Origin: Patescibacteria group bacterium | GTDB lineage: Bacteria > Patescibacteriota > Minisyncoccia > Phycocordibacterales > SBAW01 | Direction of reading: 5' to 3' | DNA: 64,000 nt | NCBI GenBank assembly: GCA_016176685.1 | Contig: JACOWS010000001.1 | Span: forward strand, 78,113-142,112 | Shown: in pieces, positions 1-64,000 of the stretch | How the letters are laid out: each line of letters begins with the position of its first letter | Position numbering within the stretch: position 1 is the first letter of the stretch | Program-made: the position numbers and the translations under genes | The notes under the pieces: generated by a model | What the model saw: only the letters and a program-made list of their open reading frames with translations | Told to the model about the DNA's origin: nothing | Databases searched by the model: none

Positions 1-265
1 CGCCTCGCTTCGCTCGGCGACTAATTCGTATTCAACTTTGGGGGTAAAAACGAATTCACGGTTTCGCATTTTGGGGGAAGAAAATTTTTTAATCCAATAC
101 TGAAACTCAGAAAAGGCCCTAAAATAGGGGTTTTTTCTGTTTGACTTGACTTCCAAGCCCGTATATGCTATGCTGTTTGTGTCATCGGAATTCCAAAAAC
201 CCGCTGATCTCTGCCGTATGAGTGCGGCTGAGAACAGCACATTCCCAAAGGAAGGAGTAACGACC

Positions 266-421
266 ATGAACAAGAAGGGTTTCGTTCTTTTCGGCAAGGC
301 CGTGGCGCTCGTTTGCTCGATGGCTGGCCTCGTATTCACAATTACGGGGCAGTACCACGAGTCCTCGATCGCATGGAACGGTGCGGCGATAGCTCTCTGG
401 GCCGTTTCGTTCGCCGCATAG
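266..421 (+). CDS. small two-TM membrane protein (hypothetical)
   Basis: ATG at 266 preceded by GGAAGGAG RBS; translation MNKKGFVLFGKAVALVCSMAGLVFTITG... has two hydrophobic helices. Confidence 0.3.
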   Translation: MNKKGFVLFGKAVALVCSMAGLVFTITGQYHESSIAWNGAAIALWAVSFAA

Positions 422-869
422 CCTGCGCTTCGCCTCGACCTCATCGCCGCGCTATTCTCCGGAGTAGCGCGGCTTTCTATTTTTATTGAAAAATTATTTG
501 ATTTCATATAAGATTCGGCTGGTATTCGCTTCGAGAATTTTTGGATTGAATGCCGCCAAAGAAAAACTTGAAATTGTCAGCGGTGCGGCTCCCCGCCTGC
601 GCCGAGGCTTCGGCGGGCAGGCGCCGCCTTTCCGAATTTTCGCGGGCCTTCGCCTCGCCGAAGCGGCTTCGGCCACGCAGGCGGGGGATTTTTTCGGAAA
701 AATGCGTTCGGACTAATTCAAGAATACTGCACCAGTTTGCCAGGGTGGCACATTTTCCAGTCTTAACCAGTCTCGCCCGCATTGTCGGTTTGAGCGGGCT
801 CAAGCGAGCTTGCGCATGTACCACATTGTGATACAATCTGGGCATATTGGATAACCACACGAGTCTATG

Positions 870-1148
870 ATGACCAAGCAGGAAATGGTGCGCGCACGCG
901 TCGAGGCGGCGACGAAGAAGAAAGCTGAGACGATCTTGAAGCGCCTGGGCCTCAGTCACAGCGCGTTCATCAACATGAGCTACCACGCCGTGATCGAGAT
1001 GGGGGGCATTCCCTTTTCGACACGCATTCTGAATGCCGAGACAAAGGCAGCGATCGCGGAAGGCCGTCACGAGCATGAGCGCGGTACGCTCACCTCGTAC
1101 GCGTCAACAGCGAAATTGATCAAAGACGCACTGAGTGAATCTGACTGA
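870..1148 (+). CDS. dinJ: type II antitoxin, RelB/DinJ family
   Basis: VRARVEAATKKKAETILKRLGLSHSAFINMSYHAVIEMGGIPF aligns with E. coli DinJ N-terminal ribbon-helix-helix region; immediately upstream of a YafQ-like toxin. Confidence 0.8.
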   Translation: MTKQEMVRARVEAATKKKAETILKRLGLSHSAFINMSYHAVIEMGGIPFSTRILNAETKAAIAEGRHEHERGTLTSYASTAKLIKDALSESD

Positions 1149-1156
1149 CCGGCTCT

Positions 1157-1426
1157 ATGCGCCTTCGCCAGCAGACCAACAAATTCAAGAAGGACCTCAG
1201 GCGCATGGTGCGCCGGGGTGCACGGGTCGACGACCTCGCTGCCGTAATCGATATTCTTGCCGCTGATACGGCCTTGCCCAAGGCGTGCCGCCCACACAAA
1301 TTGGTAGGTGACTATGCCGATCTCTGGGAGTGCCACATCGCGCCTGACTGGCTCCTTATCTATGAATTGCCGGAGGGAGTCGTACTGCTCCATCGCACCG
1401 GTACACATGCCGACCTATTTGACTGA
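1157..1426 (+). CDS. yafQ: type II toxin, YafQ/RelE family mRNA interferase
   Basis: C-terminal HIAPDWLLIYELPEGVVLLHRTGTHADLF matches YafQ HVEPDWILIYKLTDKLLRFERTGTHAALF; 8-bp gap after the antitoxin gene. Confidence 0.8.
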   Translation: MRLRQQTNKFKKDLRRMVRRGARVDDLAAVIDILAADTALPKACRPHKLVGDYADLWECHIAPDWLLIYELPEGVVLLHRTGTHADLFD

Positions 1427-1610
1427 TAGTCACAATTTCCCCCCCCATCACGATTTTCGACCTGTGTGGTACTGTATCCCTTGATGATCTCCTTCACGAA
1501 CGACTCCAACCGAAATGTTCGATTCTTGTCCCGGGTGGGGGCACCAAGATAGCGAGAATAAATAGACGTTAAGGGGAATAAAAAATTAATCATATAATCT
1601 AAATTATTTT

Positions 1611-2021
1611 ATGGAACAAGAATCACGAATATATAAATTTTTTATGACCTTGCCTTTTTGGTGGATACTGTTAACAGCTATCTATGTTGGTCTAACATTT
1701 TCAGGCTGGTTGTATGCGGCAGCATTACTGGGTCTGTTCGTTCCTATCGGGGTGTGGGATATGCTATTCTTTAGATTCGCAATTTCAGGATACCCCGTCG
1801 GAGGAATTGGCCTATGGGACTTTGCCATTGGTTTTGTGTTAGTCTTGCTGACTATTTTTGGTGGGGAATGGCTTATTCGTAAGATCAAATTATCTCCTGC
1901 CATGAAAATTTTTGTTATTCTTGGCATACTTTTTGCGCTAACTATTGTGGTTGATTTTGTTCTCTGGGGGAACTGGCAGACGCTAGAACTTCTTAAAGTA
2001 GGTGGCGAGATAACGATATAA
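1611..2021 (+). CDS. hypothetical polytopic membrane protein
   Basis: low-GC ORF, 4 predicted TM helices, Trp-rich; first gene of the low-GC island. Confidence 0.45.
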   Translation: MEQESRIYKFFMTLPFWWILLTAIYVGLTFSGWLYAAALLGLFVPIGVWDMLFFRFAISGYPVGGIGLWDFAIGFVLVLLTIFGGEWLIRKIKLSPAMKIFVILGILFALTIVVDFVLWGNWQTLELLKVGGEITI

Positions 2022-2035
2022 TTATGCTAAATCTG

Positions 2036-2500
2036 CTATGTTTTGTTCAAATTCTCGTAATAGTTTCTTAGAGCTTCCTCTTGTATTTTATGTAAATGTA
2101 TACTCGGCCTTTTAGATGCAATTAAATCAATTGCTTCCTTTGGTTTATACCCTCTTTGTATCAAATAAGCCGATACCAATGTGGGCGCACGCCCATGACC
2201 GTTTTTGCAATGTACATAGATCTTTCTATTTTGAGATACGAGTTTTTGTATTGACTCCGCGCCGAAAGAAAGTTGGTCTTGAGTGGGAGCCATTTGATCA
2301 ACCACTGGAATCCAAACATATATATCGACGCCAAATGGAACATCGAGACGGTTTTCTTCGAGTGATATATCGGCAGTTATGTTTTCTTTCTTCAACACGT
2401 CGGCAAGACCCATGACACAACACTGATTGGTGCCGATATAGATGCCATCGGTAATGTAACTATATTCCAGTATCGGCGTTTTCGGGTGAGTATGATCCAT
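2036..2500 (-). CDS. dual-specificity / protein-tyrosine phosphatase
   Basis: VHCKNGHGRAPT = HCxxGxxR(S/T) catalytic P-loop of the Cys-based phosphatase family. Confidence 0.7.
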   Translation of the reverse strand: MDHTHPKTPILEYSYITDGIYIGTNQCCVMGLADVLKKENITADISLEENRLDVPFGVDIYVWIPVVDQMAPTQDQLSFGAESIQKLVSQNRKIYVHCKNGHGRAPTLVSAYLIQRGYKPKEAIDLIASKRPSIHLHKIQEEALRNYYENLNKT

Positions 2501-2528
2501 ACTAATATTCGATTAAACCGTTTAAATC

Positions 2529-3953
2529 TTACCCAAAAAGCCGAAATAACATGCGCAAAAGTTTTTTTGAACGCGGGTTTAATGCACGCCCTTGGTATGT
2601 TTGAGCGGCCCGCTTATTGATTCTTGCGGCGGTCGGGTACGGATAAATCTTAGCAAATAAATCGGCAAGAGACAGGTGGTGTGTCTGCGCCAATATAAGT
2701 TCCTGTATAAGTTCACCGGCATGTGGAGCAATCATCGTCCCGCCCAATATGTTCCCTTTCTTTGAAACATAAATATTTAACAGGCCATCGCGATAATCGT
2801 CTGTGATGGCGCGATCATCATGAGAGAAATGTTCTGTAACTGTTTCGTACTGGACACCGCGCTCTTTAAGCTCCTCGGTGGAAATGCCGAATGTTGCAAT
2901 TTCCGGGTCGGTGAATGTAACCCAAGACAGGTTGTCGTTAACGAGCTTCTGTTTAAACGGGGAAAACCAATTATGGATGATGGTACTGGCATGAAGTTCG
3001 GCTGCGTGCGTAAATTGATATTGTCCGGCGACATCACCGCACACGACAATATTTTTATTGGTTGTGCGCAGGTACTGGTCGACTTTCAGTTTCTGCCCGC
3101 TTTCCTCAAGTTCGATATGAGCCTTTCCCAGATCAAGGCCTTCAATAGCAAGCTGCCTGCCAATACCTACAAATAATGAGTCCACCGGAAGCGACAGTTC
3201 ACGCCCCAAAACTTCCACGACGAGCTCTCTGCCCTCTCGTATATTTTTTGCCCGAGCATGGAAAAGGATATTCATTCCTTCGCCCACCAGTCGCTTATAC
3301 AAAATATCGGTAATATCTTTATCCTCTTTTGGAAGAAATTTTTCTCCTTGTTCAAGAATGGTAACCTGTGAACCCAGGCGTTGAAACGCTTGTCCGAGCT
3401 CTATACCGATAGGGCCCCCGCCTATGACGACAAGATTTTTAGGAAGAAAATCTATGTTGAAGATATTTTCATTGTTAAAGACCCGCGTATGCTCTATTCC
3501 CGGCAATGATATAGCGCGTGGTCGCGACCCCGTTGCCAACACAATACGCTTGCCTTCATACGCCACGCCTCCGACCATAACCTTATTTTGACTAATAAAT
3601 TTAGCTTCCCCCAGAACGACCGACATACCGCTTTTCCGAAACCAATCGGCATTTTCATGCTCGCGGATGATATCCTGCCTACTTTTCACATACGCCATAA
3701 CCGCCCGCATGTCCACCGTACCGGTATGGGTAATCCCAAATTTTTTAATGGTATGTCCCGCATGTACCGCGCGAGCGACATGAATAAGCGCTTTGCTTGG
3801 TACACAACCAAAATTCAAACAATCGCCGCCGATGCTCTTATCACTTTTATCAATGAGCAGGGTTGACAATCCTATGCGGTTTGCAAAAGCGGCGATATTC
3901 AACCCTCCGGAACCGGCGCCGATGACCATAACATCAAATATTTTATTTTTCAT
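2529..3953 (-). CDS. FAD-dependent pyridine nucleotide-disulfide oxidoreductase (Lpd/MerA-like, no C-terminal Cys pair)
   Basis: N-terminal VMVIGAGSGG FAD fold; redox-active GGDCLNFGCVPSK disulfide; second NAD(P) Rossmann VVIGGGPIGIELG. Confidence 0.8.
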   Translation of the reverse strand: MKNKIFDVMVIGAGSGGLNIAAFANRIGLSTLLIDKSDKSIGGDCLNFGCVPSKALIHVARAVHAGHTIKKFGITHTGTVDMRAVMAYVKSRQDIIREHENADWFRKSGMSVVLGEAKFISQNKVMVGGVAYEGKRIVLATGSRPRAISLPGIEHTRVFNNENIFNIDFLPKNLVVIGGGPIGIELGQAFQRLGSQVTILEQGEKFLPKEDKDITDILYKRLVGEGMNILFHARAKNIREGRELVVEVLGRELSLPVDSLFVGIGRQLAIEGLDLGKAHIELEESGQKLKVDQYLRTTNKNIVVCGDVAGQYQFTHAAELHASTIIHNWFSPFKQKLVNDNLSWVTFTDPEIATFGISTEELKERGVQYETVTEHFSHDDRAITDDYRDGLLNIYVSKKGNILGGTMIAPHAGELIQELILAQTHHLSLADLFAKIYPYPTAARINKRAAQTYQGRALNPRSKKLLRMLFRLFG

Positions 3954-3957
3954 GTTT

Positions 3958-4620
3958 TTACCTTGATGCTATCCTCGTACTTACATACCAGCTTATAAAA
4001 ATTACGGCTGCGGCAAGAAAAACCAGCGGTTGCAACCACACAGGCAGTGTTCCCGCGTACGCAAATACAAAGGCAAATGGCGTGACCCCGATTACCGTAG
4101 CAAAAAAATATGAACGACTCCCTATATTAGAAAAAAGGCCAATGGCATATGACAATATATCAACCGGTATGAGCATCCTAAGAAAAACAATCGTCCAAAA
4201 CATGTTTTGTGTTGAGAATCGTTCCTCAAATCTGTTTAGCTTATCAATGGAAACAAGTTTTTCCACCAGTGGTTTGCCAAAATATCGCGCAATATGAAGA
4301 GCTATTTGAGCGCCGATTGACCAGCCGATAATAGAAAGTATGGCGGCCGCAACCCACCCCCATAGACCAGCGGCCACGGGGATAAGCGGGATGGTTGAAA
4401 TTGGCGCGACCACTACCGCAAGTATGGTGATAAAAACATAGGCTGCCATGCCAAATGCCCCGCCGCGTTCCGCAAGCATGTTTATTTCACTCGCATATAT
4501 TGTTGCCATAAATGATAAAAAAACAAAAAGGGCGAGCACGAGCGCCAGGCTAAATACTGATGCAACGGCATTTTTATTAAAAATATGATTGGCGCTTTTC
4601 TCCATATATTTATTCAACAA
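3958..4620 (-). CDS. DedA/TVP38-TMEM64 family membrane protein
   Basis: polytopic membrane protein with the DedA-like core FLRMLIPVDILSYAIG. Confidence 0.5.
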   Translation of the reverse strand: MLNKYMEKSANHIFNKNAVASVFSLALVLALFVFLSFMATIYASEINMLAERGGAFGMAAYVFITILAVVVAPISTIPLIPVAAGLWGWVAAAILSIIGWSIGAQIALHIARYFGKPLVEKLVSIDKLNRFEERFSTQNMFWTIVFLRMLIPVDILSYAIGLFSNIGSRSYFFATVIGVTPFAFVFAYAGTLPVWLQPLVFLAAAVIFISWYVSTRIASR

Positions 4621-5545
4621 TCACATCTATTTTGCTTCCAAAAACTTTTGAAGCTTTTTCCGTATAGAGCGCTATATTATCTTTAAAATACGGCGGGTGC
4701 TGTTTTTGAATTTGTGCGACAATATAATAACCAATGGCCATCATAGCGGCGTACCCGGCATCTTTTGGAAGCGGTATAGAAAGTCTCCTATCTGGCTCGC
4801 CCCACATAGTATTTTCCTCGCCAAAGCTCACAAAAAGCTCGTTCGAAGGCACTACGGTTACCGCATGTTTCATATATTCGCTGGTTTCCACATCGCGAGC
4901 AATCTTTCTTCCGAAAAGCTCAATGAACTTTACTTCAAGCATTCGTACAATACCTGAAAACCTTGGAGGAACGATGAAAAAATAGGAATCATACTGCGAA
5001 AAGTCTGGGAAGATAATGGTGTCTATCTGTTCTTTAATAAATTCCTGTATTTTCTCCGGGTCTTCGTTCGTTTTCCCTAAAATCATTCCCAAATAGGTAG
5101 AGGTATTATAGGTATACGGCTCGCGATTTTTTGGAAATATAAATATATCGCCAGACTCGACAAATTCTTTTACGGGCGCATCAGAATTGTTGGTAATGAG
5201 AGTAACTTTCTTGCCGAGCTCTTTCGCCCGCTTTGCTATAATCGGCGCGTGTTTCCCGCCGGACGCGGAGATAAGAATTACACCGTCAATATCGGGGATG
5301 TACTTTAGTTTACTTTCAAAATTACTCTCTGAAGCGAAGACTGCGTCTGTGTCTTCAAAAATAATTCTCCCGGTTGCTTCAGCATTACCAGACCCGACCA
5401 CGAGCGGGCGTTTATACTTTAAAATATCTAATTTCGGCAATGCTTGTTTTTGAAAAAGTTCAAGTGCGCCCAAGACCGCCACATCCAAGTCGGGAATGGT
5501 GTTTAAAGTAAATGTATTAAGAATATCAATGTTTTTATGATTCAT
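4610..5545 (-). CDS. SIS-domain-like protein, possibly phosphoglucose/phosphomannose isomerase type (uncertain)
   Basis: two Gly/Ser-rich nucleotide/sugar-phosphate binding-like segments (PLVVGSGNAEATGRI, GVILISASGGKHAPII); co-directional and immediately downstream of zwf-gnd. Confidence 0.3.
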   Translation of the reverse strand: MNHKNIDILNTFTLNTIPDLDVAVLGALELFQKQALPKLDILKYKRPLVVGSGNAEATGRIIFEDTDAVFASESNFESKLKYIPDIDGVILISASGGKHAPIIAKRAKELGKKVTLITNNSDAPVKEFVESGDIFIFPKNREPYTYNTSTYLGMILGKTNEDPEKIQEFIKEQIDTIIFPDFSQYDSYFFIVPPRFSGIVRMLEVKFIELFGRKIARDVETSEYMKHAVTVVPSNELFVSFGEENTMWGEPDRRLSIPLPKDAGYAAMMAIGYYIVAQIQKQHPPYFKDNIALYTEKASKVFGSKIDVIVE

Positions 5546-5556
5546 AATTTTAAGTA

Positions 5557-7956
5557 CTATATTTTATGTCCGCCAAAAACAGCGCGAAGCATGGAAAGAA
5601 TTTTTCCCGTAAATGTCGGGTTCTTTTTTGAGCGTACACGGAAGAGATACGAATCTTTTATGACAGGAGCAGAAACGTCGAGCTCTTTTGCAGTCTGTAC
5701 CGTCCATTCTCCCTCGCCGGTATGAGCCACGGTACTGGATGCTTTTTTCAAGTCATCGCCATACTCTTTAAACCCCTCTTCCAGCCACCCGGTAAGTCGT
5801 GAGGTAATAATGCTGTTTTGATTGTACACATTGGCAACCTCTCGCAGACGAAACTTAAACGGCGCTTTTTGAAGTATTGCAAACCCTTCCGAGAGCGCCT
5901 GCATCATCCCATACTCAATGCCGTTATGAACCATTTTTGCGAAGTGTCCCGCTCCAGCCGCTCCCATATGTCCAGAAGTCGTATCAGACATCGCGTCAAA
6001 AATTGATTTACTGTTCTCATATATTTTTTTATCTCCCCCCACCATAATGGCAAATTTTCCAAGGGCGATAGAGACTGGTCCGCCGGAGACGCCCACATCG
6101 AGAAAATGGATTCCTTTTGCTTTCAATCGCTTTCCTCGACGAACAGAGTCTTTATAGAAAGAATTACCACCGTCAATTACGGTGTCGTCTCTTTTGAGTA
6201 ATTGTGAAAGGCCATTTTGCTTCATCCCGGGCGAAGTCGATTGACCAAAGAGTATCTCGTCCACCGGTTTCCCGGCCGGGACCATAAGCCATATGGTTCG
6301 CGGAGGGGAAAGTTTTTCCACAAATTCCGAAAGAGAATATGCGCCGACCACGCCTTCTTTCTCAAGCTCTTTTGTGGCTTCAGGCGGCGTGTTGAATCCA
6401 ACAACCCTCCATTTTTTTATACTTAGGCGTCTTGCAAGATTGGCACCCATTTTCCCTAAACCGATAATGCCAATCTCTCCGATGTGGTTGCCTACTTCTT
6501 TATCTGCACTGTCTGACAATTCTCTCGTGAAAGACGGGCCGGGGGTACTGTCGGGTTTATATTCGGTCAAAGGCACGAGATTTTGCCTCCATCCCTCTAC
6601 TACCGGATCGGTAAATTTCCAAGATACCAGCACCTCATCGGAAGAGATAAACAAGGTTTGGTCACCTCCCATGGCAGTATTGATAATTTTTGAATACTCT
6701 TCTATATACTGAACTTTTGTCTCTTTTTCATACAAAAAGAAAGAGAAAACGCGTTCTTCTATGGCTTTTTCAAAACCTGGTTTTTTTGTCCAAAAATGTA
6801 TGATGACTTCATCGTTTGGTTCAAGACGAAACACAATTCTGTTTGGAGCATGCGGCCTTTGTGCACACAGAAGACATATTTTTGGGTGCCTAAGCGTCAA
6901 TACTATTTCTTTACGGGCTTCTCCCATGCGCTTCCCAGCTTCCATATATATGGGAATCCCGCTCCAACGAGGATGCAGGAGCTCTGTTTTTAGAGCGAAG
7001 TATGTTTCCGTCTCCGAATTTTGAGCTACCCCCTTTATATCTTTGTAGTTACGGTACTGTGATCTGAAAGTTTCTTTCCGCAGGGTTTCCTCTGTCCACG
7101 GTTTAAGCGTTTCCAAAATAGTTGCTCTGTTTTTCCGTATCCCGCCAGCATTCATATCGGCAGGGTACTCCATAGTAATCGCGGCCAGCATGGTAAGAAT
7201 ATGGTTTTGTCCGACATCACGAAGCGCTCCGACTGAATCATAAAAACCTCCTCTGTCTTCTACCCCAATAGATTCAAGCAGGCGGATATCAATCCGCTCA
7301 ATCATGGTGTTGTCCCAAGCATTCTCAAAAAGATTATTTGAGAAACGAAAGTTTTCTATTCCCTGAATAATTTCCTTGTATAAGTAATGGTCGATTCTAT
7401 ACATTTGCTCTTCTTTGAAATAAGTGGAGAGGAGCGATTGCAGTTTTTTGGCGCTTGACAGATCCGTCCCGAATGGTTTTTCAATCAAAATACGGCTCCA
7501 CCCCATATCTCCTCCGCAGGGCAAGTTAAGTTTTGCTAGAGCGAGATTTTTGAAGATTCGCTCATACGAAGACGGCGGTACGGCAAGATAAAAAAGTTTA
7601 TTGGCGCATATACCCCAACCGTTTTCTATCTCTGCAATGCGGTCTGATAAAGATTGAAACGCTCCCACGTCCTCGAATGTTCCTGCGTGATAGGTGAAGA
7701 GTTCAAAGAAACGGTCAATCTTTTTATCTTCTATTTTTGAATCTGCATGTTTTTTTACCGCTTGGAGAATCAGATTTTTAAACTCTTTATCCGAAAACTC
7801 TCTTCGTGAAAACCCTATGACAGACAAGCGTTCCGGCAAGCGACCATGCTGAAATAGGTGCCAAAGGGACGGTATAATCTTTTTGGCGGCCAAATCTCCC
7901 GTTACACCAAAAATAGTGAAGATGGAAGGCGTATTTTTTATGTTTTCACTACTCAT
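5557..7956 (-). CDS. zwf: fused glucose-6-phosphate dehydrogenase / 6-phosphogluconate dehydrogenase (Zwf-Gnd)
   Basis: N-terminal half has G6PD signatures (FGVTGDLAAKKIIPSL NADP site; EKPFGTDL; C-terminal YKPDSTPGP). C-terminal about 300 aa is a short-type 6PGDH (IGIIGLGKMGANLARRL Rossmann, GHFAKMVHNGIEYGMMQ). Start taken at MSSENIK (7956). Confidence 0.8.
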   Translation of the reverse strand: MSSENIKNTPSIFTIFGVTGDLAAKKIIPSLWHLFQHGRLPERLSVIGFSRREFSDKEFKNLILQAVKKHADSKIEDKKIDRFFELFTYHAGTFEDVGAFQSLSDRIAEIENGWGICANKLFYLAVPPSSYERIFKNLALAKLNLPCGGDMGWSRILIEKPFGTDLSSAKKLQSLLSTYFKEEQMYRIDHYLYKEIIQGIENFRFSNNLFENAWDNTMIERIDIRLLESIGVEDRGGFYDSVGALRDVGQNHILTMLAAITMEYPADMNAGGIRKNRATILETLKPWTEETLRKETFRSQYRNYKDIKGVAQNSETETYFALKTELLHPRWSGIPIYMEAGKRMGEARKEIVLTLRHPKICLLCAQRPHAPNRIVFRLEPNDEVIIHFWTKKPGFEKAIEERVFSFFLYEKETKVQYIEEYSKIINTAMGGDQTLFISSDEVLVSWKFTDPVVEGWRQNLVPLTEYKPDSTPGPSFTRELSDSADKEVGNHIGEIGIIGLGKMGANLARRLSIKKWRVVGFNTPPEATKELEKEGVVGAYSLSEFVEKLSPPRTIWLMVPAGKPVDEILFGQSTSPGMKQNGLSQLLKRDDTVIDGGNSFYKDSVRRGKRLKAKGIHFLDVGVSGGPVSIALGKFAIMVGGDKKIYENSKSIFDAMSDTTSGHMGAAGAGHFAKMVHNGIEYGMMQALSEGFAILQKAPFKFRLREVANVYNQNSIITSRLTGWLEEGFKEYGDDLKKASSTVAHTGEGEWTVQTAKELDVSAPVIKDSYLFRVRSKKNPTFTGKILSMLRAVFGGHKI

Positions 7957-7972
7957 TGTCTTTATGTTGCCA

Positions 7973-8188
7973 TTATGCAAGCAACCCCATAACCTGAAAG
8001 ATATACCCGACAATGATTAACATGATACCCGCAATCCCCATGATTCGCTCCGTCCCCATTTCTTTTACGACACGAGAATCAATCGCGTGCTCTTTACGCG
8101 CACGATCGTGCACCTGAAGAACGGTATAGGCAATCAGAACGGTTCCGATGACATCAAGAGTAATTCCGATAATTAAGAAGGCTGTCAT
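7973..8188 (-). CDS. small membrane protein (hypothetical)
   Basis: 71-aa ORF with two TM helices, co-directional in island operon. Confidence 0.35.
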   Translation of the reverse strand: MTAFLIIGITLDVIGTVLIAYTVLQVHDRARKEHAIDSRVVKEMGTERIMGIAGIMLIIVGYIFQVMGLLA

Positions 8189-8613
8189 ACAAATATTTTT
8201 TTAGTAAGATACATTGAAAGAGGCAGTAAGAAAGTCATTTGAAGAATCGGGGTAAGGCCGACCTTTAGATACGGAATAATCGGCATACCCTCCGCATAAG
8301 CCCATCGCTCGAACAGCAAGGCGCGCCATTCAATCCCTACGGCTATTAAGAATCCAATGACGGCAAAAACGGCAAAATCTTTTTTGTTTAGCGTAGAAAT
8401 CCAATTACGGTCATTTTTTAATAACGCGACAATAAAATAAACAAATAAGGTAACGGCGACATCGCCTATGGTGCCAACTACACATATCGGGAAATGCAAA
8501 GAAAAAGATGCATACCCTTGGTACAAAGGCGCTTGCATATTCTCCCAGACGACATGCAGAACAAACGCAATAAGAGATAAAAAAATAATTTGTTTTCCTA
8601 CTTTCATATACAA
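8185..8613 (-). CDS. membrane protein (hypothetical)
   Basis: 142 aa, 4 TM helices, immediately downstream of merA-like gene, 4-nt overlap. Confidence 0.45.
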   Translation of the reverse strand: MYMKVGKQIIFLSLIAFVLHVVWENMQAPLYQGYASFSLHFPICVVGTIGDVAVTLFVYFIVALLKNDRNWISTLNKKDFAVFAVIGFLIAVGIEWRALLFERWAYAEGMPIIPYLKVGLTPILQMTFLLPLSMYLTKKIFV

Positions 8614-10031
8614 CAGCTTAGTTTAGAAATATCTTTCGTAAATGAAAGTGCGACAATCTTTATCGCCTCCGATAGAGTAGGAAACATCGGGAGCGAATTG
8701 ACCACATCGTCAATCGTATTTTTGTTTTTTATGAGCATCATCGCCTCGGCAATCAGCTCGCTCGCATTTGGAGCGAGAATATGAACGCCTAAGATTTGTT
8801 TTGTGTGCGGATGGATCGCCATTTTTATCATTCCCTCGGTGCGATGAGTAATGATCGCTTTCGGTACATCGGCAAGCGAAACGGTGCGGCAGGCGCACAC
8901 CCCCATTTGCTTCATCTGCTCGTCCTCGGTGAAGCCGACACCGGCGAGTTGTGGGTCGGTAAAAATAGCGTAAGGGACAGTGTGATAGTCAATAAACAAT
9001 TGCGCGTCTTTGAGGGCGTTTTCAGCGGCGAGCGTGCCCTCGCGTCCGGCGGTTGACTCCAGCCGCAAGGGTCCGCTCGTAACATCGCCGACCGCAAAAA
9101 TATTTTTGTTGGAAGTTTGAAAATTTTGATTAACGATAACCGCCTGCCGCTTATCTACTTCAACGCCGGCCAAATCAAGTCCCAGTCCTTGCGTGTTGGG
9201 TGTTTTGCCCGCCGCCAAAAGTATTTCATCTCCCGATACTTCTTCCGATTTTCCATTTACGAGATACGAGATTATCTTTTTATCGTTTTCTTTTCGCGCG
9301 CTTTTCACCTCGACATTGGTCTTGATGGTAATTCCTTCTTTTGACAACACTTCGGCGAGTCGGTCGGTGAGCGTTTTTTCAGAGTGCGGAAAAATTGAAT
9401 CGCCGCGTTGTAAAATAGTTACCTTTGTGCCAAAACGGCTGAACATTTGGGCAAATTCCAAGCCAAGCGGGCCCGCGCCGATGATAACCAATTCTTTCGG
9501 CTGACGCGGAAGGCGCAGTGCCTCAATATGCGAGACAAATCCTACTTCTTTAATTCCTTCAATCTCCGGAACATTGGCGGTCGAGCCGGCAGCGATAATA
9601 AATTTTTCCGCGCTCAACTTTTCGCCGGCTTGCCCCGAGCTTGTCGAGCGGGTCACTTCCACCTCGTTTTCGGAAACAAATGTTGCTTTTCCCTCAACGA
9701 GCGTTACATACTCTAGACTTTTCAGTACCTTCTCGTATTTTTCTTGACGCAATTTGTCCACAAGCGAGAGTTCATCTTGCACGACTTTTTGAAAATCAAA
9801 ACTTTTTACTTCAAGCTCAACACCGGCGACGCCGTGATGTTTGGCGTGGTGCAAAATTTCTCCGGCCCAGAGAAGCGTCTTTGACGGTACGCACCCGACA
9901 TTGACGCAAGTGCCGCCGAGCGGAAGCCCGTCATTGATGATCGCCGTTTTCGCCTTCAGTTCGTTGGCACGGATAGCGGAGGCAAATGCGCCTGCGCCGC
10001 CGCCGATGATGATTAGGTTAAATTCTTGCAT
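8604..10031 (-). CDS. merA: mercuric reductase-like flavoprotein (MerA core, no N-terminal metal-binding domain)
   Basis: IIIGGGAGAF FAD site; GGTCVNVGCVPSK redox disulfide; C-terminus ...KDISKLSCCI matches MerA C-terminal vicinal Cys pair (Tn501 ...KDVKQLSCCAG). Confidence 0.75.
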   Translation of the reverse strand: MQEFNLIIIGGGAGAFASAIRANELKAKTAIINDGLPLGGTCVNVGCVPSKTLLWAGEILHHAKHHGVAGVELEVKSFDFQKVVQDELSLVDKLRQEKYEKVLKSLEYVTLVEGKATFVSENEVEVTRSTSSGQAGEKLSAEKFIIAAGSTANVPEIEGIKEVGFVSHIEALRLPRQPKELVIIGAGPLGLEFAQMFSRFGTKVTILQRGDSIFPHSEKTLTDRLAEVLSKEGITIKTNVEVKSARKENDKKIISYLVNGKSEEVSGDEILLAAGKTPNTQGLGLDLAGVEVDKRQAVIVNQNFQTSNKNIFAVGDVTSGPLRLESTAGREGTLAAENALKDAQLFIDYHTVPYAIFTDPQLAGVGFTEDEQMKQMGVCACRTVSLADVPKAIITHRTEGMIKMAIHPHTKQILGVHILAPNASELIAEAMMLIKNKNTIDDVVNSLPMFPTLSEAIKIVALSFTKDISKLSCCI

Positions 10032-10090
10032 AAAGTTATGCGGGAAGACGCTCCTTGAGCATATCAGCAACGGCGGAAAATGTATATTGA

Positions 10091-10849
10091 TTAAAGGTAA
10101 TCCAACAGACAGTCATAATTTATAAATTGGAATAATTGATAGCCGTAGGAGATAAGCAGTCCGATTTTCCCGGAGACCAAAAGTATGCCGAGGAACACCA
10201 GGAAGATACCGCCGATAATTGAAATAGCGTTAAGATATTTAGAAATATTTTTGATGTAGCGGGAAGCCGAACCGATGCCAATGGCAATGAGCAAAAACGG
10301 AATTGCCAAACCGGCGGAAAAAACGGTAAGCAGCAGTCCGCCCTGCAGGGCGCTGCCGGAGGTAGACGCTAAAAGTAAAACGGAGCCCAATATCGGCCCA
10401 ACACACGGAGTCCAACCGAAAGAGAAAGCCGATCCGAGGATAAAAGAGTTTATCGGTTTTCCCTGCTTAAAAAGAGCCGGGACTTTCAACTGCTTTTCTC
10501 GCATTAAAAACGGAATTTTCAACACATTCAACATGAACAGCCCGAAGATGATGACAAAAACTCCCCCAATTCTCCCAAGCCACAATCGATACGGGGCGAG
10601 AAACGAGGCCGCGATAAAGCCAACGAGCGTTCCCATAATAATAAAGACTGCACTGAACCCAAGCATAAAGAAGAGACCATTGAGTAAAATTTTCCAGCGC
10701 GCGCGCTTCGCCTTTTCCGGGTCTTTAAGGTCATCCAAGGACGCTCCGCTGATAAACCCTAAATAGCCGGGCACCAACGGGAGAGTGCAGGGCGCCAAAA
10801 AAGTGAGCATACCAGCGATAAAGGCGGGGATGATAAGTGATAAGTCCAT
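10091..10849 (-). CDS. ccdA: cytochrome c biogenesis / thiol-disulfide transporter CcdA (DsbD core) family
   Basis: 6 TM; conserved Cys in TM1 (FLAPCTLPLVPGY) and TM4 (GWTPCVGPILG) diagnostic of CcdA/DsbD-beta. Confidence 0.8.
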   Translation of the reverse strand: MDLSLIIPAFIAGMLTFLAPCTLPLVPGYLGFISGASLDDLKDPEKAKRARWKILLNGLFFMLGFSAVFIIMGTLVGFIAASFLAPYRLWLGRIGGVFVIIFGLFMLNVLKIPFLMREKQLKVPALFKQGKPINSFILGSAFSFGWTPCVGPILGSVLLLASTSGSALQGGLLLTVFSAGLAIPFLLIAIGIGSASRYIKNISKYLNAISIIGGIFLVFLGILLVSGKIGLLISYGYQLFQFINYDCLLDYL

Positions 10850-10864
10850 AATTATTTATCTAAT

Positions 10865-11398
10865 TTATGATGATATTAATTTCTGAATCTTTTGGCGAAT
10901 TTCGTTGATATCCATCGGCCCTCGCTTATGCTCTGCAATGGCGCCGTTCCTGTCAACAAAAATCGTTTCGGGCATTGAAAAACCGCTGATGGCCTGATAA
11001 AACGAATCGCCTTGGTCAAGAAGAAAAATCAAATCATTGCTCGTGCCTTGCATATCGGTGTAACCTTTTGCCACTGCTAGGCTCTCTTGCCTGTTTATCG
11101 CGATAATAACAACTTTGTCGCCGAATTCTTTTTGCGCCGTTACGAAATCCGGAAGTTCTTTTCTGCAAAAAGGGCACCACGCCGCCCAAGCATTGATCAC
11201 CAACGGTTTGCCCGAAAAATCGGCAAGGGTTACTGTTTTTCCATTATAATCTTTCAAGGCAAGATTTTTAATGGATGAATCCAGGCTCACGATGCTTACA
11301 TCGGCGGGTTGACTTGAACTACCGCGCTGGAGAACTATAACGATCACTCCCAAAACAACCGCGACGATCGCAATAGAAATAATTATTTTTGCGTTCAT
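10865..11398 (-). CDS. TlpA/ResA-like thioredoxin-fold thiol-disulfide oxidoreductase, membrane-anchored
   Basis: N-terminal TM anchor; VINAWAAWCPFCRKELP = WCxxC thioredoxin motif. Confidence 0.75.
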   Translation of the reverse strand: MNAKIIISIAIVAVVLGVIVIVLQRGSSSQPADVSIVSLDSSIKNLALKDYNGKTVTLADFSGKPLVINAWAAWCPFCRKELPDFVTAQKEFGDKVVIIAINRQESLAVAKGYTDMQGTSNDLIFLLDQGDSFYQAISGFSMPETIFVDRNGAIAEHKRGPMDINEIRQKIQKLISS

Positions 11399-11423
11399 AG
11401 ATTTTAGAATAGATTATTACAAT

Positions 11424-12452
11424 TCATTGTAATAATTCCGTGTCGGGATGCGCGGCAACCCAGGAAAACCAGAACGAGCCGAACGGATTGATGCGCTCAC
11501 GCGTCCCATCGGCTTTCTTTTCATAGAGGCGAATAGCGTCAATGTCTTTCTCATATTCCGCGATAATTATTTTGCCTTGAAAAGAATCTTCAACTACTCC
11601 AATTTTCTTGACCGCCGTCGGCCAATATGCCTTGGCTTTACCGTCCACCACTATTCCCAAAACAAACTCTTTTTCACTCAGCCGATTATCTTTTTTATCG
11701 ACCGGGAAAAAAGTGCCGGGTGAAGTATAGTAGTCCCCATACGGGTCTTGTCCGTAAAATCTTGCCGCTCCGGTGTCTTGCGAAAGCACCTCGCCATTCG
11801 GATGAAGTTTCCGCCAATCCCCGAATCGAATCTGGTCTGACGGCAAGACTTCAAGCCGCGTTCCGGTCTTTTCTCCAACGATTGCTTCGCCTAAAATCTG
11901 CGACCACAACGAATCGGTTTTGCGGTCATACATTACCAAGTTGGAATTCCAAAGCTTGCCGGATGTGCCGAATTCCACTCGTTCTCCGTCCACCATTGGG
12001 GCAAAAACAATTCCCGACAAACACAGCGGGCAGTAGGTAACGAGCACTCGCCGGCCGTTAATAGTATCGTTGACGATTTCGTGCCACACCAAAATTTGAA
12101 ATGGATAAAAACGGCTCACGTTGTCCATTTCAAGCGCCAGACCGGGCTCGGTGTCTTGCAACTGCTTGCTCGCCTCACTGATAGAAATAAATTTTGGACG
12201 GTCAATGGAGGGAATGCCGTCTTTTGCGGGACCGCCGCCCAGGATAGAATCCAAGGGAACACTATGTTTTACTCCGTTTGTAACCATAATTTCTTTATTT
12301 ACTTCACCGCCGTTGTCTAGAATCGTGATTGTTTCTTCTTTGGCTTCTCCACCTTTCGGCAAAGAAAAATCGTCTCTTATAAATCGCTGCCACAATATAA
12401 CGGCAATCGTCGCGATAAAAATAACTATAATTATTGCGCTACTTTTTTTCAT
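11424..12452 (-). CDS. DUF3179-family exported protein
   Basis: N-terminal anchor; GGGPAKDGIPSIDRPKF and YCPLC segments characteristic of DUF3179. Confidence 0.55.
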   Translation of the reverse strand: MKKSSAIIIVIFIATIAVILWQRFIRDDFSLPKGGEAKEETITILDNGGEVNKEIMVTNGVKHSVPLDSILGGGPAKDGIPSIDRPKFISISEASKQLQDTEPGLALEMDNVSRFYPFQILVWHEIVNDTINGRRVLVTYCPLCLSGIVFAPMVDGERVEFGTSGKLWNSNLVMYDRKTDSLWSQILGEAIVGEKTGTRLEVLPSDQIRFGDWRKLHPNGEVLSQDTGAARFYGQDPYGDYYTSPGTFFPVDKKDNRLSEKEFVLGIVVDGKAKAYWPTAVKKIGVVEDSFQGKIIIAEYEKDIDAIRLYEKKADGTRERINPFGSFWFSWVAAHPDTELLQ

Positions 12453-12654
12453 GGATTTTTTCCCAAAGTTCTAACCCTCTTCGGAACAGTCTCCAGTCTT
12501 TGCCAAGACATTTTAAGCAACTCCCAAAACGTTCGCCCGCTTTTAAATATTGTTTATTACCGCAGGGCACGCATATATAAAGACCGTCCTCAGGTACCGT
12601 TGCCCCTACTTTATACGTATCTGCTTGATTTTGTTTTCTTGAAAATAATTTCAT
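12439..12654 (-). CDS. small zinc-ribbon protein
   Basis: CVPC-x14-CLKC four-Cys ribbon; 14-nt overlap with downstream gene. Confidence 0.4.
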   Translation of the reverse strand: MKLFSRKQNQADTYKVGATVPEDGLYICVPCGNKQYLKAGERFGSCLKCLGKDWRLFRRGLELWEKIHEKK

Positions 12655-12666
12655 TGATGTATAGGT

Positions 12667-13173
12667 TTAATTGATAAGCGAGGTAATATCTGATTCCTGG
12701 ATATCTCCGGGAATAGTACGAACAAGGTTACCGTTTATATCTATCAGAAGATGGGTATTGGTGTACTGAATGCCGAAAGCGCGCGAGATGCGGCCGCTAG
12801 GATCAAGCGCGATGGGGAACGTAATGCCTTTTGTTGCGATAAATTTTTCTATGGTTGACTCTGATTCCTGAAGATTAACCCCGACAACCTCCACCTTATC
12901 CTTGTATTTTTCATAAAAACGATTAAGGTTCGGCATATCGCGGCGGCAGTTTGGACACCACGAAGCCCAAAAATCAACCACGACTGGTTTCTTTCCCCTA
13001 AACTCCGCGAGTGTTATCGTGCCACCACCCAACTTCTGTAGCGTAAAATCCGAAACGGCGGCAGTATGCACTGAAGCGGTACCGGGAGTGGCATTGCTAC
13101 TGGAGAATTTGCCGAACACCAAAAGACCTACCACAACCACCACTACGCCCACGATAAGAAATTTTGTACTCAT
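12667..13173 (-). CDS. TlpA/ResA-like thioredoxin-fold thiol-disulfide oxidoreductase, membrane-anchored (second copy)
   Basis: N-terminal TM; VVDFWASWCPNCRRDMP WCxxC motif. Confidence 0.75.
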   Translation of the reverse strand: MSTKFLIVGVVVVVVGLLVFGKFSSSNATPGTASVHTAAVSDFTLQKLGGGTITLAEFRGKKPVVVDFWASWCPNCRRDMPNLNRFYEKYKDKVEVVGVNLQESESTIEKFIATKGITFPIALDPSGRISRAFGIQYTNTHLLIDINGNLVRTIPGDIQESDITSLIN

Positions 13174-13184
13174 ATGCTTGGACT

Positions 13185-13421
13185 TTACGTAATCCCCAAA
13201 AGCTTTCGAAGTTTTGGCTCGTCAAAACCCGTTACCATCTCATTATCGACCAAAATGACCGGTACGCCCATTTGGCCACTTTTTTGAATCATTTCATCAC
13301 GTCTCGCAGAATCTTCCGAAACGTCATAGTCAGTGAACGCAATAGTGTGTTCCTTGAAAAATTCTTTAGTCGCATGACAGAAGTGACACGTTGGCGTTGA
13401 ATACATAATTACGTTTTTCAT
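13185..13421 (-). CDS. glutaredoxin/NrdH-like redoxin
   Basis: MYSTPTCHFCHATKEFF CxxC at the N-terminus of a ~78-aa thioredoxin fold; GVPVILVDNE motif. Confidence 0.7.
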   Translation of the reverse strand: MKNVIMYSTPTCHFCHATKEFFKEHTIAFTDYDVSEDSARRDEMIQKSGQMGVPVILVDNEMVTGFDEPKLRKLLGIT

Positions 13422-13466
13422 AGTGTTTTTAAGTTATTTTTTAATTACATTACTTTGATAATTCTT

Positions 13467-14057
13467 TTACTCACGGGCCTTTTTCAATGCTCGTGCCCAC
13501 CACAAAAGCTGGGTGATCATGGTTTCTGCTTTCTTTGACTGCGAAGCAAATAGGTCTTTAGCTTCCGTCTTGCCGAATACCACTGGAAAATACTGTTCAC
13601 CCGGAATGTGTACGGCCGCTCGGATAGGTGCCATTTGAAGCTCGATGGCATTCATGCGCAACTGTTCAATGGCGCGCGCACCTCCGGCGCTACCATAACT
13701 CACAAAGGCAACCGTCTTGTTATTCCATTCCGGATACACCCAATCCAGCGCGTTTTTTAGCACGCCGGATGTTCCGTGGTTGTATTCGGGCGTGACGATG
13801 ACAAAAGCATCGCCTTCTTCTATTTTTTTGGTAAAACGCGCGACCGCTTCGTTTTTATATGGTTCTTGTTTGAATGACGGACTTACTGCTTCATTAAAAA
13901 ATGGCATTTCGTAGTCGCGCAAGTCAAGCACTTCAACCACGACCCCTTCCTGTTTCCCGATTTCTTCGGCAATCCACAGAGCAGCCTTGTCACTAAATCG
14001 ACCCTCACGAGTGCTACCGGCAATTACTTTAATAGTAAGTGATGCGTTGTTTTTCAT
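13467..14057 (-). CDS. NADPH-dependent FMN reductase family protein
   Basis: IKVIAGSTREGRFS and VIVTPEYNHGTSGVLKNALDW are signature segments of the FMN_red (ArsH/ChrR/YieF) family. Confidence 0.75.
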   Translation of the reverse strand: MKNNASLTIKVIAGSTREGRFSDKAALWIAEEIGKQEGVVVEVLDLRDYEMPFFNEAVSPSFKQEPYKNEAVARFTKKIEEGDAFVIVTPEYNHGTSGVLKNALDWVYPEWNNKTVAFVSYGSAGGARAIEQLRMNAIELQMAPIRAAVHIPGEQYFPVVFGKTEAKDLFASQSKKAETMITQLLWWARALKKARE

Positions 14058-14064
14058 ATTACTT

Positions 14065-14373
14065 TTACATTACACTGATAATCTTCTTAATTTTTGGGTC
14101 CTCTATCTTTGGCCTGTAGCACATCATCTGCCCCATCTTTTCGCCCTCGATCATTCTCGACATCTCAAGTATCCGCAGGTGTTGCGATACTGCCGATACT
14201 GAAATATCCAGGACATTGGCAAGGTCGGTGACACACAATTCCCCTTGTTCGATAAGAAGTTTTATAATAAGAAAGCGATTCTGGTCTCCAAGCAAACCAA
14301 ACACATCGACCAAAGAAGTGCTTTGTGCCTTAAGGGTTTCCTTAATTTTTGATATTTGCGCTGGTTCTAACAT
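14065..14373 (-). CDS. ArsR/SmtB-family metalloregulatory transcription factor
   Basis: winged HTH LIIKLLIEQGELCVTDLANVLDISVSAVSQHLRILE; first gene of the minus-strand redox operon. Confidence 0.75.
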   Translation of the reverse strand: MLEPAQISKIKETLKAQSTSLVDVFGLLGDQNRFLIIKLLIEQGELCVTDLANVLDISVSAVSQHLRILEMSRMIEGEKMGQMMCYRPKIEDPKIKKIISVM

Positions 14374-14473
14374 ATTTAAGTATTTGCGTTAATGCTTAAA
14401 TATTACTCCCACCCATAACAATAGTCAAATCCATCATGTGGATAACCGAACCGTACCATTCGCTTCGCTACTA

Positions 14474-14545
14474 TCCTCTCGGCAGGAATCGAACCTGCAT
14501 CGCCTCCTTCGGAGGGAGGTATCTTATCCATTAGACTACGAGAGG
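14474..14545 (-). tRNA. tRNA-Arg (anticodon CCG)
   Basis: reverse complement folds as CCTCTCG/CGAGAGG acceptor, D-arm GTCT..AGAT, anticodon stem CCTCC/GGAGG with loop CTCCGAA, T-arm GCAGG-TTCGATT-CCTGC; CCA not encoded. Confidence 0.85.
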
Positions 14546-14585
14546 TCTCTGCGTAAGAGTACCTACGCCTTGAGTCAGCCCACAG

Positions 14586-14825
14586 CTAGGCAAGCATCCG
14601 CGCTACCTTGGCCTTGCGGCGGGCGGCGGTGTTCTTCTTTATGATGCCTCGCTTCTGCGCTTTGTCTATCGCTTTGTAGGCAGCGGCGAGCGCCGCTGTG
14701 TCGCCCTGCTTTGCGCTGCGCGCCGCTTTGAGCGCGGCGCGCAGCGCGTCTTTGCGCGCATCATTAAACACCTTGCGGCGCAAACTTTGGCGGTAGGCTT
14801 TTTTAGCTGACGATGTAATTGCCAT
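14586..14825 (-). CDS. rpsT: 30S ribosomal protein bS20
   Basis: MAITSSAKKAYRQSLRRKVFN...GIIKKNTAARRKAKVARM aligns with S20 (SAKKR..HKN.AAR.K). Confidence 0.85.
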   Translation of the reverse strand: MAITSSAKKAYRQSLRRKVFNDARKDALRAALKAARSAKQGDTAALAAAYKAIDKAQKRGIIKKNTAARRKAKVARMLA

Positions 14826-14901
14826 GAGCCCATACAGTACCCCATAAAGATGCCGAGGGCAAGAAAGTGACGTTTTGCGCAGGACAACCTATAGTGGAGG
14901 G

Positions 14902-15489
14902 ATGATAGGCAAGCTCACCGGGATATTCTGCGGCACCACCCCCGAGGGGGCTGCCATTGTAGAGGTGGGCGGAGTTGGCTACGCGGTGCGGGTGCCGCTT
15001 GCGACGCTGAACAGTATGCACGCAGACCGCAAAACCTTTTCTCTTTTTATACATACCGCGGTGCGCGAAGACGCGATAGACCTCTATGGCTTCCCCACCG
15101 AAGAGGAGTTGGCATTTTTTAAAGAGCTCTTGGGAGTGTCGTCCATCGGCCCCAAAACGGCGCTCGGCATACTCAACATAGCCGACGTCGCGACATTAAA
15201 GCGCGGCATCGCCGCGGGCGATGCCGCCATACTTACCAAAGTGTACGGCATCGGCAAAAAAAGCGCGGAGCGCATTGTGGTGGAATTGCGCGACAAGCTC
15301 GCGAACGAAAGCAGGGCCCGCGGCGAAAAGGTTGGCACGAGCGAAGATGCCGAGGTCATAGAGGCCTTATTGGCGCTTGGTTACGGCGCGGCCGAAAGCC
15401 GCCAGGCGCTAAAAAAAGTCGATCAAGAGCTTGTCGGGGTGCGCGAGCGCCTTTCGGCGACGCTCAAAAAGCTCGGCTCGGCCTCATAG
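14902..15489 (+). CDS. ruvA: Holliday junction DNA helicase RuvA
   Basis: MIGKLTGIF...VGGVGYAVRVP...DLYGFPTEEELAFFKELLGVSSIGPKTALGIL...LTKVYGIGKKSAERIVVEL matches RuvA domains I-III. Confidence 0.85.
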   Translation: MIGKLTGIFCGTTPEGAAIVEVGGVGYAVRVPLATLNSMHADRKTFSLFIHTAVREDAIDLYGFPTEEELAFFKELLGVSSIGPKTALGILNIADVATLKRGIAAGDAAILTKVYGIGKKSAERIVVELRDKLANESRARGEKVGTSEDAEVIEALLALGYGAAESRQALKKVDQELVGVRERLSATLKKLGSAS

Positions 15490-15494
15490 GCGAT

Positions 15495-16781
15495 ATGCTG
15501 AAAGAACTGGTAAAAAAACTCATACCGACCCCGCTACTGGAGCGATACCACTACGCACTCGCGGTGTTGGGGACACTCGTGTATCGCAACCCGTCGCACA
15601 AACTGATGGTCATAGCGGTCACCGGCACCAAGGGCAAGTCAACGGTGGTTGAGCTTATCCGGGCGATATTTACCGAGGCCGGCTACACCGTGGCAGTGGC
15701 AAACACTATCCGATTTGCCATAGGGGGCGAGAGCGAGCCGAACCTTTTTAAAATGACCATGCCGGGGCGCTTTTACTTGCAAAAGTTTTTACACAAGGCG
15801 GTTGCGGCAGGCGCCACGCATGCGGTTATAGAAATGACCTCGGAGGGGGCGCGCCAACATCGGCATGTCGGCATAGAGCTCGACGCACTGGTGTTTTTGA
15901 ACCTGCAACGCGAGCATATAGAGTCGCACGGCAGCATGGAGCAGTATGCGGAGGCAAAATTATCCTTGGCGCGGCATCTTGAGACCTCTAGCAAGCGGCC
16001 GCGGTTTATTATCGCCAATGCCGACGACCCCTCTGCCAAACGTTTTCTGGAAGCAGAGGTCGAGGTACGCGCACCCTTTTCGCTTAAAGATGCCGAGCCA
16101 TACGCCGTTGACGAGCGAAACGTGCGCTTTGTGTGGCGGCCCACCGCTTCCAGCGGGGCCCCGCCAACGGCGGTGGGCGGCGAGCTGTTTGCGGTGCCAT
16201 TGCCCGGGCTCTTCAACCTCTACAACATGCTGGCGGCCATAACCCTGGCAAGCGAGCTGGGTATACCCGTGGCAGTTATTAAAAAAGCGCTGGAGCACAT
16301 AGGCCCCATCCCCGGCCGAGCCGAGCGGGTAGAGAAGGGACAGAAGTTTGCGGTCGTGGTTGATTACGCACACACGCCGGACTCTTTGCACGCTTTGTAC
16401 GAAACATATAAAGAGAGTCGCATCATCGCGGTCTTGGGTTCAACCGGCGGCGGCCGCGATACCTGGAAGCGCCCGGAGATGGGCACGTTGGCCGACGAGT
16501 ATGCCGCGGTGGCGATACTTACCAACGAGGACCCGTACGACGAAGACCCGCAAAAAATCGTGCAAGAAATTGCTAAAGGGTTTAGCAAGAAAAAGCCGCA
16601 CATCATACTCAACCGGCGCGCCGCCGTGCGAGAGGCACTGCGCGAGGCCCATGCAGGCGACGCCGTTTTAATAACCGGCAAGGGCACGGACCCCTACATC
16701 ATGGGGCCGCGAGGCGCTAAAGAGCCCTGGAGCGATAAAAAAGTGGTGGAGGAAGAGTTGGCAAAACTGGGGTATCATTAG
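15495..16781 (+). CDS. murE: Mur ligase family protein, probably UDP-MurNAc-tripeptide synthetase MurE
   Basis: VTGTKGKST P-loop, DYAHTPDSL motif, C-terminal LITGKG; shorter (428 aa) than typical MurE. Confidence 0.65.
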   Translation: MLKELVKKLIPTPLLERYHYALAVLGTLVYRNPSHKLMVIAVTGTKGKSTVVELIRAIFTEAGYTVAVANTIRFAIGGESEPNLFKMTMPGRFYLQKFLHKAVAAGATHAVIEMTSEGARQHRHVGIELDALVFLNLQREHIESHGSMEQYAEAKLSLARHLETSSKRPRFIIANADDPSAKRFLEAEVEVRAPFSLKDAEPYAVDERNVRFVWRPTASSGAPPTAVGGELFAVPLPGLFNLYNMLAAITLASELGIPVAVIKKALEHIGPIPGRAERVEKGQKFAVVVDYAHTPDSLHALYETYKESRIIAVLGSTGGGRDTWKRPEMGTLADEYAAVAILTNEDPYDEDPQKIVQEIAKGFSKKKPHIILNRRAAVREALREAHAGDAVLITGKGTDPYIMGPRGAKEPWSDKKVVEEELAKLGYH

Positions 16782-16786
16782 CATAT

Positions 16787-17185
16787 ATGTTGAGCGACTT
16801 CCCACAACTTTTGGCGTACGGGTTTTTTGCACCCACGCTCCTGCGCGCGGCGGCGGCGTTTGTGTTTTTTTACCTGGCGTACTACCACTTTAAGCATAAA
16901 GAGCAGATAGCCCACACCCGCTTCCCTGTGGTGGGTGAAGGGGTTTGGATAGCGTGGTTTGCCGTTGCGGTTGAGTTTTCCCTCGCGGCGGCACTGCTTC
17001 TGGGCTGGCATACACAAGTAGCATCGGCGTTTGGTGTCGTTGTGGCATTTAAACAGCTATTTTGGCACGGGAAGTATCCAGGCTTTTTTGTGTTTTCGCG
17101 CTCCACATCATTCCTCCTCTTGGCCGTCTGCGCCTCGCTTTTGGTAAGCGGCGCCGGCGCGCTTGCGCAAGACCTGCCGCTGTAA
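16787..17185 (+). CDS. DoxX-like small membrane protein
   Basis: 132 aa, 4 TM helices. Confidence 0.4.
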   Translation: MLSDFPQLLAYGFFAPTLLRAAAAFVFFYLAYYHFKHKEQIAHTRFPVVGEGVWIAWFAVAVEFSLAAALLLGWHTQVASAFGVVVAFKQLFWHGKYPGFFVFSRSTSFLLLAVCASLLVSGAGALAQDLPL

Positions 17186-17282
17186 AACGGATGGGAAATG
17201 CGAGCAGGCCGAAAAAAAGTGAGTAGGACTTGGCCTAGCGGCCCGGAGTGCTCACTTTTTCTGGCCTGTCCGCCCTTTCCAC

Positions 17283-17783
17283 ATGATTTTAATTCTCCAC
17301 AACATACGTAGTGTCCATAATGTTGGTTCTATATTCCGCACGGCGGATGCCGCCCTCGGCCGTAGCCATACGGGCGAGGCGGGAGCTTCTAAAATAATTT
17401 TGAGCGGCTACACGCCGGGACCCACCGACCGCTTTGGCTACCCAAGAAAAGACTTCACAAAAGTGTCGCTTGGCGCGGAAAATATGGTGGCTTGGGAACA
17501 AACAAAAACGCTTGGCGCGGCAATAAAAAAACTTAAAAAAGAAAACTGCTACGTGGTTGCTGTCGAGCAGGACAAAAGCGCCACTTCCCTCTTTACCTAC
17601 AAGCCGCCTAAAAATAAAAAACTTGCGCTTGTTTTAGGCAACGAGGTCCGCGGCCTTTCCAAAAGTGCGCTTAACCTGTGCGACGCAATTGTAGAAATCC
17701 CCATGCGCGGCAGCAAGGAGTCTTTAAATGTTTCCGTCGCCGCCGGTGTGGCGATGTTTGCACTGATACATTTGACAACTTAG
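17283..17783 (+). CDS. SpoU/TrmH-family (SPOUT) RNA 2'-O-methyltransferase
   Basis: LVLGNEVRGLS ... SLNVSVAAGVAMFAL trefoil-knot SAM-binding motifs. Confidence 0.8.
   Translation: MILILHNIRSVHNVGSIFRTADAALGRSHTGEAGASKIILSGYTPGPTDRFGYPRKDFTKVSLGAENMVAWEQTKTLGAAIKKLKKENCYVVAVEQDKSATSLFTYKPPKNKKLALVLGNEVRGLSKSALNLCDAIVEIPMRGSKESLNVSVAAGVAMFALIHLTT
17721..17765 (+). repeat. direct repeat copy 1 (15 codons SLNVSVAAGVAMFAL, 3' end of trmH-like gene)
   Basis: 45 nt repeated at 18423-18467 with only synonymous differences (tta/ctc, aat/aac, gtt/gtc). Confidence 0.8.
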
Positions 17784-17799
17784 CATATTACTGTACAAT
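17772..17799 (+). promoter_or_regulatory. sigma-70-like promoter (TTGACA-16-TACAAT)
   Basis: TTGACA 17772-17777 and TACAAT 17794-17799, 16-nt spacer, about 40 nt upstream of ATG 17840 with GGAGGGGG RBS. Confidence 0.4.
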
Positions 17800-17839
17800 A
17801 CTTCATTGGTTGAACATGAACAAACCCTTGGAGGGGGCC

Positions 17840-18371
17840 ATGACCAAGCAGCCGACGAAAGACATCCGAGTGGAGGTAAGTGTGCGTAATAATCTCCTTC
17901 TCACCGCGATGGAGGAGAGGGGGATCAAAAGTGTAAAAGAGCTATGGCGACAGCTTGGGGTGCCTGCTTCATACAGTCAGCTCGCCCTGCTCGCCGCGAT
18001 GAAGATCGCGGCTCGTAAAAACAACGGCGATTGGCTGGGCATAGCCCATAGGCTGGCAGATTTTTTCCGATGCTTGCCTGAGGACCTCTTTAGTGAACCT
18101 CAGCAATATGAGGCACTGAAAAAGAACCGCGCGAGAGCGCGTCATTCGTTTGCGCTTTGGATTTGAAACCGGGGAAGGAAAAACCCTGCAAGAAATCGGG
18201 GAAAAGATGGGGTTGTCCCCTTCCCGCGTAGCCCAAATAGAGCACGAAGCTCTGCGAAAGCTTAAAGGTGGTGCCGGGTACAGAAACCTTTTAATGGCGG
18301 GACTGAAGGAAGTTCGCCGCTCCGGATACCGAACCCTTAGGCCAGATGATGAGGTGCTCAAAGCCCTCTAA
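17840..18371 (+). pseudogene. frameshifted gene for a small protein with C-terminal sigma-70 region-4 HTH
   Basis: frame 1 (17840-18166) ends ...RARHSFALWI*; overlapping frame 2 (from 18150) reads RFGFETGEGKTLQEIGEKMGLSPSRVAQIEHEALRKLK, the canonical LRFG...TL.EIG....S.ERVRQIE.KALRKL region 4.2; a 1-nt frameshift near 18150-18166 separates them. Confidence 0.5.
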
Positions 18372-18389
18372 GAGTCGGTAAGATTCGAA

Positions 18390-18424
18390 ACTCGCTACCA
18401 ACAAATGGTAGCGAGTCTTTTTTC
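18390..18424 (+). terminator. rho-independent terminator
   Basis: ACTCGCTACCA-ACAA-ATGGTAGCGAGT hairpin followed by CTTTTTTCTCTC. Confidence 0.55.
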
Positions 18425-18467
18425 TCTCAACGTCTCCGTCGCCGCCGGTGTGGCGATGTTTGCACTA
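18423..18467 (+). repeat. direct repeat copy 2 (encodes the same 15 aa then LN-stop)
   Basis: see copy 1; lies just after the cassette terminator and 95 nt before tRNA-Lys. Confidence 0.8.
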
Positions 18468-18561
18468 CTAAACTAACATTAGCCCTCTCCAGTACAGAAA
18501 AGAAGGAGGTTGAAGCGTGGGGTGGCGACTCGAACCTGTGTCTGGTATAATATTACGGTAA

Positions 18562-18634
18562 CCGCCCGTAGCTCAGTTGGTAGAGCAGGAACCTTTTAAG
18601 TTCAAGGTCGCAGGTTCGATCCCTGCCGGGCGGA
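18562..18634 (+). tRNA. tRNA-Lys (anticodon TTT)
   Basis: CCGCCCG/CGGGCGG acceptor, GCTC-AGTTGGTA-GAGC D-arm, anticodon loop CTTTTAA, GCAGG-TTCGATC-CCTGC T-arm; close to E. coli tRNA-Lys body. Confidence 0.85.
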
Positions 18635-18635
18635 C

Positions 18636-19469
18636 ATGGAAAGTTTTAAGCATAGATGCGTTGTGCTACGGAAACAAGATTACTCTCTCTTGGAAATAGC
18701 TAGGATAACCGGTAGGCCGAAGTCATCAGTGTATTTCCATATCCGCAACATACCGCTCAGCCCTAGGAAATATCAAAAAATACACGCACTCAATATACAA
18801 CACCTTCTTCGGGTTGCCCGATCTAGAAAAGGAAAGAGTATAAGGGAGTTTAAAAAAATCTACCGATGGAACCCGGAGAATGTATCGCTAGTTGCCCACC
18901 TTCTTTTCGATGGCGAAATAAAACGAAGTGGTTGTGTATACAATAACCGCAACAAAATATTGTTAAAAAAGGTCGAGGTGAGTATGAAGAAGATGTATCG
19001 TTTTTCTCCAACACGCTATTACAACCCAAACACCGGTGTCTCACGAATAAGTTATTTTAACGTGGCACTAGGAAATTACATGGAGCAAAAAGCAAAAGAA
19101 CTGTGGCAGTGTCTTGGGGAATTACCTCTTGAGACTAAAAGGTCTTTTCTTCGGGCCTTTTTCGACGATGAGGGGTGCATCGATTTTAGACCAAAAACAA
19201 ATTCTAGAAGGATACGCGGCTACCAAAAAGATATCGCAATACTGGAACACGTTTCGCAAGCGTTGCGTAATTTTGGCATTACATCAAGAATCCAAAAACC
19301 AAATGAGGTGGTTATTACCGGCCGCAATAATTTGATCATGTTTCAAAAAGAGATAGGGTTTACCGCTGGAGTGTATATCAACGGGAACCGATCAAATAGT
19401 ATCTGGAAAAAACATCTAGAGAAGCGAGAAATCCTCGCCAGAGCAATTCACTCATATATTAAAGTGTGA
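18636..19469 (+). CDS. LAGLIDADG-family homing endonuclease (double-motif, free-standing)
   Basis: two LAGLIDADG-type motifs LVAHLLFDGEI and LRAFFDDEGCI about 100 aa apart; N-terminal HTH-like LLEIARITGRPKSSVYFHI; GC about 38% versus about 60% in flanks; starts 2 nt after tRNA-Lys. Confidence 0.75.
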   Translation: MESFKHRCVVLRKQDYSLLEIARITGRPKSSVYFHIRNIPLSPRKYQKIHALNIQHLLRVARSRKGKSIREFKKIYRWNPENVSLVAHLLFDGEIKRSGCVYNNRNKILLKKVEVSMKKMYRFSPTRYYNPNTGVSRISYFNVALGNYMEQKAKELWQCLGELPLETKRSFLRAFFDDEGCIDFRPKTNSRRIRGYQKDIAILEHVSQALRNFGITSRIQKPNEVVITGRNNLIMFQKEIGFTAGVYINGNRSNSIWKKHLEKREILARAIHSYIKV

Positions 19470-20040
19470 GTGCGAAACGCTCCAAAAGGAGTTCTAGGTC
19501 GCCCAAGCCGCGGTGGGAGTCGTGGTACATCCACACAATCTGCCGCGAGAGTGCCGCATCTTTCATGGCCCTGGCCTTCCAGGCCAACAAACCGGCAAGG
19601 GCCTCGGGCTTCTCCCCCGCGCGCAGTGCCGCCGTGAGCCCCAACCATAGTTTTTTCTTGTCGCGCGCGCCCAATGCCGCGGCAAGTCCAAACCGGTCAA
19701 ATGTGAACTCTTCTTTTTTTGGCTTCTCAATTTTTTCTATTGTTGCCCCTGCTTTGGCAAGCGCGTCGGTTTCTTTTTTTAAAAGTTTTTCTTCTTCAAA
19801 GATAAAGGTGTGGGGCGAGCCAGCAAGCTCTTTTGCCATGTCTATAAACTCCTCCCTGCGCGCACCGGCAAGCGCCCCCACCAGCACAAAAATGCGCGCG
19901 CCGCCAAACAAAGCTTGTGTTGTTGCAAGTGCCACTACTTCCTCTAACGAAATTACTTCCCACTTTATTTCTTCGCTTCCCTTGGGTCGCCTTTTTTGTC
20001 CAACAATTACGGTAATCATAACGGTTTCATTTCTCCCCAA
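19459..20040 (-). CDS. hypothetical protein, possibly short DNA polymerase III delta (HolA)-like
   Basis: weak resemblance to HolA domains I-II (FGGARIFVLVGA...; ...TFIFEEEKL...AKAGATIEKIEKP); immediately upstream and co-directional with polA; overlaps the 3' end of the homing-endonuclease gene by 11 nt. Confidence 0.35.
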   Translation of the reverse strand: MGRNETVMITVIVGQKRRPKGSEEIKWEVISLEEVVALATTQALFGGARIFVLVGALAGARREEFIDMAKELAGSPHTFIFEEEKLLKKETDALAKAGATIEKIEKPKKEEFTFDRFGLAAALGARDKKKLWLGLTAALRAGEKPEALAGLLAWKARAMKDAALSRQIVWMYHDSHRGLGDLELLLERFALTL

Positions 20041-22457
20041 TTTTTTCCCGCCTTACCTTCGGCGATAAACGGTATCCCCTGGCGCTCCTTTTCACTCATC
20101 ACCTGCTCCATAATATGTTTTATTTTGGGGGCAAGCGCCGCAACCCGCTCCTCCTCTATCTCAAAAACCAACTCGTCGTGTACCTGCAAAAGCAGGTGCG
20201 CCTTGTCGCCATGATTTTCTTTTGTAAATAGTTCGTCCACTTGTATCATCGCGAGCTTCACCAGGTCGGCTTGGGTCCCCTGCATCGGGGCGTTGACCGC
20301 CATGCGCTCGGCCGCCGCGCGCACGTAGGGTATAGGCGAGTGTATGCCCTCAAAGTACCGCCGCCGGCCAAAGTAGGTTTGCGTGTAGCCCTCGCGAGCC
20401 GCCTGTCCTTTTACCTCATCCACATACCGCGCCAAGCGCGGAAAAACTTCGAAGTACTTGTTGTAAAACTCCTGCGCCTCGGCCCGCGAGGTGCCGAGCG
20501 ACTCTTTTAAGGCGTTCACCCCCATGCCGTAGAGAATGCCGAAGTTGATAACCTTGGCGCGGCGACGCTGCTCATACGTTACCTCCTCTGGTTTTATTTT
20601 AAATACGCGCGCCGCCACCTCGGCATGCGCATCCCGACCGCTCTTAAAAATCCCCATGAGCCATGGGTCTTTGGAGAGCAGAGCCGCAATGCGCAACTCT
20701 ATCTGGCTATAATCAAAAGCAACCAGTGCATACCCCTCTGCGGCGACAAACGCGCGGCGTATCGCGCGCCCAAGCTCTGTCTTGATAGGAATGTTCTGCA
20801 GGTTGGGGTTTTGCGAGGCAAGCCGGCCTGTTGAAGTGCCGGTCTGCACAAAAGTGGTGTGCAGGCGGTCTTTTTTGTCGAGCAACATTGGTATTGCGTC
20901 GATGTAGGTGGAAAGGAGTTTGGACAACTCGCGGTATAGAAGTACGTCGGCAATCACCGGGTGCACACCCTGCAGTTTTACCAGCTCGGACTCGCGGGTG
21001 GAACGCGCGCCGCCGGCCGTCTTCTTCTGGTTTTTTGCCGAGAGCCCGAGCTTATCAAACAGCACCTCGCCCAACTGTTTGGGCGAGGAAATGTTAAACT
21101 CGCCGCCCGCCGCCCGGTAAATGCGCCCGGCTATTTTATCGAGCTCGCCGTGGTATTCTGTGGAAAGTTTTTTCAAAAAAGCTCGGTCTATAGAGATGCC
21201 GCGTCGCTCCATCTTGCGCAAAATCGGTATGAGCGGGCGCTCTATCTTCTCGTACACGAAGGTCAGCCCTCTTTTTTCTATCTCCACGAGTATATTTTTT
21301 TTTGCCTCGGCAAAGTCGTGGCTCTTCCCTGCGCGGTAGAGGTCGTCAAGGGTCGGCTCGGTAACGGATGAGTCGAGCAACCACACGGCAACCGCCAGTT
21401 GCTGAAACTCTTCGTCGTCTATAGACGGGGTGCCGGCGGGGCTGCTAGGGTTTTCCGCCAAAACTCCCACTGAAAAAGTCCTCGGTGTCCTCGCGTTGCT
21501 CAAAGCAACGCTTGCGCCAGACTTTTCCAATGGGAGTTTTGGCTCTAAAAGCTCCCGCACGCGCGGTATGAGCGAGCGAAATTCAAGCTCCGACAAAAGG
21601 TCAAGTAAGGGCGTGGGGTTGGCGCTCTCGCGCCAGGTCTTAGCAGGCAGAGTAAAATCTATAGGAACGTCGCGATGTATGGTGGCCAGCTCTTTTGAAA
21701 GCTCGGCCTCTTCCCTCCCCTCTTTTATCTTTTCAAATGTGGCGCCCTTCACCCCGGCCGCCGCAAGCCAATCCGGATGTTTTTCAACCGCATCGTAAAT
21801 TTTTTCAAGCCCCCCGAACTGCGACACCAACGATGTTGCCGTTTTCTCGCCGATGCCTTTAATACCCGGGATATTGTCGGATGGGTCGCCGCGCAACCCT
21901 TTGTAGTCCGGCAACAGTTCAGGACCGAAGCCAAACCGCTCCCTCACCCCCGCCTCGTCGTAAAGCACCGTTTCCGAAAGACCTTTCTTAAGCGTGTAGA
22001 CCCGCACCCGGTCGTCATCCACCAGCTGGAGCGTGTCCATGTCGCCGGACGCGATGATAATGTCAACATTATTCTGATGTTTGAGTTTTTTCACCACAGT
22101 ACCCAACACATCGTCTGCCTCAAAACCCTGCTTCTCGTACCGCGGGATGCCAAAGGCGTCCAAAACATCGCGCGAGCGCTTAATCTGCGCAATTAAATCA
22201 TCCTCGGCCTTGGGGCGGGTCGCTTTGTACTCTTTAAACGCGGCGTGGCGGTAGGTGGGGCCCGGCAGGTCAAACGCCGCGGCAAGGTAGTCTGGCTTCA
22301 GCTCGGCAATAATACGCACCAACATAGAGATGAGCCCGTACAATGCGCCGGTTGGTTCGCCTTTAGAGGAAGAAAAGTCCGGCAGTGCGTGGTACGCACG
22401 GTGCAGTATCGCGTGGGTGTCTAGCAACACTAACCGCTTTCTTTTTTTGGTATCCAT
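20016..22457 (-). CDS. polA: DNA polymerase I (5'-3' exonuclease plus polymerase domains)
   Basis: N-terminal 5' nuclease motifs (LVLLDTHAILHRAYHAL, FDLPGPTYRH), polymerase motifs RRRAKVINFGILYGMG and LLQVHDELVFE; start taken at MDTKKRK. Confidence 0.9.
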   Translation of the reverse strand: MDTKKRKRLVLLDTHAILHRAYHALPDFSSSKGEPTGALYGLISMLVRIIAELKPDYLAAAFDLPGPTYRHAAFKEYKATRPKAEDDLIAQIKRSRDVLDAFGIPRYEKQGFEADDVLGTVVKKLKHQNNVDIIIASGDMDTLQLVDDDRVRVYTLKKGLSETVLYDEAGVRERFGFGPELLPDYKGLRGDPSDNIPGIKGIGEKTATSLVSQFGGLEKIYDAVEKHPDWLAAAGVKGATFEKIKEGREEAELSKELATIHRDVPIDFTLPAKTWRESANPTPLLDLLSELEFRSLIPRVRELLEPKLPLEKSGASVALSNARTPRTFSVGVLAENPSSPAGTPSIDDEEFQQLAVAVWLLDSSVTEPTLDDLYRAGKSHDFAEAKKNILVEIEKRGLTFVYEKIERPLIPILRKMERRGISIDRAFLKKLSTEYHGELDKIAGRIYRAAGGEFNISSPKQLGEVLFDKLGLSAKNQKKTAGGARSTRESELVKLQGVHPVIADVLLYRELSKLLSTYIDAIPMLLDKKDRLHTTFVQTGTSTGRLASQNPNLQNIPIKTELGRAIRRAFVAAEGYALVAFDYSQIELRIAALLSKDPWLMGIFKSGRDAHAEVAARVFKIKPEEVTYEQRRRAKVINFGILYGMGVNALKESLGTSRAEAQEFYNKYFEVFPRLARYVDEVKGQAAREGYTQTYFGRRRYFEGIHSPIPYVRAAAERMAVNAPMQGTQADLVKLAMIQVDELFTKENHGDKAHLLLQVHDELVFEIEEERVAALAPKIKHIMEQVMSEKERQGIPFIAEGKAGKNWGEMKPL
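21467..21551. repeat. 85-bp nested palindromic element (family B), inside polA coding sequence
   Basis: outer inverted repeat CCAAAACTCCCACTG/CAATGGGAGTTTTGG flanking core AAAAAGTCCTCGGTGTCCTCGCGTTGC-TCAAA-GCAACGCTTGCGCCAGACTTTT; same core at 58648-58732. Confidence 0.75.
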
Positions 22458-22464
22458 AGATTCT

Positions 22465-22499
22465 GGGACTTCGTAAGTCCTCGGGGACTTACGAAGTCC
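22465..22499. repeat. perfect 15-bp-arm palindrome spanning tsaE stop and polA 5' leader
   Basis: GGACTTCGTAAGTCC-TCGG-GGACTTACGAAGTCC; right arm encodes tsaE C-terminal RTS-stop, left arm lies 8 nt upstream of polA ATG. Confidence 0.65.
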
Positions 22500-22944
22500 T
22501 AATATCAATATACCGCTCTTTCTCCCCTGCATTTTCGGACGAGAATTGTAGCGTCATATCGGGTACGGGGAGTGCACCCCCGACCCGCTCCGGCCACTCG
22601 ATGCACACCAGGTTGTGCGGGTCTTCTAAAAACCGCTCGGGCCGCAGAGCCGCAAACTCCTTAGCGCCCTCCAAACGGTAGGCATCTATGTGTATGAGGC
22701 GCGCAAAGCGCGGATGGTGCGGTATGTGGTAGCTCTTCATCAATACATAGGTAGGGCTTTGTATAGTGTCTGCTATACCAAGCTCTTTTGCGAGTGCCTG
22801 CACAAACGTGGTCTTCCCGGCTCCCAAGTCGCCCAGCAAGGCAATTATGGTCGCTTTGTTGCCTTGCAAATCCTTGGCGAAGTTTGGACCAGCCAACAGT
22901 CTGTGTACAAAATCTCCGAGCCTCTTCAGCAGCACTTTTTCCAT
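22489..22944 (-). CDS. tsaE: tRNA threonylcarbamoyladenosine biosynthesis protein TsaE
   Basis: ALLGDLGAGKTTFVQALAK Walker A and IQSPTYVLMKSY segment typical of YjeE/TsaE. Confidence 0.8.
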   Translation of the reverse strand: MEKVLLKRLGDFVHRLLAGPNFAKDLQGNKATIIALLGDLGAGKTTFVQALAKELGIADTIQSPTYVLMKSYHIPHHPRFARLIHIDAYRLEGAKEFAALRPERFLEDPHNLVCIEWPERVGGALPVPDMTLQFSSENAGEKERYIDIRTS

Positions 22945-23014
22945 ACGCGCAGTATACCAAGGCGACACCTTCCAAAGCTAAGGAGTCGCCTTAAAACTGC
23001 TACAATACACAGGT

Positions 23015-24697
23015 ATGGTCCAGTTTAGAGATGCCGAGGAACAAAAACATTTAGACTTTCTGCGCAAGCGCGAGGAAGAAGATCTCGCGCAAATGCTCGC
23101 ACAAAAATATGGAGTAGCGTATGTCGACCTTACGCTGGTTGCTATAAACGCAGATGCCTTGCGGTTGATAACAGAAGCAGACGCCCGCAACGCCGAGGCG
23201 GCGACCTTTGGCCGTGTCGGCAAGCACGTGTCTCTTGCCGCACGCTCACCGGAAAACCCCAAAGTCAAAGCGCTGGTTGAGAAACTAAAAGAGCTTGGAT
23301 ATCAGGTGGTGGTCTTCATCACTTCAAGCGAGTCGCTCAAGCGCGCGTTTGAGCGCTATGCCGACCTTTCCTATGCAACCGAAACAAAGGCCGGGGTGTT
23401 TGAACTCTCCAACCAAGAGCTTGAGGATCTGTTGGGTAAGGTCGAGAAATTGGAGGACGTTAGTACACTCATCAACGAAGCCATAGAGCTTAAAAAAGCC
23501 TATCGCATTACTCGTATACTGGAAGTTGTTCTTGCAGGAGGCCTTTCCACCGGGGCCTCGGATGTACATTTTGAGCCGGAGGAAAAGTCGGTGCGCCTGC
23601 GCTACCGGCTAGACGGCGTCTTGACCGATGTAACCATGTTCGACCACGAGACCTACGGCTTAGTTTTGAGCCGGCTTAAACTGCTCTCCGGGCTCAAACT
23701 AAATGTCGAGCACGAGGCGCAGGACGGACGTTTTTCCGTAAAAATAAAAGAGAGCGAGATAGAACTGCGCACCAGTGTTTTGCCCGGCAACTATGCCGAG
23801 ACTTTGGTGATGCGTATCCTTAACCCCACTACCATCGGGGTGCAGCTTGAAGCGCTCGGCCTTGAGGAAAAGTTGCGTATGCGGATAGAAAAAGAGCTGG
23901 AAAAACCAAACGGTATGATACTCACCACCGGTCCCACCGGTTCCGGCAAAACTACGACGCTCTACGCCTTTTTGCGCAAGGTTAACAAGCCGGGGAATAA
24001 AATTATCACCATTGAAGACCCTATCGAGTACCACCTGGACGGCATTGTGCAGACACAGGTTGATATAAAAAAATACAGCTTTGCCCAAGGGCTACGCTCG
24101 GCACTTCGGCAAGACCCGGACATCATTATGGTGGGCGAGATACGCGACGGAGAGGTTGCCGAGGTGGCTATCAACGCGGCGCTCACCGGACACCTGGTGT
24201 TCTCAACACTCCACACCAACGACGCGGCGGGGTCGTTCCCCCGGCTTATTGACCTTGGCGTCAGCGAAAAAGTGCTTTCCTCCGCCATTAACGTAGCGAT
24301 TGCACAGCGGCTGGTACGCACCCTGTGCACACAATGTAAAAAGGGGCGGACGGCGACTCCAGAGGAGCAAAAAATTATAAACGACACGCTCGCTGGAGTA
24401 ACCGACCAGTCGCTGGTGCCACAGGATAACACAAAGGTATATGATGCAGGCAAGGAAGGATGCGGTGCGTGCCATGGGCGCGGCTACAAAGGGCGCATTG
24501 GCATATTTGAGGCGATATTTATGGATAGTGCCATAGAAACAATTTTGCGCGAAAAGCCCAGCGAGCGCGAGGTCGCCGCCGCGGCCAAGCCGCAAGGCAT
24601 CCCCACCATACAGCAGGACGGCATTATCAAGGTCTTGCGCGGCATTACCTCGCTTGAGGAGTTAGCGCGCGTGGCAGACCTACACACTGCCAATTGA
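23015..24697 (+). CDS. pilB: type IV pilus / type II secretion assembly ATPase (PilB/GspE family)
   Basis: GPTGSGKTTT Walker A, DPDIIMVGEIRD Walker B/Asp box, C-terminal tetra-Cys CTQC...CGAC zinc site. Confidence 0.85.
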   Translation: MVQFRDAEEQKHLDFLRKREEEDLAQMLAQKYGVAYVDLTLVAINADALRLITEADARNAEAATFGRVGKHVSLAARSPENPKVKALVEKLKELGYQVVVFITSSESLKRAFERYADLSYATETKAGVFELSNQELEDLLGKVEKLEDVSTLINEAIELKKAYRITRILEVVLAGGLSTGASDVHFEPEEKSVRLRYRLDGVLTDVTMFDHETYGLVLSRLKLLSGLKLNVEHEAQDGRFSVKIKESEIELRTSVLPGNYAETLVMRILNPTTIGVQLEALGLEEKLRMRIEKELEKPNGMILTTGPTGSGKTTTLYAFLRKVNKPGNKIITIEDPIEYHLDGIVQTQVDIKKYSFAQGLRSALRQDPDIIMVGEIRDGEVAEVAINAALTGHLVFSTLHTNDAAGSFPRLIDLGVSEKVLSSAINVAIAQRLVRTLCTQCKKGRTATPEEQKIINDTLAGVTDQSLVPQDNTKVYDAGKEGCGACHGRGYKGRIGIFEAIFMDSAIETILREKPSEREVAAAAKPQGIPTIQQDGIIKVLRGITSLEELARVADLHTAN

Positions 24698-24987
24698 AAA
24701 AGCTTCCGGGTCAATGTTGCACATGGACTCCCGCACGGTAGAGTGGAGTGGGAAGAATTTCAGCTCTTTTATGAGAAAAATCGGGAATGTACACCTCCAA
24801 GCAACAACCTTATCGAGCGTGTCGAAAAGCGAAAACCAACATTGGGGATGGCCCCCGCGCTACTCCACAAGGGGATAGGCCGGAGCGTCCCTACGTCGGT
24901 TCCGAAACCTGCGAGAGGCCGCATTGTTTGGAGGTGTACGCACCCGAAGAAAAATCGCTAGTAAAAGCCTAGCATACTTAAAAAAAT

Positions 24988-26049
24988 ATGTCAAGCGCCC
25001 CAAAACACCCAAGAAAAAAATCTGACGTTGCAGGGGCCGGGGGAGAACCTCTTGCCGCGGCGCCGCAGGACTCGTTTTTGGACCAAACATTGCGCCCCGC
25101 CTCGTGGGACGAGTACGTCGGCCAGGAAAGTATCAAAAACAACCTGCATATACTGATACGCGCGGCAAAAGAGCGCGCCGCGCCGCCGGAACATATTTTG
25201 TTTTACGGCCCGCCCGGGCTTGGCAAGACCACGCTCGCCCACCTTATTGCACGCGAGCTCGGCGGTACCCTGCGCGCAACCTCGGGGCCCGCTATAGAGC
25301 GCGTCGGCGACCTGGCCGCTCTTCTTTCCAACCTATCGCCCGGCGACATTCTGTTTATAGACGAGATACACCGCCTAGCCCGCACTATAGAAGAGGTGCT
25401 TTACCCGGCCATGGAGTCGGGCGTCCTCAACATTATCATCGGCAAGGGGCCCTCGGCCCGCACCCTGGAGCTCCCGCTCCCGCCCTTTACACTCATAGCC
25501 GCTACCACACGCGTGGCCGACCTCTCGGCACCATTGCGTAGCCGTTTTGGCGGTGGAGTTTTCCGGCTTGAGTTTTATTCAGAAAAAGATATCGCGCAGA
25601 TTGTTCACCGCTCGGCAAATATACTAGGTGTAGTGGTAAAAGATGATGGTGTTGCTGAAATTGCCAAGAGGAGCCGGGCCACACCGCGCACCGCCAACTA
25701 TCTGCTCAAGCGCGTGCGCGACTACGCACAGCTTAAACGCACCGCGCTTACCCGCGAAGCGGTAGAGACAGCGCTGGGTATGCTCGAGGTCGACCTGTTG
25801 GGGCTCACGCCTCTTGATAGAAAACTGTTAGAGGTGTTGATAGAGCGATTTGGCGGCGGCCCCGCGGGGGTCAACGCGCTGGCGGCCGCACTGAGCGAGG
25901 AGCCAAACACCATTTCGGAAGTGCACGAGCCGTTTCTGCTCCAGATAGGGCTCATCGAGCGCACTCCGCGCGGCCGCGTGGCCACCAGGGCGGCCTACCT
26001 GCACTTGGGCAAAGTGCCACCCCAAGGATTGAACGAAAAACTCCTGTAG
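24988..26049 (+). CDS. ruvB: Holliday junction DNA helicase RuvB
   Basis: [19 protein letters not shown] Walker [11 protein letters not shown] Walker B, winged-helix C-terminus. Confidence 0.9.
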
Positions 26050-26064
26050 TGTAAAACTGTATCT

Positions 26065-26592
26065 ATGGCGGGACACAGTAAATGGGCGAAGTTGAAGCAT
26101 GTTAAGGGTAAAACCGATGCGCAAAAGAGCAAGGTCTTTTCCAAACTCGTGCGCTTTATCTCGGTTGAGGCAAAAAAGTCTAAGGGTGACCGCTCTGCCC
26201 CCGGGTTGCGCGCGGCGGTTGAGAAGGCGCGCGCGGCAAACATGCCGCAGGAAAACATAGACCGCGCGATAGACAAAGCATCAACGTCCGGAGAGCTAGA
26301 GCCGGTGGTATATGAGGCATACGGCCCCGGCGGCGTGGCGCTCATAATCGACGGGTACACCGACTCGCGCAACCGCACCGCGCAGGAAATAAAGCACCTT
26401 CTTTTGCTCCACGGCTCCTCATTGGCAACCCCGGGCGCAGCCAGCTGGGCGTTTAGCAAAAATGCGGAAGGAGCGCTTGAGCCCATGACTGCGGTCGAAA
26501 TTTCCGAAGAAGACGGGCAGAAGCTCGCCGAGCTCGTTGACGCGCTGGAAGAGCACGACGATATCAACAATGTATACACCAATGCGGCGTAA
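26065..26592 (+). CDS. yebC: YebC/PmpR-family transcriptional regulator (short form)
   Basis: MAGHSKWAKLKHVKG N-terminus diagnostic of the YebC (DUF28) family. Confidence 0.75.
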   Translation: MAGHSKWAKLKHVKGKTDAQKSKVFSKLVRFISVEAKKSKGDRSAPGLRAAVEKARAANMPQENIDRAIDKASTSGELEPVVYEAYGPGGVALIIDGYTDSRNRTAQEIKHLLLLHGSSLATPGAASWAFSKNAEGALEPMTAVEISEEDGQKLAELVDALEEHDDINNVYTNAA

Positions 26593-26633
26593 AGGTTCGA
26601 CCTTGAAGAGCCTGGGTGTTAAGGTCGAACCTT
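26592..26633. repeat. 42-bp palindromic element (family A) copy 1
   Basis: AAGGTTCGACCTT-16 nt-AAGGTCGAACCTT; first A's overlap yebC TAA stop; lies just before ruvC start. Confidence 0.75.
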
Positions 26634-26641
26634 GGAGAGTT

Positions 26642-27118
26642 TTGGCGTGCGACCCCGGTTTTGAGCGGCTGGGTGTTGCGGTGCTAGAAAAAAATTATTC
26701 TACAAACTCAAAGCAAGAAAAATTCTTATACTCCGACTGCATCCGCACTGATGCAGCGCTTCCATTCCACAGGCGGCTACAGATTATTGGTTCTGCGGTC
26801 GAACTTCTTTTAAAAGAGTGGCGGCCGGATGCGGTGGCGCTTGAGGATGTGTACTTTGCTAAAAACGAAAAGACCGCGATGAAGATAGCCGAGGTGCGGG
26901 GCATGTTGACCTACCTTGCCGTGTTGCAGGGTCTGCCATTGTTTGAGTACTCGCCCGCCGAGGTTAAGGCCGCTGTCACCGGGTACGGCAAGGGTGACAA
27001 GCGGGCGGTAGCCGTCATGGTGCCCAAGCTCATTGCACTGCCGCAAAAAAAGCGCCTGGATGACGAGCTTGACGCCATTGCGGTGGGCCTTACCTGCCTG
27101 GCCTCGGCAAGATTTTAG
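26642..27118 (+). CDS. ruvC: crossover junction endodeoxyribonuclease RuvC
   Basis: VLACDPGFERLGVAVLE matches RuvC N-terminal ILGIDPG..TG motif; start uncertain (TTG at 26642 chosen to avoid overlap with yebC and the repeat). Confidence 0.7.
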   Translation: MACDPGFERLGVAVLEKNYSTNSKQEKFLYSDCIRTDAALPFHRRLQIIGSAVELLLKEWRPDAVALEDVYFAKNEKTAMKIAEVRGMLTYLAVLQGLPLFEYSPAEVKAAVTGYGKGDKRAVAVMVPKLIALPQKKRLDDELDAIAVGLTCLASARF

Positions 27119-27247
27119 CTACGCTAGGATTGGCCGCAGGGTAATAACCGGCAGATATCCACAGGCACTACTGATACTGATTGCAAAATTAGGCAGGTTT
27201 GGTACAAACTGGTCATTGGGCTAATTATCAACCGTAGCATTGCTTGT

Positions 27248-27382
27248 ATGTATATGCGCGAGGAGTTTGAACTAGAGGATCCCCTGCTCGATGAGATGGG
27301 TGACGATGCAGAAACGGATGACAAGGCGGAGGAAGAGGAGGATGCGGACGAAGAAGAGGCGGCTGATAGCGAAGAAGTGTAG
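27248..27382 (+). CDS. small highly acidic peptide (44 aa), hypothetical
   Basis: ATG-initiated ORF MYMREEFELEDPLLDEMGDDAETDDKAEEEEDADEEEAADSEEV ending 5 nt before a strong terminator hairpin. Confidence 0.2.
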   Translation: MYMREEFELEDPLLDEMGDDAETDDKAEEEEDADEEEAADSEEV

Positions 27383-27386
27383 GGTA

Positions 27387-27430
27387 AAAACAAAACCCCC
27401 TCCGCCAACTGGCGGAGGGGGTTTTGTTTT
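27387..27430. terminator. bidirectional rho-independent terminator
   Basis: perfect 20-bp arms AAAACAAAACCCCCTCCGCC-AACT-GGCGGAGGGGGTTTTGTTTT between convergent genes. Confidence 0.6.
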
Positions 27431-27431
27431 T

Positions 27432-27473
27432 AAGGTTCGACCTTGGAGAGCCCTGATTTTAAGGTCGAACCTT
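27432..27473. repeat. 42-bp palindromic element (family A) copy 2
   Basis: AAGGTTCGACCTT-GGAGAGCCCTGATTTT-AAGGTCGAACCTT; right arm encodes tyrS C-terminal KVRP-stop. Confidence 0.75.
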
Positions 27474-28631
27474 AATTCGTACAAATCGGTGCTTGCCGAT
27501 CTTGAGTGTCGCACTCGTAAGCTCGGCTTCAATACTCGCCACTTTTTCTCCGCCAGCTACCTCTACGGCGCCGGCGGCCACCAGCCGGCGCAGTTCTCCT
27601 ATAGAAAGACCGAGGGTCCCCGCTGTATCGCGCAGCTTGGTACCATGGGGAACTACGACCTCCTCTGCGTCGTCCGGCTTCATAAATCCGGCGGCCGCCT
27701 TTTCTGCCGCATCTTTGCCGTGGTAGAGCGTAACAATTTCTTTTGCCAAGCGCATCTTTGCCTCCTTGGGGTGCAGGGCCATTATTTCTTCAATAGCTTC
27801 CGTGGGTACGCGAGTGCAGAGTGTGAAGTATCTCTCAACCAGTTCGTCTTTGACTGACATAATCTTCCCGTACATATCATTTGGCTTGTCGAGGACATTT
27901 ACTACATTACCCCACGACGAACTCATCTTTCGTCCGTCAGTTCCTTCAAGGAGTTCCAGCGTCATGATATCCTGCGGCTCCTGGTTATAAAGCTTTTGAA
28001 TATTTCTTCCAGCCAAAAGGTTGAAGCGCTGGTCCGTGCCGCCAAGTTCGACGTTCGCACGCACGGCGACAGAATCATAACCTTGCATGAGCGGATACAA
28101 CAGTTCATGGAAAGATACCCGCTGTCCCGCATCCATCCTTTTTGAGATGAGCTCGCGGGACGCAAACTCGTTGAGCCCAAACAAGCTCGCCATTTTGGTG
28201 AGTTCGAGAAATCCCAGCTTGTCGAGCCATTTGGAGTTGTAATGAGTCTCGGTCTTTTGCGGGTCGAGTATTTTGAATGCCTGATCAAAATAGGTCTTCA
28301 TGTTTTTCCCGACCCTCTCTTGGGTGAGCATTGGCCTTTCTGCCTCCTTGTCGGAAGTGTCCCCCACGACTCCTGTCGCGTCGCCAACAATAAAGACCGC
28401 CGTGTGACCGAGGTCTTGAAACGCTCTAAGTTTCCAAAGTGCTACCGCGCGGCCGATGTGGAGGTCGGGAGAGGTTGGGTCGATGCCGAGCTTTACGCGT
28501 AGTCGCTCGCCGGAAAGAAGCCGCTTGCGCAGTGAGTCTTTGACAATCACCTCGGTAACCCCGCGGGTCAAGAGCTCGTCCACCTTTTTTTCGTCTGTGA
28601 TAACCCTGGGGTGTCGCGTAAACAGCCGCAT
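27459..28631 (-). CDS. tyrS: tyrosyl-tRNA synthetase
   Basis: class I aaRS: GIDPTSPDLHIGRAV (HIGH) and KMSSS (KMSKS) motifs; C-terminal S4-like domain. Confidence 0.9.
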   Translation of the reverse strand: MRLFTRHPRVITDEKKVDELLTRGVTEVIVKDSLRKRLLSGERLRVKLGIDPTSPDLHIGRAVALWKLRAFQDLGHTAVFIVGDATGVVGDTSDKEAERPMLTQERVGKNMKTYFDQAFKILDPQKTETHYNSKWLDKLGFLELTKMASLFGLNEFASRELISKRMDAGQRVSFHELLYPLMQGYDSVAVRANVELGGTDQRFNLLAGRNIQKLYNQEPQDIMTLELLEGTDGRKMSSSWGNVVNVLDKPNDMYGKIMSVKDELVERYFTLCTRVPTEAIEEIMALHPKEAKMRLAKEIVTLYHGKDAAEKAAAGFMKPDDAEEVVVPHGTKLRDTAGTLGLSIGELRRLVAAGAVEVAGGEKVASIEAELTSATLKIGKHRFVRIKVRP

Positions 28632-28676
28632 ACGCTAGCTACTGTAACATATCCCCGACATGGTAAAATTGCCCGT

Positions 28677-30911
28677 ATGCATTTCTCCAAAAACCACACG
28701 GAGAGCGCGCGGCGCGCCGCAAGAGAAGCCCGCAAAAACTGGCGTACGTTGGCCACGTGGGCTTTGGGCGGTTGTTTTCTTTTTGGCGGGCTGGTGTTTG
28801 TCTGGGCGGCAACCTTGCGCATCCCCGACCTCTCCTCGCTTGAAAACAGAAAGGTTGAGCAGTCGGCAAAAATCTATGATCGCACCGGCACCGTGGTACT
28901 CTATGACCTCAACCAGGACGTGTCGCGCACGCTGGTGCCGCTAGCGTCTATCACTGCCGACCTACAGCACGGAATTATTGCCATAGAAGATCCGAGCTTT
29001 TATCGGCACGGCGGTATTGAGCCGAGGGCTATTTTACGCGCCATACTTGCAGACATCACCCCCGGCGGGGTGACCCAAGGGGGCTCCACTATTACCCAAC
29101 AGGTGGTAAAGAGCACCATACTTACCGGCGACAAAACTATTACGCGAAAACTCAAAGAGTGGATACTCGCAATAAAACTTGAGCGGGTGCTCCCTAAAGA
29201 TCAAATACTGGAGCTCTACCTCAACCAGGTGCCTATGGGTGGCAGTATGTACGGGGTTGAAGAAGCATCGGGAACTTTTTTCAACAAACACGCACAAGAT
29301 GTCACGCTGGCCGAAGCGGCCTACCTGGCGGCTATACTTCCCGCCCCCACCTACTACTCTCCCTATGGTAGTCACAAGGCGGCACTGGACGCGCGCAAAA
29401 ACTTGGTGCTCGACAAAATGTATGAGCATGGATATGTCACGGAGGAGGAGCGCGACCAGGCCAAGGTGGCGCGGGTTGTTTTTGAGCCGCAACGCGCCTC
29501 TTCGATACAGGCGCCGCACTTTGTGTTTTTTGTACGGCAATATCTGGAAGACAAGTATGGCCAGAGTGAGCTACAGGAAAACGGGTGGAAGATAACAACC
29601 ACACTTGATGCCGACCTGCAGGTGCGCGCGGAAGAGATAGTGCGGCGCAACGCTTTGGAAAATACCGACAAATTTAACGCGAGCAATGCGGGGCTCGTGG
29701 CTATTAACCCGCAGACGGGCGAAATTTTGTCCATGGTCGGCTCACGTTATTACTTTGACACGCAGATAGACGGCGCGTTCAATGTCACCGCGTCGGCGCC
29801 TGGGCGGCAACCCGGTTCGGCCTTTAAACCTTTTGCCTATGCCGAGGCATTTATCAAAGGGTATACGCCCGACACCGCGCTGTTTGACCTCCGCACCCAG
29901 TTCCAAACCACCTGCCCGCCCGACAATATGACCAGTGTGGGCGACTGCTACTCGCCCGTTAACTACGACGACCAGTTCCGCGGGCCGATGACCATGCGCG
30001 AGGCGCTGGCGCAGTCTATCAATGTGCCGTCGGTCAAGGTGTTGTACCTTGCGGGTATTTCGGACACCTTACGGCTTGCAAAAGCTATGGGTATTACCAC
30101 GCTCGGCGACCCTAACCAGTACGGACTTACGCTGGTGCTGGGAGGCGGTGAAGTAACCCCACTTGATATAACGAGTGCCTACGGCGTGTTTGCCAACAAC
30201 GGCGTGCGGCTAGACCCTATTGTCGTACTGCGAGTAGAAAATCCCGACGGCAGCGTGGTCGAGGACAACTCCAGGCGCCAAGGCACGCAAGTACTACCAA
30301 AAGAGGTTGCAGAAAAAATAAACGATATACTCTCCGACCCCGTTGCAAGGGCCCCTTTGGGAGAAAACCAGTATCTCTCCTTCCCCGGCCGTGACGTGGC
30401 GGTCAAAACCGGCACCACCAACAACTACCGCGATGCGTGGACCATCGGCTACACGCCAAACCTGGCTATGGGTATCTGGGTGGGCAACAACAACAACACG
30501 TCTATGGTTAAAAAAGTATCTGGGTTTATTGTGGGGCCGATGTGGCATGAGTTTATGCAGTATGCGCTTTCCAAAGTGCCGGCGCAGTCTTTTACCCGCA
30601 ACGAATACAGTAGTGCGGGGCAGAAGCCGGTTTTGCGCGGCGTATGGCAGGGCGAAGATAGCTATGTGCAAAACGGCATAGAGTTTGTAACACGCTCGGT
30701 CCACTCAATACTCAATTGGGTCGACAAAAACAACCCTAATGGTCCGTTACCGCAAGACCCCGGGCAGGACCCACAGTATGAGCGGTGGGAGTATCCGGTG
30801 CGCCTGTGGGCACAGCAAAACAACTACGTTGACGGTGTACCGGTCCCGGTTGGCCCCGCACCAACCACAACCCCCAGCCCTTTTCCTCTCCTACTCACTC
30901 CAGCGCAGTAG
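28677..30911 (+). CDS. mrcA: class A penicillin-binding protein (bifunctional glycosyltransferase/transpeptidase)
   Basis: N-terminal TM; GT51 motifs EDPSFYRHGG, GGSTITQQVVK; transpeptidase SAFKPF (SxxK), SxN and KTGT motifs; start at MHFSK. Confidence 0.85.
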   Translation: MHFSKNHTESARRAAREARKNWRTLATWALGGCFLFGGLVFVWAATLRIPDLSSLENRKVEQSAKIYDRTGTVVLYDLNQDVSRTLVPLASITADLQHGIIAIEDPSFYRHGGIEPRAILRAILADITPGGVTQGGSTITQQVVKSTILTGDKTITRKLKEWILAIKLERVLPKDQILELYLNQVPMGGSMYGVEEASGTFFNKHAQDVTLAEAAYLAAILPAPTYYSPYGSHKAALDARKNLVLDKMYEHGYVTEEERDQAKVARVVFEPQRASSIQAPHFVFFVRQYLEDKYGQSELQENGWKITTTLDADLQVRAEEIVRRNALENTDKFNASNAGLVAINPQTGEILSMVGSRYYFDTQIDGAFNVTASAPGRQPGSAFKPFAYAEAFIKGYTPDTALFDLRTQFQTTCPPDNMTSVGDCYSPVNYDDQFRGPMTMREALAQSINVPSVKVLYLAGISDTLRLAKAMGITTLGDPNQYGLTLVLGGGEVTPLDITSAYGVFANNGVRLDPIVVLRVENPDGSVVEDNSRRQGTQVLPKEVAEKINDILSDPVARAPLGENQYLSFPGRDVAVKTGTTNNYRDAWTIGYTPNLAMGIWVGNNNNTSMVKKVSGFIVGPMWHEFMQYALSKVPAQSFTRNEYSSAGQKPVLRGVWQGEDSYVQNGIEFVTRSVHSILNWVDKNNPNGPLPQDPGQDPQYERWEYPVRLWAQQNNYVDGVPVPVGPAPTTTPSPFPLLLTPAQ

Positions 30912-30932
30912 GTTACATATCCAATATTGAAA

Positions 30933-31550
30933 CTATACTTGGTAGCCATAATTTAAAAGCACGGCCCTAAATGATTGATAATCTTTGTATTGTTGGCCAT
31001 TAAACCCAGCCTTATTTGAATTCTGTATGTTTTCATCACGATCATCCCAATACATAATTTCTCCCTTCTCAAATATATTGTATTTTTCTTTAATCCTTTG
31101 ATATATCTTTTCTAAACCTTCAAGGCTGTGTTTGTATACACCCAGACTAGCAGAACAGAATATTTCATCAAAAACCTTACTGTAGGAATATTTGCGCACT
31201 AAATATTGATTTCGATATTTTTCTTGGTTAGTTGCCACACAAACAACCAACCCTTGTTTTTTAAGTTTAGCGATTGACGCGTAAACATCTTCATACAACA
31301 CATTACCAACCGCAAACCAATACTGCATCAGTTCATCGACCGTGCCTTTCCATTTCCATATTTCTACCACTTGTGCAAGTTCCTCTCTGAGGTCTGCTTT
31401 ACCTGTTAGACATTTTTTAAACGGTCCGTCGAAGAAAGGCATCATGGTGGTAAGGTCCACACCAAACTCTTTTGAGTATTGATCACTAAAACGGCCACCG
31501 TGAATTATCATGCCATCATTGTCATAAATTATTACTTTTGGCTTTTTCAT
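30933..31550 (-). CDS. HAD-superfamily hydrolase
   Basis: N-terminal IIYDNDGM (DxDG motif I), low GC. Confidence 0.55.
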   Translation of the reverse strand: MKKPKVIIYDNDGMIIHGGRFSDQYSKEFGVDLTTMMPFFDGPFKKCLTGKADLREELAQVVEIWKWKGTVDELMQYWFAVGNVLYEDVYASIAKLKKQGLVVCVATNQEKYRNQYLVRKYSYSKVFDEIFCSASLGVYKHSLEGLEKIYQRIKEKYNIFEKGEIMYWDDRDENIQNSNKAGFNGQQYKDYQSFRAVLLNYGYQV

Positions 31551-31591
31551 AAAACTTGATTTGCTAGCTGCGCGAGGCAGTATCGATAACA

Positions 31592-32002
31592 TCAATCAAA
31601 AGGGTTAATTCCTTTCTTGAGGTAGTTACGAATAGGGAGAAAAAGTGGTGAGGGAAGGTCGTCCCATACAAACCATTCCCAACACTCGCACTTTTCTGGC
31701 TCTCTTAACTCAACATTTCCAGACTTCCAATCCGCAACAACAAAAATGGTAACGTAGTGTTTTTTATCCTTTTCAAATAGGTCATTTGTATAGGTACTCT
31801 GTTTTATATTTTTTATTTTTATACCAACTTCCTCTTCAACTTCCCTTGCCGCACATTCTTCAACACTTTCCCAAAATTCAAGATGTCCGCCAGCAAAACA
31901 CCAGGATCCTTCACCGTGAGCATTTTTCCTTTTTCCCAAAAGCACTTTATTGTCTTTTTTAACAATTACTCCGACTCCTACTTTTGGTCTTTGATTTTCC
32001 AT
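31592..32002 (-). CDS. NUDIX hydrolase
   Basis: Nudix box GGHLEFWESVEECAAREVEEEVG (GX5EX7REUXEEXGU). Confidence 0.75.
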   Translation of the reverse strand: MENQRPKVGVGVIVKKDNKVLLGKRKNAHGEGSWCFAGGHLEFWESVEECAAREVEEEVGIKIKNIKQSTYTNDLFEKDKKHYVTIFVVADWKSGNVELREPEKCECWEWFVWDDLPSPLFLPIRNYLKKGINPFD

Positions 32003-32012
32003 TTTATAAAAC

Positions 32013-33110
32013 CTACCGGTTCATGGGCATGGCGAGGTAGAGGAAGGACTCGTCGGAGGAGTCTCTTACCAAAAGCGGTTTGCCGGGGCCGTTAGTCTGT
32101 AGGCGGACACTGTCGCCCACAATAGATTGTAAGCTGTCTGACAGGTAACGACTGTTAAAGTTCATGGTAGCCATTTCGCCGGAAATAGTGGCTTGTATAG
32201 TGGTGGTTTGCTCGCCGACATCCGGGTTGCGCGAGGAAAGGAGTATGGATTTTTTTGAAGGTTCAAAAGTAAGCGACACCTGAGAAAATTTGTCGGAAAA
32301 TATGGAGAGTGATTTAAGCGCCTGTGCAACATCCTCCCTAAGTACAATGGCTTCTGTGGTAAACGTTTTTGGTATTATTTGTTTATAGTTTGGGAATGCA
32401 CCGTCTATAATCCTACTGGTGTAATATACATTCCCCACCTGTGTGGATATCTGATTTTCGTTGTAATAGAGCACGGTTTCTCCTCCCACCACTTCCAAAA
32501 TACGCACCAGTTCTGCAACATTTCTAGATGGTATGAGTAATTGCGGTACATTTCCACCAGACCGCAGTGCTATGGTTTTTTCAGCAAGACGGAAGGAGTC
32601 TGTGGCGGCGGATATGATTTTTCCTCCCTCACCATACACCAAAACGCTTTGAAGTTCCGGTTTTATTGTTGATGTTGAGGTACTATACATCACACTACGC
32701 AGTAGTTTCACAAAATCTGCTGATTTTATTGAAAAAGATGCTGTTGCTGACACGCGCGGCAGTGCCGGAAAGTCTTCATGTGGAATTGTTTTTATTGAAG
32801 CCGTAGAGCGTTCTGTTTCTAATTTACACATCTCTCCCACTAAAGTAACCGAGGTTGTTTTACCGCGCGCATTACTCAAAAAACCGGCTAATATGGAACC
32901 TGGTATGGCAACAGTTCCTTTTTCATTAACTTTTGCCGGTATAGAAATCTCTACACCACACTCAAGATTTGTTGCGTGCAATACTACCCGACCTCCATCC
33001 GCAGTCACAAGGATACTGGAGAGTACCGGTAAGTTTGCTCGCCGTTCAATAAACCTAACCACGGTAGCAACAGCAGTACTAAACTCTTGCGTATTACAAT
33101 TAAACTTCAT
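32013..33110 (-). CDS. dnaN: DNA polymerase III beta sliding clamp
   Basis: 365 aa, three-domain beta-clamp pattern starting MKFNCNTQEFSTAV...; immediately downstream of dnaA. Confidence 0.85.
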   Translation of the reverse strand: MKFNCNTQEFSTAVATVVRFIERRANLPVLSSILVTADGGRVVLHATNLECGVEISIPAKVNEKGTVAIPGSILAGFLSNARGKTTSVTLVGEMCKLETERSTASIKTIPHEDFPALPRVSATASFSIKSADFVKLLRSVMYSTSTSTIKPELQSVLVYGEGGKIISAATDSFRLAEKTIALRSGGNVPQLLIPSRNVAELVRILEVVGGETVLYYNENQISTQVGNVYYTSRIIDGAFPNYKQIIPKTFTTEAIVLREDVAQALKSLSIFSDKFSQVSLTFEPSKKSILLSSRNPDVGEQTTTIQATISGEMATMNFNSRYLSDSLQSIVGDSVRLQTNGPGKPLLVRDSSDESFLYLAMPMNR

Positions 33111-33319
33111 AACTTTCTAATTATTTTCTTATATATAAAAGATTAGTGCTATTAGGGTTGTGTATAGCCTTAATAACCTTAATAAATGTTGTTATATATA
33201 GTAATATAGGGAAAAAACTAGACGTATAGGTTGGTGATTGTGTCTCATAAGTTTGTATATAATTCTGTAAAAATATTTTTTTGTTTTTTATTTTCATACA
33301 TTTCCCTACTATATACACA
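33111..33319. other. AT-rich dnaA-dnaN intergenic region, candidate oriC/DNA unwinding element
   Basis: 209 bp at roughly 25% GC with A/T tracts between dnaA stop and dnaN start; degenerate DnaA-box-like 9-mers (TGTGTATAG, TATACACAC). Confidence 0.35.
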
Positions 33320-34654
33320 CTATTTCAACATAAGGCGTATTTGATGCACCTCTTGCCCTAATAAACTGTCGGTTATGATATCTCTTTTTACTTTGTCACA
33401 TGAGTGTATAACGGTGGTATGATCTCGACCACCCATTTTGTCTCCTATTGATGGGAAAGAGATATGAAAATCTTCACGTAAAATATACATAATAACCTGT
33501 CGCGGCCGCACTATCTCCTTTCGACGTGTTTTTTCGTAAATACTATTTTCATCAATACCGTAGAAGTCTGCAATAGTTTTTACCACCTCTTGTACCGACA
33601 CCACTTTTTTAGGGCTGCCTGCGCCACGCAGTAATACCTTTGCATCGGCGAGGGTTAGTTCGCGCCCGCGCATCTCAAAGTTTATAAGAAGAGTATTAAG
33701 CGCACCCTCAAGCTCACGCACATTCCCTTCCACAGTACTGGCAAGGTATTCAAGCACCTCGTCTGGGAGTATAAAGTTGTGTTGTATTGCTTTGGTTCGC
33801 ACAATAGCGAGCCGCGATTCGTGGTCCGGTGCGGTTATTGAAACGATCATACCCGCGTTGAAACGAGACTTTATTCTGTCTTCGAGATTTTGTATAAGGT
33901 TGGGATGCTGGTCTGAAGAAAAGACCAATTGTTTGTTACTGTCATGCAGGAAGTTAAAAAGGTGAAAAAATTCTTCCTTCGTTTTTTCCATTTTTGCCAA
34001 AAACTGCACATCGTCCATTATTAAAAGATCATATTGCCGGTATTTTTCCTTAAACCACTGCATCTTGCCCGACTGTACCGAGGACACATAGTCCATAGCG
34101 AACTTTTCAGACGTGAGGTAATGTACTTTTCGATCCGGAGTGCTCACTCTAAAATGGTTTCCTATTGCCTGTATAAGGTGTGTTTTACCCAAACCGGTTG
34201 GTCCGTACACTAAAAGCGGATTGTAGGCGATACCCGGACTACGTATAACGGCTTGCGCGGCCGCATGTGCCAGCTCGTTAAAAGGCCCCACCACAAATGA
34301 GGAAAAGGAAAAACGCGGGTTAAGGTTTGTTTTTGTATGGACCGCTTCGAGTTGGAGCTCGGTGGGTGCCGCGGGCGGCCGCATCTCCTCGATTGCCTTT
34401 TTGGGCCCGCGGGAGATAACATACTCCACATTGCGTATAGAGTCGGAAAGATTGCGTAAAGAGCCGAGAATATCTTTATGAAATTTAGTAGAGAGCCAAT
34501 CGCGGGCAAATTGTGATGGCACACCAAGGTGCACCACGCCGTCGTCTACCCGTAGTATGTGTGTATCTTTAAACCAGGTATTAAAATTAGGCCGCGAGAT
34601 AGAAATTTCAAGCTCCACTAATGCGTTTTCCCAAAGTTCTTTCGTGGTAGTCAT
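33320..34654 (-). CDS. dnaA: chromosomal replication initiator DnaA
   Basis: AAA+ Walker [11 protein letters not shown], Walker [11 protein letters not shown]-terminal DNA-binding domain (..[13 protein letters not shown]); start taken at [12 protein letters not shown]. Confidence 0.9.
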
Positions 34655-34768
34655 ACGGGTGTGCGGTACGACAAGGATACGCGAGCGAACCCAATGCGTC
34701 AAAAATCGTTCCATTACCTTTTTTGTGCACAAGTTGTGGAGAATTGGTGGATATCGTATAGTAGACAG

Positions 34769-34903
34769 ATGTCGCAAACATACCAACCTAAAAAAAGAAA
34801 AAGAGCCCGCACGCACGGGTTTCTTAAGCGCTCCAAGAGCACCAGCGGCCGCAGGACCCTTGCTCGCCGCCGTCGCAAGGGGCGGGCGCGCATTGCAGTG
34901 TAA
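34769..34903 (+). CDS. rpmH: 50S ribosomal protein bL34
   Basis: [44 protein letters not shown] matches L34 consensus. Confidence 0.85.
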
Positions 34904-34918
34904 GGTTATAGTGGCACT

Positions 34919-35182
34919 ATGCTCTCAAAACAGAGACGCTTACGTGCAAAAGAGGTGCAAACAGTGCTTAGAGAGGGCCGCTCTATGCGCTGCGGACCCT
35001 ACCGGGCCAAATTCTTTGCCATAGAGGCGCCACTGCGTATTGCAGTAGTCGTTTCAAAAAAAGTGGCCCGTTTGTCAGTAGAAAGGAGCAAGCTGCGCCG
35101 CCAAGCGTACCAAGCCACTACCGCCCTCCCCTTACCCCACACGGGCCAAATAGTCTTATTTGTTGATCGTGTACAATCGTAA
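34919..35182 (+). CDS. rnpA: RNase P protein component
   Basis: position between rpmH and yidC; basic 87-aa protein with RLRAKEVQTVLREGRS...RIAVVVSKKV RnpA-like segments; start may lie upstream at a non-ATG codon. Confidence 0.7.
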   Translation: MLSKQRRLRAKEVQTVLREGRSMRCGPYRAKFFAIEAPLRIAVVVSKKVARLSVERSKLRRQAYQATTALPLPHTGQIVLFVDRVQS

Positions 35183-35185
35183 TAC

Positions 35186-35902
35186 ATGTTCCAGACATAC
35201 TTAGTTGAGCCGCTCTATAATATGTTTATATTCCTCATCGGCGTTATGCCGGGCGGCGATGTGGGGCTGGCTATTATCGCACTCACCCTTATGGTGCGTA
35301 TTGTGTTTTACCCGGCATTTACCGCCTCTATCCGCACCCAAATGGGCATGCAGGCCGTGCAGGGCGAGCTTGATGAAATAAACAAACTATACAAAAACAA
35401 TGCAGAGGAGCGCGGCCGGCGCACCATGGCCCTGTTTAAAGAGCACAAGGTCCGGCCTTTTGCCAGTATTGTTGCCCTTATGGTGCAAATACCCATCTTT
35501 CTCGCACTATACTTTACTTTTTTGCGGGAGGGGCTCCCCAACATATCGACCAACCTCCTCTACTCGTTCGTGCAGGTACCATCCACTATTAATGTAGAGT
35601 TTTTAGGAATACTCAACCTCCTTTCCGCGCACGTTATTCCTCTTGCTCTGGTGGTTGGCGGCTTGCAGTATTTGGTGGCGCGCTACTCTTTGGCGCGCGC
35701 ACCACAGCCGAACGTGGCCAAAGAGCGCACTGCGGCGCACCATATGCAGCAGCGCATGCTGCTCTACTTTTTACCGGCGGTGATAGCGGTGGTTTCCTAC
35801 ACTCTGCCAGCGGCGGCGGGGCTCTACTTCACCGCCGGCAACCTTATTTCGCTCGGCCAGGAGTGGCTTATCAGGCGGAATGTTGGGGTTAAAACGCCAT
35901 AA
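35186..35902 (+). CDS. yidC: membrane protein insertase YidC (short form)
   Basis: 5 TM helices, conserved PFASIVALMVQIPIFLALYFTF region. Confidence 0.85.
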   Translation: MFQTYLVEPLYNMFIFLIGVMPGGDVGLAIIALTLMVRIVFYPAFTASIRTQMGMQAVQGELDEINKLYKNNAEERGRRTMALFKEHKVRPFASIVALMVQIPIFLALYFTFLREGLPNISTNLLYSFVQVPSTINVEFLGILNLLSAHVIPLALVVGGLQYLVARYSLARAPQPNVAKERTAAHHMQQRMLLYFLPAVIAVVSYTLPAAAGLYFTAGNLISLGQEWLIRRNVGVKTP

Positions 35903-35940
35903 CGTTGCAAAGAGCGGGTGCTCTGGGGTATGGTGTCCTC

Positions 35941-36387
35941 ATGAGCTCTCAACTCCTTATCGAAACCGTTTCCACCCTCCTCTCGCTCCTGGGGCTTGAT
36001 GTGGAAGATATAGCCGTGTCCGAGGGTCACCGCACCGTGGTTGCCGTGACCTCCAAGGACCACCAACACCTCATTGGGCCGCGCGGCGAGCACCTGCGCG
36101 CGCTCAACACCGTGGCGCGCCGACTGGTGGAGACAAAACACGGCGAGGGCGCGGCGGCTTTTCTTATAGACATCAACGGCTACCATGAAGAGAAAATGGA
36201 GGTGGTGCGCCAAAACGCGCGCATGCTGGCCCAGCGCGCGCGGCTTTTTAAACACGATGTAGAAATGGGCCCTATGAGCTCATACGAGCGTTTGGTTGTA
36301 CACGAATTATTTGCAGACGACCCAGAGATAAAAACCGAGTCCGCGGGCGAAGGTAAGCACCGCCATGTGGTGCTGAAGTGCAGGTAG
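35941..36387 (+). CDS. jag: Jag/KhpB RNA-binding protein (KH plus R3H domains)
   Basis: canonical position after yidC; R3H-like ...MSSYERLVVHELFADDPEIKTESAGEGKHRHVVL. Confidence 0.75.
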   Translation: MSSQLLIETVSTLLSLLGLDVEDIAVSEGHRTVVAVTSKDHQHLIGPRGEHLRALNTVARRLVETKHGEGAAAFLIDINGYHEEKMEVVRQNARMLAQRARLFKHDVEMGPMSSYERLVVHELFADDPEIKTESAGEGKHRHVVLKCR

Positions 36388-36396
36388 AGGTTTCGC

Positions 36397-36492
36397 AAAA
36401 AACAGGCGTGGGGGAGAGCGGGAATTTCCTGCTGATAAATTCCCTCGCCTCGGCGCCGTCGCGCCTCAGACTCTCCCCCACGCCTGTTTTTT
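36397..36492. repeat. long nested inverted repeat / bidirectional terminator-like structure
   Basis: AAAAAACAGGCGTGGGGGAGAG ... CTCTCCCCCACGCCTGTTTTTT (22-bp arms) enclosing inner GGGAATTT..AAATTCCC hairpin; between convergent jag and T4SS-locus terminal gene. Confidence 0.45.
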
Positions 36493-36499
36493 GCTTTCT

Positions 36500-37735
36500 C
36501 TACTGCGTTAACCTAACTCCCCACAGGGCTTGGTTGCCTTGCGCGACAAACACCAGATAGCGGTCGTCCGACGATAGTGCAAAAGTTTCTATAGCCCCCA
36601 CGACCCCGCCGTCTTTTGAGCCGGGCAGTGCCGCAAGGTTGCTCAAACCGGTAGACACGCTGAACGAAAGGACACTCTCCGCCACACTCCCCAACCCTTG
36701 GTGCCAGAGGTCAAGGTAGTTGCTTTGGGTAAACTGGAGCGGTGCGGCACAGTACAGCAGGTCGGTTTTTGCCGCGCTCCAGACGCATTTCTCCGGGAAC
36801 GGGTCGAAGGAAAGCGCAATATCTGTCCCGCTTCCCACATTGCGCACATAGGTGGGGTGTACGTCTCCCGCCGCAGATGTTTTTTGATATACCACGTGAG
36901 AAAAGGTGTTGTCAGCCAGCGCGGTGAGCCCCGCCGCATACAAGAGCGGCACCACCGAGCCGCTTTTAACCCCGATAGAAAACAACATGCCTGGTACGCC
37001 GGCCGCAGATTTAGTCTGTACCAGTAAAGTGTTTAGCGAGGGCCACGAAAGCAAAAGCTCGGTAAGCGGAAGAGAAAATAACTTTTTACTGCCGGTGCCA
37101 TCTGCTTTTGCGGTATACCCGTCGGCCCCACGTGCGGTAACAAGCAGGTACGCAACCTGTGTGCCGTCGGGCGAGGCGGCGATACTCGCTATGTTGTCCG
37201 GCAAAAACTGGATACGTATCGGTGCTGGTGTGCTTGAGGTGGTGGTTGCGGGCGGGAGCGACACATGCACGCTTTTGAGCACGCCGCTGTCAAAGTATTG
37301 GAAGACCACCCCCTCTCCCCCCTCGGTCCATAGTGTGCGCACCACACCGGGGATAGTGGTGTTTGACACGGCGCGCGGTACCGAGCCGGGCGAGTCGAGC
37401 GGGAGGTCGAATATATGCCCGTTGCTTGCGAGCACGTAGCGGGCCATGGTGGTGGTGGGGTGGAGTGTTTGAACCAAGGTGGCGCCAGCAACAGGTCCTG
37501 TGGCCACCAAAAATATCTTCTGTGTGCTCGCTTGGCCGGCGATGGGCTGCAGGTTGTTGGTGTCGCTGCCGCCACTGCCAGTGCCAACGGTAGAAACATT
37601 ACTCCCGGTGCCAAAAGCCGGGCCGTTTGTGGATGTGGGGAGTGCGGCTGGCGCGCGGAAAAAGAAAAACCACGCGGCAAATACCAAAATACTGATGCCA
37701 ACAACTCCCATCACTATTTGTGTTGCTTTGGTCAT
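36500..37735 (-). CDS. hypothetical exported protein with N-terminal TM anchor (last gene of T4SS-like locus)
   Basis: MTKATQIVMGVVGISILVFAAWFFFF anchor followed by Thr/Gly-rich linker and about 330-aa beta-rich domain. Confidence 0.5.
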   Translation of the reverse strand: MTKATQIVMGVVGISILVFAAWFFFFRAPAALPTSTNGPAFGTGSNVSTVGTGSGGSDTNNLQPIAGQASTQKIFLVATGPVAGATLVQTLHPTTTMARYVLASNGHIFDLPLDSPGSVPRAVSNTTIPGVVRTLWTEGGEGVVFQYFDSGVLKSVHVSLPPATTTSSTPAPIRIQFLPDNIASIAASPDGTQVAYLLVTARGADGYTAKADGTGSKKLFSLPLTELLLSWPSLNTLLVQTKSAAGVPGMLFSIGVKSGSVVPLLYAAGLTALADNTFSHVVYQKTSAAGDVHPTYVRNVGSGTDIALSFDPFPEKCVWSAAKTDLLYCAAPLQFTQSNYLDLWHQGLGSVAESVLSFSVSTGLSNLAALPGSKDGGVVGAIETFALSSDDRYLVFVAQGNQALWGVRLTQ

Positions 37736-37738
37736 AAT

Positions 37739-38653
37739 TTATTTTACACACTCATAAGTATCACGCGTAAAATTTTCCTCCACGGAAGAACCCTTTTTAC
37801 TAACTGATCCAGCACACTTACTCGTAAAACTTTGCAGTAGCGCGCTACCGCTTTGGTCATTGCTTTTGATGGTTATAACCCCTGAACTTTCAACTGTTGT
37901 ATTTGACGTGCTATTCGTTTGGGTAGCACTGGTGTTAGTTGTGGCCGCGCCACCCGCGTTACCAGAGGGGCCAAAGTTAAAGTTAAGCAGTTGAGGGTTG
38001 ATGGTTTGTAATATAAGCACCGAAGAAATAAGTATCAAAAGCCCCCACAGTGCGCCACTAATTCGTTTACGGGCCTGCTCCTTTTTGTCGGCTATATCGG
38101 AAACCATGTAGGTAATACCGCCTATAACCAAAGCAAGCACCGCCACCAACCCACCGAGCGAAATAAGAATACGGAACACTCCGTTTAGCAAACTCCCAAA
38201 ACTCCCCGGCTTCCCCGACTCGTCAATATTGCCCGGCAATGGCTCAAGCGGCGTGTAGCACAGCTCCCCCGCCGGCGTCCCCGGCGGGCAAGTGGTTCGT
38301 GTGGTTTGTGTGGAAGGCGCGGAAGGGGTAGAGGGTGTCTGAGGCACAGTAGTTATGTTGCCACTCCGGCTACATTGCAGGCTAGCGGGTCTAATAAGAA
38401 AGCCAGGCGTTTCTTCACAAGAATATCCTGAAGGCACGCCAGTACAGACCCAGGAACCACTAATAACCTTACAGTTGTTTGGTAGTGGAGGTTTTTCTGC
38501 TGGCGGTGTGCAAAGCCAATCCGAATCAACAAAACCGCTCTCTTTGCACGAAAAACTCATTTCCGCAGCGTAGAGTGGTAATGGAGATAAGATTCCTCCA
38601 GCAACAATGGCGAATGCCACAACTGCAAATAGGTTGATGAAAATATTTCTCAT
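37739..38653 (-). CDS. exported Cys-rich protein with C-terminal two-helix membrane hairpin (VirB2/TrbC-pilin-like candidate)
   Basis: signal peptide, 8-Cys domain, Thr/Pro linker, then ILISLGGLVAVLALVIGGITYMV / ALWGLLILISSVLILQ hydrophobic pair as in conjugative pilins. Confidence 0.4.
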   Translation of the reverse strand: MRNIFINLFAVVAFAIVAGGILSPLPLYAAEMSFSCKESGFVDSDWLCTPPAEKPPLPNNCKVISGSWVCTGVPSGYSCEETPGFLIRPASLQCSRSGNITTVPQTPSTPSAPSTQTTRTTCPPGTPAGELCYTPLEPLPGNIDESGKPGSFGSLLNGVFRILISLGGLVAVLALVIGGITYMVSDIADKKEQARKRISGALWGLLILISSVLILQTINPQLLNFNFGPSGNAGGAATTNTSATQTNSTSNTTVESSGVITIKSNDQSGSALLQSFTSKCAGSVSKKGSSVEENFTRDTYECVK

Positions 38654-39690
38654 AAGCCAAAGAAGGAACTTAGGGTATTGCCAGTTTGCTCGCCAAAGAC
38701 TATGCGGAGAGCCGTGGAGGCAGACTGCACAAACTTGCTCGGGTCGTTGTTTTGTAGTGTTACGCCAAGTATGGCGCTCCCTACCCCGCTCCCCGTTTGC
38801 CGGAGTGTCAAAAGCCCGCGCGCGCTGTCGGGCCCGCTGGTTGGCGTACCGTTAAGCGTCCAGGCGTAGGTAGCCGCGCCGCTTGCCACACTGTCGGTCG
38901 AAAAAAAGTACGGCACGGCCTGGAGAGTCAGCTCTTTGCTGCCAAGCGCAATGCCGCTTGGCACCGCCTGGCCGTATAGCACGCCTCTAAGCGGGTCGCG
39001 TGCATATAGTACGAGCTGCGGGTCCTCGGATGGGATTACTATCTCTGCGTGCCCGACTTTTACCTCGCTTAGGTATACATCCACCCCCACCGCCTCGGCG
39101 CTTCGCAGCTGCGAGCCGACAAAGGTAAAGGTGTCGCGCCCCTTGCCCGAGGATTGCGGCACCGGCTCGCCATTTTGCTGCCACTGAAAAGAAAGGTTGT
39201 TGGAAGAAATGGTAGTGCCGTTTGCCACCACCGTGGGGAATGCCGTTACGCTAACTTGAGAGCCGGCGCTGTAGAGGGCCTTACCGGCATAGCGTGGCGG
39301 CACCGAGGTGTCGGCCTCCCACAGCAAGTTTATTGCCGATGGTATAAAAACAAAGTCGCGCACAAAGGTGCCGTTGGTCGGCGAGTTTACCACCACGTGC
39401 ACGCGGGTGGAGACCCCAAGCCCCCCGGCTGTAAAGGAAAAAACTCTCTCCCCCACGCCGGAAAGTGCCGTGGCGCCGTTTTTTTGCCAGGTAATGGTAG
39501 CGTTGCCAAGGAAGGTACCCACCCCTTGTACCTGTATCACCACCTGCTCCCCCGGGCCGGGCAACTCCGGCGCTATCACAAATTGTATGGGGTCCGGCTG
39601 GCTCCCAAGCGTTTGCGCGTGTACTGCCGCGCCAGCCGCCAAGGCGACACCGGCGAGAAACAGCGCGATTATTTTAGGTAGTCGCTTCAT
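38650..39690 (-). CDS. secreted repeat-containing (Ig-like) protein, hypothetical
   Basis: signal peptide MKRLPKIIALFLAGVALAAGAAVHA; internal approx. 90-aa repeats (..WQKNG..PV..SSGKGRDTFTF..). Confidence 0.5.
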   Translation of the reverse strand: MKRLPKIIALFLAGVALAAGAAVHAQTLGSQPDPIQFVIAPELPGPGEQVVIQVQGVGTFLGNATITWQKNGATALSGVGERVFSFTAGGLGVSTRVHVVVNSPTNGTFVRDFVFIPSAINLLWEADTSVPPRYAGKALYSAGSQVSVTAFPTVVANGTTISSNNLSFQWQQNGEPVPQSSGKGRDTFTFVGSQLRSAEAVGVDVYLSEVKVGHAEIVIPSEDPQLVLYARDPLRGVLYGQAVPSGIALGSKELTLQAVPYFFSTDSVASGAATYAWTLNGTPTSGPDSARGLLTLRQTGSGVGSAILGVTLQNNDPSKFVQSASTALRIVFGEQTGNTLSSFFGL

Positions 39691-40111
39691 GTAATTGTGT
39701 TTCCTGCCCATCCGCTTTTTTATATGTTTGAACTGCCCGCTCCTCTTCCTTGACTTTTTTATACGCGCAGCGATAGGCAAGTATGGTCCAACTTGGTGCA
39801 AGGTTTATAAGCGGCAGAGCCTCTCCTAAATAAGTAGCAAAAACAGCGCCCGGGTAAAACATCTTGCCATGTATGAGAAGGGCTGTCAGCAAAACTCCGC
39901 CACCCAGGCCGATACAGACTTCAAATACGTAGCCCAGTATCATTCCAATTGGGATGGTTACAGTGCTTGCTAGCGTCCCTACTACCGGTATAGCTCCAAT
40001 GCCAAAAATAATGCCCGAAAGCGCTAAACCAACCCCAATTTGCAAACCGTCGATAACAGCCCCTACGACTATGTACAGAAATCCTTTTTTTAATGCTTTG
40101 GCAAATAGCAT
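39674..40111 (-). CDS. small polytopic membrane protein, hypothetical
   Basis: 145 aa, 4 TM, directly downstream of VirB4-like ATPase. Confidence 0.45.
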   Translation of the reverse strand: MLFAKALKKGFLYIVVGAVIDGLQIGVGLALSGIIFGIGAIPVVGTLASTVTIPIGMILGYVFEVCIGLGGGVLLTALLIHGKMFYPGAVFATYLGEALPLINLAPSWTILAYRCAYKKVKEEERAVQTYKKADGQETQLHEATT

Positions 40112-40119
40112 ATATGGTA

Positions 40120-41925
40120 TTACGTCTGTTGGCGCTGTTTGCGCAGGGCGAGTACTTGGCTTGGGTCGGAGGTGATTATCTGGTCTTCAGTGTAGGAAGC
40201 GATGACTTTAATGGCCACGTGCTTCATGCCAGCAAAAAAGATACCCTCCCCTACGTCTGATTCTAGCAACAAATACTTTTCTTCGTCGGAGAGGTTAAAG
40301 GTTTTTTGGAGCGTGTCTATCGTGGTCGGCGACTGTTTAAGCAAGAGTTGGATAGATGAGTTGGTTATCATCGGCAAGCCGTACGGCGACTTTAAAAAGT
40401 CGTCCACGTCTTGCGTGATGGTCGCCAGCCCCAGGTAGTACTTGCGGCCGCGCTTGGCCATGCTGTAAAGGAAGGAGGCGGTGTCCTCCGACTTCATCAT
40501 CCACCACGCCTCGTCTATAACGAGCAGGCGTTTTTTAAGGTTTTTGCGCACCGCGTTCCAAATGTAGTGGGTAATCAGGTACATCGCCACCGGCTTTAGG
40601 TCGTCTTCCATATCGCGGACGGAAAAGACGACAAACTTTTTGTTGAGGTCCACGTTGGTGGCGCGGTTGATAAAACCGGCCCACGTGCCCTTGGTGTACT
40701 TGGAGAGCCGCTGGACCAACGACTCGCTCCCCTGCATCCCCGAGAGCACCAGCTCAAAGTCGGAGAGGAGCGGCGGCTCCACCTGGGAAAAGTCGGAGTC
40801 CACGGTAATATCTTTAAGCGCGTAGGTCTCGGTAATCGCTTTGTCTATGAGCGCATCCTCCTCCGGGGTAAGGCCGCCGAGCATGATGCGGAACATCCCC
40901 ACCAGCGCCACAATGTTGCTACGCAGGATGTCGGCGGGGTTTTCGTCTTCCCTCGGGGGGGCAAGGTCAAACGGGTTTATGTGGTGCTCGGAGTTGAGAG
41001 AAATGTTGAAGTACCGCCCGCCTACCGCTTGGGAGAGGAACTCATATTCCCGCTCCGGGTCTATCACTATTACCTCGGCATCAAACATCAACGTGCGCAA
41101 AATTTCAAGCTTGGTGGCATAGCTTTTGCCGGAGCCCGACTTGGCAAAGATAACCGAGTTGTAGTTTTCCAAAGAAAAGCGGTCAAACAACACCAAGGAG
41201 GCATTGTGTCGGTTGACGCCATAGAGTATCCCGCGGTCGGAGGTGAGGTCGAAGGAAACGAATGGAAAAATGGAGGAGAGCGGGCTGGAGTTGAGCTTGG
41301 AATTGACATTCAGCTCGTCCTTCCCCAACGGCAAGACCGACTTAAAGCCCTGCTCCTGCTGGAAGAGCGCCGGTTTTACATACACCAGGCGGCTCTCGAG
41401 CATCGACTTTATCTCGCTCTCCGTTTTGTCGAGCTCTTCTGTTGATGCACCGTATAGGGTGATGTACACGCCCACGTCAAAAATGCGTTCTTGCGCCTGC
41501 TGGAGCTGGTCGCGCAGGTCCTCCAGGTCGCGGTACGCGGTGTCGAGCATCGGGTCGCGGACCATGCCCTTTTCCTCCCGCGCCATAATCTGGCTTTGCA
41601 CCTCGGCTACTTTTTTTTGAAACTTTTTGAGTATCTCGGCGGAGTCTATCGGGTGGATAAAAACAGAGATGTCGAGCACGCGGTCGAGATTGATAATGGG
41701 GGCAAACCACGAGTCGGTAAGCACCCGGGGGTAGGACATCACAAAAAAAGTGCGCGCAATTTTGTCGCCCAAGTTTATTTCGCGCGGGGTAATTTTGAGC
41801 GCGGAGGGCGCTATGACATCCTGGAGCTCCAAGACCCCCTGCTTGTATATCTGCTCGGGCATAATAGGCGCCACCGGGGTGGTTTGCGAGAGCTTTTTTG
41901 GTTTTAGAAAGTCGAGTAATGCCAT
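40120..41925 (-). CDS. virB4: type IV secretion VirB4/TrbE/TraC-family ATPase, C-terminal (ATPase) part
   Basis: Walker A FAKSGSGKSY and the family-specific Walker B RLLVIDEAWWMM (DEAW) plus LGLATITQDV. Confidence 0.8.
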   Translation of the reverse strand: MALLDFLKPKKLSQTTPVAPIMPEQIYKQGVLELQDVIAPSALKITPREINLGDKIARTFFVMSYPRVLTDSWFAPIINLDRVLDISVFIHPIDSAEILKKFQKKVAEVQSQIMAREEKGMVRDPMLDTAYRDLEDLRDQLQQAQERIFDVGVYITLYGASTEELDKTESEIKSMLESRLVYVKPALFQQEQGFKSVLPLGKDELNVNSKLNSSPLSSIFPFVSFDLTSDRGILYGVNRHNASLVLFDRFSLENYNSVIFAKSGSGKSYATKLEILRTLMFDAEVIVIDPEREYEFLSQAVGGRYFNISLNSEHHINPFDLAPPREDENPADILRSNIVALVGMFRIMLGGLTPEEDALIDKAITETYALKDITVDSDFSQVEPPLLSDFELVLSGMQGSESLVQRLSKYTKGTWAGFINRATNVDLNKKFVVFSVRDMEDDLKPVAMYLITHYIWNAVRKNLKKRLLVIDEAWWMMKSEDTASFLYSMAKRGRKYYLGLATITQDVDDFLKSPYGLPMITNSSIQLLLKQSPTTIDTLQKTFNLSDEEKYLLLESDVGEGIFFAGMKHVAIKVIASYTEDQIITSDPSQVLALRKQRQQT

Positions 41926-41933
41926 ACCGTTAT

Positions 41934-42608
41934 TTATTTTACCGCTTCGGCCATCTTGGTGACTTGGAGCGGCTTCTCGAGCTCGCCGGGGTTGAATAGT
42001 TTGTAAAACAGCTCGATAACCTCCTCGGTGCCGAGCTTTACCACGCGCACGCCGGTGCGCACCAGCCCCTGCTCGATAACCGCCACGCGCTGCTCCAGCT
42101 GGGTGCGATACTGCTCAAACTGCAGATCGGTGGGGGCAACCGCACTGCTACCACCCGACGGCAAAAGCGAGGAGAGCGAGCCCATGACCCCGCCGCCGCG
42201 GACAAAGAGCGCCGGGTCGTACGGCACTACAATGAAGAAGTTTTTGGTCATGATGTTTGCCCGCTCGGTGAAGTCTTTTATAAAGGCGATGTACTCGCGT
42301 ATCTGTATCTTCATCAGGTCGTCCAGCTCGGCGGCATAGCGCTCTTCGAGGAGCGCTATGTAGGGGCGGATGTCGAGCTCGCGGCTTTCGATAAAAAATT
42401 GCACGGTAAACTCCAGCGAGTTAAGAAAGTTTTGAAACTGGCTGACAATGGCCTGCTGCTCGTCTTGCGACTTAAGCGCCAGGTTTATTGATGAGGCCAT
42501 AAGGAGCGCGCGCAGGCTCCCGTCTTTGAGTATCACCAAGCCATCCCGCACCTCTTTGAGTGGGACAAATTCCTGCGTACCTTTTGTTTTTACACCTCCT
42601 TCGTCCAT
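41934..42608 (-). CDS. VirB4-family N-terminal domain protein (separate ORF)
   Basis: TQEFVPLKEVRDGLVILKDGSLRALLMASSINLALKSQDEQQAIVSQFQNFLNSLEFTVQF resembles the N-terminal region of Gram-positive-type VirB4 (TrsE/PrgJ); stop at 41934-36, downstream ATG at 41925. Confidence 0.6.
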   Translation of the reverse strand: MDEGGVKTKGTQEFVPLKEVRDGLVILKDGSLRALLMASSINLALKSQDEQQAIVSQFQNFLNSLEFTVQFFIESRELDIRPYIALLEERYAAELDDLMKIQIREYIAFIKDFTERANIMTKNFFIVVPYDPALFVRGGGVMGSLSSLLPSGGSSAVAPTDLQFEQYRTQLEQRVAVIEQGLVRTGVRVVKLGTEEVIELFYKLFNPGELEKPLQVTKMAEAVK

Positions 42609-42618
42609 AATTTGTATC

Positions 42619-43074
42619 TCAAATTTCAAACCCGGTGCGTACTTTGTTTTCCGTAACGCCCATGGTGGTACGGTCTTTGATGTTGAGCGACCACGCAAGG
42701 TCTTTGAGCCGGCTCTCCGACAGCTTGGGGACCGGCAATAGCGGTCCCGGCGGTTTGGCTGTGGCCCCAGCCGCTTCTCGCGCAGGGGCCGCGGTATGCG
42801 GCTTCCATAGGTACAGCTTGTTGCCCAAGAGATACCCAAAGGCGTGCTCCAAGACCACTATAAAGGGCCGGCCATTAACCTCGTAAAAGGCAAGCGCGGC
42901 CGCAAAAACCATAACCGGTATGATAAAAATCACCGCAAGCCAGAGCGGCAAGAGCGTAAAGAAAGCGAGAGAAAGTCCGCCGCCGCCGGCAAGGTAGATA
43001 AATTGTTTAAAGGTCAAAGGCCCAAAGATCTTGTCCTCGACCTCTATAAACTGCGGGACTTGGTACCGAGCCAT
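42619..43074 (-). CDS. VirB3/TcpE-like small membrane protein
   Basis: MARYQVPQFIEVEDKIFGPLTFKQFIYLAGGGGL followed by two adjacent TM helices, the architecture of TcpE/PrgI-type VirB3 homologs that precede VirB4. Confidence 0.5.
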   Translation of the reverse strand: MARYQVPQFIEVEDKIFGPLTFKQFIYLAGGGGLSLAFFTLLPLWLAVIFIIPVMVFAAALAFYEVNGRPFIVVLEHAFGYLLGNKLYLWKPHTAAPAREAAGATAKPPGPLLPVPKLSESRLKDLAWSLNIKDRTTMGVTENKVRTGFEI

Positions 43075-43097
43075 CGCTCATAAGTATATCGCACCTT

Positions 43098-43673
43098 TTA
43101 CTCTACCGGCTCGCGGTAGGGGTCGGCTTTGTAATTTTGCGGCTTGGGCGGCTGTTGGTTGCCGGTTGTTTGTTGTTTGTGGTCAGTGGTTGGTTGCGGT
43201 ACCGGAGTCACGCTCGCTGTTTTTTGCGTGAGCATCAAGTCGGCCGAGTGCATCTCTGCTGGTTTTGGCGTAAGTAGTGGTGCCGTCACAGGGGCTGAAA
43301 CTGGCGTGGGGGTTACTGGTGTAGAGGAAATCGGCGACACACTTCCCAACTCGGCCACTTTTTTCATAGAGTCGCGGATTTTTAAAAAAAGCATATCATT
43401 TACATCTCGGGCAACTGCGCCGGCTTTTGCTTGGTCAATTTGCAGGACCTCTGCCACGTGGGTGACAAAATCATTTGGCTTGGTAAAACCAATCATCACA
43501 TCGACCGCCTCTGCCTCCAGCACTCCCATTTGGTCAATATGCAACGTGTGTTTGGCACCAATCTGGCGGATAATCGAATCCATATCTGCGCTATAAATAA
43601 TATTTCGTATATCCTCCGGTAGCGACTCAAGCCGCCGTCCAACCTCTTCTGGTGTGTGTAATTCTCGTACCAT
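43098..43673 (-). CDS. hypothetical protein with Pro/Thr-rich tail
   Basis: 191 aa, soluble N-domain then TPVTPTPVSAPVTAP low-complexity. Confidence 0.4.
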   Translation of the reverse strand: MVRELHTPEEVGRRLESLPEDIRNIIYSADMDSIIRQIGAKHTLHIDQMGVLEAEAVDVMIGFTKPNDFVTHVAEVLQIDQAKAGAVARDVNDMLFLKIRDSMKKVAELGSVSPISSTPVTPTPVSAPVTAPLLTPKPAEMHSADLMLTQKTASVTPVPQPTTDHKQQTTGNQQPPKPQNYKADPYREPVE

Positions 43674-43692
43674 AAATAAATTGTAACACTAG

Positions 43693-45942
43693 CTAAATAA
43701 TCTCGGTACGCACCGGTGTTGCTGGGTTAGGAGTATTTTTCATCTCAACTTTTACCCGATACTCTCCGGCTGTCTTTGTGTCGCTTACCGCCGATGGTAT
43801 TTTTTTAGTCTCATCAGCGAGCTTGTTCAGAGAATTTTTTACTTCTTGGAGGCGTGCGGCGTTTTGCCCGGCAATAACCCGATCTTTTTTGGAAAGGTCA
43901 GTATCACGGCTCTTGAAGTTTTCTGCGGCAACCTTATCGTTTATCTCTACAATCATTTCTTTTACAGATGCAGAATTTATCAGCGCTCTCTCGGCAGTAT
44001 GTGCAGAAAGTTTTTCAAGAGATACCCCGCGCGCTTTAAGTTCTTCGCGCACCTTCTGCAGCTCGCGTACTATCTTTTGTGTTTGTTGGCGCGGAGCATC
44101 GCCTGATTGCTCGTGCCATACTTTTTCGAGATTCTCTTTTTGTTTATCGGAGATTTTGTCGAGTTCTTTAATAGCCGCCATTTGTTTCTCGCTTACGTGT
44201 TCAATCACACCGTTCAACTGCTTATAGTCCATCTGTCCTAACTGGTTTTTAGAAAGGTTCCTGATCCTCTCTTTGTCTCGCGGGGAGGGTGCGCGGCCCT
44301 TCGCTACAGCGTGAACCGTACTCGGGGCGCCCAAGTCAAGAGGGAGGGACCCGTACTTGGCGTAAGCCGCCCCGGCGGCAACCTCTGGGATCTTCGTAAC
44401 ACCCGGCACCGCGCGCACATCATAGGTCCTATTTTGGAGAAAGCTCCCCACCCCCGCAGCTCCGGCTCGGCTCAGTCGAGTAACTACTCCATCTGTCGCT
44501 GTGCTGGCCGAACCTAACCTCCTTAGGCCCCCTCCCACCGCTGTGCCAAAAGTAAGTCTGCCAAGCCCGGCCACTGCCCCAAGTCCTGCCCCAAATACTT
44601 TCCCTTGGAACGAGCGCGCCCAACCAGAACCGGCTTTCACTATCATGTCCGCGCCGGAGAGCGCTACGTACATCATCGCAATAACAAACCCCATGCGGAT
44701 AGCCACGCTTGCTATTGCTACACCTACCGTTGCAACAAAGGACTCGTTGTTTGGCGTTTGGCCCGCCGCCCAGATACCATTGACCAAGTTGCCGCTTTGC
44801 GCCATTTCTTTCATAAATGTGGTAAGGATGAAGAACAAAAAGAGGTATATCGCCGGGTAGAACGAGTACTTAACAAGCGCCTCAAGCCACTGGTCGTACA
44901 GTTTTTTTGTGGCCGGCACATTGAGCGCGCGGCCAATGAGTGCAAGCGGCGCGGCGATGATAACGATCCACAGCCCGACCACCCGCATCACAAACTTTGC
45001 CCCCGCAAAGAGGAACGACCCCGCCAAGAGCGCAAACATAATCCCTACCGCCACATACACCAGCGATAGGGTGATAACTGTGTACAGAAACCCGTTGACC
45101 CCGCTGCCTGCTTCACTTTTGTTGTACAGCTGAAAACTTGGGGTATTAAAAATATTGTCAATGCGAACCGCGCTCATAATGCTATAGGTTAGGTCTTTGT
45201 ATTGACCGCCGGCAAAGCTGGTGACCACATTGGGGCCCGGCAGGGTGTTGGTGCTGTTGCTTACCCCGATGGGGTGGTACTCTATGAGGTTGTAAAACTG
45301 TATTGCCAGCACATTGCCGCCATCTATCACCACCCGGGTGAGGAAGAAGCTAAAGTTGATAACCAATGCCACCACAATGACGCCGGCGAGCATCTTCATC
45401 GTGCCCCCGGTTTCGGCCTTGAGCATCACGGTAAAGGCGATGTAGATGAGGATAAATATGAATGCCATGTTGGCGAGGTCGCGCGTGGTTTCCCAGCTGG
45501 TGTTGAGGAAGCTTAGCGCATAGGCGGTGCTGTCGAGAGAAAGTTGCACGGCAAAGCTAAAAAAGTATGCGGCAATGTAGGCAAAGGAGCCAAAGAGCCC
45601 CACCATAACGTAGTAGACGATGTTGGAGATGCAGAAGGCGAACCAATTATTGCCGCTAAAATTCAAGCAGCCGGAATTGTCTTCTGTGCCAAAGTCGGTC
45701 TTAGCAGCTTTATTGGACTCCTGTGCCGCGGGGTTGGCTGTTGCAGTGGTGTTTGGGGTGGTGGATAGCGGGTCTGCTTTGCCCGCGGTGTTGACGGTTT
45801 GGGGGTCGGCAGGCTCAATCGCTTGTGTTAGGGAAATTGACTGCACCAGTGGCGAGAATGCGAGCACCACCATAATTCCCGTGAGCAAGGTTTTTGCCCC
45901 CATGCGCAAAATGTTTTTCTTTATGTTATAGGCCAAAGGCAT
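43693..45942 (-). CDS. VirB6/TrbL-like polytopic membrane protein with long C-terminal coiled-coil extension
   Basis: N-terminal signal, periplasmic segment, about 6-8 TM helices across residues 100-450, then about 280-aa charged coiled-coil tail; position upstream of VirB3/VirB4. Confidence 0.5.
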   Translation of the reverse strand: MPLAYNIKKNILRMGAKTLLTGIMVVLAFSPLVQSISLTQAIEPADPQTVNTAGKADPLSTTPNTTATANPAAQESNKAAKTDFGTEDNSGCLNFSGNNWFAFCISNIVYYVMVGLFGSFAYIAAYFFSFAVQLSLDSTAYALSFLNTSWETTRDLANMAFIFILIYIAFTVMLKAETGGTMKMLAGVIVVALVINFSFFLTRVVIDGGNVLAIQFYNLIEYHPIGVSNSTNTLPGPNVVTSFAGGQYKDLTYSIMSAVRIDNIFNTPSFQLYNKSEAGSGVNGFLYTVITLSLVYVAVGIMFALLAGSFLFAGAKFVMRVVGLWIVIIAAPLALIGRALNVPATKKLYDQWLEALVKYSFYPAIYLFLFFILTTFMKEMAQSGNLVNGIWAAGQTPNNESFVATVGVAIASVAIRMGFVIAMMYVALSGADMIVKAGSGWARSFQGKVFGAGLGAVAGLGRLTFGTAVGGGLRRLGSASTATDGVVTRLSRAGAAGVGSFLQNRTYDVRAVPGVTKIPEVAAGAAYAKYGSLPLDLGAPSTVHAVAKGRAPSPRDKERIRNLSKNQLGQMDYKQLNGVIEHVSEKQMAAIKELDKISDKQKENLEKVWHEQSGDAPRQQTQKIVRELQKVREELKARGVSLEKLSAHTAERALINSASVKEMIVEINDKVAAENFKSRDTDLSKKDRVIAGQNAARLQEVKNSLNKLADETKKIPSAVSDTKTAGEYRVKVEMKNTPNPATPVRTEII

Positions 45943-47842
45943 AGCATTGTGTCAACTCCGCATTGGTTGCTTGGTTTTGTGCCGCCAGCTGTGCTTGCAG
46001 GGTGGTGCGGTCTTGGAGCGCGGTGGTAACGTCGTTTTGCGTAATGAGCTCGCCTAGGGCTTCTGCCGCGGCAAACTGGGCATCCGCCGCCCGCACCTCT
46101 TTGAGCGTGCGCGCGGCAAGTGCCGCGGTTTGTATCTCTTGCACCGCGACAATAGCGGCGTTAGCGCGGGTAATCCCCGTGTTGTATGAGGCAACCTGCA
46201 CCTCCAGCGCTTGCACCGCCGCGTCTGCCGCCGCAACACCGGCGAGCGCCTGCGCTTGCTGCGATGCGGTCAGGCCGGTCGAGGAGGCGGCCGTGCTCCA
46301 GCAGTTTTGCAACCCCACCAGCTGTGCTTGGGCGTTTTGTATGTCGGCAATGCTTCCCTGCTTGGTGGTACCGTACTGCTGGGCCACCCCCACCGCGCTT
46401 TGGAGTTTGGTAAGGAGAGATTCCGCCGCAATTTGTGCTTGCACATCTTGCGCGCTCGAAAAGTTGCCCGCGTAGCCGTTTTGCCCGCTTAGGTTGGCAA
46501 GCCCCTGGTAGAGCACGCGGGTCATCAGCTGGTTGATGAGCGCGCTTATAATTTCGTCAAAATTGTCGGCAAGGTTGAGTGAGTCTATGTTGGTGCCAAG
46601 CGTTTTATGCAGCTCGGCCTCTATGGTTTGGCCGGGGGTCACTATCTTGCACGACGTTTGTTTGCCGTAGTTTGGAGTGCCTGGCACCGTGTTTATAGGG
46701 CCATCACATTTTTCCTGCGAGAGAAATCCGCCGGGAGATATTTTGAGTCCGGCATCCCTGCTGTCTTTAAGTATCTTATTGTTAAGCGCTATCTGCCCAT
46801 ACATGTACGCGCCGTAGGGGTTGTTGGTCGGCTCGGTGGTAACGGCCAAAAGTCCGCCCCACCCACCGCTTGAAAAGCCGTTGTTGAGAAAATCGTCCAC
46901 ATTGGTTACCGCCTTCGAGAGTGTGCAAGAGGTTGCGGCGGCATTGCTCCCGCTCCTTTGGTGTGCATAGCTCTGTGCTATGGCGATGCGCACCTGGAGC
47001 TTAAACGGACTGCACAAAAAGGCCAGGTCGCTCCCTTGGATAAACTCGCCCGCGGCCCTGTCGGCCACGTTGGTAAAAAATTGCTTGTAATCTTGTACAA
47101 ACGCCGGCTTGCCGTCAAAGCCGGAGTTTATCCAGTCAACCACGCTCGCGGTTACCTGCTGTATCACCGAGCGGGCTATGCCTCGCGCAATGCAGTTAAG
47201 GAAGTTGTCCCGCACCGTGTTGGATGCGTCGACAGCATTTTGCACCGGCGCATTTACCGTCACCGCAACAAAACTAAGCGCCGCGCTTATGCCAGTACCC
47301 CCCACGGCGCCGCTTAGGAGCCCGGGCGTGCAGGCAATTGCTCCAGCCACCCCCGTCCCAACAAGTGTTTCAAGCAGCCCGGGTCCGCTTAGCCCTTTAG
47401 CGTTATTGAAGTATCCTGTCCCGTTGATGCCCACATTGTTTATTTGGTTTATAGGCGTCGGGGTAAAGGTTTTGGTGCTTCCCGTGCCGCCACCACTACC
47501 GTCTAGCCAGGTAACATCAGTGACGGTAGTGGTGGTAACGGTAATGGTAATTGGCGGCGACACTCCGCCCGTTGGCCCTCCTCCCGTGTATGTTGGTAGA
47601 GGGGTTTGTATATTGGCCGAGCCCCCTCCTCCTGCAGATATACTGTTTTGACCAAAGGGTGTTTGTTGGTTGCCGCCGCTCAAAGTGCCGGAGCCCGGAG
47701 TGCCCGTACTGCTTGCCGTGTTAAAAAAACCAAAATCTTCCGGTGTTTTTGGACCTTGGCCGAAGAACCAAAACCATACAAAAATGATAAGCCCCAGCAC
47801 CACCAGAGCCCCCACGATGATAAAAATAAGTTTGCGTTTCAT
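45926..47842 (-). CDS. large exported protein, N-terminal TM anchor, Gly/Thr-rich stalk (hypothetical T4SS surface component)
   Basis: MKRKLIFIIVGALVVLGLIIFVWFWFF anchor; TITVTTTTVTDVT stalk; C-terminal Ala/Gln-rich coiled-coil; 17-nt overlap with next gene. Confidence 0.5.
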   Translation of the reverse strand: MKRKLIFIIVGALVVLGLIIFVWFWFFGQGPKTPEDFGFFNTASSTGTPGSGTLSGGNQQTPFGQNSISAGGGGSANIQTPLPTYTGGGPTGGVSPPITITVTTTTVTDVTWLDGSGGGTGSTKTFTPTPINQINNVGINGTGYFNNAKGLSGPGLLETLVGTGVAGAIACTPGLLSGAVGGTGISAALSFVAVTVNAPVQNAVDASNTVRDNFLNCIARGIARSVIQQVTASVVDWINSGFDGKPAFVQDYKQFFTNVADRAAGEFIQGSDLAFLCSPFKLQVRIAIAQSYAHQRSGSNAAATSCTLSKAVTNVDDFLNNGFSSGGWGGLLAVTTEPTNNPYGAYMYGQIALNNKILKDSRDAGLKISPGGFLSQEKCDGPINTVPGTPNYGKQTSCKIVTPGQTIEAELHKTLGTNIDSLNLADNFDEIISALINQLMTRVLYQGLANLSGQNGYAGNFSSAQDVQAQIAAESLLTKLQSAVGVAQQYGTTKQGSIADIQNAQAQLVGLQNCWSTAASSTGLTASQQAQALAGVAAADAAVQALEVQVASYNTGITRANAAIVAVQEIQTAALAARTLKEVRAADAQFAAAEALGELITQNDVTTALQDRTTLQAQLAAQNQATNAELTQCYAFGL

Positions 47843-48738
47843 TGTGGCAATGGCAACAGCGCGCTCCAGGCAGCCCCCGGCTCGCTCTTGTCAAAAAGTA
47901 TAGCGTTTTTGGCCAGTTGCTGTGCGATGTTTGTCAACACGCGCTCCGTTTCTTGCACCAAAGACTGGTAGAGCTGTATCCCGGAGAGCCCGCGCAAAGG
48001 GTCCCCTATCACCGCCGCCATGTCGGGGTAAGTTTCCGCCATGCGCGCGAAGTTGTTTACCACCTGCAAGTGCAGCGGCGCCAGCGTTTGCGGTACCAAA
48101 AGCGCCGCAAGCTCATCGGCTATCGCCTGATACTCGGCCCCAATGGCGGCAAGCGGCGCAAGCGGAGCCGGATCGTTACTGTCGGTGGCGCGCCCCACGG
48201 CAATCAAGGTGTCCACATAGCTCGCCTTGGGACGGTTTTGTACCACCGCGATAACCGCATTGCCGTAGGCGTGCAGTGTATCTGGCGTTGTGGATATTGG
48301 GTTTAGGTCGGCGGCCGTGTACACGCCGGCACCCCTGTTTTGGCTTACCTGCGAGAGAGCGTCGGCAATGAGCGCGTCTTGGGTGGGTATGTCGTCGCCA
48401 AGTCCCTGCGCCTTAGCGTCTGACAATTTTATAAAAAGACTGCGGCCTATGGTGTTGGTTAGGTTCTCGCTCTGCGCCGCCCCAAGGAGGTTTAAGACGC
48501 TGTCTTTGTTGGGGCTTTGCGGCAAGCCGGCACTGCTTTGTGCCTGTATGTCGTGCAAGGTTGTAAGCCAATTGTCTCCCGCCTGGTTGGTGGTAGATAC
48601 GGCGACCCCTCCCGGCGCCTTTCCCGCATCTCTACCGGTTAGGTAGTCTGCCGCAAACACCAACCCTGCCGAAAGCGCCACTGCGCCCACCATGAATGCA
48701 AACTGCGCACTGGGCAGGTACTCCCGTATACTCATCAT
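47839..48738 (-). CDS. membrane-anchored hypothetical protein (first gene of T4SS-like operon)
   Basis: N-terminal TM FAFMVGAVALSAGLVFAA; 4-nt overlap with downstream gene. Confidence 0.5.
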   Translation of the reverse strand: MMSIREYLPSAQFAFMVGAVALSAGLVFAADYLTGRDAGKAPGGVAVSTTNQAGDNWLTTLHDIQAQSSAGLPQSPNKDSVLNLLGAAQSENLTNTIGRSLFIKLSDAKAQGLGDDIPTQDALIADALSQVSQNRGAGVYTAADLNPISTTPDTLHAYGNAVIAVVQNRPKASYVDTLIAVGRATDSNDPAPLAPLAAIGAEYQAIADELAALLVPQTLAPLHLQVVNNFARMAETYPDMAAVIGDPLRGLSGIQLYQSLVQETERVLTNIAQQLAKNAILFDKSEPGAAWSALLPLPQ

Positions 48739-48778
48739 CGTTTAGTATACAAGAGATTCTGTACGGTATACTGTCTTT

Positions 48779-49129
48779 ATGGTTTCTTTTAAGAAAATGT
48801 TTGTGCTCGCCGCACTTATTGGTGTAATGAGTGCTCCGCTTGTTGCATCGGCATTCGGTACTTCTTTCGGTGGGCGGATACTATCTGTTATTCCCTGCTC
48901 CGGCGGGATGCGTCACGTAACTATTATTCCGGCGGGTGTCTTCCCCATATCCTACATATGGACCCCGTTTACCATTACCTACTCGGTCGGAGCGCCACGG
49001 CGTCCGGGCCAGCAGATACTCGGAGTGGCGGACATCCCGTTTGTCTGTTTTGTAGGCGGTGGCGGATTCTTCTCCTCCCCAGTACCGCTCCACGGTTTGC
49101 GGATGCAGATAGTCGGCACCAGCCCCTAA
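48779..49129 (+). CDS. small secreted protein, hypothetical
   Basis: signal peptide MVSFKKMFVLAALIGVMSAPLVASA; divergent from T4SS-like operon. Confidence 0.3.
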   Translation: MVSFKKMFVLAALIGVMSAPLVASAFGTSFGGRILSVIPCSGGMRHVTIIPAGVFPISYIWTPFTITYSVGAPRRPGQQILGVADIPFVCFVGGGGFFSSPVPLHGLRMQIVGTSP

Positions 49130-49929
49130 TCGCCGCCCGCCAGGTCTATGGCGCTTAAACGTACCCACTGCTCTAAATGCACATCCTCCGCCCGCGCTTT
49201 TTCCGATATTCCAATATTCTGCAGAATATGAGAATAGTTTTTGCCGAGCATGGGCTCGAGGTTGCGGGCAAGCAGTTTGCGTTTTTTTGCAAAACCCGCG
49301 CGCACCAGCGCAAAAAATCTCTCCTCTTGTTTTGCAGTAGCAAAATGTGCGCGTGAAATGTTTTTTATAACCAATACCGCGGAGTCTACAGCGGGCGGCG
49401 GGGCAAACGCGCCGCGCGGCACGGTGCAGACATAGGTTGGGTCGCCATACGCTTTTACGGAAAGAGAGAGTATTGACTCTTTTTTACTGCAAGCAATACG
49501 CTCGGCGACCTCTTTTTGCAGCAGCAGTACCATCTGCATGGGCTGGCGCGCTCCGGTCAGCAGTTTTTTTAACAGCGCGCCGGTGATGTAGTACGGGATG
49601 TTTGCCGCCACTTTGTATCCCAAAGGACCGTCCTTAGACACATCAAACTTTGCTATAGCAAAGCGGAGAATGTCACCTTCTACTATGTGTAACTTTTCCT
49701 CGCCTATTTCTTTTGAAAATTTTTCTTTCAAAACAGGGATAAGCCGGCGGTCTTTCTCTACCGCAACCACGGTTGCCCCACGCGCAAGTAGTTCGCGCGT
49801 TAATGCCCCTTCGCCCGGCCCAACCTCGAGCACCAAGTCGCCTGCCGCAAGCTCGGCCGCGTCGGCAATTTTTGCAAGGTAATGCTTCGAGTGTAAAAAG
49901 TGCTGTCCAAGCGATTTTTTCTTTTCCAT
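49126..49929 (-). CDS. rsmA: 16S rRNA (adenine1518/1519-N6)-dimethyltransferase RsmA/KsgA
   Basis: LGQHFL N-terminus, SAM motif LEVGPGEGALT, NIPYYIT. Confidence 0.85.
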   Translation of the reverse strand: MEKKKSLGQHFLHSKHYLAKIADAAELAAGDLVLEVGPGEGALTRELLARGATVVAVEKDRRLIPVLKEKFSKEIGEEKLHIVEGDILRFAIAKFDVSKDGPLGYKVAANIPYYITGALLKKLLTGARQPMQMVLLLQKEVAERIACSKKESILSLSVKAYGDPTYVCTVPRGAFAPPPAVDSAVLVIKNISRAHFATAKQEERFFALVRAGFAKKRKLLARNLEPMLGKNYSHILQNIGISEKARAEDVHLEQWVRLSAIDLAGGD

Positions 49930-49956
49930 AGGGTACTGGTAGTTAATGTAGACGAA

Positions 49957-51936
49957 CTAATCGAGATAGATTGTCTTGCCCAGGCGCTCTGGTGCCTCCA
50001 GTTCAAGCAGGTGCTCGGGGATGTCGGAAAGAAACTGCGAGGGCAGAGTGGCCTGCTTAGAGCCAAAAATAGTGCGGTAGGCGGCATAGGTCAAGTACAC
50101 TTCGAGCTTGGCGCGCGTAAGCGCCACATACATAAGCCGCCGCTCCTCCTCTTTGTCGGCACCCTCGTCAGCTTCCCTTGCATAGGGGAAGAGTCCTTCC
50201 TCAAGCCCGGTGATAAACACCACGGGGAACTCAAGACCCTTGGCTGCATGCACGGTCATAAGCCGCACGGCATTTTTTTCTTCTTTTAGCTCGTCTTGGT
50301 CGCTCGCAAGCGCCGCATACTCCAACAATGATTCAACCCCCTCTAAGTTAGTGAGTACTCGCCCCGAGCCCGTCGAGGGGTCGTAGCGCGCCGCAAGCGA
50401 GGCTAGCTCGCGCACATTTTCCAACCGCTCGACGCCCTCCAATTTGTCGTCTTTGAGCATGCATTCGATGCCGCTCTCCACAACCACGTATTGCACCAGT
50501 TTAGACGGCGGCAATTTTTTGGCGGCGTCTTTTATGCGCGCAAGCAGTGCACGAAATGCCGCAACCTTATCGCGCATAGCGCCGCCGAGCTCCCCTTCTC
50601 TCCCCGTAAGTATTTTTAAGAGTGTGACCTTCCCTATCCCGCGCGCAGGGACATTGGCCACCCGCGCAATGTCGGGCCGGGTGTCGTAGAGCGCGGCGCG
50701 GACAAGTGCAAGCACATCTTTAACTTCCTTGCGCTCAAAAAAGCGCGTCCCCACCACTTGGTAGGGTACCTCGGCCGCAAGAAATGCTTCTTCCAGCGCA
50801 CGCGACTGGAAGTTAGCGCGGTACAGTATGGCGCAGTCTCTTGGTTGGCGACCGAGCGCCACATGCTCCAAAACTTTCCGCACGACAAATGCGGCTTCGT
50901 CCACCTCGTCAAACGCCTGGTAGAGCGACAGCTCCTTGCCATCCTGGTTTTTGGTAAACAAGTTTTTTTCTTGGCGGAATACATTTTTAGCTATCACGTC
51001 ATTTGCCGCGGCAAGAATATTTTTGGTCGAGCGATAATTTTCTTCGAGCAGGACAATGCGCGCACCCGGATAGGTCTTTTCGAACTCGAGCATGTTTGCT
51101 ATCTTGGCGCCGCGCCAGCTGTAAATGGTCTGGTCGATGTCGCCCACCGCGCATATATTTTTTTGCGGGCCCACCAACAACCCTGCCAATTGCGCCTGCA
51201 CGTGGTTGGTGTCCTGGTACTCATCTATATGCACATAGCGCCAGCGCGCAAGGTAGCGTTCTCGCGCGGCAGTATCTGTACGCAAAAAATGCATGGCGCG
51301 CAGAAGCAGGTCGTCGAAGTCCAGCGCGCCTTCGGCGCGCAGCGACTTTTCATAAGTAAGCCATGCGAGCGAAATCGCGCGGTCGCGTCCGTTCGGTGCA
51401 TCCTCGGCGCACGCGTCGGCAGTTACCCCATCTCCTTTGTGGCGAGACATAAACGAAAGTGCCGCACGCGCATCGATGTCTTCCACGCCAACGCTCTTGA
51501 GCGCCGCCTTCATCGCGCGCAACGAGTCGGCTCGGTCGTATATTGCCGGCGCGCGGGCAAACCCAAGCGCCTTGGCATTTTCTTTTATAATAGCGAGCCC
51601 CAGTGAGTGGAAGGTGGACACAAACGGCGTGTTAAGGCGACGCCCTGAAGAGCCCTTGCCTCCCGCGTCGCCTTGGGTCTGCAACAAATGCATCACACGC
51701 TCCCGCATCTCCCGCGCCGCCTTGTTGGTAAAGGTAACCGCCAAAACCTCCTCGGGGGCGGTTCCGCCCCGCACTATCTCCAGTATCCGGTGGGTAATAA
51801 CCTTGGTTTTTCCCGCTCCGGCTCCTGCAAGTATAAGAAGCGGTCCTTCTGTGTGGAGCACTGCCACTCTTTGAACATCATTGAGATTTCCTAAATGTTC
51901 CGACACCCACCTATAGTATGGCAAATCGCTGTCCAC
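49957..51936 (-). CDS. pcrA: ATP-dependent DNA helicase PcrA/UvrD
   Basis: SF1 motifs: AGAGAGKTKVITHRI (Ia), VTFTNKAAREMRERV, VDEYQDTN (DEXQD), VGDIDQTIYSWRGA, TVHAAKGLEF. Confidence 0.9.
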   Translation of the reverse strand: MDSDLPYYRWVSEHLGNLNDVQRVAVLHTEGPLLILAGAGAGKTKVITHRILEIVRGGTAPEEVLAVTFTNKAAREMRERVMHLLQTQGDAGGKGSSGRRLNTPFVSTFHSLGLAIIKENAKALGFARAPAIYDRADSLRAMKAALKSVGVEDIDARAALSFMSRHKGDGVTADACAEDAPNGRDRAISLAWLTYEKSLRAEGALDFDDLLLRAMHFLRTDTAARERYLARWRYVHIDEYQDTNHVQAQLAGLLVGPQKNICAVGDIDQTIYSWRGAKIANMLEFEKTYPGARIVLLEENYRSTKNILAAANDVIAKNVFRQEKNLFTKNQDGKELSLYQAFDEVDEAAFVVRKVLEHVALGRQPRDCAILYRANFQSRALEEAFLAAEVPYQVVGTRFFERKEVKDVLALVRAALYDTRPDIARVANVPARGIGKVTLLKILTGREGELGGAMRDKVAAFRALLARIKDAAKKLPPSKLVQYVVVESGIECMLKDDKLEGVERLENVRELASLAARYDPSTGSGRVLTNLEGVESLLEYAALASDQDELKEEKNAVRLMTVHAAKGLEFPVVFITGLEEGLFPYAREADEGADKEEERRLMYVALTRAKLEVYLTYAAYRTIFGSKQATLPSQFLSDIPEHLLELEAPERLGKTIYLD

Positions 51937-51954
51937 ACCAGGTTCACAACGTAG

Positions 51955-51982
51955 TTGACGGCAAGTGCTATGGCAGTATAGT
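51955..51982 (+). promoter_or_regulatory. sigma-70-like promoter (TTGACG-16-TATAGT) with about 250-nt leader
   Basis: TTGACG 51955-51960, TATAGT 51977-51982; oriented toward the M23 peptidase gene. Confidence 0.35.
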
Positions 51983-52232
51983 GGATAAGTACAGGGTCAG
52001 GCCGTTGTGAAAATGGCTCTGTTAAGCCACCGATTGGAAAAAACGACCATGGCTTGCTCGATTTAGGCTTATAAACTCCCCTAAAACAGACCCTTCTCCT
52101 GCGGTTGAGCCGTATTCTGCAGAGAAGGCTAAAAAGCCGTTATTTCACAAGCTCTTCATAGAGGTTGCTCCTGTTCTTTTATCTATTACGCCTCTTTTTA
52201 TACCCGCAGGCATCCTCTCCTTCTTTCACGGA

Positions 52233-53192
52233 TTGTTTGCGCCACCCGCACAAGCGGCGGCTACCCAAGCATTAGCACTCAACTCCCAAACACTTCCCCT
52301 ACTTGCACCGGCGATAAACCTCGACCCAAACCCAGCAAAAGGAGGCGGCGGCATCACCGTGGTTGACGGCACGGCGCTTTTGCCGGCAGAAGGTCCGTCA
52401 GGCACCGCAGCCGACATAGAAGAGTGGCCGACCTCCTCGCAGGTGTCGGTGTATACCGTGCGGCCAGGCGACACCCTGTCGCAGATTGCAGAGATGTACA
52501 ACGTTTCCATCAACACCATCATTTGGTCAAACGACATTGCGGGTGGGGTGATCCGCCCCGGCGACAGTTTGGTAATACTCCCTATCACGGGAATCAAACA
52601 CACGGTGACCAAGGGTGAAACACTTTCCTCAGTAGCTAAAAAGTTTAATAGCGATGCTACCGAAATCGCCCAGTACAACGGTCTTGAGGCGGGTGCGCCG
52701 CTTGCGGTGGGGGCCTCTATAATCATCCCCCATGGTGAGATAGCTGCAGCCCCCGCTCCCGCCAAGAGTACTAAAACAAAAGTTCCTTCCGCACCGCTGC
52801 ATGACGCGGGCGGGCCCGACCTCGGCGGCTACTGGGTCTTGCCTATTGCAAGCGGCATTGTCACCCAAGGGCTCCACGGCTACAATGGCGTTGACATCGG
52901 CGCGCCAAAAGGAACCGATATTTATGCTGCGGCTGGCGGCATTGTGCTGGTTGCACGCTCTAGCGGATGGAACGGCGGCTACGGCATCTACCTGGTTATC
53001 CAGCACGACAACGGCACGCAAACACTCTACTCGCACGCAAGCAAGATACTGGTCTCCGCGGGAGACCGTGTCGCGCAAGGACAAACTATAGCGCTGGTCG
53101 GCGCAACCGGCCTTGCAACCGGCAACCACCTCCACTTCGAAGTCCGTGGCGCCAAAAACCCGCTCGGCAACTTACCAGTCGGCACGCGGTAG
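52233..53192 (+). CDS. LysM-domain M23-family peptidoglycan endopeptidase
   Basis: two LysM repeats (YTVRPGDTLSQIAEMY; HTVTKGETLSSVAKKF) and M23 catalytic motifs (HGYNGVDIG, GNHLHFEV); annotated from a TTG start, but see finding on upstream in-frame signal-like extension. Confidence 0.8.
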   Translation: MFAPPAQAAATQALALNSQTLPLLAPAINLDPNPAKGGGGITVVDGTALLPAEGPSGTAADIEEWPTSSQVSVYTVRPGDTLSQIAEMYNVSINTIIWSNDIAGGVIRPGDSLVILPITGIKHTVTKGETLSSVAKKFNSDATEIAQYNGLEAGAPLAVGASIIIPHGEIAAAPAPAKSTKTKVPSAPLHDAGGPDLGGYWVLPIASGIVTQGLHGYNGVDIGAPKGTDIYAAAGGIVLVARSSGWNGGYGIYLVIQHDNGTQTLYSHASKILVSAGDRVAQGQTIALVGATGLATGNHLHFEVRGAKNPLGNLPVGTR

Positions 53193-53204
53193 TAACCCTC
53201 TCTA

Positions 53205-53241
53205 GAAAAAACCGCCGGCCCCAAAAGGCCGGCGGTTTTTA
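53205..53241. terminator. bidirectional rho-independent terminator
   Basis: AAAAAACCGCCGGCC-CCAAAA-GGCCGGCGGTTTTT. Confidence 0.6.
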
Positions 53242-53269
53242 TAAGACTATCTTCAGGATAGGAGTCCTG

Positions 53270-53542
53270 CTATTTCTTAACTTTCCCCAACACATAGATT
53301 GTGCGGAGGACGTTAGAAGGGTCGGATTGAACATGCAGAATCGTGTATTTTCCAGTCTTCAATAGGGTATTAACTTTATTAGGACCGTTTCTGTCAGTCT
53401 CGGTAACTATTTCGTAAATCACACGGCTCTTGTGCCAGGCCACAACAGAAACAACAATGGCCGCAAAGCTCAGGATTAAAGGTGTGTACTGTAGAATGCT
53501 TCCACCCATTGTGATTATGCGATTTATCAGTTCGTATTCCAA
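53270..53542 (-). CDS. small membrane protein, hypothetical (low GC)
   Basis: 90 aa, one to two TM helices, GC about 40%. Confidence 0.4.
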   Translation of the reverse strand: MEYELINRIITMGGSILQYTPLILSFAAIVVSVVAWHKSRVIYEIVTETDRNGPNKVNTLLKTGKYTILHVQSDPSNVLRTIYVLGKVKK

Positions 53543-53581
53543 AATATAGACTTATTATAGCCTTTTCTATAAGGTTATTCT

Positions 53582-55039
53582 ATGGAAGACGACGAGATGA
53601 AAAAACGATATAGGCAACATGTTGATTCGATAATCAAAAGAGCCCAACTGGTAGCATTTGAAAACTATACACAAATGTTCCCTTGGTTTATCCGAGCTTT
53701 AAGATTGTCTAGAATCCCTTTCTTAAAGAGAAATCATTTTTGGGTCGGAGTGCTCCAGTTAGGCATGTTGAGGAACCTTCCTCGGTTTCAAGGCTGGCTT
53801 AGAGAAACACGAGTAAAGTTAGAGGGCGATGTACTCGGTGCTAAAGAGAGGGAGCATTTAGAACACGTCGCTCTCATTCAACAAGAGTGGATAAGGATAT
53901 ACCAGACCATCATTGACGGAGTTGTGTGGCGTGTTTTAAATTTTAATCGGCCAGTACTTCGTTTGTTGTCGGAGAATGAGGGTCCAGGACATATCCACCC
54001 TCCCTACGCTGATATTTTAAGAAAGTTTATTGACAGCTCTGACACAGTCCTAATCAATGACCTGTCCAGGTATCTTCGCATTGGTGATTTAACAAGGGTC
54101 ACCAAAGAAGGAAAGATACTTTTATATGAGCTTAAGAAAAGTGGCCGTGTTGTTAGTGGTATGTCGGACATCTTCAAAGAGGCGAGAAAGCATGGCTCAG
54201 GCAGTATAAGTAAACAAAGGCATAGACACTGGACAGCTCAAATGAGCATAGCCAGTCAATCAATAAACATCCCTGTTATTTCTGGGGACATGGTTAGAGA
54301 GGATCACCGAGCCGACATAGTTGATTCTAGTATAAAAATCTTCCATCATTTCAAAGCTATAAAAGATCTTATCAAAAAAGCAGACAGAACTGGATTTGAA
54401 CAAAAAGAAGTTGAGGAAGGTTACTTCATCGAGGTTACTGCATTCGATACGATACTTGCTTCGGTCAAGGAAGATGATGTAGAAAAAAATCCGATGATGC
54501 AAAGGAAACTTCATGCTGAAGAACAAAGACCGGAGTGGCTTAAAGCTAAAGCGGCACGGACCATAGATTTATCCAGTCTTGAGTCTTTTGTGTATGAAGG
54601 AACTCAGTTTCCAAGAAATTTCACTCCCCAGTCTGTGTTGCCTTTTTCATCAAGAAACTGTGTCCGTCTAATGATGGGACATCTAGAGATAAGGGTTTAC
54701 TACAACATAGAGTTTTTAAAAAAACGACTCCAAGAGAGGGGTTGGCAAGTTAGAGAAGTAGAGCGTCTCGCGGAGCCGATGAGAGAAAGGACGCTCACTG
54801 GCGAGTTTCTACCCGAGCTACCGAGTGAAGATTTTCTCGATTTGTCTAAACGGGATGGCGACGGAGAGTATCATACAATCGTCCCCCTAACTCTTATTTT
54901 GATTGCTCTTTCCTCTTACTATGCAACAGACTTTCTTCTGAATGCTATAGAAGACGGCTTCGAAAGAAGCAGAATCGAAAGACCTTCGGGCAGACAAGTC
55001 ACGATTAACTTTACTCAGGAGCATGCAGTTTTGGTGTAA
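53582..55039 (+). CDS. hypothetical protein of low-GC islet; possible PD-(D/E)xK nuclease-like core
   Basis: 485 aa, no family recognised; mid-protein IGDLTRVTKEGKILLYELKKS fits a D-x14-E-x-K nuclease-like spacing; GC about 40% versus about 60% in flanks. Confidence 0.5.
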   Translation: MEDDEMKKRYRQHVDSIIKRAQLVAFENYTQMFPWFIRALRLSRIPFLKRNHFWVGVLQLGMLRNLPRFQGWLRETRVKLEGDVLGAKEREHLEHVALIQQEWIRIYQTIIDGVVWRVLNFNRPVLRLLSENEGPGHIHPPYADILRKFIDSSDTVLINDLSRYLRIGDLTRVTKEGKILLYELKKSGRVVSGMSDIFKEARKHGSGSISKQRHRHWTAQMSIASQSINIPVISGDMVREDHRADIVDSSIKIFHHFKAIKDLIKKADRTGFEQKEVEEGYFIEVTAFDTILASVKEDDVEKNPMMQRKLHAEEQRPEWLKAKAARTIDLSSLESFVYEGTQFPRNFTPQSVLPFSSRNCVRLMMGHLEIRVYYNIEFLKKRLQERGWQVREVERLAEPMRERTLTGEFLPELPSEDFLDLSKRDGDGEYHTIVPLTLILIALSSYYATDFLLNAIEDGFERSRIERPSGRQVTINFTQEHAVLV

Positions 55040-55138
55040 GTGGTGCTGTATGCCCCCACGTTCACGTCTCGTGAATGTTTGGTGCCTAGTTGGTGGTATC
55101 TACCATCTCTCAAACCAAGGTTTTCGGGACGCAAAGGA

Positions 55139-55579
55139 TCAACTAATGATTCCCTTGTTCCATGACAAGACAAATTCTGGGTGGAACTTGTGGCCAGACA
55201 CCATCATCTTTGCGATTGTCTCAAATGAAAAAAATTCCACCCTCTCAACTTCTGTGGGGTCTAGGGTAAACGGACCGTTGTGATGAGTTCTGTATATCCA
55301 CAGTTCTGTCTCTCGCGTAACAGATGGCTTCCAAGCCGGATAGGTGTAGTTTTCTTCGGTTACAAACTCAATATCTATTTTGACTCCAAGCTCCTCAAAT
55401 AACTCTCTTTCTGCAGAGGCCTTCTCGGCTTCTCCAGGGTCAATACCACCACCAGCAGAAAAATCCCAGTGTGATGGAAACGAGTCATCATGAGCGGCGC
55501 GCAACTGTAGAGCCAACTCGCCCTTATCATTGAAAACCATTATTGCTGAGCTTTTCTTATGTTCTATCATGAATATCAC
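55139..55579 (-). CDS. NUDIX hydrolase
   Basis: Nudix box GGGIDPGEAEKASAERELFEELG. Confidence 0.7.
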   Translation of the reverse strand: MIFMIEHKKSSAIMVFNDKGELALQLRAAHDDSFPSHWDFSAGGGIDPGEAEKASAERELFEELGVKIDIEFVTEENYTYPAWKPSVTRETELWIYRTHHNGPFTLDPTEVERVEFFSFETIAKMMVSGHKFHPEFVLSWNKGIIS

Positions 55580-55630
55580 TCTACATCAGTACTTTAAGAG
55601 ATGAAACGTTATTTGTGAGGTGAAACTCAT

Positions 55631-57193
55631 TTATGCTTTGTGCCCTCGGTACTGGAGCGCCTCTAGCACGTGCGGCTCTAAAATCTCCGGAGCTCCCTCG
55701 ATGTCTGCTATGGTGCGCGCCACTTTTATCACTCGGTGGAAGGCGCGCGGAGACAGGCTCAATCGCTCGCCCGCTTTTTCTAGCGTGGAGCGCACCTCGG
55801 GTGCCAATGGCACCAGCAGGTCGAGCTCGCGAGGCGATAGGTCGCTGTTCATCTTTCCTTTGGTATTAAATCTTTTTTCCTGCGCGGCGCGCGCTTTTTG
55901 TACCTGTGCCCGTGCCTTTTTTGTCTCACTCCCCTCTTTGTTGCGGTACCCCAGCGTGCGCAACTCCACCGGCCCCATGGTAACCCACAGGTCTACACGG
56001 TCGGCTATGGGGCCGGAGATTTTGCGGCGATAGCGCTCAAGACTCATAGGGGTACAGATGCACGAGAGGTTTGGGTGCCCCCAGTTGCCGCAGGGGCACG
56101 GATTCATTGCCGCCACCAGGCAAAACCGAGCGGGGAATATTGCCGAGCCGCGCGCGCGAGCAACCGATATTACCCTGTCCTCCAGCGGCTGGCGCAGCGC
56201 CTCGATGACCCTCCGGTCAAACTCGGGGAACTCGTCCAGAAACAAAACTCCTCGGTGCGCCAGCGTGGCCTCGCCCGGGCGCGGGGTGGCGCCGCCGCCA
56301 ACTATAGAAACGTAGGAGGAGGTGTGATGCGGCGCGCGCATAGGCGGCATGGTCAAAAGTTTGCCGCGCAGAGTGCCGGCAACCGAGTGTATACTGTTGA
56401 CCTCGAGCATTTCCTCAAAAGTGAGCGGCGGCAAGACAGAGGCAAGCGCGCGCGCAAGCATGGTTTTGCCGGTACCGGGCGGCCCCTGGAGTCCCAGGTT
56501 GTGCCCGCCGGCCGCGGCTATCACCGCCGCGCGCTTGGCGCTTTCCTGCCCGCGGATGTCTTCAAACGCGAATTGCGTTTCTGTTTCACCCGGCTCCAGC
56601 TTGGTTTGCGGAGTGGGGGTAAGGTTCGACCTTGGAGAGCCTTGGTGTAAGGTCGAACCTTTGGCGCTCGTTTTTTTAGTATCCAAATGCTCAACCACTT
56701 CGCGCAAGGTGGAAACACCAAACACGGTGATGCCGGGCACCAGCGCGGCCTCGTCGGCGTTTTCTTTCGGGACAAATACTTGCCGCTTACCCAACCGCTT
56801 TGCCTCTGCCACTAACGGCAAAATGCCGCGCACGCCGCACACTTCGCCCTTAAGCGAAAGCTCGCCGACAAAAAGACACCGCTCGGGGTCAAAGCGTATG
56901 TCTCCCGCCGCCAGGAGGTAGGAGAGTGCAATAGGCAGGTCAAACATCGGCCCCTCTTTTTTTAGGTCGGCGGGCGCTAGCGAAATGACTATCTTTTGGT
57001 TGCGGCTCTTAGGCGAGTCAAAGCCGGCATGTTTTATTGCCGCGGCCACCCGGTCGCGGCTTTCTTCTACCGCTTTGTCGGGGAGCCCCACCAGGGTAAA
57101 AGCGTGGAGACCGCGCGAGAGGTCTGTCTCTACTGACACCAGGTAGGGAGTCAGCGCCAGCGTTTCGGCCCCGTAGACGCGTGCATACTGCAT
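55631..57193 (-). CDS. comM: YifB/ComM-family Mg-chelatase-like AAA+ ATPase
   Basis: N-terminal Lon-protease-like domain (VETDLSRGLHAFTLVGLPDKAV), AAA+ GPPGTGKTMLA, VLFLDEFPEF, C-terminal Mg-chelatase domain. Confidence 0.85.
   Translation of the reverse strand: MQYARVYGAETLALTPYLVSVETDLSRGLHAFTLVGLPDKAVEESRDRVAAAIKHAGFDSPKSRNQKIVISLAPADLKKEGPMFDLPIALSYLLAAGDIRFDPERCLFVGELSLKGEVCGVRGILPLVAEAKRLGKRQVFVPKENADEAALVPGITVFGVSTLREVVEHLDTKKTSAKGSTLHQGSPRSNLTPTPQTKLEPGETETQFAFEDIRGQESAKRAAVIAAAGGHNLGLQGPPGTGKTMLARALASVLPPLTFEEMLEVNSIHSVAGTLRGKLLTMPPMRAPHHTSSYVSIVGGGATPRPGEATLAHRGVLFLDEFPEFDRRVIEALRQPLEDRVISVARARGSAIFPARFCLVAAMNPCPCGNWGHPNLSCICTPMSLERYRRKISGPIADRVDLWVTMGPVELRTLGYRNKEGSETKKARAQVQKARAAQEKRFNTKGKMNSDLSPRELDLLVPLAPEVRSTLEKAGERLSLSPRAFHRVIKVARTIADIEGAPEILEPHVLEALQYRGHKA
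56621..56661. repeat. 42-bp palindromic element (family A) copy 3, in-frame inside comM
   Basis: AAGGTTCGACCTT-GGAGAGCCTTGGTGT-AAGGTCGAACCTT; on the coding (minus) strand it is translated as ...AKGSTLHQGSPRSNLTP... in the inter-domain linker. Confidence 0.75.
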
Positions 57194-57237
57194 CGCGCTA
57201 TAGTACGCATGAGCGCCATTTAGGCAAGTCTGGCCGG

Positions 57238-57621
57238 TTAGAGCCCTTTCTCCTGTGACAGGTGCTTGAGGCAGGTGCGCGCGGCAGGGTTGGCCATGAG
57301 CCGCGCCTCTTCTATTTCTTCGTCATCCACCTCGCAACGGCCGTAGGTGCCGTCTTCTATCTTTTTTAGTGCACGTTTAACATTGTTGTAGCGAATTTCC
57401 AGCTCGTCTACTATGGCGCGGTTCTCGTTGTACTCTTCTATTTTGTCCGCAGACTCGTTTGGGTCGGCCATAGGGGCCATAACATCCATGTTCTTCTCGG
57501 TCGCTTCCCAGTCATTGGGGTTTGCGGGGTTTTGCCAGCCAATGCCTCTAAGCTCCCTTTCCACCACCCCAAACTCCTCTTCAAGTTTTTTTTTATACTG
57601 CGCGGTGTTGTGTGATGTCAT
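57238..57621 (-). CDS. DksA/TraR-family protein
   Basis: coiled-coil N-terminus and C-terminal ...DGTYGRCEVDDEEIEEARLMANPAARTCLKH resembling the DksA zinc-finger region (only two Cys). Confidence 0.55.
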   Translation of the reverse strand: MTSHNTAQYKKKLEEEFGVVERELRGIGWQNPANPNDWEATEKNMDVMAPMADPNESADKIEEYNENRAIVDELEIRYNNVKRALKKIEDGTYGRCEVDDEEIEEARLMANPAARTCLKHLSQEKGL

Positions 57622-57685
57622 ATAGAAATAGTATCAAGCCGCACAGAGAGCGCAACTGGGAGGATTTGCGGTTAGTGTGGCGTGG

Positions 57686-58900
57686 TTACCGGACCGGTGC
57701 GTTTGAAATGCGGCTGACAATCTCGCGCAGGGTGTACTCGTTGGTGGTGATAAGCAGGGTCGAGCGGTCAAGGAAGGTCCACAGCAAGAGTATGTCGCCG
57801 TACTCGTTTTTTATCACGCGCGCGTCGTGGTTTTCAACCACGACGTCGGTAAACCCGGTGACGATAGCCCTCTGCTCTGGGGTAGAGGTTGCCAAACCCT
57901 CTTCCGGGATGTGCGGCCGCGGCGTGCGGGTAAAGAGGGGTGCCAGGTCGCTTTGCATGGTTGCCTCCCACCCCAACATCCCGGCAAAGGCCTGTTCGTA
58001 CGAGTCAACCGTGAGCATAAGAAACGCTTGGTGGTCGTCAAACACGTGCGCGCCAAACAAGTATGGCGCCGGCTCCACAGTGCGCACCAGTTCTTGTGGC
58101 GCGGTGGGCCCCAAAAGCGCCAAAAGTTTTTGTGCGTCTATAAGCGTGTACACCGCGACGCCGTCGGCATTGGTCGACATGGTGGCGGGATATATGCGCT
58201 CGATAAGTCCGAGCGAGAGCGCGACATTTTTGCGCATATCGTTGAACGCGCCCATGGCTATGGGGCGGGTAAAATCCGCTTCTGCAAAAGCAATCCCCCT
58301 GGTGTCGTCAACCAGTATAAAAGGCGCATCAGCCGCTGTGTTTGGCGGGACGCTTGGCACGGGCCGTAAAAAAAAGTACGCCAGCAGACCCGCCGCCGCC
58401 GCGAAAAAAAACACGCCACCCATAACCATGGCCAACCGGCCCCCAAGCCAATTGAGCCATTCGGTAGCCGGCGCGATGCTTGAAGCTTCGGGTGCCGCGT
58501 GCGGCGTGTGCGAGCGGCGTATCGCCTCTGCCGCGGCAATAGACACCACCGAGAGGTTTTTATTTTGCACCAAACTTTCTATGTCGCCCTGGTAGGTCTC
58601 AATCGGCCGCACCGCCGACTCTTCTTTTTTTTGTGGAACCGACTCTGCAGAACCCCCCGGAGCAAAAGTCCTCGGTGTCCTCGCGTTGCCTTCGGCAACG
58701 CTTGCGCCAGACTTTTGCTCCGGGGGGTTCTGCGCCGTGCCGCCCAGTTTTGCCGAAGTCTCCTGCTCAAGCAAAATGCCGGCGTTTACACGCTCGGTAC
58801 TGGCCGGCACGGCGCCTTCTTTTTTAGGCAGCAGAACGCTTTTAGGGTCTATGAGGAGGCCCCGCTCGCCGCTCGCCGCTGTGTCTTTGTCCGTTTCCAT
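57686..58900 (-). CDS. hypothetical membrane-anchored protein with low-complexity N-terminus
   Basis: start tentatively at METDKD; N-terminal low-complexity region (contains the family B element), single TM (LAMVMGGVFFFAAAAGLLAYFFL), about 230-aa C-terminal domain. Confidence 0.45.
   Translation of the reverse strand: METDKDTAASGERGLLIDPKSVLLPKKEGAVPASTERVNAGILLEQETSAKLGGTAQNPPEQKSGASVAEGNARTPRTFAPGGSAESVPQKKEESAVRPIETYQGDIESLVQNKNLSVVSIAAAEAIRRSHTPHAAPEASSIAPATEWLNWLGGRLAMVMGGVFFFAAAAGLLAYFFLRPVPSVPPNTAADAPFILVDDTRGIAFAEADFTRPIAMGAFNDMRKNVALSLGLIERIYPATMSTNADGVAVYTLIDAQKLLALLGPTAPQELVRTVEPAPYLFGAHVFDDHQAFLMLTVDSYEQAFAGMLGWEATMQSDLAPLFTRTPRPHIPEEGLATSTPEQRAIVTGFTDVVVENHDARVIKNEYGDILLLWTFLDRSTLLITTNEYTLREIVSRISNAPVR
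58648..58732. repeat. 85-bp nested palindromic element (family B) copy 2, inside coding sequence
   Basis: outer perfect inverted repeat CAGAACCCCCCGGAGC/GCTCCGGGGGGTTCTG around the same core as 21467-21551 (loop CTTCG instead of TCAAA); translated as ..PEQKSGASVAEGNARTPRTFAPGGS.. Confidence 0.75.
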
Positions 58901-61070
58901 TAGGGTTTTGTGAGGGTTTGAGCCCGTGGCGTGTCGCGAAGTCCGGGTCAACCGCTTTTATCGAAAGGTTGATGCGGCCTTTCTCATCTATCTCCTTTAT
59001 CATAACCCGCACTTTGTCCCCCACTTTTAAAGCGTCGCCGATTTTGTCGACACGAAACGGCGCAACTTCAGACACATGCACCAACCCCTCGGCATCTTTG
59101 CCGGGGCCAATACGCACAAACGCGCCAAAGTCCATAAGCCGTGTTACCTCGCCCTCGTACACTTCTCCCGCAAGATATTCTTTTACCACGGCCTCTATCA
59201 TTTCTTTTGCTTTCTTCGCGGTGCCGTTTTTGCCGGTGATAAACACGCTGCCGTCGTCTTCAATAGTAATGTCCTCCACGCCCGTGGCGTCTTTGATGCC
59301 GTTTATGGTTTTGCCGCCGCCGCCTATAACCAGGCCGATTTGCTCTTGCTTGACCCTCATGGTTATTATTTCCGGTGCGCGCGGCGAAAGTTGTGCGCGC
59401 GGTGCAGTTATTTCTTTTTCTATCACCGAAAGTATTTCCAGCCGCGCTTTTTTTGCCTGCATAAACGCTTCCGAAAGTGCCGCAAGCGGCACCCCCGCCA
59501 CCTTGACGTCCATCTGTACGGCGGTGACACCGTCACGAGTGCCGGCAACTTTAAAATCCATGTCGCCGTGGTGGTCTTCTGGCCCTTGGATGTCGGTAAG
59601 CACTTTATAGGCGCCGGCTTTAGCGTCCGACATCATGCCCATGGCGATCCCGGCAACCGGTTTGGTAATGGGGACGCCCGCATCCATAAGCGCCAGGGTG
59701 CCTGCACACACCGAGGCCATTGAGGTTGAGCCGTTAGAGGCGAGACTTTCGCACACAATGCGTATCGTGTACGGGAAGAGGTCTTTTGCAGGGATGACCG
59801 CGCGCAATGCTTTTTCGGCCAACGCACCGTGCCCTATCATGCGCCGATTCATGCCGCCCATCCGACCTGTCTCTCCCACTGAAAATGGCGGAAAGTTGTA
59901 GTGCAACATAAAACGCTTGGAGCCGTCCCGGGTTTCAATGGTGTCGACCACTTGCGCCTCGCCGGGGCCGCCCAGGGTGAGTGCGCCGAGTACGTGCGTG
60001 GCACCTCGGTAAAACAGGCCGGTCCCGTGTATCACCGGTGAAATACCGCCGGCTTTTGCATAGAGCGGGCGTATTTCGTCAAACGCGCGACCGTCGACGC
60101 GCTTACCTTCCTTTAGGGCCAGGTCGTGCACATACTCATCGAGCCGCTGCTCAAAGTAGGCATCTATCTGTCCGCCAGCAATATCGGGGATTTTTTCTGC
60201 GGCCTTCACTACCCACTCCTTTTTCATCGCGCCTATGTCGTCTTTGCCAAAAAGCCCGCCATGAATTGCCAGTATTGGCTCGACAATCTCGGCGAATGCA
60301 TCGGTTATTTCCGGGCCGTTTTCTTGCTGTTCAAAGACCGCTTTTGCCACCCCGCGCTCTTTAATTATTTCTTTCTGCCAATCCTGTATCTTTTCTATCT
60401 CTTGCAATGAGCGCGCCAATGCCCGTTCAAGCACATCCTCTCCCACCTCGCGCGCACCAACCTCTAGCATGTTAATAAGCCCGTCTTTGCCGCAGGCGGT
60501 CAGGTCCATGCGAGCCTTGGGCGGGAGGTCCTCATCGCGTTGCCGGTAGGTCGGGTAGACAATGAAATCATCCTCACTGTTACTTTGAGCAGAGTTGACG
60601 GGCTCTTCAAGGCCAAGGCGCACGGCAGAGACAGGGCCATGCCACGGTATGTTAGAGGTCGAAAGTGCGAGAGAAGCGGCTATAACCGCAAGCACATCGG
60701 TGTCATACTCTTCTATGGCAAGCACGGAGAGGATCACCTGCACCTCGCGCTTGAGCCCTTTGGGAAAGAGCGGGCGTATGGTGCGGTCGACAATGCGGCC
60801 GGAAAGCACCGCCTCGTCGCTGGGGCGCCCTTCGCGCCGCATAAAGCGGCTGCCGAGTATAGCCCCCGCAGCGTAAAATTTTTCTTCATACTCGACCGAG
60901 AGCGGAAAGTAGTCTAGTGTCGTTTCCTTAGTGCCCATGACCGCGGTGGCCAACACGGCGGAGTTGCCGTAGCGCACCAAGACCGAGCCGTTTGCCTGGT
61001 CGGCCCAGTCGTTAAACTCGGCGGTTACTGTTTTGCCGCCGATGTCTATCGAATATGTTTTGCTTTGCAT
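58842..61070 (-). CDS. pnp: polynucleotide phosphorylase
   Basis: two RNase PH domains, KH and S1 domains (..GEVYEGEVTRLMDFGAFVRIGPGKDAEGLVHVSEVA..), basic C-terminal tail. Confidence 0.9.
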   Translation of the reverse strand: MQSKTYSIDIGGKTVTAEFNDWADQANGSVLVRYGNSAVLATAVMGTKETTLDYFPLSVEYEEKFYAAGAILGSRFMRREGRPSDEAVLSGRIVDRTIRPLFPKGLKREVQVILSVLAIEEYDTDVLAVIAASLALSTSNIPWHGPVSAVRLGLEEPVNSAQSNSEDDFIVYPTYRQRDEDLPPKARMDLTACGKDGLINMLEVGAREVGEDVLERALARSLQEIEKIQDWQKEIIKERGVAKAVFEQQENGPEITDAFAEIVEPILAIHGGLFGKDDIGAMKKEWVVKAAEKIPDIAGGQIDAYFEQRLDEYVHDLALKEGKRVDGRAFDEIRPLYAKAGGISPVIHGTGLFYRGATHVLGALTLGGPGEAQVVDTIETRDGSKRFMLHYNFPPFSVGETGRMGGMNRRMIGHGALAEKALRAVIPAKDLFPYTIRIVCESLASNGSTSMASVCAGTLALMDAGVPITKPVAGIAMGMMSDAKAGAYKVLTDIQGPEDHHGDMDFKVAGTRDGVTAVQMDVKVAGVPLAALSEAFMQAKKARLEILSVIEKEITAPRAQLSPRAPEIITMRVKQEQIGLVIGGGGKTINGIKDATGVEDITIEDDGSVFITGKNGTAKKAKEMIEAVVKEYLAGEVYEGEVTRLMDFGAFVRIGPGKDAEGLVHVSEVAPFRVDKIGDALKVGDKVRVMIKEIDEKGRINLSIKAVDPDFATRHGLKPSQNPNGNGQRHSGERRAGPPHRP

Positions 61071-61128
61071 TTTGAAACTGTAGCAAAAAAACAGCGTGGG
61101 GGCGAGGATGCCATGCCCTCGCTTGGCA

Positions 61129-61782
61129 CTATATTTCTCCGGACATTTTTATTGCCGGGTCTTCGTCGTCACCAAAGGTACCGGGTGTTTCGGTGGTGTC
61201 GGGCGAGACGTCGGCGCTCTGCGCACGATCGTCGGAGCCGCTGCGGAAAGATGGGATAAACCGTCCGCCGCCGCGGTAACCTATGAGATAGTTTTTTGGA
61301 TTGTCGCACAGGTCGGTAAAGTCGTCGACCGCTTCGCGCAGTTGCCCGCTTGAAGATTTGCCAAACGCAATGACCTCCACTTGGCAGCCTTCGGTAAACC
61401 GCAGGTACTCCACCAGGGGGACAAAGTCACCGTCGCCCGTTGCCAAAATCACCGTGTCGAGTTTGTTGGCCATGGCAATGGCGTCTATAGCCATGCCGAT
61501 GTCCCAGTCTGCCTTTTTGGCGCCGCCGGCAAAAATGCGGATATCTTTTATTTTGGTTTCGATACCGAGTTTGTTGAGCGCTTCGAAAAAGCCCTTCTCG
61601 TCTTCCGACTCGGTGCGTATCACGTATGCCACCGCGCGGATAAGCTGGCGGCCGGCAAGCGCGTCTTTGACCACCTGGCCAAAGTTTACCTTTGCCTTAT
61701 AAAGGTTTTTTGCGCTGTGGTAGAGGTTTTGCGTGTCTATAAAAATGCCGACACGCTGGCTTTTATGTTTGATGATAGCCAT
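61129..61782 (-). CDS. NYN-domain (LabA-like) protein
   Basis: VGIFIDTQNLYHSAKNL ... ILATGDGDFVPLVEYLR = PIN-like NYN core; acidic C-terminal tail. Confidence 0.65.
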   Translation of the reverse strand: MAIIKHKSQRVGIFIDTQNLYHSAKNLYKAKVNFGQVVKDALAGRQLIRAVAYVIRTESEDEKGFFEALNKLGIETKIKDIRIFAGGAKKADWDIGMAIDAIAMANKLDTVILATGDGDFVPLVEYLRFTEGCQVEVIAFGKSSSGQLREAVDDFTDLCDNPKNYLIGYRGGGRFIPSFRSGSDDRAQSADVSPDTTETPGTFGDDEDPAIKMSGEI

Positions 61783-61897
61783 ATAAATGAATGAACGTAC
61801 TTATAAAAAGTGCACTAAAGTACAGAACGGTTGAAGGAAGCTCCTTCAGTATATACGACGCACGAAGAAAAAGGGTGTTACAAAAAAGAAAAAGTGT

Positions 61898-62164
61898 TTA
61901 CTTCTTGAGGCCGAGCTTCTTTACCAGGGCGCTGTAGCGGCGCTTGTGGTTGCCCTCGAGATACTTCAAATGGGTGCGGCGGTCCGCAACCATTTGCAAA
62001 AGCCCGCGGCGGCTGTGCTTGTCCTTGGTGTGCTTCTTCAAATGCGAGGCGAGCTCATCTATACTCTTGGTCAAAAGAGCGACCTGCACCTCGGCCGAGC
62101 CGGTATCCCCCTCGTGGATACCCACCTCTTTCATAGTCTTGGCCTTTTTCTGCTTCGTAAGCAT
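61898..62164 (-). CDS. rpsO: 30S ribosomal protein uS15
   Basis: GDTGSAEVQVALLTKSIDELASHLKKHTKDKHSRRGLLQMVADRRTHLKYL matches S15; start at MLTKQKK. Confidence 0.85.
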   Translation of the reverse strand: MLTKQKKAKTMKEVGIHEGDTGSAEVQVALLTKSIDELASHLKKHTKDKHSRRGLLQMVADRRTHLKYLEGNHKRRYSALVKKLGLKK

Positions 62165-62298
62165 ATATAAATGCAGGGCCATACCAGCGCCCTGCTCCAA
62201 ACACCATATCACAGTGCCCCTTACTTTGCAAGGGGTTTGGTTATGGTATGTGAGAGTGTAGCGATATTGTGCGACGCCTCTGCTACAATAGGCAGAGT

Positions 62299-63225
62299 AT
62301 GGCATCACAAGATCTCAGGGTGCTCAAGACCGAGTTTTTGGAATATTTAGAGATAGAGCGCGGCCGGAGTGTCAAAACGGTCGCGAGTTACGACCGCTAC
62401 CTCACGCGTTTTTTTTCCCATGCAAAAGTAAGCTCTCCTGCCCGCATAACCGAGCCCGCGGTGCGCGAGTTTAGGCTCCACCTCAACCGCGCCCCCTCCG
62501 CCAAGGCTTCCGCGGGCCAGGCAGGCCTTAAGTTAATAACTGTAAACTACTACCTTATAGCTCTGCGCGCGTTCCTTAAGTTTTTGCGCAAGCGGGGTAT
62601 CGAGTCGCTCAACCCCGAGCGCATAGAGCTTGCCAAGGTCGGCGGGCGCGACCTCGACCTCATTTCCTCGGCCGAGCTTGAGCGCCTTATGCAGGGGCCC
62701 TCGGGCGGCTCGCTCCCGGCTTTGCGCGACAAGGCAATTTTGGAGCTCTTCTTCTCTACCGGGTTGCGCGTTTCGGAGCTGTGCGGGCTCAACCGCGACC
62801 TCGACCTCACGCGCGACGAGTTTTCCGTGCGCGGCAAGGGCGAGAAGGTGCGCGTGGTCTTCCTCTCCCCCGTGGCCAAGGCGGCCATCAAAAACTACCT
62901 TGCCAGACGCGCCGACATGGACGAGGCGTTGTTTGTGCAGATGGGCAGGTCCGCCAAAAGCGCAAAAGACTTGCGGCTTACCCCGCGCAGTATTGAAAGG
63001 ATGGTTAAGCACTACGCAATAAAGGCCGGTATCAACCGCAAAGTGACCCCGCATGTTATCCGCCACTCATTTGCCACCGACCTGCTCGAAAATGGGGCCG
63101 ATTTGCGTAGCGTACAGGCTCTGCTCGGCCACCAAAACATTGCAACCACCCAGGTCTACACCCACGTTACCGACAAGCACCACCGCGAGGTGCACCAGGC
63201 CTTCCATGGCAAGAGGAGGAAGTAG
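62299..63225 (+). CDS. xerD: tyrosine site-specific recombinase XerC/XerD
   Basis: N-terminal core-binding domain (FLEYLEIERGRSVKTVASYDRYL) and catalytic R..HxxR..Y: HVIRHSFATDLLENGADLRSVQALLGHQNIATTQVYTHV. Confidence 0.85.
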   Translation: MASQDLRVLKTEFLEYLEIERGRSVKTVASYDRYLTRFFSHAKVSSPARITEPAVREFRLHLNRAPSAKASAGQAGLKLITVNYYLIALRAFLKFLRKRGIESLNPERIELAKVGGRDLDLISSAELERLMQGPSGGSLPALRDKAILELFFSTGLRVSELCGLNRDLDLTRDEFSVRGKGEKVRVVFLSPVAKAAIKNYLARRADMDEALFVQMGRSAKSAKDLRLTPRSIERMVKHYAIKAGINRKVTPHVIRHSFATDLLENGADLRSVQALLGHQNIATTQVYTHVTDKHHREVHQAFHGKRRK

Positions 63226-63233
63226 CAACCTCT

Positions 63234-63262
63234 AGCCCGGCAAGGTTAAACCTTGCCGGGCT
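63234..63262. terminator. bidirectional rho-independent terminator
   Basis: AGCCCGGCAAGG-TTAAA-CCTTGCCGGGCT followed by AAAAATT. Confidence 0.55.
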
Positions 63263-63267
63263 AAAAA

Positions 63268-63981
63268 TTAGAACGAGAAGTTAAACAGCGCCGCGGCGGC
63301 CGCGCCAATGGTGCCGGTGAGGTACTGCCACACCCCTCCTATAAACGACGTGTCAGAAGGGGGTGCCACAGTAACCGTTGCTTTCGGCGTGAGTATCATG
63401 TCGTAGTCTTTAAACTCCATTTCGACGCTCTTGAGCGCGGTCATCTCCCAGTGTACACCGGTAAATCGAGGAACGTAGTCGTCCAAACTCGACGACGTAA
63501 GGTACCCCTTGCTATACCCAACCTGAATCGCCTTTGCAAACATCGGTAAGATGTCTTTATCGATGGTTATCCACTGCATATCCCAGGCGCTCTGGCTCCC
63601 GTAGAAGTCACTGCTGGGAAGGCGATACAACAGTGCGCCGGTGCCTCCGTCTTTTTTGAGCTGGTACGAAATTGTGCGGTAGCGATTGTCATACAGTTTA
63701 ATGATGAAGTAGACCCACTCCCCATACCCAGGCGAGTTTGGGTTTGAGTTAACCAGTCTAAGATTTGCCTGCGCGTGCGCTCCCCCATTTCCTGGGCCGC
63801 CCTGCTCGGCCTTCGTCAACCGGAACGACATGGTGTAGTGCACCGACGCAAGTTGTGAAATAGGGATATCGTCTTCTTCATGCGTCTTGGGTGCCAGACT
63901 AAGGAATCCCTTTACGGGTGACACTGTTCCCAGACGTTGTATATGCGAACCCCAATCGATGGAATTCAGGCCGAGAAGCAC
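63268..63981 (-). CDS. hypothetical protein (C-terminal part; gene likely continues beyond window end)
   Basis: long minus-strand ORF running to the window edge; no recognised motifs. Confidence 0.35.
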   Translation of the reverse strand: MLLGLNSIDWGSHIQRLGTVSPVKGFLSLAPKTHEEDDIPISQLASVHYTMSFRLTKAEQGGPGNGGAHAQANLRLVNSNPNSPGYGEWVYFIIKLYDNRYRTISYQLKKDGGTGALLYRLPSSDFYGSQSAWDMQWITIDKDILPMFAKAIQVGYSKGYLTSSSLDDYVPRFTGVHWEMTALKSVEMEFKDYDMILTPKATVTVAPPSDTSFIGGVWQYLTGTIGAAAAALFNFSF

Positions 63982-64000
63982 GTAGTCGCCGGGGCCTAGT

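What the first reader, a model, noticed from the sequence alone, without database searches (positions are those of the whole stretch)
17721..18467. Self-contained gene cassette inserted at the 3' end of a SpoU/TrmH gene, flanked by duplicated 15-codon gene ends
The last 15 codons of the trmH-like gene (SLNVSVAAGVAMFAL) occur twice, at 17721-17765 and 18423-18467. The copies differ only at synonymous positions and have different short tails (IHLTT-stop versus LN-stop). Between them lie a consensus-like sigma-70 promoter (TTGACA-16-TACAAT), a strong RBS, a frameshifted gene whose C-terminus is a textbook sigma-70 region-4 HTH, and a rho-independent terminator. This is the footprint of an element that integrates into the 3' end of a protein gene and carries a replacement end. 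tRNA-Lys and a homing-endonuclease gene follow within 100 nt.
Basis: seen in the sequence. Interest (0 to 1): 0.6.

Follow-up and report, generated by a model that had tools for sequence, protein, structure and literature searches.

The report
Integrase-less gene cassette inserted in trmH end
A 0.7-kb piece of foreign DNA carrying one dead regulator gene was recombined into the last codons of a tRNA/rRNA methyltransferase gene of an uncultivated Patescibacteria bacterium, leaving the gene intact and its old end behind; a related lineage has unrelated DNA at the same spot, so this is a recurrent insertion site with no visible recombinase.

Summary
The trmH end SLNVSVAAGVAMFAL occurs twice, 702 nt apart, with a 32-nt exact core. 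All five differences are synonymous and lie outside the core. Between the copies sit a near-consensus promoter, an RBS, a sigma-region-4 gene and a terminator. tRNA-Lys and a LAGLIDADG ORF follow.

One correction: the gene is not broken by a 1-nt frameshift. It has lost about 40-45 codons in an out-of-frame deletion, with the junction at 18126-18134.

Related genomes keep the gene order murE/DoxX/trmH/…/tRNA-Lys/holA-like/polA. Three of them have trmH followed directly by tRNA-Lys, which is the empty-site arrangement. The downstream copy has the usual two-residue tail (LN). The trmH copy has an unusual one (IHLTT).

A second lineage (L136-138) has a 1.7-kb insert of unrelated genes flanked by a 23-nt repeat of the same trmH codons. 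Again the native-type tail is on the downstream copy.

Neither insert encodes a recombinase. None was found within about 15 kb on either side, in the syntenic relatives, or as a phage attP.

Best reading: a single-crossover insertion at the trmH 3' end that carries a substitute gene end. The insert is now non-autonomous and decaying, like a CIME. RecA-driven integration after DNA uptake is a serious rival. This is a new variant of a known kind, of moderate interest.

The parts
17283..17783 (+). trmH/SpoU-type RNA 2'-O-methyltransferase gene (166 aa). It is intact, and its last 5 codons are supplied by the insert.
   Evidence: Pfam SpoU_methylase 1.3e-31 over residues 1-159. 7686 homologues, the closest 77% identical.
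17721..17765 (+). Repeat copy 1 (attL-like): trmH codons S147-L161. The exact core is 17733-17764.
17766..17783 (+). Substitute gene tail IHLTT plus stop, which overlaps the cassette's -35 box.
   Evidence: Sequence. This tail is unique among the 120 closest homologues.
17772..17799 (+). Sigma-70-type promoter TTGACA-16-TACAAT of the cassette gene.
   Evidence: 11 of 12 matches. Function is inferred.
17840..18166 (+). N-terminal part of the HTH-sigma4 gene (Cro/C1-like HTH domain), with RBS GGAGG at 17830-17834. It runs into a stop after the deletion junction.
   Evidence: Alignment with P0002-P0012. tblastn HSP 17840-18154. NCBI calls it hypothetical protein HYS79_00575 (P0001).
18126..18134 (+). 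Deletion junction (ACCGCGCGA). It reads as homologous sequence in both frames. About 40-45 codons are missing and the frame shifts by +1.
18120..18371 (+). C-terminal part of the same gene in the +1 frame: sigma-70 region 4 (RVIRLRFGF…TLQEIG…SPSRVAQIEHEALRKLK).
   Evidence: Sigma70_r4 6e-14. The family profile hits SigA/RpoD region 3.2-4 at 1e-28. tblastn HSP 18135-18368.
18390..18426 (+). Rho-independent terminator (11-bp stem, 5-nt loop, T tract). The T tract runs into repeat copy 2.
18423..18476 (+). Repeat copy 2 (attR-like): a relic of the trmH end, codons S147-L161 plus the native-type tail LN-stop. The exact core is 18435-18466. It has no start codon and no upstream trmH homology.
18546..18551 (+). 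TATAAT box 10 nt upstream of tRNA-Lys, with a weak -35 TGGCGA at 18523-18528. Possible tRNA promoter.
   Evidence: Read from the sequence. It was not reported by the consensus scan, so it is inferred only.
18562..18635 (+). tRNA-Lys(UUU), the conserved neighbour of trmH in this clade.
   Evidence: ARAGORN. Rfam tRNA 68 bits. Synteny.
18636..19469 (+). LAGLIDADG-type homing-endonuclease-like ORF (277 aa) that abuts the tRNA. It is an independent insertion and not part of the cassette.
   Evidence: LAGLIDADG_3 5.6e-11. GC 0.405. 56%-identical ORF at the same position in L033.

Best explanation
About 0.7 kb of foreign DNA was integrated into the chromosomal trmH gene. The mechanism was one conservative (reciprocal) crossover between the native trmH 3' end and a trmH-end look-alike carried on the incoming, presumably circular, DNA.

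The exchange took place inside the 32-nt identical core, which encodes SVAAGVAMFAL, the conserved SpoU C-terminal motif. It produced two junctions:
- An attL-like junction: native trmH joined to an incoming tail (IH-LTT-stop). This keeps the methyltransferase complete.
- An attR-like junction: 12 nt of incoming trmH-like sequence joined to the native tail (LN-stop). This is a non-functional relic in front of tRNA-Lys.

The cargo is a complete transcription unit (promoter, RBS, gene, terminator) for a two-domain regulator, with an N-terminal Cro/C1-like HTH and a C-terminal primary-sigma region 4 but no region 2. A later microhomology deletion of about 0.13 kb killed this gene.

The insert has no recombinase. 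It is therefore non-autonomous. It is either the decayed stump of a site-specific integrative element (CIME-like), or a small passenger that a recombinase encoded elsewhere inserted. I lean slightly towards a site-specific recombinase acting in trans or since lost.

What is shown: the repeat anatomy, the insertion relative to the conserved synteny, the native and non-native tails, the dead cargo, the absence of a recombinase, and recurrence of the same site in another lineage. What is inferred: the circular intermediate, the position of the crossover, and the identity of the recombinase.
For: The repeat has a 32-nt exact core. All 5 differences are synonymous and lie outside it. The chance that the 4 left-hand differences all fall in the first 12 of 44 nt is 0.0036.

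Synteny murE-like/DoxX-like/trmH/…/tRNA-Lys/holA-like/polA is conserved. Empty-site arrangements occur in L028, L033 and L039.

The tail of copy 2 (LN) is the common type: 73 of 120 homologues have a 2-residue tail, and 'FALLN' is exact in P0019. The tail of copy 1 is unique.

There is a second, independent case in L136-138, seen in 3 assemblies and 14 contigs. A 23-nt exact repeat of the same codons (VAAGIAMF) lies 1692 nt apart. The upstream copy has an extended tail. The downstream copy reads VAAGIAMFALLH-stop and lies next to tRNA-Lys. The cargo is unrelated: a broken NTase-like gene plus an Exo_endo_phos gene.

That cargo pair occurs elsewhere in L146 (68% identity over 1575 nt), with a possible trmH-tail relic at the same end (P = 0.006).

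The cargo gene is degenerate. No recombinase lies in or near the insert. The CIME concept (att sites kept, integration genes lost) is described in PMC5704250. Integrative elements usually target a conserved gene while preserving its function (abstract of PMC7192596).
Against: No integrase was seen in either insert, in the roughly 10 syntenic relatives, or anywhere in window 8.6-36 kb.

No phage contig in IMG/VR carries the degenerate core as an attP. The only hits were chance matches inside a tape-measure gene.

The sequences flanking the core in the two inserts are not significantly similar, so there is no sign of shared arm sites.

The closest relatives with empty sites are only 66-73% identical in TrmH. 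No same-species empty site, and no circular form, has been seen.

The relic's codons (CTC AAC GTC) fit host codon usage better than the codons inside trmH (TTA AAT GTT). That is the opposite of the simplest expectation.

Only one assembly contains the window locus (one contig; not on record).
Confidence: 0.6

Rival explanations
1. Homology-driven integration without any site-specific recombinase. DNA taken up by natural transformation from another Patescibacteria strain carried that strain's trmH 3' end plus its downstream neighbour gene. Integration was by RecA, in one of two ways:
- A Campbell-type single crossover of a circularised fragment in the 23-32-nt identical stretch.
- One-sided homology-facilitated illegitimate recombination. 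Here the left end recombined within trmH, and the right end joined by microhomology (TCTC) to the recipient's own trmH at codon 147. This duplicated the gene end.
For: Both inserts lack a recombinase, and their cargo is ordinary chromosomal genes that are found elsewhere without repeats. The sigma-like gene lies upstream of alaS in L004, L012, L107 and L113. The NTase/EEP pair lies in L146.

The flanks outside the core are unrelated between the two inserts.

The identity blocks of 23 and 32 nt are about the minimal length that RecA needs (own knowledge of the MEPS in E. coli). The core encodes the most conserved TrmH motif, so different lineages share identity there.

The genome encodes RuvA, RuvB, RuvC and a PilB-like ATPase. 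Patescibacteria are reported to keep homologous recombination and competence genes (PMC12455944).

The relic's codons are more host-like than those inside trmH, and trmH GC3 is 0.53 against 0.61-0.69 for its neighbours.
Against: Homology of 23-32 nt is at the lower limit for RecA.

The one-sided model makes the 32-nt perfect identity, next to 4 differences in 12 nt, a coincidence or the result of later gene conversion.

No donor genome with the sigma-like gene directly downstream of trmH was found among the homologue contexts examined.

The same polarity and the same codons in two lineages fit a defined site at least as well as they fit homology.
Confidence: 0.3
2. An old, fixed local rearrangement rather than a mobile insertion. 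The trmH end was duplicated in situ, for example by replication slippage or unequal exchange around a resident gene. The arrangement is simply inherited, and the core is kept identical by gene conversion.
For: No same-species empty site or circular junction is available. The cargo gene is already decaying. Synonymous-only differences could also arise if only the functional copy kept evolving under selection (reasoning).
Against: Related genomes lack the cassette and have trmH next to tRNA-Lys.

The two tails differ in type.

The differences cluster at the core edges instead of being spread along the repeat.

An unrelated cargo sits between the same repeats in another lineage.

Both halves of the cargo gene remain open apart from the single deletion, which argues that the insertion is young.
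Confidence: 0.07
3. Assembly artefact. The metagenome assembler joined two strains or loci through the shared 32-mer, and no real molecule has both copies.
For: The locus is known from one MAG contig only.
Against: Copy 2 is physically continuous with the cassette terminator on its left and lacks any upstream trmH sequence. A trmH fragment fused to the cassette must therefore exist on a real molecule.

A 32-nt repeat is shorter than the larger k-mers of current assemblers (own knowledge).

The same architecture was assembled independently at least three times in L136-138.
Confidence: 0.03

Closest known systems
CIMEs (cis-mobilizable elements), e.g. those at the 3' end of fda in Streptococcus thermophilus. 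They are defined as elements that lost their integration and transfer genes but kept attL and attR (PMC5704250; the fda example is from my own knowledge).
   Same: Small non-autonomous DNA is flanked by direct repeats made from the 3' end of a conserved protein gene. The target gene stays intact. There is no integrase in cis and the cargo is decaying.
   Different: No related autonomous element with the same att specificity was found. The insert is far smaller (0.7 kb, one gene). The host is a Patescibacteria bacterium and the target is trmH. Whether the insert ever had an integrase is unknown.
Prophages and cryptic elements that integrate into the 3' end of a protein gene and bring a replacement end, classically phage 21 and e14 in E. 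coli icd (own knowledge). More generally, integrative genetic elements that preserve the target gene (PMC7192596 abstract).
   Same: The gene end is duplicated and the differences are mostly synonymous. An exact crossover core lies inside a longer similar segment. The displaced native end is left as a relic.
   Different: Those elements are kilobases long and encode a tyrosine or serine integrase next to the att site. Here the element has no integrase, and its only gene is a regulator pseudogene.
Homology-facilitated illegitimate recombination and Campbell-type integration during natural transformation (own knowledge of work in Acinetobacter and Streptococcus pneumoniae).
   Same: Foreign DNA is anchored by a short stretch of identity in a conserved gene. 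No element-encoded recombinase is needed. The cargo is arbitrary.
   Different: Those events usually delete recipient DNA rather than duplicate it. The recurrence of the same 23-nt stretch with the same polarity in two lineages is not a known feature.
Integron gene cassettes.
   Same: Single-gene units that are added at a fixed chromosomal position, with different cargo at the same site in different genomes.
   Different: Integron cassettes are promoterless, end in an attC palindrome, and are inserted by IntI at attI without duplicating host coding sequence. None of these features is present.
Sigma-70 family factors (for the cargo gene).
   Same: The C-terminal 70-85 residues match region 3.2-4 of primary sigma factors: profile against PDB SigA/RpoD 1e-28, Pfam Sigma70_r4 and PHROG 351.
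   Different: There is no region 2, so no -10 recognition or core-binding module. The N-terminus is instead a Cro/C1-like HTH (HTH_26/HTH_3, below cutoff; PHROG repressor hits for P0012). GenBank phages contain no full-length member.

Membership tests
Site-specific integrative element (prophage/ICE/IME/genomic island) | Encodes its own tyrosine or serine integrase | tested here: not met
   The only ORFs between the repeats are the two halves of the HTH-sigma4 gene (Pfam). All proteins tested from window 8.6-36 kb are housekeeping.
Site-specific integrative element (prophage/ICE/IME/genomic island) | Flanked by direct repeats (attL/attR) that contain an identical core | tested here: met
   44-nt repeat with a 32-nt exact core.
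Site-specific integrative element (prophage/ICE/IME/genomic island) | Integration preserves the target gene by supplying a substitute end; an empty site exists in relatives | tested here: met
   trmH is full length against the SpoU profile. trmH is directly followed by tRNA-Lys in L028, L033 and L039. The relatives are distant, at 66-73% TrmH identity.
Site-specific integrative element (prophage/ICE/IME/genomic island) | Excision to a circular form, or presence/absence polymorphism within a population | not testable with these tools
   This needs the raw reads of the source metagenome. The exact TrmH protein is not on record in the contig index.
CIME (cis-mobilizable element) | Retains attL and attR but has no integration or transfer genes | tested here: met
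   Definition from PMC5704250.
CIME (cis-mobilizable element) | Derives from, and can be mobilised by, a related autonomous element with the same att specificity | tested here: inconclusive
   No integrase-bearing element was found at trmH in the roughly 10 syntenic relatives. No attP-like core was found in IMG/VR. Sampling was limited to the loci fetched.
Integron gene cassette | Promoterless ORF followed by an attC imperfect palindrome, next to intI/attI | tested here: not met
   The cassette has its own 11/12 promoter and an intrinsic terminator. The repeats are direct copies of coding sequence. No integrase lies nearby.
IS element / MITE / transposon | Terminal inverted repeats, a short target-site duplication and a transposase | tested here: not met
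   There are no inverted repeats at the insert ends. The duplication is 44 nt with a mosaic of differences. There is no transposase.
Sigma-70 family sigma factor (cargo gene) | Region 2 (core binding and -10 recognition) together with region 4 | tested here: not met
   Only Sigma70_r4 is found in the window gene and in all full-length homologues. PDB profile matches are confined to profile positions 113-198.
SpoU/TrmH RNA methyltransferase (target gene) | Full-length match to the SpoU_methylase domain, including the C-terminal motif | tested here: met
   Residues 1-159 match profile positions 2-142 of 142, E = 1.3e-31.
LAGLIDADG homing endonuclease (neighbouring ORF) | LAGLIDADG domain; free-standing gene at a conserved site with presence/absence among relatives | tested here: met
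   LAGLIDADG_3 5.6e-11. It sits at the same position after tRNA-Lys in L033 (56% identity) and is absent from L028, L039 and L136. Nuclease activity was not tested.

The most novel reading that the evidence does not exclude
The conserved 23-32-nt stretch of trmH that encodes (S)VAAG(I/V)AMF may be a dedicated cassette-capture site in Paceibacteria-type Patescibacteria. On this reading, small integrase-less DNA circles, each carrying a trmH-end mimic plus arbitrary cargo (a regulator, or an NTase/EEP pair), are inserted and exchanged there. The agent would be a recombinase encoded elsewhere in the host or on a helper element, or an unusually efficient short-homology pathway linked to natural competence. 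This would be a chromosomal gene-acquisition platform that works like an integron or an IMEX but has neither attC/IntI nor dif/Xer sites.
Probability: 0.15. Interest if true: 0.7.

Novelty: new variant of a known kind. Interest (0 to 1): 0.42.

Why it matters
Patescibacteria (CPR) have tiny genomes, are mostly uncultivated, and how they acquire genes is poorly known. This locus shows at nucleotide resolution how a single gene was added to such a genome without damaging an essential-type RNA-modification gene. The same few codons of trmH have been used at least twice with different cargo and with no recombinase in sight.

If the recurrence reflects a defined recombination system, it would be a new route of gene capture in this phylum and a possible handle for genetic tools. 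If it reflects RecA acting on about 25-30 nt of identity after DNA uptake, it documents how conserved gene ends act as landing pads for transformation-driven gene gain. In either case the cargo here is dead, so the physiological effect on this organism is probably nil.

Tried and rejected
1. A programmed or simple 1-nt frameshift at the A5 run (18119-18123) was considered. A +1 slip there would restore the frame. It is rejected because all full-length homologues have about 40-45 extra residues between 'KNRA' and 'REERV'.

2. I searched the window for a second copy of the cassette or of the sigma-like gene. There is none.

3. I searched for an integrase or phage genes around the locus. All proteins tested from 8.6-36 kb are housekeeping.

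4. I looked up the exact TrmH protein to find other assemblies of the same species. It is not on record.

5. I scanned IMG/VR for the degenerate core GTNGCNGCNGGNRTNGCNATGTTYGC as a phage attP. It gave only two chance hits, both inside a tape-measure gene of a high-GC phage.

6. I looked for trmH-end relics next to other members of the sigma-like family (56 loci). There are none. I looked for flanking direct repeats around those genes. There are none except an unrelated interspersed repeat in L008.

7. I tested for shared arm sequences between the window insert and the L136 insert. The similarity is not significant (P = 0.26 and 0.44). The TTTTTTC that lies 12-13 nt upstream of both attR cores may be coincidence.

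8. I tested for homology between the two tails beyond the core within the window. It is not significant (P = 0.57).

9. I examined other TrmH homologues with long tails as possible further cases (P0079 in L139-141, P0115 in L144, P0073 in L145). None has a duplicated end.

10. An Rfam scan of 17100-19600 found only the tRNA.

11. A search of GenBank phages for full-length relatives of the cargo protein matched only the region-4 part.

12. The homing endonuclease as the cause of the duplication is rejected. L136 has the duplication without the endonuclease, and L033 has the endonuclease without the duplication.
Full report
**What is in the sequence**

The window comes from a Patescibacteria (CPR) metagenome-assembled genome. 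The N-terminal ORF of the cassette is NCBI protein HYS79_00575 of 'Patescibacteria group bacterium' on a 143,526-bp contig.

trmH (17283-17783, 166 aa) is a full-length SpoU-type methyltransferase gene (Pfam 1.3e-31). Its last conserved codons, SLNVSVAAGVAMFAL, occur at 17721-17765 and again at 18423-18467.

The two copies share a 32-nt exact core at 17733-17764 and 18435-18466. That core is found nowhere else in the window, and no shuffle of the window contains it. Five nucleotides differ over the 15 codons, and all five changes are synonymous. Four lie in the 12 nt left of the core and one lies immediately right of it. If the four were placed at random, the chance of all falling in the first 12 of 44 positions is 0.0036.

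After the repeat, the trmH copy continues IHLTT-stop and the downstream copy continues LN-stop. Upstream of the second copy there is no further trmH homology. It starts inside the T tract of a terminator.

**The cassette**

Between the copies lie four features:
- A TTGACA-16-TACAAT promoter at 17772-17799, matching 11 of 12 positions. Its -35 box is formed by the substitute tail codons of trmH.
- GGAGG, 5 nt before the ATG at 17840.
- A gene in two frames.
- An intrinsic terminator at 18390-18416 with an 11-bp stem. The region folds with z = -4.5.

The gene's C-terminal part is sigma-70 region 4 (Pfam 6e-14).

A database search found eleven full-length relatives (P0002-P0012) of 202-303 aa, ten of them 202-241 aa. 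They are 34-45% identical to the window gene. In the alignment the window gene lacks the segment between 'KNRA' and 'REERV'. tblastn gives one HSP for homologue residues 1 to about 105 (17840-18154) and another for residues from about 144 onward (18135-18368). The two HSPs overlap by 20 nt in different frames.

The sequence ACCGCGCGA at 18126-18134 reads as N-R-A in one frame and as T-A-R in the other. Both readings are homologous to the family. The defect is therefore an out-of-frame deletion of about 40-45 codons across a microhomology, not a single-base frameshift. Both halves are otherwise open, so the inactivation looks recent.

**What the cargo gene is**

A profile of the family matches region 3.2-4 of primary sigma factors (SigA/RpoD) at 1e-28. 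The match covers only profile positions 113-198. PHROG 351 'RNA polymerase sigma factor' matches the same part.

The N-terminal half resembles Cro/C1-type HTH domains. The Pfam hits are below cutoff, and the most distant member, P0012, hits PHROG repressor families. There is no region 2, so the protein is not a sigma factor in the defining sense.

Members occur in three kinds of context:
- As lone chromosomal genes in Patescibacteria. In four contexts the gene lies upstream of alaS (L004, L012, L107, L113).
- Between gyrB and pheT (L001), or between rnc and smc (L120).
- In phage-like contigs (L007 with YqaJ and CHAP genes; L014 upstream of a terminase).

None of these 56 loci has a trmH fragment beside the gene. 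GenBank phages contain only region-4 matches. The cargo is thus a horizontally acquired extra copy of a regulator family. It is not the hallmark gene of a mobile element.

**Is it an insertion?**

Eighty species-representative genomes with a TrmH relative were fetched. The closest share the order ruvA / murE-like / DoxX-like / trmH / … / tRNA-Lys(UUU) / … / holA-like / polA / tsaE / pilB-like / ruvB, exactly as in the window.

In three relatives the trmH stop lies close to tRNA-Lys: 52 nt in L028, 61 nt in L033 and 134 nt in L039. This compares with 85 nt from the relic's stop in the window.

Among the 120 closest TrmH proteins, 73 end two residues after the motif, typically with L followed by K/R/N/Q/H. 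'FALLN' occurs exactly in P0019, and IHLTT occurs nowhere else. The downstream relic therefore carries the native-type end, and the functional gene carries a foreign end.

Other relatives have different small genes between trmH and tRNA-Lys or holA:
- An HTH_17 plus Fic pair (L027).
- uppS (L030).
- An FkbM-type methyltransferase (L029).
- HIT plus TrmB genes (L144).
- A 135-aa ORF (L139).

This interval is therefore a hotspot for variable genes.

**A second case at the same codons**

In L136, L137 and L138 the TrmH protein is P0027, 73% identical to the window's. The locus was assembled independently from three sequencing runs and is found on 14 contigs. There trmH ends …VAAGIAMFAILKNKTWSEDQAEWIFTRFDG-stop.

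The 23-nt sequence GTAGCCGCCGGCATTGCGATGTT recurs 1692 nt downstream. There it reads VAAGIAMFALLH-stop, a typical native tail, and it is followed by tRNA-Lys, holA-like and polA.

The cargo is unrelated to the window's. It is an NTase-like gene on the minus strand, broken relative to its 250-aa relative, and an Exo_endo_phos gene. Again there is no recombinase.

The 23-nt core covers the same TrmH codons (V152-F159) as the window core.

The same gene pair occurs in L146 in a different neighbourhood, at 68% DNA identity over 1575 nt. Just beyond its left end, L146 has ATGTTGCTGACTTTAAAATGA, which reads …AVMLLTLK-stop and resembles a TrmH tail. Its local alignment to the L136 attL has P = 0.006 against dinucleotide shuffles. 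This suggests, without proving, that a trmH-end fragment travels with the cargo.

**Mechanism**

The anatomy has four elements: an exact core, homologous but diverged sequence on both sides of it, a substitute end on the gene, and the native end displaced to the far side of the insert. A single reciprocal crossover between a chromosomal site and a look-alike site on a circular DNA produces exactly this.

Phages and islands that integrate into the 3' ends of protein genes produce it too. The classic example is icd with e14 or phage 21 (own knowledge). In general, integrative elements preserve the function of the gene they target (PMC7192596 abstract).

What is missing is the recombinase:
- There is none in either insert.
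- There is none among the proteins tested from window 8.6-36 kb.
- There is no integrase-sized unexplained ORF at this site in the syntenic relatives.
- No phage attP has this core in IMG/VR.

The nearest described category is therefore the CIME, a decayed element that keeps attL and attR but has lost its integration genes (PMC5704250). The parent element was not found, so membership stays open.

The main rival is recombinase-free integration by RecA after natural transformation. Several observations favour it:
- The identity blocks of 23 and 32 nt are about the minimal processing length for RecA (own knowledge).
- The genome encodes RuvABC and a PilB-like ATPase.
- Patescibacteria are reported to be competent and proficient in recombination (PMC12455944).
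- The flanks of the two inserts are unrelated.
- The relic's codons CTC-AAC-GTC fit host usage better than TTA-AAT-GTT inside trmH (TTA is 6% of Leu codons and AAC is 65% of Asn codons). trmH also has a lower GC3 than its neighbours. Together these would fit import of the trmH 3' part along with the cassette.

I cannot decide between these two with the data at hand. I give the general single-crossover insertion a confidence of 0.6, with a slight preference for a site-specific enzyme acting in trans or since lost. I give the RecA version 0.3.

An in-situ duplication (0.07) does not explain the different tail types, the clustering of differences, or the second lineage. An assembly chimera (0.03) is unlikely for two reasons. 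The relic is continuous with the cassette terminator, and the same architecture was assembled three times independently in L136-138.

**Neighbours**

The LAGLIDADG_3 ORF (18636-19469) starts directly after tRNA-Lys and has a GC content of 0.405, against 0.513 for the window. A 56%-identical ORF occupies the identical position in L033, which lacks the cassette. L136, which has a duplication, lacks this ORF. The endonuclease gene is thus a separate mobile gene in the same hotspot. It did not cause the duplication.

**Verdict**

The cassette is not demonstrably a mobile element in its own right, its gene is dead through a deletion, and no recombinase is in evidence.

The new and more interesting point is that the same few trmH codons were hit at least twice by unrelated, integrase-less cargo in related Patescibacteria. 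This is a new variant of a known kind (att-flanked, non-autonomous inserts at the 3' end of a conserved gene). It is of moderate interest (0.42). It becomes considerably more interesting only if a dedicated capture mechanism is shown.

Noticed in passing
window 18636-19469 (and L033 3606-4433): A LAGLIDADG-type ORF begins 1 nt after the 3' end of tRNA-Lys(UUU). It is AT-rich (GC 0.405 against 0.513 for the window). A 56%-identical ORF sits at exactly the same position in a genome whose TrmH is only 66% identical. It is absent from L028, L039 and L136. It looks like a free-standing homing endonuclease gene with a fixed site at the tRNA-Lys 3' flank.
   Followed up: partly
L136 8427-8449 and 10119-10141 (also L137, L138): An independent 1.69-kb insert of unrelated cargo (a broken NTase-like gene plus an Exo_endo_phos gene). 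It is flanked by a 23-nt exact repeat of the same trmH codons, and the native-type tail (FALLH-stop) is on the downstream copy next to tRNA-Lys.
   Followed up: yes
L146 477-497 and 540-2133: The NTase-like/Exo_endo_phos pair that forms the L136 cargo occurs in an unrelated neighbourhood, at 68% DNA identity over 1575 nt. It is preceded by a short sequence reading …AVMLLTLK-stop, which resembles a TrmH C-terminus (alignment to the L136 attL, P = 0.006). This may be a travelling trmH-end fragment.
   Followed up: partly
L001, L004, L012, L107, L113, L120, L007, L014 (family of window 17840-18371): A two-domain protein family (Cro/C1-like HTH plus primary-sigma region 3.2-4, no region 2; about 200-240 aa). 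In Patescibacteria it is a lone chromosomal gene, lying upstream of alaS in four of the contexts examined. It also occurs in phage-like contigs. GenBank phages have no full-length member. Its function is unknown. It could be a sigma-region-4 mimic or an activator.
   Followed up: partly
L008 73-109, 1152-1208, 2899-2957, 3881-3936: This contig carries the closest full-length homologue of the cargo gene. Every intergenic gap in it holds a repeat of about 60 nt (AACCnTTATCTATACATA…CCCCCCATCCTTGGGTATACCCCC), so each gene is bracketed by repeats as in a cassette array. The nature of the repeat is unknown.
   Followed up: partly
interval between trmH and the holA-like gene in L027-L033, L136, L139, L144 (window 17784-19458): The interval is a variable hotspot within otherwise rigid synteny. 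Depending on the lineage it contains nothing, an HTH_17+Fic pair, uppS, an FkbM-type methyltransferase, HIT+TrmB genes, or small unknown ORFs. tRNA-Lys lies in either orientation.
   Followed up: partly
window 18437-18458 (also 17735-17756): The repeat core contains an imperfect dyad, CGTCGCCGC-CGGT-GTGGCGATG, with 9 pairs as RNA including 2 G-U. It could be a recombinase-type symmetric site, or simply a consequence of the Ala/Gly codons.
   Followed up: no
window 17283-17783 versus neighbouring genes: trmH has a lower GC3 (0.53) than its neighbours murE-like, DoxX-like and polA (0.63-0.69). It uses the rare Leu codon TTA three times. The relic copy uses host-preferred codons. This may mean that part of trmH was imported together with the cassette.
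   Followed up: partly
window 32013-34816: dnaN and dnaA lie about 14-17 kb from the cassette, so the locus is close to the presumed replication origin.
   Followed up: no

Follow-up and report, generated by a model that had tools for sequence, protein, structure and literature searches.

A predicted LAGLIDADG homing endonuclease gene standing free behind tRNA-Lys(UUU) in a small-genome Patescibacteria bacterium

Homing endonucleases of bacteria are, to our knowledge, known almost only from introns, inteins and phages. In the small genome of a Patescibacteria bacterium, a stretch of 64,000 nucleotides (hereafter the 64-kb window) carries a LAGLIDADG endonuclease gene that begins directly behind a tRNA-Lys gene, which raises the question of what holds such a gene at this place and how it relates to the tRNA gene next to it. 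A preliminary description, made from the sequence alone, had read it as a free-standing selfish gene in a tRNA-proximal hotspot. Here, we examine the junction and its counterparts in related genomes, the protein and its family, and the tRNA alleles that accompany the gene, and we weigh the explanations that these allow.

The tRNA-Lys junction and the empty site

The tRNA-Lys(UUU) gene (18562..18634, + strand) had been described as intact, 73 nt long and intron-less, and both ARAGORN and the Rfam tRNA model (68.3 bits) agree; CCA is encoded by neither of the tRNA genes in the window. The endonuclease gene follows on the same strand (18636..19469, 277 aa). A gap of 2 nt had been given for this junction, but only one base, C18635 (18635..18635, + strand; tRNA position 74), separates the discriminator A18634 from the ATG. 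Junction counts show that the layout is general: the spacer between tRNA-Lys(UUU) and the start codon measures 1 nt in 63 of 77 loci and 0–5 nt in 76, the junction A-C-ATG occurs in 61 of the 77 occupied loci, and empty sites carry the same C after the discriminator. In a scan of GTDB species, tRNA-Lys(UUU) ends at the ORF start in 69 of the 70 loci with upstream DNA. Hence the adjacency to the tRNA stands, but the term hotspot understates it, because the subfamily as a whole keeps to the 3' end of tRNA-Lys(UUU), with a 1-nt spacer that hardly varies. The NCBI annotation of the endonuclease (259 aa, P0001) begins 18 codons too late, at a downstream TTG, judging by homologues that are conserved from residue 1. 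We flag this as a recurrent annotation error, in which the start is called too late because the true start abuts the tRNA.

At its other end the ORF overlaps, as noted earlier, a convergent neighbour by 11 nt (19459..19469), so that the endonuclease takes its three final codons and its stop from the pre-existing 3' end of that gene. The neighbour, ORF193 (19459..20040, − strand), is a conserved gene of 193 aa, after which comes polA (20016-22532, − strand); the working name holA for ORF193 was dropped, given that Pfam gave no match. A comparison of the tRNA-Lys locus among related genomes had been suggested, and L075, the closest relative in which the tRNA points the same way, has an empty site in which tRNA-Lys abuts the convergent gene with nothing between. 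In empty sites the stop codon of ORF193 touches the tRNA 3' end. L075 reads ...GGGCGGA-C followed at once by TAGAGTTTTAGGG, the window reads ...GGGCGGA-C, then ATG... and at the far end TTAAAGTGTGA, and nucleotide homology to L075–L077 resumes at 19456-19460. By this junction alignment, exactly 18636..19458 (+ strand, 823 bp) is extra in the window because L075 is empty. The insertion is clean: a search of the window for a duplicated tRNA 3' end found none (nhmmer returned only an insignificant match, E=8.5), and the window holds no integrase, no other cargo, no flanking direct repeats and no second copy of the endonuclease.

The gene had been taken to lie in neither an intron nor an intein. 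Rfam searches of 17500-20500 (E<=1) and of the whole window (gathering score) returned only two tRNAs and no Intron_gpI, by an approach that does detect group I introns in L061, L072 and L155–L157. Pfam gave no Hint or intein family at E<=1, and the ORF has its own start directly after the tRNA and its own stop, with no in-frame insertion into a host protein. These results support a free-standing gene, outside any intron or intein.

Protein fold and the wider family

Both LAGLIDADG motifs pointed out in the preliminary description are present, LLFDGEI at residues 89-95 and FFDDEGCI at residues 175-182; they place D92 in a first LAGLIDADG domain and E179 in a second. An HMM search, which had been proposed as a check, matched residues 167-241 to Pfam LAGLIDADG_3 (PF14528) with 43 bits (cut-off 22.5 bits) and E=5.6e-11. 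The N-terminal segment (residues 1-65), earlier called HTH-like, gave weak HTH matches over residues 7-45, the best of them to Sigma70_r4_2 (E=1.6e-4, Pfam). A fold search was needed because the sequence search of solved structures gave only noise (E>0.05). The AlphaFold2 model (pLDDT 90.9) has a helix and strand order that matches two alpha-beta-beta-alpha-beta-beta-alpha domains, and Foldseek against solved structures ranked I-DmoI and the TliVMA intein endonuclease best (probability 1.00), the I-DmoI match having a TM of about 0.62 normalised to the target at about 17% sequence identity. Further top matches are I-Tsp061I and I-SceI, and the LAGLIDADG domain of WhiA is also among the structural matches.

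The catalytic residues of I-DmoI are D21 and E117. The window enzyme shares with I-DmoI-type enzymes two LAGLIDADG alpha/beta domains in one chain, with Asp in motif 1 and Glu in motif 2, whereas the I-DmoI gene lies in an intron of archaeal 23S rRNA and the window enzyme stands free behind a tRNA and has an extra N-terminal HTH of about 65 aa. A degenerate remnant without both catalytic acids had been named as the outcome that would speak against an endonuclease; D92/G93 and E179/G180 are instead invariant in 121 of 121 relatives, and further in distant relatives at 25–38% identity. Taken from sequence and model, the predicted protein is a two-domain, I-DmoI-like LAGLIDADG homing endonuclease with an N-terminal HTH.

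Homologues number at least 759 when counted as clusters at 90% identity (87 clusters at 50% identity with E<1e-30) and have a uniform length of about 276 aa. The dN/dS of the family is 0.05–0.10, as low as that of a housekeeping gene, and with so many homologues of uniform length the ORF is not a chance ORF. Base composition had been presented as strongly foreign, at about 38% GC and some 20 points under both flanks. The ORF has 40.5% GC and its 2-kb flanks 52.4% and 54.7%, a deficit of 12–14 points, and across the family the GC of the endonuclease gene follows that of the host. As the deficit is thus a family trait tracking host GC, low GC is weakened as proof of recent transfer. Low dN/dS and GC tracking together fit long residence, or even a role that benefits the host.

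Mobility, tRNA alleles and rival explanations

Of the earlier claims, that of a selfish gene finds support in patchy occupancy, gene and host discordance and mosaic copies. Only 8–9 of about 73 orthologous tRNA-Lys loci linked to ORF193 are occupied (~11%), and the nearest relatives, L075–L077, with polA 90–93% identical, are empty. L142 and L115 have host polA genes that are 90% identical, yet they carry different tRNA alleles and endonucleases of 64% identity; the L142 endonuclease is 85% identical to that of L098/L099, at an ORF193 identity of 76% between L098/L099 and L142. One mosaic breakpoint falls at about nt 490 of the endonuclease gene, and 2 of about 70 copies are each disabled by a single lesion. 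Sequence comparison thus indicates endonuclease relationships that disagree with host relationships, and copies that are mosaic. A phage vector was rejected, as IMG/VR viral contigs contain no relatives of the endonuclease.

The tRNA allele appears to move together with the endonuclease gene. The window tRNA-Lys is 82% identical to that of L075–L077, against 83–88% for the flanking coding DNA. It has G7:C66, the T-loop TTCGATC and the anticodon stem GGAAC/GTTCA, where the common empty-site allele has A7:T66, TTCGAAT and GCTCC/GGAGA. Whatever the host relatedness, occupied and empty loci share about 78% tRNA identity and empty loci among themselves about 89%, and tRNAs of the variant class make up 5 of 5 independent occupied alleles against 12 of 63 empty ones in an unbiased sample (Fisher p=6e-4, ignoring shared ancestry). 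The stretch 18528-18553 is 96% identical to the tRNA-upstream region of L001, an occupied locus in a host with a polA only 60% identical. Comparative sequence evidence therefore points to a tRNA allele at occupied loci that goes with the endonuclease lineage rather than with the host, and to a promoter-proximal 26 nt that likewise follow this lineage. Displaced tRNA 3' remnants, starting at about position 50–57, stand directly after the stop codon in L007, L026 and L041 and give an indirect hint of where the enzyme may cut. Their sequence is not that of the functional tRNA's 3' end, which excludes att-type duplications. At some loci inverted tRNA remnants lie upstream, and these could be older tRNA genes in decay instead of products of a break.

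We consider it probable that the gene encodes an active free-standing LAGLIDADG homing endonuclease, one of a subfamily that specialises in tRNA-Lys(UUU) genes of Paceibacteria-type Patescibacteria, and that it spreads by homing at that gene and is expressed together with it. The enzyme would cut, inside the tRNA or at its 3' boundary, those tRNA-Lys genes that lack the endonuclease; repair of the break would draw on an occupied donor. Repair would bring in the endonuclease gene with part or all of the donor tRNA and the promoter, much as in the intronless homing of the T4 Seg and Mob enzymes. The occupied allele may be protected by structure-preserving tRNA substitutions (T-arm, 7:66 pair, anticodon stem), by the insertion-disrupted junction, or by both. 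T-arm substitutions were rejected as a general rule of immunity, given that the T-arm and acceptor of the occupied loci L004, L010 and L025 have the common sequence, and the anticodon loop is disfavoured as the target of the window subfamily, since the anticodon arm is unchanged from the common form in the lineage of L001, L098 and L142. With these exceptions, immunity across all lineages cannot be put down to any single tRNA segment. Locus classes differ in the sequence to the right of the insertion, and a classical 22-bp site with its centre at the insertion point would have one half poorly conserved.

Some distant relatives adjoin introns. Relatives at 32–34% identity have as neighbour a tRNA-Lys(UUU) gene interrupted by a group I intron, which in all four mid-distance relatives L155–L158 is ORF-less and placed in the anticodon loop. 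L061 holds an intron-containing tRNA-Lys-like gene as well as an intron-less tRNA-plus-endonuclease unit, and in L072 an endonuclease relative lies beside another intron-containing tRNA. Collaborative homing pairs a free-standing endonuclease with a neighbouring ORF-less group I intron, as at cyanophage psbA. L155–L158 share this exact layout at tRNA-Lys(UUU), with the endonuclease gene just outside the intron-bearing gene; the window subfamily differs in having no intron at all.

L155–L158 give grounds for supposing that the protein aids the splicing of the tRNA-Lys(UUU) group I intron, or cuts its insertion site in the anticodon loop, and that the window copy is a relic left after intron loss; both unit types in L061 and the L072 relative point the same way. 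We regard this as quite unlikely for the window gene, although a maturase role is possible for the distant relatives L155–L158. At least 75 members of the window subfamily are, like the window itself, without an intron and yet intact under strong selection, their insertion point is the tRNA 3' end rather than the anticodon loop, and the L001/L098/L142 lineage coexists with an unchanged anticodon arm. The same strong purifying selection, with the uniform length, the many invariant residues, the GC that tracks the host and the damage confined to 2 of about 70 copies, could also reflect domestication: a WhiA-like LAGLIDADG/HTH DNA-binding protein, inherited vertically, with a host role tied to tRNA-Lys, such as control of the tRNA operon, and lost in many lineages. 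The WhiA domain among the structural matches and the N-terminal HTH accord with this. We judge it unlikely nonetheless, as both catalytic acids are invariant, unlike in WhiA-type proteins, and the closest relatives lack the gene and show a clean empty site. The discordance with the host, the mosaic copies and the tRNA allele that co-varies with the endonuclease lineage argue against vertical descent, and about 89% of orthologous loci do without the gene, which is patchy rather than universal.

tRNA 3' ends are also classic integration sites, and partial tRNA 3' copies adjoin some loci, as they would if the ORF were cargo, not the mobility agent, in what is left of a larger integrative element or genomic island aimed at tRNA genes. 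This is highly improbable, given that the ORF alone makes up the extra DNA relative to the empty site and that the window shows none of the other parts of such an element. Homing at tRNA-Lys(UUU) by a free-standing endonuclease is the reading that we prefer. A wider form of it we put forward tentatively, with somewhat more doubt than belief: an HTH-LAGLIDADG family dedicated to the essential tRNA-Lys(UUU), in which a cassette of promoter, resistant tRNA and endonuclease gene would replace the resident allele and a leaderless mRNA would arise through maturation of the same tRNA. The three layouts, with the gene divergent beside an intron-containing tRNA, downstream of one, or 1 nt behind an intron-less tRNA, would then document the association and dissociation of endonucleases and group I introns in cellular genomes.

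Expression and relation to known systems

An extended −10 promoter-like element, TGGTATAAT (18543..18551, + strand), can be read 10 nt upstream of the tRNA 5' end; a consensus scan missed it because there is no good −35. We presume it to be the promoter of a tRNA-Lys/endonuclease transcript. Further upstream, a hairpin and T-run resembling an intrinsic terminator (18390..18426, + strand; an 11-bp stem and then CTTTTTTCTC) closes the preceding unit, an arrangement that implies a separate transcription start for the tRNA/endonuclease pair. No terminator was found between the tRNA and the endonuclease ORF, and as there is no room for a promoter or ribosome-binding site before the ORF, it would be transcribed with the tRNA from this element. 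RNase Z-type cleavage at or next to position 73/74 would free an mRNA that starts at, or 1 nt before, the AUG, and this could be translated as a leaderless message. We infer that the endonuclease is probably expressed in this way, from a near-leaderless mRNA released from the tRNA transcript by tRNA 3' processing. In mitochondrial tRNA punctuation (RNase P/RNase Z, leaderless mRNAs) the mRNA likewise directly abuts the tRNA, so that its 5' end, at or next to the AUG, would be set by tRNA processing (PMC5716156 for that step). Punctuation in mitochondria is organellar and genome-wide, whereas here it is predicted only, and for a single bacterial gene.

A parallel in genomic position comes from phage T4, in which SegB (in the tRNA gene cluster), SegF, SegG and MobE likewise lie between genes without an intron or intein. 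SegB has tRNA genes on either side, and the target listed for it is the tRNA intergenic region in related phages (PMC2988022). In T4 intronless homing, break repair co-converts neighbouring markers, and the same kind of spread is proposed for the tRNA-Lys endonuclease. However, the T4 Seg and Mob proteins are phage GIY-YIG or HNH enzymes with loosely coupled insertion and cleavage sites, whereas the window enzyme is of the LAGLIDADG type, belongs to cellular genomes and keeps a fixed 1-nt register with one tRNA. From the same phylum and superfamily, LAGLIDADG endonucleases are known in insertions of the 16S and 23S rRNA genes of CPR/Patescibacteria, mostly in group I introns and mostly single-domain (PMC11270868); highly conserved structural-RNA genes are their targets, as is predicted for the window enzyme. 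In that study, LAGLIDADG_3 is reported from 16S insertions alone, and tRNA goes unmentioned. Literature searches on LAGLIDADG proteins of Patescibacteria, on tRNA-Lys, on free-standing endonucleases and on leaderless mRNAs together with RNase Z brought up no account of the family, so the tRNA-Lys-locked endonuclease family is apparently both large and undescribed.

What sets this family apart is that it is large, free-standing, found in cellular genomes and tied in a fixed register to a single essential tRNA gene. If the proposed mechanism holds, it would offer many compact LAGLIDADG enzymes as natural specificity variants against one kind of target, useful for meganuclease engineering, as well as natural intermediates for the collaborative homing route that joins endonucleases and group I introns. 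It would also provide a bacterial case in which tRNA processing defines an mRNA 5' end. For the Patescibacteria themselves, it would mean that a selfish element reshapes the sequence of a tRNA, the turnover of its alleles and perhaps its orientation in highly reduced genomes.

The gene and its junction with tRNA-Lys(UUU)

The window carries an intron-less tRNA-Lys(UUU) gene (18562-18634, +; 73 nt, Rfam 68.3 bits) followed, after the single base C18635, by the ATG of a 277-aa ORF on the same strand (18636-19469). At its far end the ORF overlaps by 11 nt the convergent gene ORF193 (19459-20040, -; 193 aa), next to polA. The preliminary description had reported the intact tRNA and the overlap correctly, but only 1 nt, not 2, separates the discriminator from the ATG, and the GC content, put at about 38% and some 20 points below the flanks, is 40.5%, 12-14 points below the 52.4% and 54.7% of the 2-kb flanks. 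A predicted terminator (18390-18426, +) closes the unit upstream of the tRNA, and a promoter-like extended -10 with the TGGTATAAT box can be read from the sequence 10 nt 5' of the tRNA (+). The NCBI record (P0001, 259 aa) begins at an internal TTG, apparently chosen to avoid touching the tRNA, and leaves out 18636-18689. Because homologues are conserved from residue 1 in the family alignment, the deposited start is too late and the ATG at 18636 is the true one; other database records of the family are likely to start too late as well.

By every available test the protein is a LAGLIDADG homing endonuclease, with cleavage itself predicted. In Pfam, residues 167-241 match LAGLIDADG_3 (43 bits, cut-off 22.5) and residues 7-45 weakly match helix-turn-helix families, and both motifs noticed earlier are present (LLFDGEI, residues 89-95; FFDDEGCI, residues 175-182). 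An AlphaFold2 model made from 22 homologues (mean pLDDT 90.9) has an N-terminal helical module and then two alpha/beta LAGLIDADG domains, and the solved structures that it matches best are I-DmoI, the TliVMA intein endonuclease, I-Tsp061I, I-SceI and the WhiA LAGLIDADG domain, each with probability 1.00. A degenerate remnant, considered earlier as a refutation, is contradicted because the LAGLIDADG helices end in D92-G93 and E179-G180, which are invariant in 121 of 121 sequences and kept in relatives at 25-38% identity. The dN/dS of close pairs is 0.05-0.10.

A free-standing gene at a fixed position

No group I intron model matched around the ORF at E<=1 and none reached the gathering score across the whole 64-kb window, in a search that readily detects group I introns in other loci; Pfam found no intein domain in the ORF. 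The decisive evidence for the free-standing state, as first proposed, is an empty site found among metagenomic loci that encode ORF193. The window's closest relatives (L075-L077; polA 90-93% and ORF193 83-89% identical) lack the endonuclease gene, and in L075 the tRNA end ...GGGCGGA-C directly meets TAG..., the complement of the ORF193 stop codon, two ends that in the window are parted by 823 bp (18636-19458, +). These relatives align with the window at the nucleotide level from polA to 19456-19460 and no further, so, given the L075 junction, the last three codons and stop of the endonuclease are the pre-existing end of ORF193 on the opposite strand. Together, the searches and the empty site exclude an intron- or intein-encoded endonuclease.

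Homologues number at least 759 (clustered at 90% identity), nearly all of 275-286 aa and 53-70% identical to the window protein, and all those with a named source are from Patescibacteria. A GTDB scan with one genome per species returned 74 loci, 70 of them with upstream DNA, and in 69 of these 70 a tRNA-Lys(UUU) ends at the ORF start. Of 77 occupied loci, 63 have a spacer of 1 nt, 76 one of at most 5 nt, and 61 a junction reading A-C-ATG. The subfamily is locked to tRNA-Lys(UUU) with a fixed insertion point. The tRNA-plus-endonuclease unit occurs in both orientations inside a syntenic neighbourhood of Mur ligase, SpoU methylase, ORF193 and polA.

Nothing but the 1-nt spacer lies between tRNA and ATG. 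Since neither window tRNA gene (14474-14545, -; 18562-18634, +) encodes CCA, 3' processing would be endonucleolytic, or exonucleolytic with CCA addition; most tRNA-Lys genes of relatives encode no more of it than C74, next to the discriminator. A cut at position 73/74 would give an mRNA starting (C)AUG, and the near-invariant spacer fits a leaderless start set by processing. The gene is probably expressed from the tRNA transcript.

Other insertions occur at the locus. Within window 17761-18476, a second copy of the SpoU methylase 3' end (17715-17760) lies at 18423-18476, and the insert of ~660 bp that parts the two copies holds a terminator (18390-18416), a 73-aa ORF with Sigma70_r4 (18150-18371, E=3e-12) and, overlapping it, a 162-aa ORF that weakly matches HTH_26. 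L076 and L077 have a similar duplicate beside the tRNA with a different insert of 2.9 kb, which suggests that the region is a second insertion hotspot or element. In the occupied locus L142, ORF193 and the endonuclease gene are separated by a gene for a 276-aa membrane protein (4568-5518), and a repeat of 65 nt from the 3' end of ORF193 flanks it; this is a further insertion with a duplicated gene end.

Mobility and linkage to the tRNA allele

The gene is present in only 8-9 of ~73 metagenomic loci with tRNA-Lys beside ORF193. Its history departs from that of its neighbours: L142 and L115 are 90% identical in polA and 88% in ORF193 but 64% in the endonuclease, whereas L142 and L098/L099 share 85% in the endonuclease and only 76% in ORF193. 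Copies are mosaic: L142 and L115 are 45-65% identical over the tRNA and first ~490 nt of the gene and 82-98% over the last third. Decayed copies carry one in-frame stop (L056) or one frameshift (L068). The GC deficit runs through the family and follows host GC, which counts against a recent arrival everywhere.

The empty-site tRNA allele is very uniform (A7:T66, anticodon arm GGCTCC-CTTTTAA-GGAGA, T-loop TTCGAAT), whereas occupied-site alleles are diverse, with G:C or C:G at 7:66, changes in the T-stem and T-loop and, in many cases, a different anticodon stem. However closely the hosts are related, tRNA identity is ~78% between occupied and empty sites against ~89% between empty sites; the window tRNA and that of its closest relatives share only 82%, their flanking coding DNA 83-88%. 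In a sample unselected for the endonuclease, variant-class tRNAs occur in 5/5 independent occupied alleles against 12/63 empty ones (Fisher p=6e-4, shared ancestry uncorrected). The tRNA probably travels with the endonuclease gene: the 26 nt 5' of the window tRNA, with the promoter-like box among them, are 96% identical to those of L001, from a distant host (polA 60%), and within 18477-19458 only the tRNA has a counterpart in L076. Occupied-type alleles at the empty sites L103, L107 and L147/148 match what gene loss would be expected to leave behind.

Directly after the endonuclease stop, displaced tRNA-Lys 3' pieces (T-loop/T-stem, acceptor strand, A, C), unlike the functional tRNA's own 3' end, lie in L007 (3572-3596 and 3744-3763), L026 (3836-3853) and L041 (3829-3853). 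They are the product expected if a break in the resident tRNA were repaired from a donor cassette homologous on one side. L007 has two identical 20-nt remnant copies around a 167-nt segment. Inverted T-arm-plus-acceptor remnants (model positions 48-74, or 28-74 in L043) lie ~70-150 nt 5' of the tRNA on the minus strand in L017, L019, L020, L023, L027, L040, L043 and L068; they abut a conserved promoter-like box, TGTGGTATTATA, whose -35 element they may supply, and could be either break products or a decayed older divergent tRNA.

Together with a few adjoining bases, the tRNA-Lys gene is also inverted between very close relatives, empty sites included (L075 vs L076/L077; L103 vs L142; L147/148 vs L115), and at empty sites with an occupied-type allele its orientation is opposite to that of the occupied counterparts. 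An insert of ~80 nt between promoter and tRNA in L075 (reverse complement 100-167), L020 (2830-2916) and L023 (~1395-1474) starts with a direct repeat of the first 9 nt of the tRNA (CCGCCCATA or GCGCCCGTA) and ends ...CCTCACT(A/T)C; it resembles a small mobile element, non-coding, that entered at tRNA position 9/10 and duplicated 9 bp of its target.

Probable homing and the wider family

The family combines presence/absence polymorphism, incongruence with recombination, linkage to the tRNA allele and an enzyme class with an intact active site, and we consider it probable that this is an actively homing element. The enzyme would cut endonuclease-less tRNA-Lys genes, and repair would copy in the endonuclease gene along with the donor tRNA and promoter, in part or whole. 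One candidate target is a site across the tRNA 3' end that the insertion would split, the right half of which varies among locus classes. Another is the T-arm and acceptor region: the supporting remnants begin at ~positions 50-57, and every occupied allele of the unbiased sample is changed in the T-arm and at 7:66, but as a universal rule this target is contradicted by L004, L010 and L025, whose T-arm is the common one.

The main uncertainty is a domesticated or intron-linked role instead of active homing. The protein does not fit the WhiA-like domesticated type. The intron-linked role, though unlikely, draws support from mid-distance relatives (32-34% identical), four of which were examined from a profile search over 1.84 billion representatives (87 clusters at E<1e-30, 717 at E<1e-3). 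All four adjoin a tRNA-Lys(UUU) with an ORF-less group I intron in the anticodon loop (CTT-intron-TTAA), a layout resembling collaborative homing. The intron-containing genes, missed by ARAGORN, lie at ~1620-1939 (-) in L155, 1157-1477 (+) in L156, ~156-454 (-) in L157 and 1154-1426 (-) in L158; the endonuclease gene starts 16 nt past the tRNA-CCA in L156 and is divergent, 50-75 nt from the tRNA 5' end, in the others. L061 has such a tRNA-Lys-like gene (~152-480, -; also missed) plus an intron-less tRNA-plus-endonuclease unit. On the Omnitrophota contig L072 (1822-3056) a 38%-identical endonuclease gene lies between a duplicated tRNA 5' half (anticodon loop TTGTTTA), which precedes it, and an intron-containing tRNA, in which the repeated 5' half is broken by a group I intron (92.5 bits).

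For the homing element, the free-standing Seg/Mob endonucleases of T4 are closest in way of working; SegB lies between tRNA genes, its target being listed as a tRNA intergenic region (PMC2988022). These are phage GIY-YIG or HNH enzymes, whereas the window protein is LAGLIDADG. The published surveys of Patescibacteria LAGLIDADG genes and tRNA introns that we found do not mention the family (PMC11270868 covers rRNA insertions only, without mention of tRNA; the tRNA-intron survey PMC13011429 makes no mention of tRNA-Lys), and a wider literature search found no description of it.

Because the mid-distance relatives adjoin tRNA-Lys(UUU) too, the link to this tRNA is older than the window subfamily. 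More distant members (L159-L163) have other contexts, among them a 27%-identical member, on a contig with an RNA_pol_N gene, that has a 5S rRNA gene within ~10 nt downstream (L162 2345-2458; L163 1008-1121), then several tRNA genes, which suggests that the wider family has other structural-RNA associations.

Follow-up and report, generated by a model that had tools for sequence, protein, structure and literature searches.

A translated hairpin repeat in polA is one member of a dispersed palindromic family in Patescibacteria

The window analyzed here, a 64,000-nucleotide stretch of contig JACOWS010000001.1 from a Patescibacteria group bacterium, contains two minus-strand genes that each carry one copy of a palindromic element (Table 1). 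The first gene encodes DNA polymerase I (PolA); the second encodes a hypothetical membrane protein that is specific to Paceibacteria-like bacteria and matched no family in a Pfam search. PolA residues about 304–332 (PKLPLEKSGASVALSNARTPRTFSVGVL) are element-encoded and lie at the junction following the 5'-nuclease domain, and alignment with Taq polymerase breaks at query residue 308 (Taq 293), restarting at query residue 394. In the second protein the element encodes QNPPEQKSGASVAEGNARTPRTFAPGGS, within a low-complexity N-terminal region upstream of a conserved PIETYQGDIE block.

Table 1. Host genes, hairpin copies and adjoining features in the window
Feature	Position	Strand	Basis or remark
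Host gene 1, DNA polymerase I, 813 aa	20016..22457	-	identical to NCBI HYS79_00600, Patescibacteria group bacterium
TTCC abutting copy 1 on the 5' side, motif strand	21453..21456	+	matches the family-wide YTCC flank
Copy 1, complete 87-nt hairpin	21457..21543	+ (motif strand, AAAGTCCTCGG..., antisense to polA)	sequence, covariance model, fold
Copy 1 left arm	21457-21473	+	
Copy 1 core	21474-21526	+	
Copy 1 apical loop TCAAA	21500-21504	+	
Copy 1 right arm	21527-21543	+	
TCT directly after copy 1	21544-21546	+	
Host gene 2, hypothetical membrane protein, 404 aa, HYS79_00775	57686..58900	-	
CTCT abutting copy 2 on the 5' side, motif strand	58643..58646	+	variant of the family YTCC flank
Copy 2, complete 87-nt hairpin, oriented as copy 1	58647..58733	+	sequence, covariance model, fold
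Copy 2 left arm	58647-58663	+	
Copy 2 core	58664-58716	+	
Copy 2 apical loop CTTCG	58690-58694	+	
Copy 2 right arm	58717-58733	+	
Second inverted repeat adjoining copy 2	58732..58815	.	

That both copies exist far beyond chance expectation is confirmed: a search of the window for the 26-nt left half of the core gives exactly two matches, against none in 100 shuffles. An earlier sequence-only reading had placed the polA element at 21467-21551 (85 bp) with its core at 21482-21535, which are corrected here to 21457-21543 (87 nt) and 21474-21526; its second core, 58664-58716, is upheld, the whole hairpin around it spanning 58647-58733. The 98% core identity given there was measured as 48/53 (91%), but identity is complete outside the loop (48/48), as the cores differ solely in the 5-nt apical loop, where all five bases are unlike (TCAAA vs CTTCG). 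Likewise, the flanking inverted repeats described as 15–16 bp are present and pair nearly perfectly, but the arms are 17 nt long. Between copies the arms match at 9/17 positions (eight differ in each arm), yet they are self-complementary at 15/17 positions in copy 1 and 17/17 in copy 2, a perfect inverted repeat, and the arm differences are therefore compensatory, as had been proposed. Both elements comprise 29 codons in identical codon phase and, also in agreement with the sequence-only reading, are translated in frame, giving the shared peptide ...KSGASVA(LS/EG)NARTPRTF.... Folding, suggested there as a check, predicts stable hairpins (RNA folding energies of -56/-51 kcal/mol for copy 1 and -72 kcal/mol for copy 2), with z about -10 against shuffles whichever strand is folded. 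Covariance model R1 scores copy 1 at 63 bits on the plus strand and 34 bits on the minus strand, and copy 2 at 61 bits.

The polA hairpin is one of two window members of a dispersed palindromic-repeat family, in line with the earlier expectation of further copies. A metagenome scan identified at least 120 loci (123 pattern matches among the matches listed), about 100 of which, among the matches listed, score 44–83 bits with R1, the score always being about twice as high on the motif strand. Flanking DNA of 0.7–1.0 Mb holds about 9–13 additional copies, and copy number is low and variable, at roughly 10–30 per Mb. The hosts are Paceibacteria-type Patescibacteria (CPR bacteria), ultra-small groundwater organisms.

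Each element is one single long hairpin of 75–100 bp. From outside to inside it comprises a YTCC flank, a 17–18-bp outer stem that is free in sequence but must pair, a 3-nt internal loop and an invariant stem (AAAAGTC/GACTTTT). Within this stem lies a conserved asymmetric internal loop with the motif 5' CTC-GG-NTCT-CC ... GG-CC-A 3', and a variable hairpin forms the apex. The family was collected with an exact 21-nt pattern, and the constancy of those 21 nt is set by the search; at positions beyond the pattern, of 117 copies among the matches listed, 82–102 have TCTCC after CTCGG and 99 have a G before GCCAGAC. The outer arms, the least conserved part of the element, have a loose consensus of RAAA at -15..-12 with YTCC outside, and the flank consensus is YTCC upstream and TCC/CTCC downstream.

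Covariation of the outer stems, inferred earlier from the two window copies, extends across the family. Complementarity at arm positions 6–18 is 74%, against 48% (maximum 51%) in 1000 permutations of partners. Alignment A3 contains both-sided changes at 13/13 outer pairs and 4/6 apical pairs, and its covariation score of 0.442 compares with 0.156 for shuffles, 0/500 of which reach it, and with 0.11–0.16 for slid partners. Motif-strand mismatches are A:C rather than G:T by 62:21 regardless of gene orientation, in counts that ignore kinship between copies related by descent. Both directions relative to the gene are used (59:32).

Among the matches listed, 100/128 copies (about 78%) lie inside open reading frames and occupy all six frame/orientation classes; with six reading frames in use there is no common peptide. 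The intragenic copies are always in frame and contain zero stops, the core length is a multiple of three in 77/117 of the matches listed (p about 1e-12), and the remaining 28 or so copies occupy short intergenic gaps of 80–150 nt. Intragenic sites are interdomain linkers or tails, and the copies compared show no shared placement with respect to the start or end of the gene. The host genes are enriched for DNA/RNA housekeeping functions and include those for PolA (linker), ParB (tail), RecG, IF-2, RNase R, Tgt, MnmA and Mur ligase, so that the tolerance of insertion in protein loops proposed for the window copies applies to linkers of many unrelated proteins.

Empty orthologues lack the entire hairpin. 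The filled Mur ligase of L057 is 28 aa longer than its empty counterpart in L112 (hairpin 85 nt), and filled RecG is 24 aa longer than empty RecG (hairpin 75 nt). For PolA, the comparison of orthologues that the sequence-only reading had called for places the element, with its palindromic DNA signature, in proteins of 90–91% identity, while it is mostly absent at 64–75% identity. The intact signature is present in 14/120 PolA homologues and 8/120 homologues of the second gene, and decayed relics occur in some of the others. Closely related strains differ in the orientation, position and apex of the element: ParB proteins that are 95% identical carry it in opposite orientations, as do P0001, an orthologue of the second gene, and P0124, within near-identical flanks.

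In about 1 Mb of sequence, no transposase and no TnpA or TnpB gene is linked to the element. A scan of the same extent for the motif HUH...YxHxNP yielded no Y1 gene besides one at L022/L131. This sole HUH/Y1 gene is RAYT-like (Y1_Tnp / REP_Tyr_transpos-like) and has three clustered copies at a distance of 1.7 kb; it is flanked by its own, different palindrome, which weighs against an association with the family.

The reading preferred here, with a probability of roughly 60%, is a selfish hairpin repeat that is non-autonomous and defined by its structure; in function it would resemble Rickettsia palindromic elements (RPEs) and intragenic REPs, while forming a distinct family. A putative trans-acting, structure-specific enzyme would copy the element at the DNA level by recognizing the conserved internal loop in the folded single strand, probably much as HUH/Y1 enzymes handle REP or IS200/IS605 hairpins. 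Selection would retain only those copies that read through as a harmless linker insertion of 25–32 residues, stem symmetry might be kept by pairing-dependent selection or hairpin-templated correction, and the encoded peptide itself would be without selected function. Were the whole hairpin simply copied and pasted, window cores that are identical outside the loop would not be expected together with arms that differ at 8/17 positions; this combination needs core homogenization, strong constraint on the core, or re-templating of the arms.

The best-surviving alternative, although an unlikely one, is that the element is selected by the host as a binding or processing site for a putative Patescibacteria protein, kept by purifying selection with the peptide as a tolerated by-product. 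Possible roles would be in chromosome organization, replication-fork or transcription pausing, and mRNA stability or processing. Such a site would fit the strong conservation of the internal-loop motif and adjacent unascertained positions between covarying stems, as well as the enrichment of housekeeping hosts, which is also seen for intragenic REPs (PMC3733652), but it sits poorly with an element that is missing or decayed in 106/120 PolA and 112/120 gene-2 homologues, that is low and variable in copy number, and that takes both orientations relative to transcription without a common place in the gene. The variation in orientation and position between near-identical strains also weighs against it, while the same linker position is filled in orthologues merely 50–75% identical, and same-orientation ParB arms are 0.84–0.89 identical where four-fold degenerate sites are at 0.5. 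This ParB arm conservation and the shared linker site could reflect a host-level function or repeated re-insertion, as opposed to neutral selfish DNA.

Somewhat more doubtful is the proposal that the hairpin is the substrate of an unrecognized structure-specific single-stranded DNA recombination system of Patescibacteria, in which an enzyme reads the loop and the outer stem arises by fold-back. After excision the element would return to the linker it had left, facing either way, or land a few codons off, and fold-back synthesis on the target flank would recreate its outer stem. It is interesting to speculate that, if this were true, transposition could yield inverted rather than direct target duplications and recode housekeeping proteins in place.

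Doubtful to a slightly greater degree is the view that only the core (about 40–60 nt) is mobile or homogenized, with fold-back or template switching on the target flank supplying the outer stem anew at each site; the arms would then be locus-specific inverted duplications, and the element could hop locally and flip. Within one genome, copies do share subfamily cores but not arms (window; L022 and L027), the cores being identical in the window and L022. Native GAVPAS codons at 58799-58815 recur inverted, with 16/17 positions matching, as the arm at 58732-58748 of the repeat that abuts copy 2, and this arrangement suggests fold-back or template-switch copying near the element. In L129 native SAKL codons, which are unpaired in the window, form the left arm CGGCGAAACTTG, and the right arm repeats them in inverted form, which argues for arms that can arise locally. 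The position of the window element is marked by a short scar, TCTGCAGAACCACCTGCAG, and in both sequences exactly 98 nt separate the shared flanks. A single inversion linking window copy 2 to L129 was rejected because reverse complementation leaves the core at a different offset, which also counts against mobility of the core alone. Neither arm is present in the empty orthologues, and in Mur ligase and RecG the inserted length corresponds to the core plus two arms; moreover, the loose arm consensus would be unexpected from random targets, and at one PolA site the arms in the window and L004 are unrelated.

Excision of the hairpin from mRNA as an untranslated intervening sequence, intron-like or bulge-helix-bulge-like, is very improbable. 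The predicted hairpin is very stable with a conserved internal loop, and Patescibacteria are known for many introns in RNA genes (PMC13011429), but all of the roughly 100 intragenic copies keep the frame open and stop-free with core lengths strongly biased to multiples of three, a constraint that would be pointless in a spliced segment; in addition, both orientations occur and no Rfam family matches. A local event, whether segmental duplication or gene conversion between the two genes or a selected shared peptide module (KSGASVA..NARTPRTF), would suit the window, which holds no more than two copies, both read in one frame, but is already refuted, as is the duplication that the sequence-only reading had itself raised, by more than 100 copies spread over many metagenomes, in intergenic DNA as well as in unrelated genes, by six frames encoding unrelated peptides, and by conservation at the level of nucleotides and pairing.

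Searches of Rfam returned nothing at the gathering score for the window and nothing at E<=10 around copy 1; for L067 they gave just generic long-hairpin (miRNA-precursor) matches far below the gathering score. No description of the repeat family in CPR/Patescibacteria was found in the literature searched, where text matching the motif string came from biomedical and animal-science papers and concerned unrelated sequences. Six-frame core peptides compared with a collection of 5.8 billion proteins matched only P0001, in a search that is insensitive because a perfect 19-aa match yields only 27 bits (E = 1). Among species-representative genomes, a collection that evidently does not include the source genome, the apical hairpin pattern gave one unrelated Steroidobacteraceae match without the flanking motif, and a looser pattern in a viral scan gave two distinct chance matches (four loci) with no hairpin. 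Hammerhead and other small ribozymes, kink-turns, bulge-helix-bulge introns, attC, parS and DNA-uptake sequences were rejected by inspection of the sequence, as required consensus bases are absent or the copy number or orientation does not fit.

Patescibacteria genomes are among the smallest and most streamlined of bacterial genomes. A translated hairpin repeat in essential genes (polA, parB, recG, infB, rnr, tgt, mnmA and a mur ligase gene), with frames unbroken, means that selfish or structured DNA persists in such genomes hidden in protein linkers, and that many variable linkers and lineage-specific insertions of CPR proteins are repeat-derived rather than adaptive. The sharply defined structural motif, a conserved internal loop between two covarying stems, implies a putative recognizing enzyme and makes the search for it testable through phylogenetic profiling. 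The hairpins can cause assembly breaks and mis-called genes and are thus useful as an annotation marker, and near-identical strains with flipped elements provide a natural setting in which to study palindrome dynamics within coding sequence.

Among known systems, a MITE would be expected to have conserved terminal inverted repeats and a target-site duplication. Here the termini are the least conserved part, and no clear target-site duplication was found in the flanks, where YTCC...TCC matches only loosely, like a loose direct repeat, and is often unequal. The ends of IS200/IS605 elements are imperfect hairpins with unpaired bases, without the usual terminal inverted repeats and with distinct left and right ends, and are served by a Y1 transposase. 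The family resembles them in its imperfect hairpin, short conserved 5'-side foot (YTCC), lack of usual terminal inverted repeats and strand asymmetry (the A:C bias above), but has a single hairpin instead of distinct ends and no linked TnpA/TnpB. As in intragenic invertons, inverted repeats of 17–18 bp surround a short asymmetric core within coding sequence, and close relatives can carry opposite orientations at one site, with the frame open either way. However, the orientations come from different assemblies rather than one population, the arms and apex also differ between orientation types, and no invertase is linked. Coding palindromes are reported for Nematomorpha mitochondrial genes (PMC6649704); these and other organelle palindromes are likewise long near-perfect inverted repeats with both arms translated and symmetry maintained, but are locus-specific, without a shared conserved core, and organellar rather than bacterial.

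The likeness to REPs is closer. Tagged REPs are palindromes of 20–40 bp that end on one side in an unpaired tetranucleotide, GTAG or CGTC; they lie mostly between genes, and intragenic REPs are notable in replication and repair genes (Di Nocera et al. 2013, PMC3733652). In both families the hairpins are imperfect, have four conserved unpaired bases at the foot and can build larger hairpins, and the copies occupy intergenic and intragenic sites, notably in replication and repair genes. By analogy, Y1/HUH recognition of a single-stranded hairpin is the most plausible mobility model, and the RAYT-like gene does lie near three clustered copies, although its flanking palindrome is unlike the Patescibacteria hairpin. 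The foot here is YTCC, not GTAG/CGTC, which sets the family apart from tagged REPs; the unit is one 75–100-nt three-helix hairpin rather than a 20–40-nt REP or a simple head-to-head (REPIN-like) dimer, and some 78% of copies are intragenic, at the density given above.

RPEs, of about 105–146 bp and found in Alphaproteobacteria (Ogata et al. 2000, cited by PMC3184786), were the comparison drawn in the sequence-only reading. The parallel is good as a functional analogy, and the family differs in the use of six frame/orientation classes, and hence the lack of a common peptide, in the shorter length (75–100 bp), in the host phylum, and in conservation that, compared by description, is confined to an asymmetric internal loop between freely covarying stems rather than spanning the whole RPE. 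Both are small dispersed palindromic repeats of reduced genomes with stable predicted hairpins and no identified transposase, and each is found both between genes and, in frame, within a range of unrelated housekeeping genes, whose products tolerate it as a short extra peptide segment at permissive linker positions.

The two hairpins in the window, copy 1 in polA and copy 2 in the gene of the hypothetical protein HYS79_00775, are a real feature beyond chance: the 26-nt left half of the core (the part between the outer arms) occurs exactly twice in the window and in none of 100 shuffles. The sequence-only reading, which had described a two-copy palindromic element, was right that both are present but placed the core of copy 1 8 nt too high, and its core identity of 98% is corrected to 91%, or 100% without the loop. 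Apart from the 5-nt apical loop, in which all five bases differ, the cores match at 48/48 positions. The 17-nt outer arms are 9/17 identical between copies, yet are self-complementary at 15/17 positions in copy 1 and 17/17 in copy 2, and the eight differences per arm are thus compensated, as had been supposed. Either strand of both copies is predicted to fold stably (−51 to −72 kcal/mol, z about −10). Each copy spans 29 codons in the same phase, the minus-strand genes encoding KSGASVA(LS/EG)NARTPRTF plus arm-encoded residues. Stops are absent from all six frames of copy 2 and from four of the six of copy 1, where they are confined to one outer arm and the apical loop.

Repeat copies located in the window
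Feature	Position	Length	Core
Copy 1 hairpin	21457-21543	87 nt	21474-21526
Copy 2 hairpin	58647-58733	87 nt	58664-58716
AAGGTTCGACCTT repeat, first copy	26592-26633	42 nt	
AAGGTTCGACCTT repeat, second copy	27432-27473	42 nt	
AAGGTTCGACCTT repeat, third copy	56621-56662	42 nt	

Scanning metagenomes with the pattern AAAGTCCTCGG-N10-40-GCCAGACTKT revealed a dispersed family, with at least 120 matching loci, which among the matches listed derive mainly from groundwater and soil. Viral contigs gave only chance matches to a similar pattern, none with a hairpin. The anatomy was derived from 117 dereplicated copies among the matches listed. A YTCC flank forms the outermost part of the unit, followed by an outer stem (most commonly 17–18 bp), a 3-nt internal loop and an A-AAAGTC / GACTTT-T stem, which encloses CTC, GG, NTCT, and CC (5′ side) opposite GG, CC, and A (3′ side). 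The apical hairpin is variable, and core length has a mode of 39 nt (range 32–61 nt). At arm positions 6–18, 74% of cells are complementary, versus 48% (maximum 51%) with permuted partners. In a clean alignment of 37 sequences, used also to build the covariance model R1, both partners vary in 13/13 outer and 4/6 apical pairs, 85.8% of cells are paired (69.1% shuffled), and the covariation score is 0.442 versus 0.156 shuffled (reached in 0/500) and 0.11–0.16 with slid partners, bearing out the covariation of the outer stems. The model returned about 100 matches of 44–83 bits in 96 metagenome-scan loci and four orthologue loci; the few chance pattern matches fall below 30 bits, and the model thus sets true members apart. 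The window copies score 63 and 61 bits (about 35 bits on the opposite strand), with no further convincing match across the window. About nine extra copies in 713 kb suggest a density of the order of 10–30 copies per Mb.

Among the matches listed, 100/128 copies lie within ORFs, invariably in frame and stop-free, a pattern that favors translation and speaks against RNA-level removal. All six frame/orientation classes are represented among these intragenic copies, and core length is divisible by three in 77/117 copies (p about 1e-12). The remaining copies (about 28/128) are intergenic, filling gaps of 80–150 nt, many with longer stems of 23–27 bp. Hosts are housekeeping enzymes (PolA, ParB, Tgt, RNase R/II, IF-2, MnmA, Mur ligase, and RecG) and the HYS79_00775 family, which has no Pfam domains and whose named homologues carry same-group names except one NCBI record, ‘Acetobacteraceae bacterium’. 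The insert lies past the dimerisation domain in ParB and between domains in IF-2 and MnmA. The window PolA protein and HYS79_00600, from a 143.5-kb contig of ‘Patescibacteria group bacterium’, are identical; the alignment of PolA to Taq polymerase stops at query 308 (Taq 293, where the 5′-nuclease domain ends) and restarts at 394, placing the insert at the interdomain junction, where the sequence-only reading had put it.

The closest PolA relatives are annotated as Paceibacterota, Parcubacteria, or Minisyncoccia. Orthologues P0003 and P0004 (90–91% identity) carry the element at the identical position, again with hairpin DNA. In P0005 (85% identity, locus L004) a different hairpin occupies the equivalent position in reverse orientation, with only AAAGTCCTCGG...GCCAGACTGTT in common and arms and apex unlike the window copy. 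Most of 120 PolA orthologues have a variable, unrelated linker; the element peptide is recognizable in 14, in five frame/orientation classes and 7–24 residues past PRVxxLL, and decayed relics such as EKALGSLAPGQQDFF occur in some. Among HYS79_00775 homologues the intact signature is found in 8/120, relics in several and neither in most. Empty orthologues of filled hosts lack the entire hairpin: the empty and filled Mur ligases (L112 and L057) differ by 28 residues for an 85-nt element, and those of RecG by 24 residues for a 75-nt element.

Orthologues carry the element at matching linker positions in either orientation. ParB loci L071 and L043 (95% identical) have elements of opposite orientation that differ in arms and apex, while the arms of same-orientation ParB pairs are 0.84–0.89 identical, compared with about 0.5 at four-fold degenerate sites. 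HYS79_00775 homologues P0001 and P0124 likewise have near-identical flanks and opposite element orientations. The P0124 locus, L129, and the window both have exactly 98 nt between common flanks; the L129 core has the reverse orientation and is displaced by 21 nt in the 5′ direction, the left arm is formed by native SAKL codons and the right arm by an inverted copy of them, and a short scar marks the position of the window element. Adjoining copy 2, window positions 58732–58748 are an inverted duplicate (16/17) of native GAVPAS codons at 58799–58815, which points to fold-back or template-switch copying nearby. In locus L118, half a motif survives upstream of an oppositely oriented complete copy, and apical loops are hypervariable even among hosts 90% identical. 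These flips, shifts, remnants, and variable loops demonstrate rapid local turnover, and hint that fold-back or template-switch processes may act at the hairpin. On the motif strand (that carrying the conserved internal-loop motif) of well-paired arms, A:C mismatches outnumber G:T by 62 to 21, an excess unaffected by gene orientation, and this strand coincides with the coding strand in 59 copies and with its complement in 32 (p = 0.006), both sets of counts being phylogenetically non-independent. Such asymmetries point either to a strand-specific intermediate in single-stranded form or to a bias between replication strands.

The interpretation of the sequence-only reading is supported and much extended. 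We favor a non-autonomous, structure-defined selfish repeat (probability about 0.6). A trans-acting enzyme would read the asymmetric, conserved internal loop of the unit when it folds as a single strand, and selection would then pass copies by frame, lack of stops, and linker position. The data directly demonstrate dispersal, anatomy, covariation, tolerance within coding sequence, the unit gained or lost, and turnover, from which the enzyme, the single-stranded intermediate and the selfish, functionless status are inferred. A function for the host is an unlikely alternative that nevertheless deserves weight; the hosts are housekeeping enzymes, and most PolA orthologues do without the element. 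It is doubtful that the core alone is mobile, with arms templated by the flank; the SAKL arms are consistent with this, and empty orthologues lack arms and core together. An RNA intervening sequence is highly improbable given that intragenic copies are in frame and stop-free. Local duplication or a peptide module is refuted.

A lead to such an enzyme is a RAYT-like Y1_Tnp gene (L022 8259–9113 / L131 10001–10735) with the HUH motif PNHYHLI and YVHTNP, which scores 27 bits against Pfam Y1_Tnp and 42 bits against its top NCBIfam match, REP-associated tyrosine transposase (cut-off 80). Three intergenic family copies are clustered 1.7 kb away, in a pentose-phosphate operon. The gene stays a candidate because it is flanked on both sides, REPtron-like, by its own palindrome, GCAAAGGAGGG-TCAGA-CCCTCCTTTGC, different from the family, and because no second Y1_Tnp-type gene was found in ~1 Mb of sequence examined.

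Other repeats accompany the family. A second, unrelated palindromic family, AAGGTTCGACCTT-N15/16-AAGGTCGAACCTT, has three window copies. The third is in frame (14 codons, peptide KGSTLHQGSPRSNL) and separates the ChlI/Lon-like and AAA+ domains of a ComM/YifB-type Mg-chelatase-like gene (55631–57193, minus strand), so that translated hairpins in the source genome belong to at least two families. The second adjoins a perfect 23-bp palindrome at 27385–27432 (TAAAAACAAAACCCCCTCCGCCA / TGGCGGAGGGGGTTTTGTTTTTA), the two making up an intergenic double hairpin. In the tsaE–polA gap, a hairpin at 22452–22513 (GGGACTTCGTAAGTCC-TCGG-GGACTTACGAAGTCC, including AAGTCCTCGG) is the next best model match at 22 bits, and may be a truncated family relative or a chance match. 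Between convergent genes, a 100-nt hairpin at 36395–36494 has perfect 24-bp arms (GCAAAAAACAGGCGTGGGGGAGAG...) and a center that includes CCTCGGCGCC...GCGCCTCAGAC, in which the family motif is faintly echoed (18 bits). A bidirectional terminator and a diverged element are both possible identities. A 44-nt direct repeat (17721–17764 and 18423–18466) is 91% identical, its copies 702 nt apart. The tRNA gene at 18562–18634 is directly followed by a 277-residue ORF (18636–19469), suspected to be a putative LAGLIDADG-type homing endonuclease; the 3′ end of 18562–19469 forms inverted repeats with the tRNA at 14474–14545 solely via common tRNA sequence. Locus L002 has dnaA and dnaN 10 kb from polA, and by synteny the minus-strand ORFs of 365 and 498 residues at about 32013–34816, separated by an AT-rich gap (33110–33320), are probably dnaN and dnaA. 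If so, a replication origin lies within the window with the element copies on opposite sides. Locus L027, which bears a polA copy, has adjacent tandem intergenic family matches at 5711–5805 and 5809–5895 (50 and 34 bits). In L114 (about 2610–2690) the pattern matches both strands at nearly one place with near-identical flanks; the contig may have been assembled as a fold-back (inverted duplication) centered on a ParB-type element, a warning that family hairpins can produce assembly artefacts.

Rfam holds no family matching the hairpin, and the literature searched contains no description of it in Patescibacteria. The family belongs among in-frame palindromic repeats, already known as a kind. 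Going by published descriptions, and with no claim of membership, its functional behavior is like that of Rickettsia palindromic elements (PMC3184786) and of intragenic tagged REPs (PMC3733652). Di Nocera et al. reported REPs within replication and repair genes, and identified RPE-4 and RPE-6 as CGTC REPs (PMC3733652). The family is unusual in that conservation centers on an internal loop between covarying stems, that all six frames are in use within essential genes of a streamlined phylum, and that orientation and position turn over fast among near-identical strains. While tagged REPs bear a GTAG or CGTC tag, the foot tag of the Patescibacteria family is YTCC, and its unit, unlike tagged REPs and RPEs, is a three-helix hairpin of 75–100 nt.
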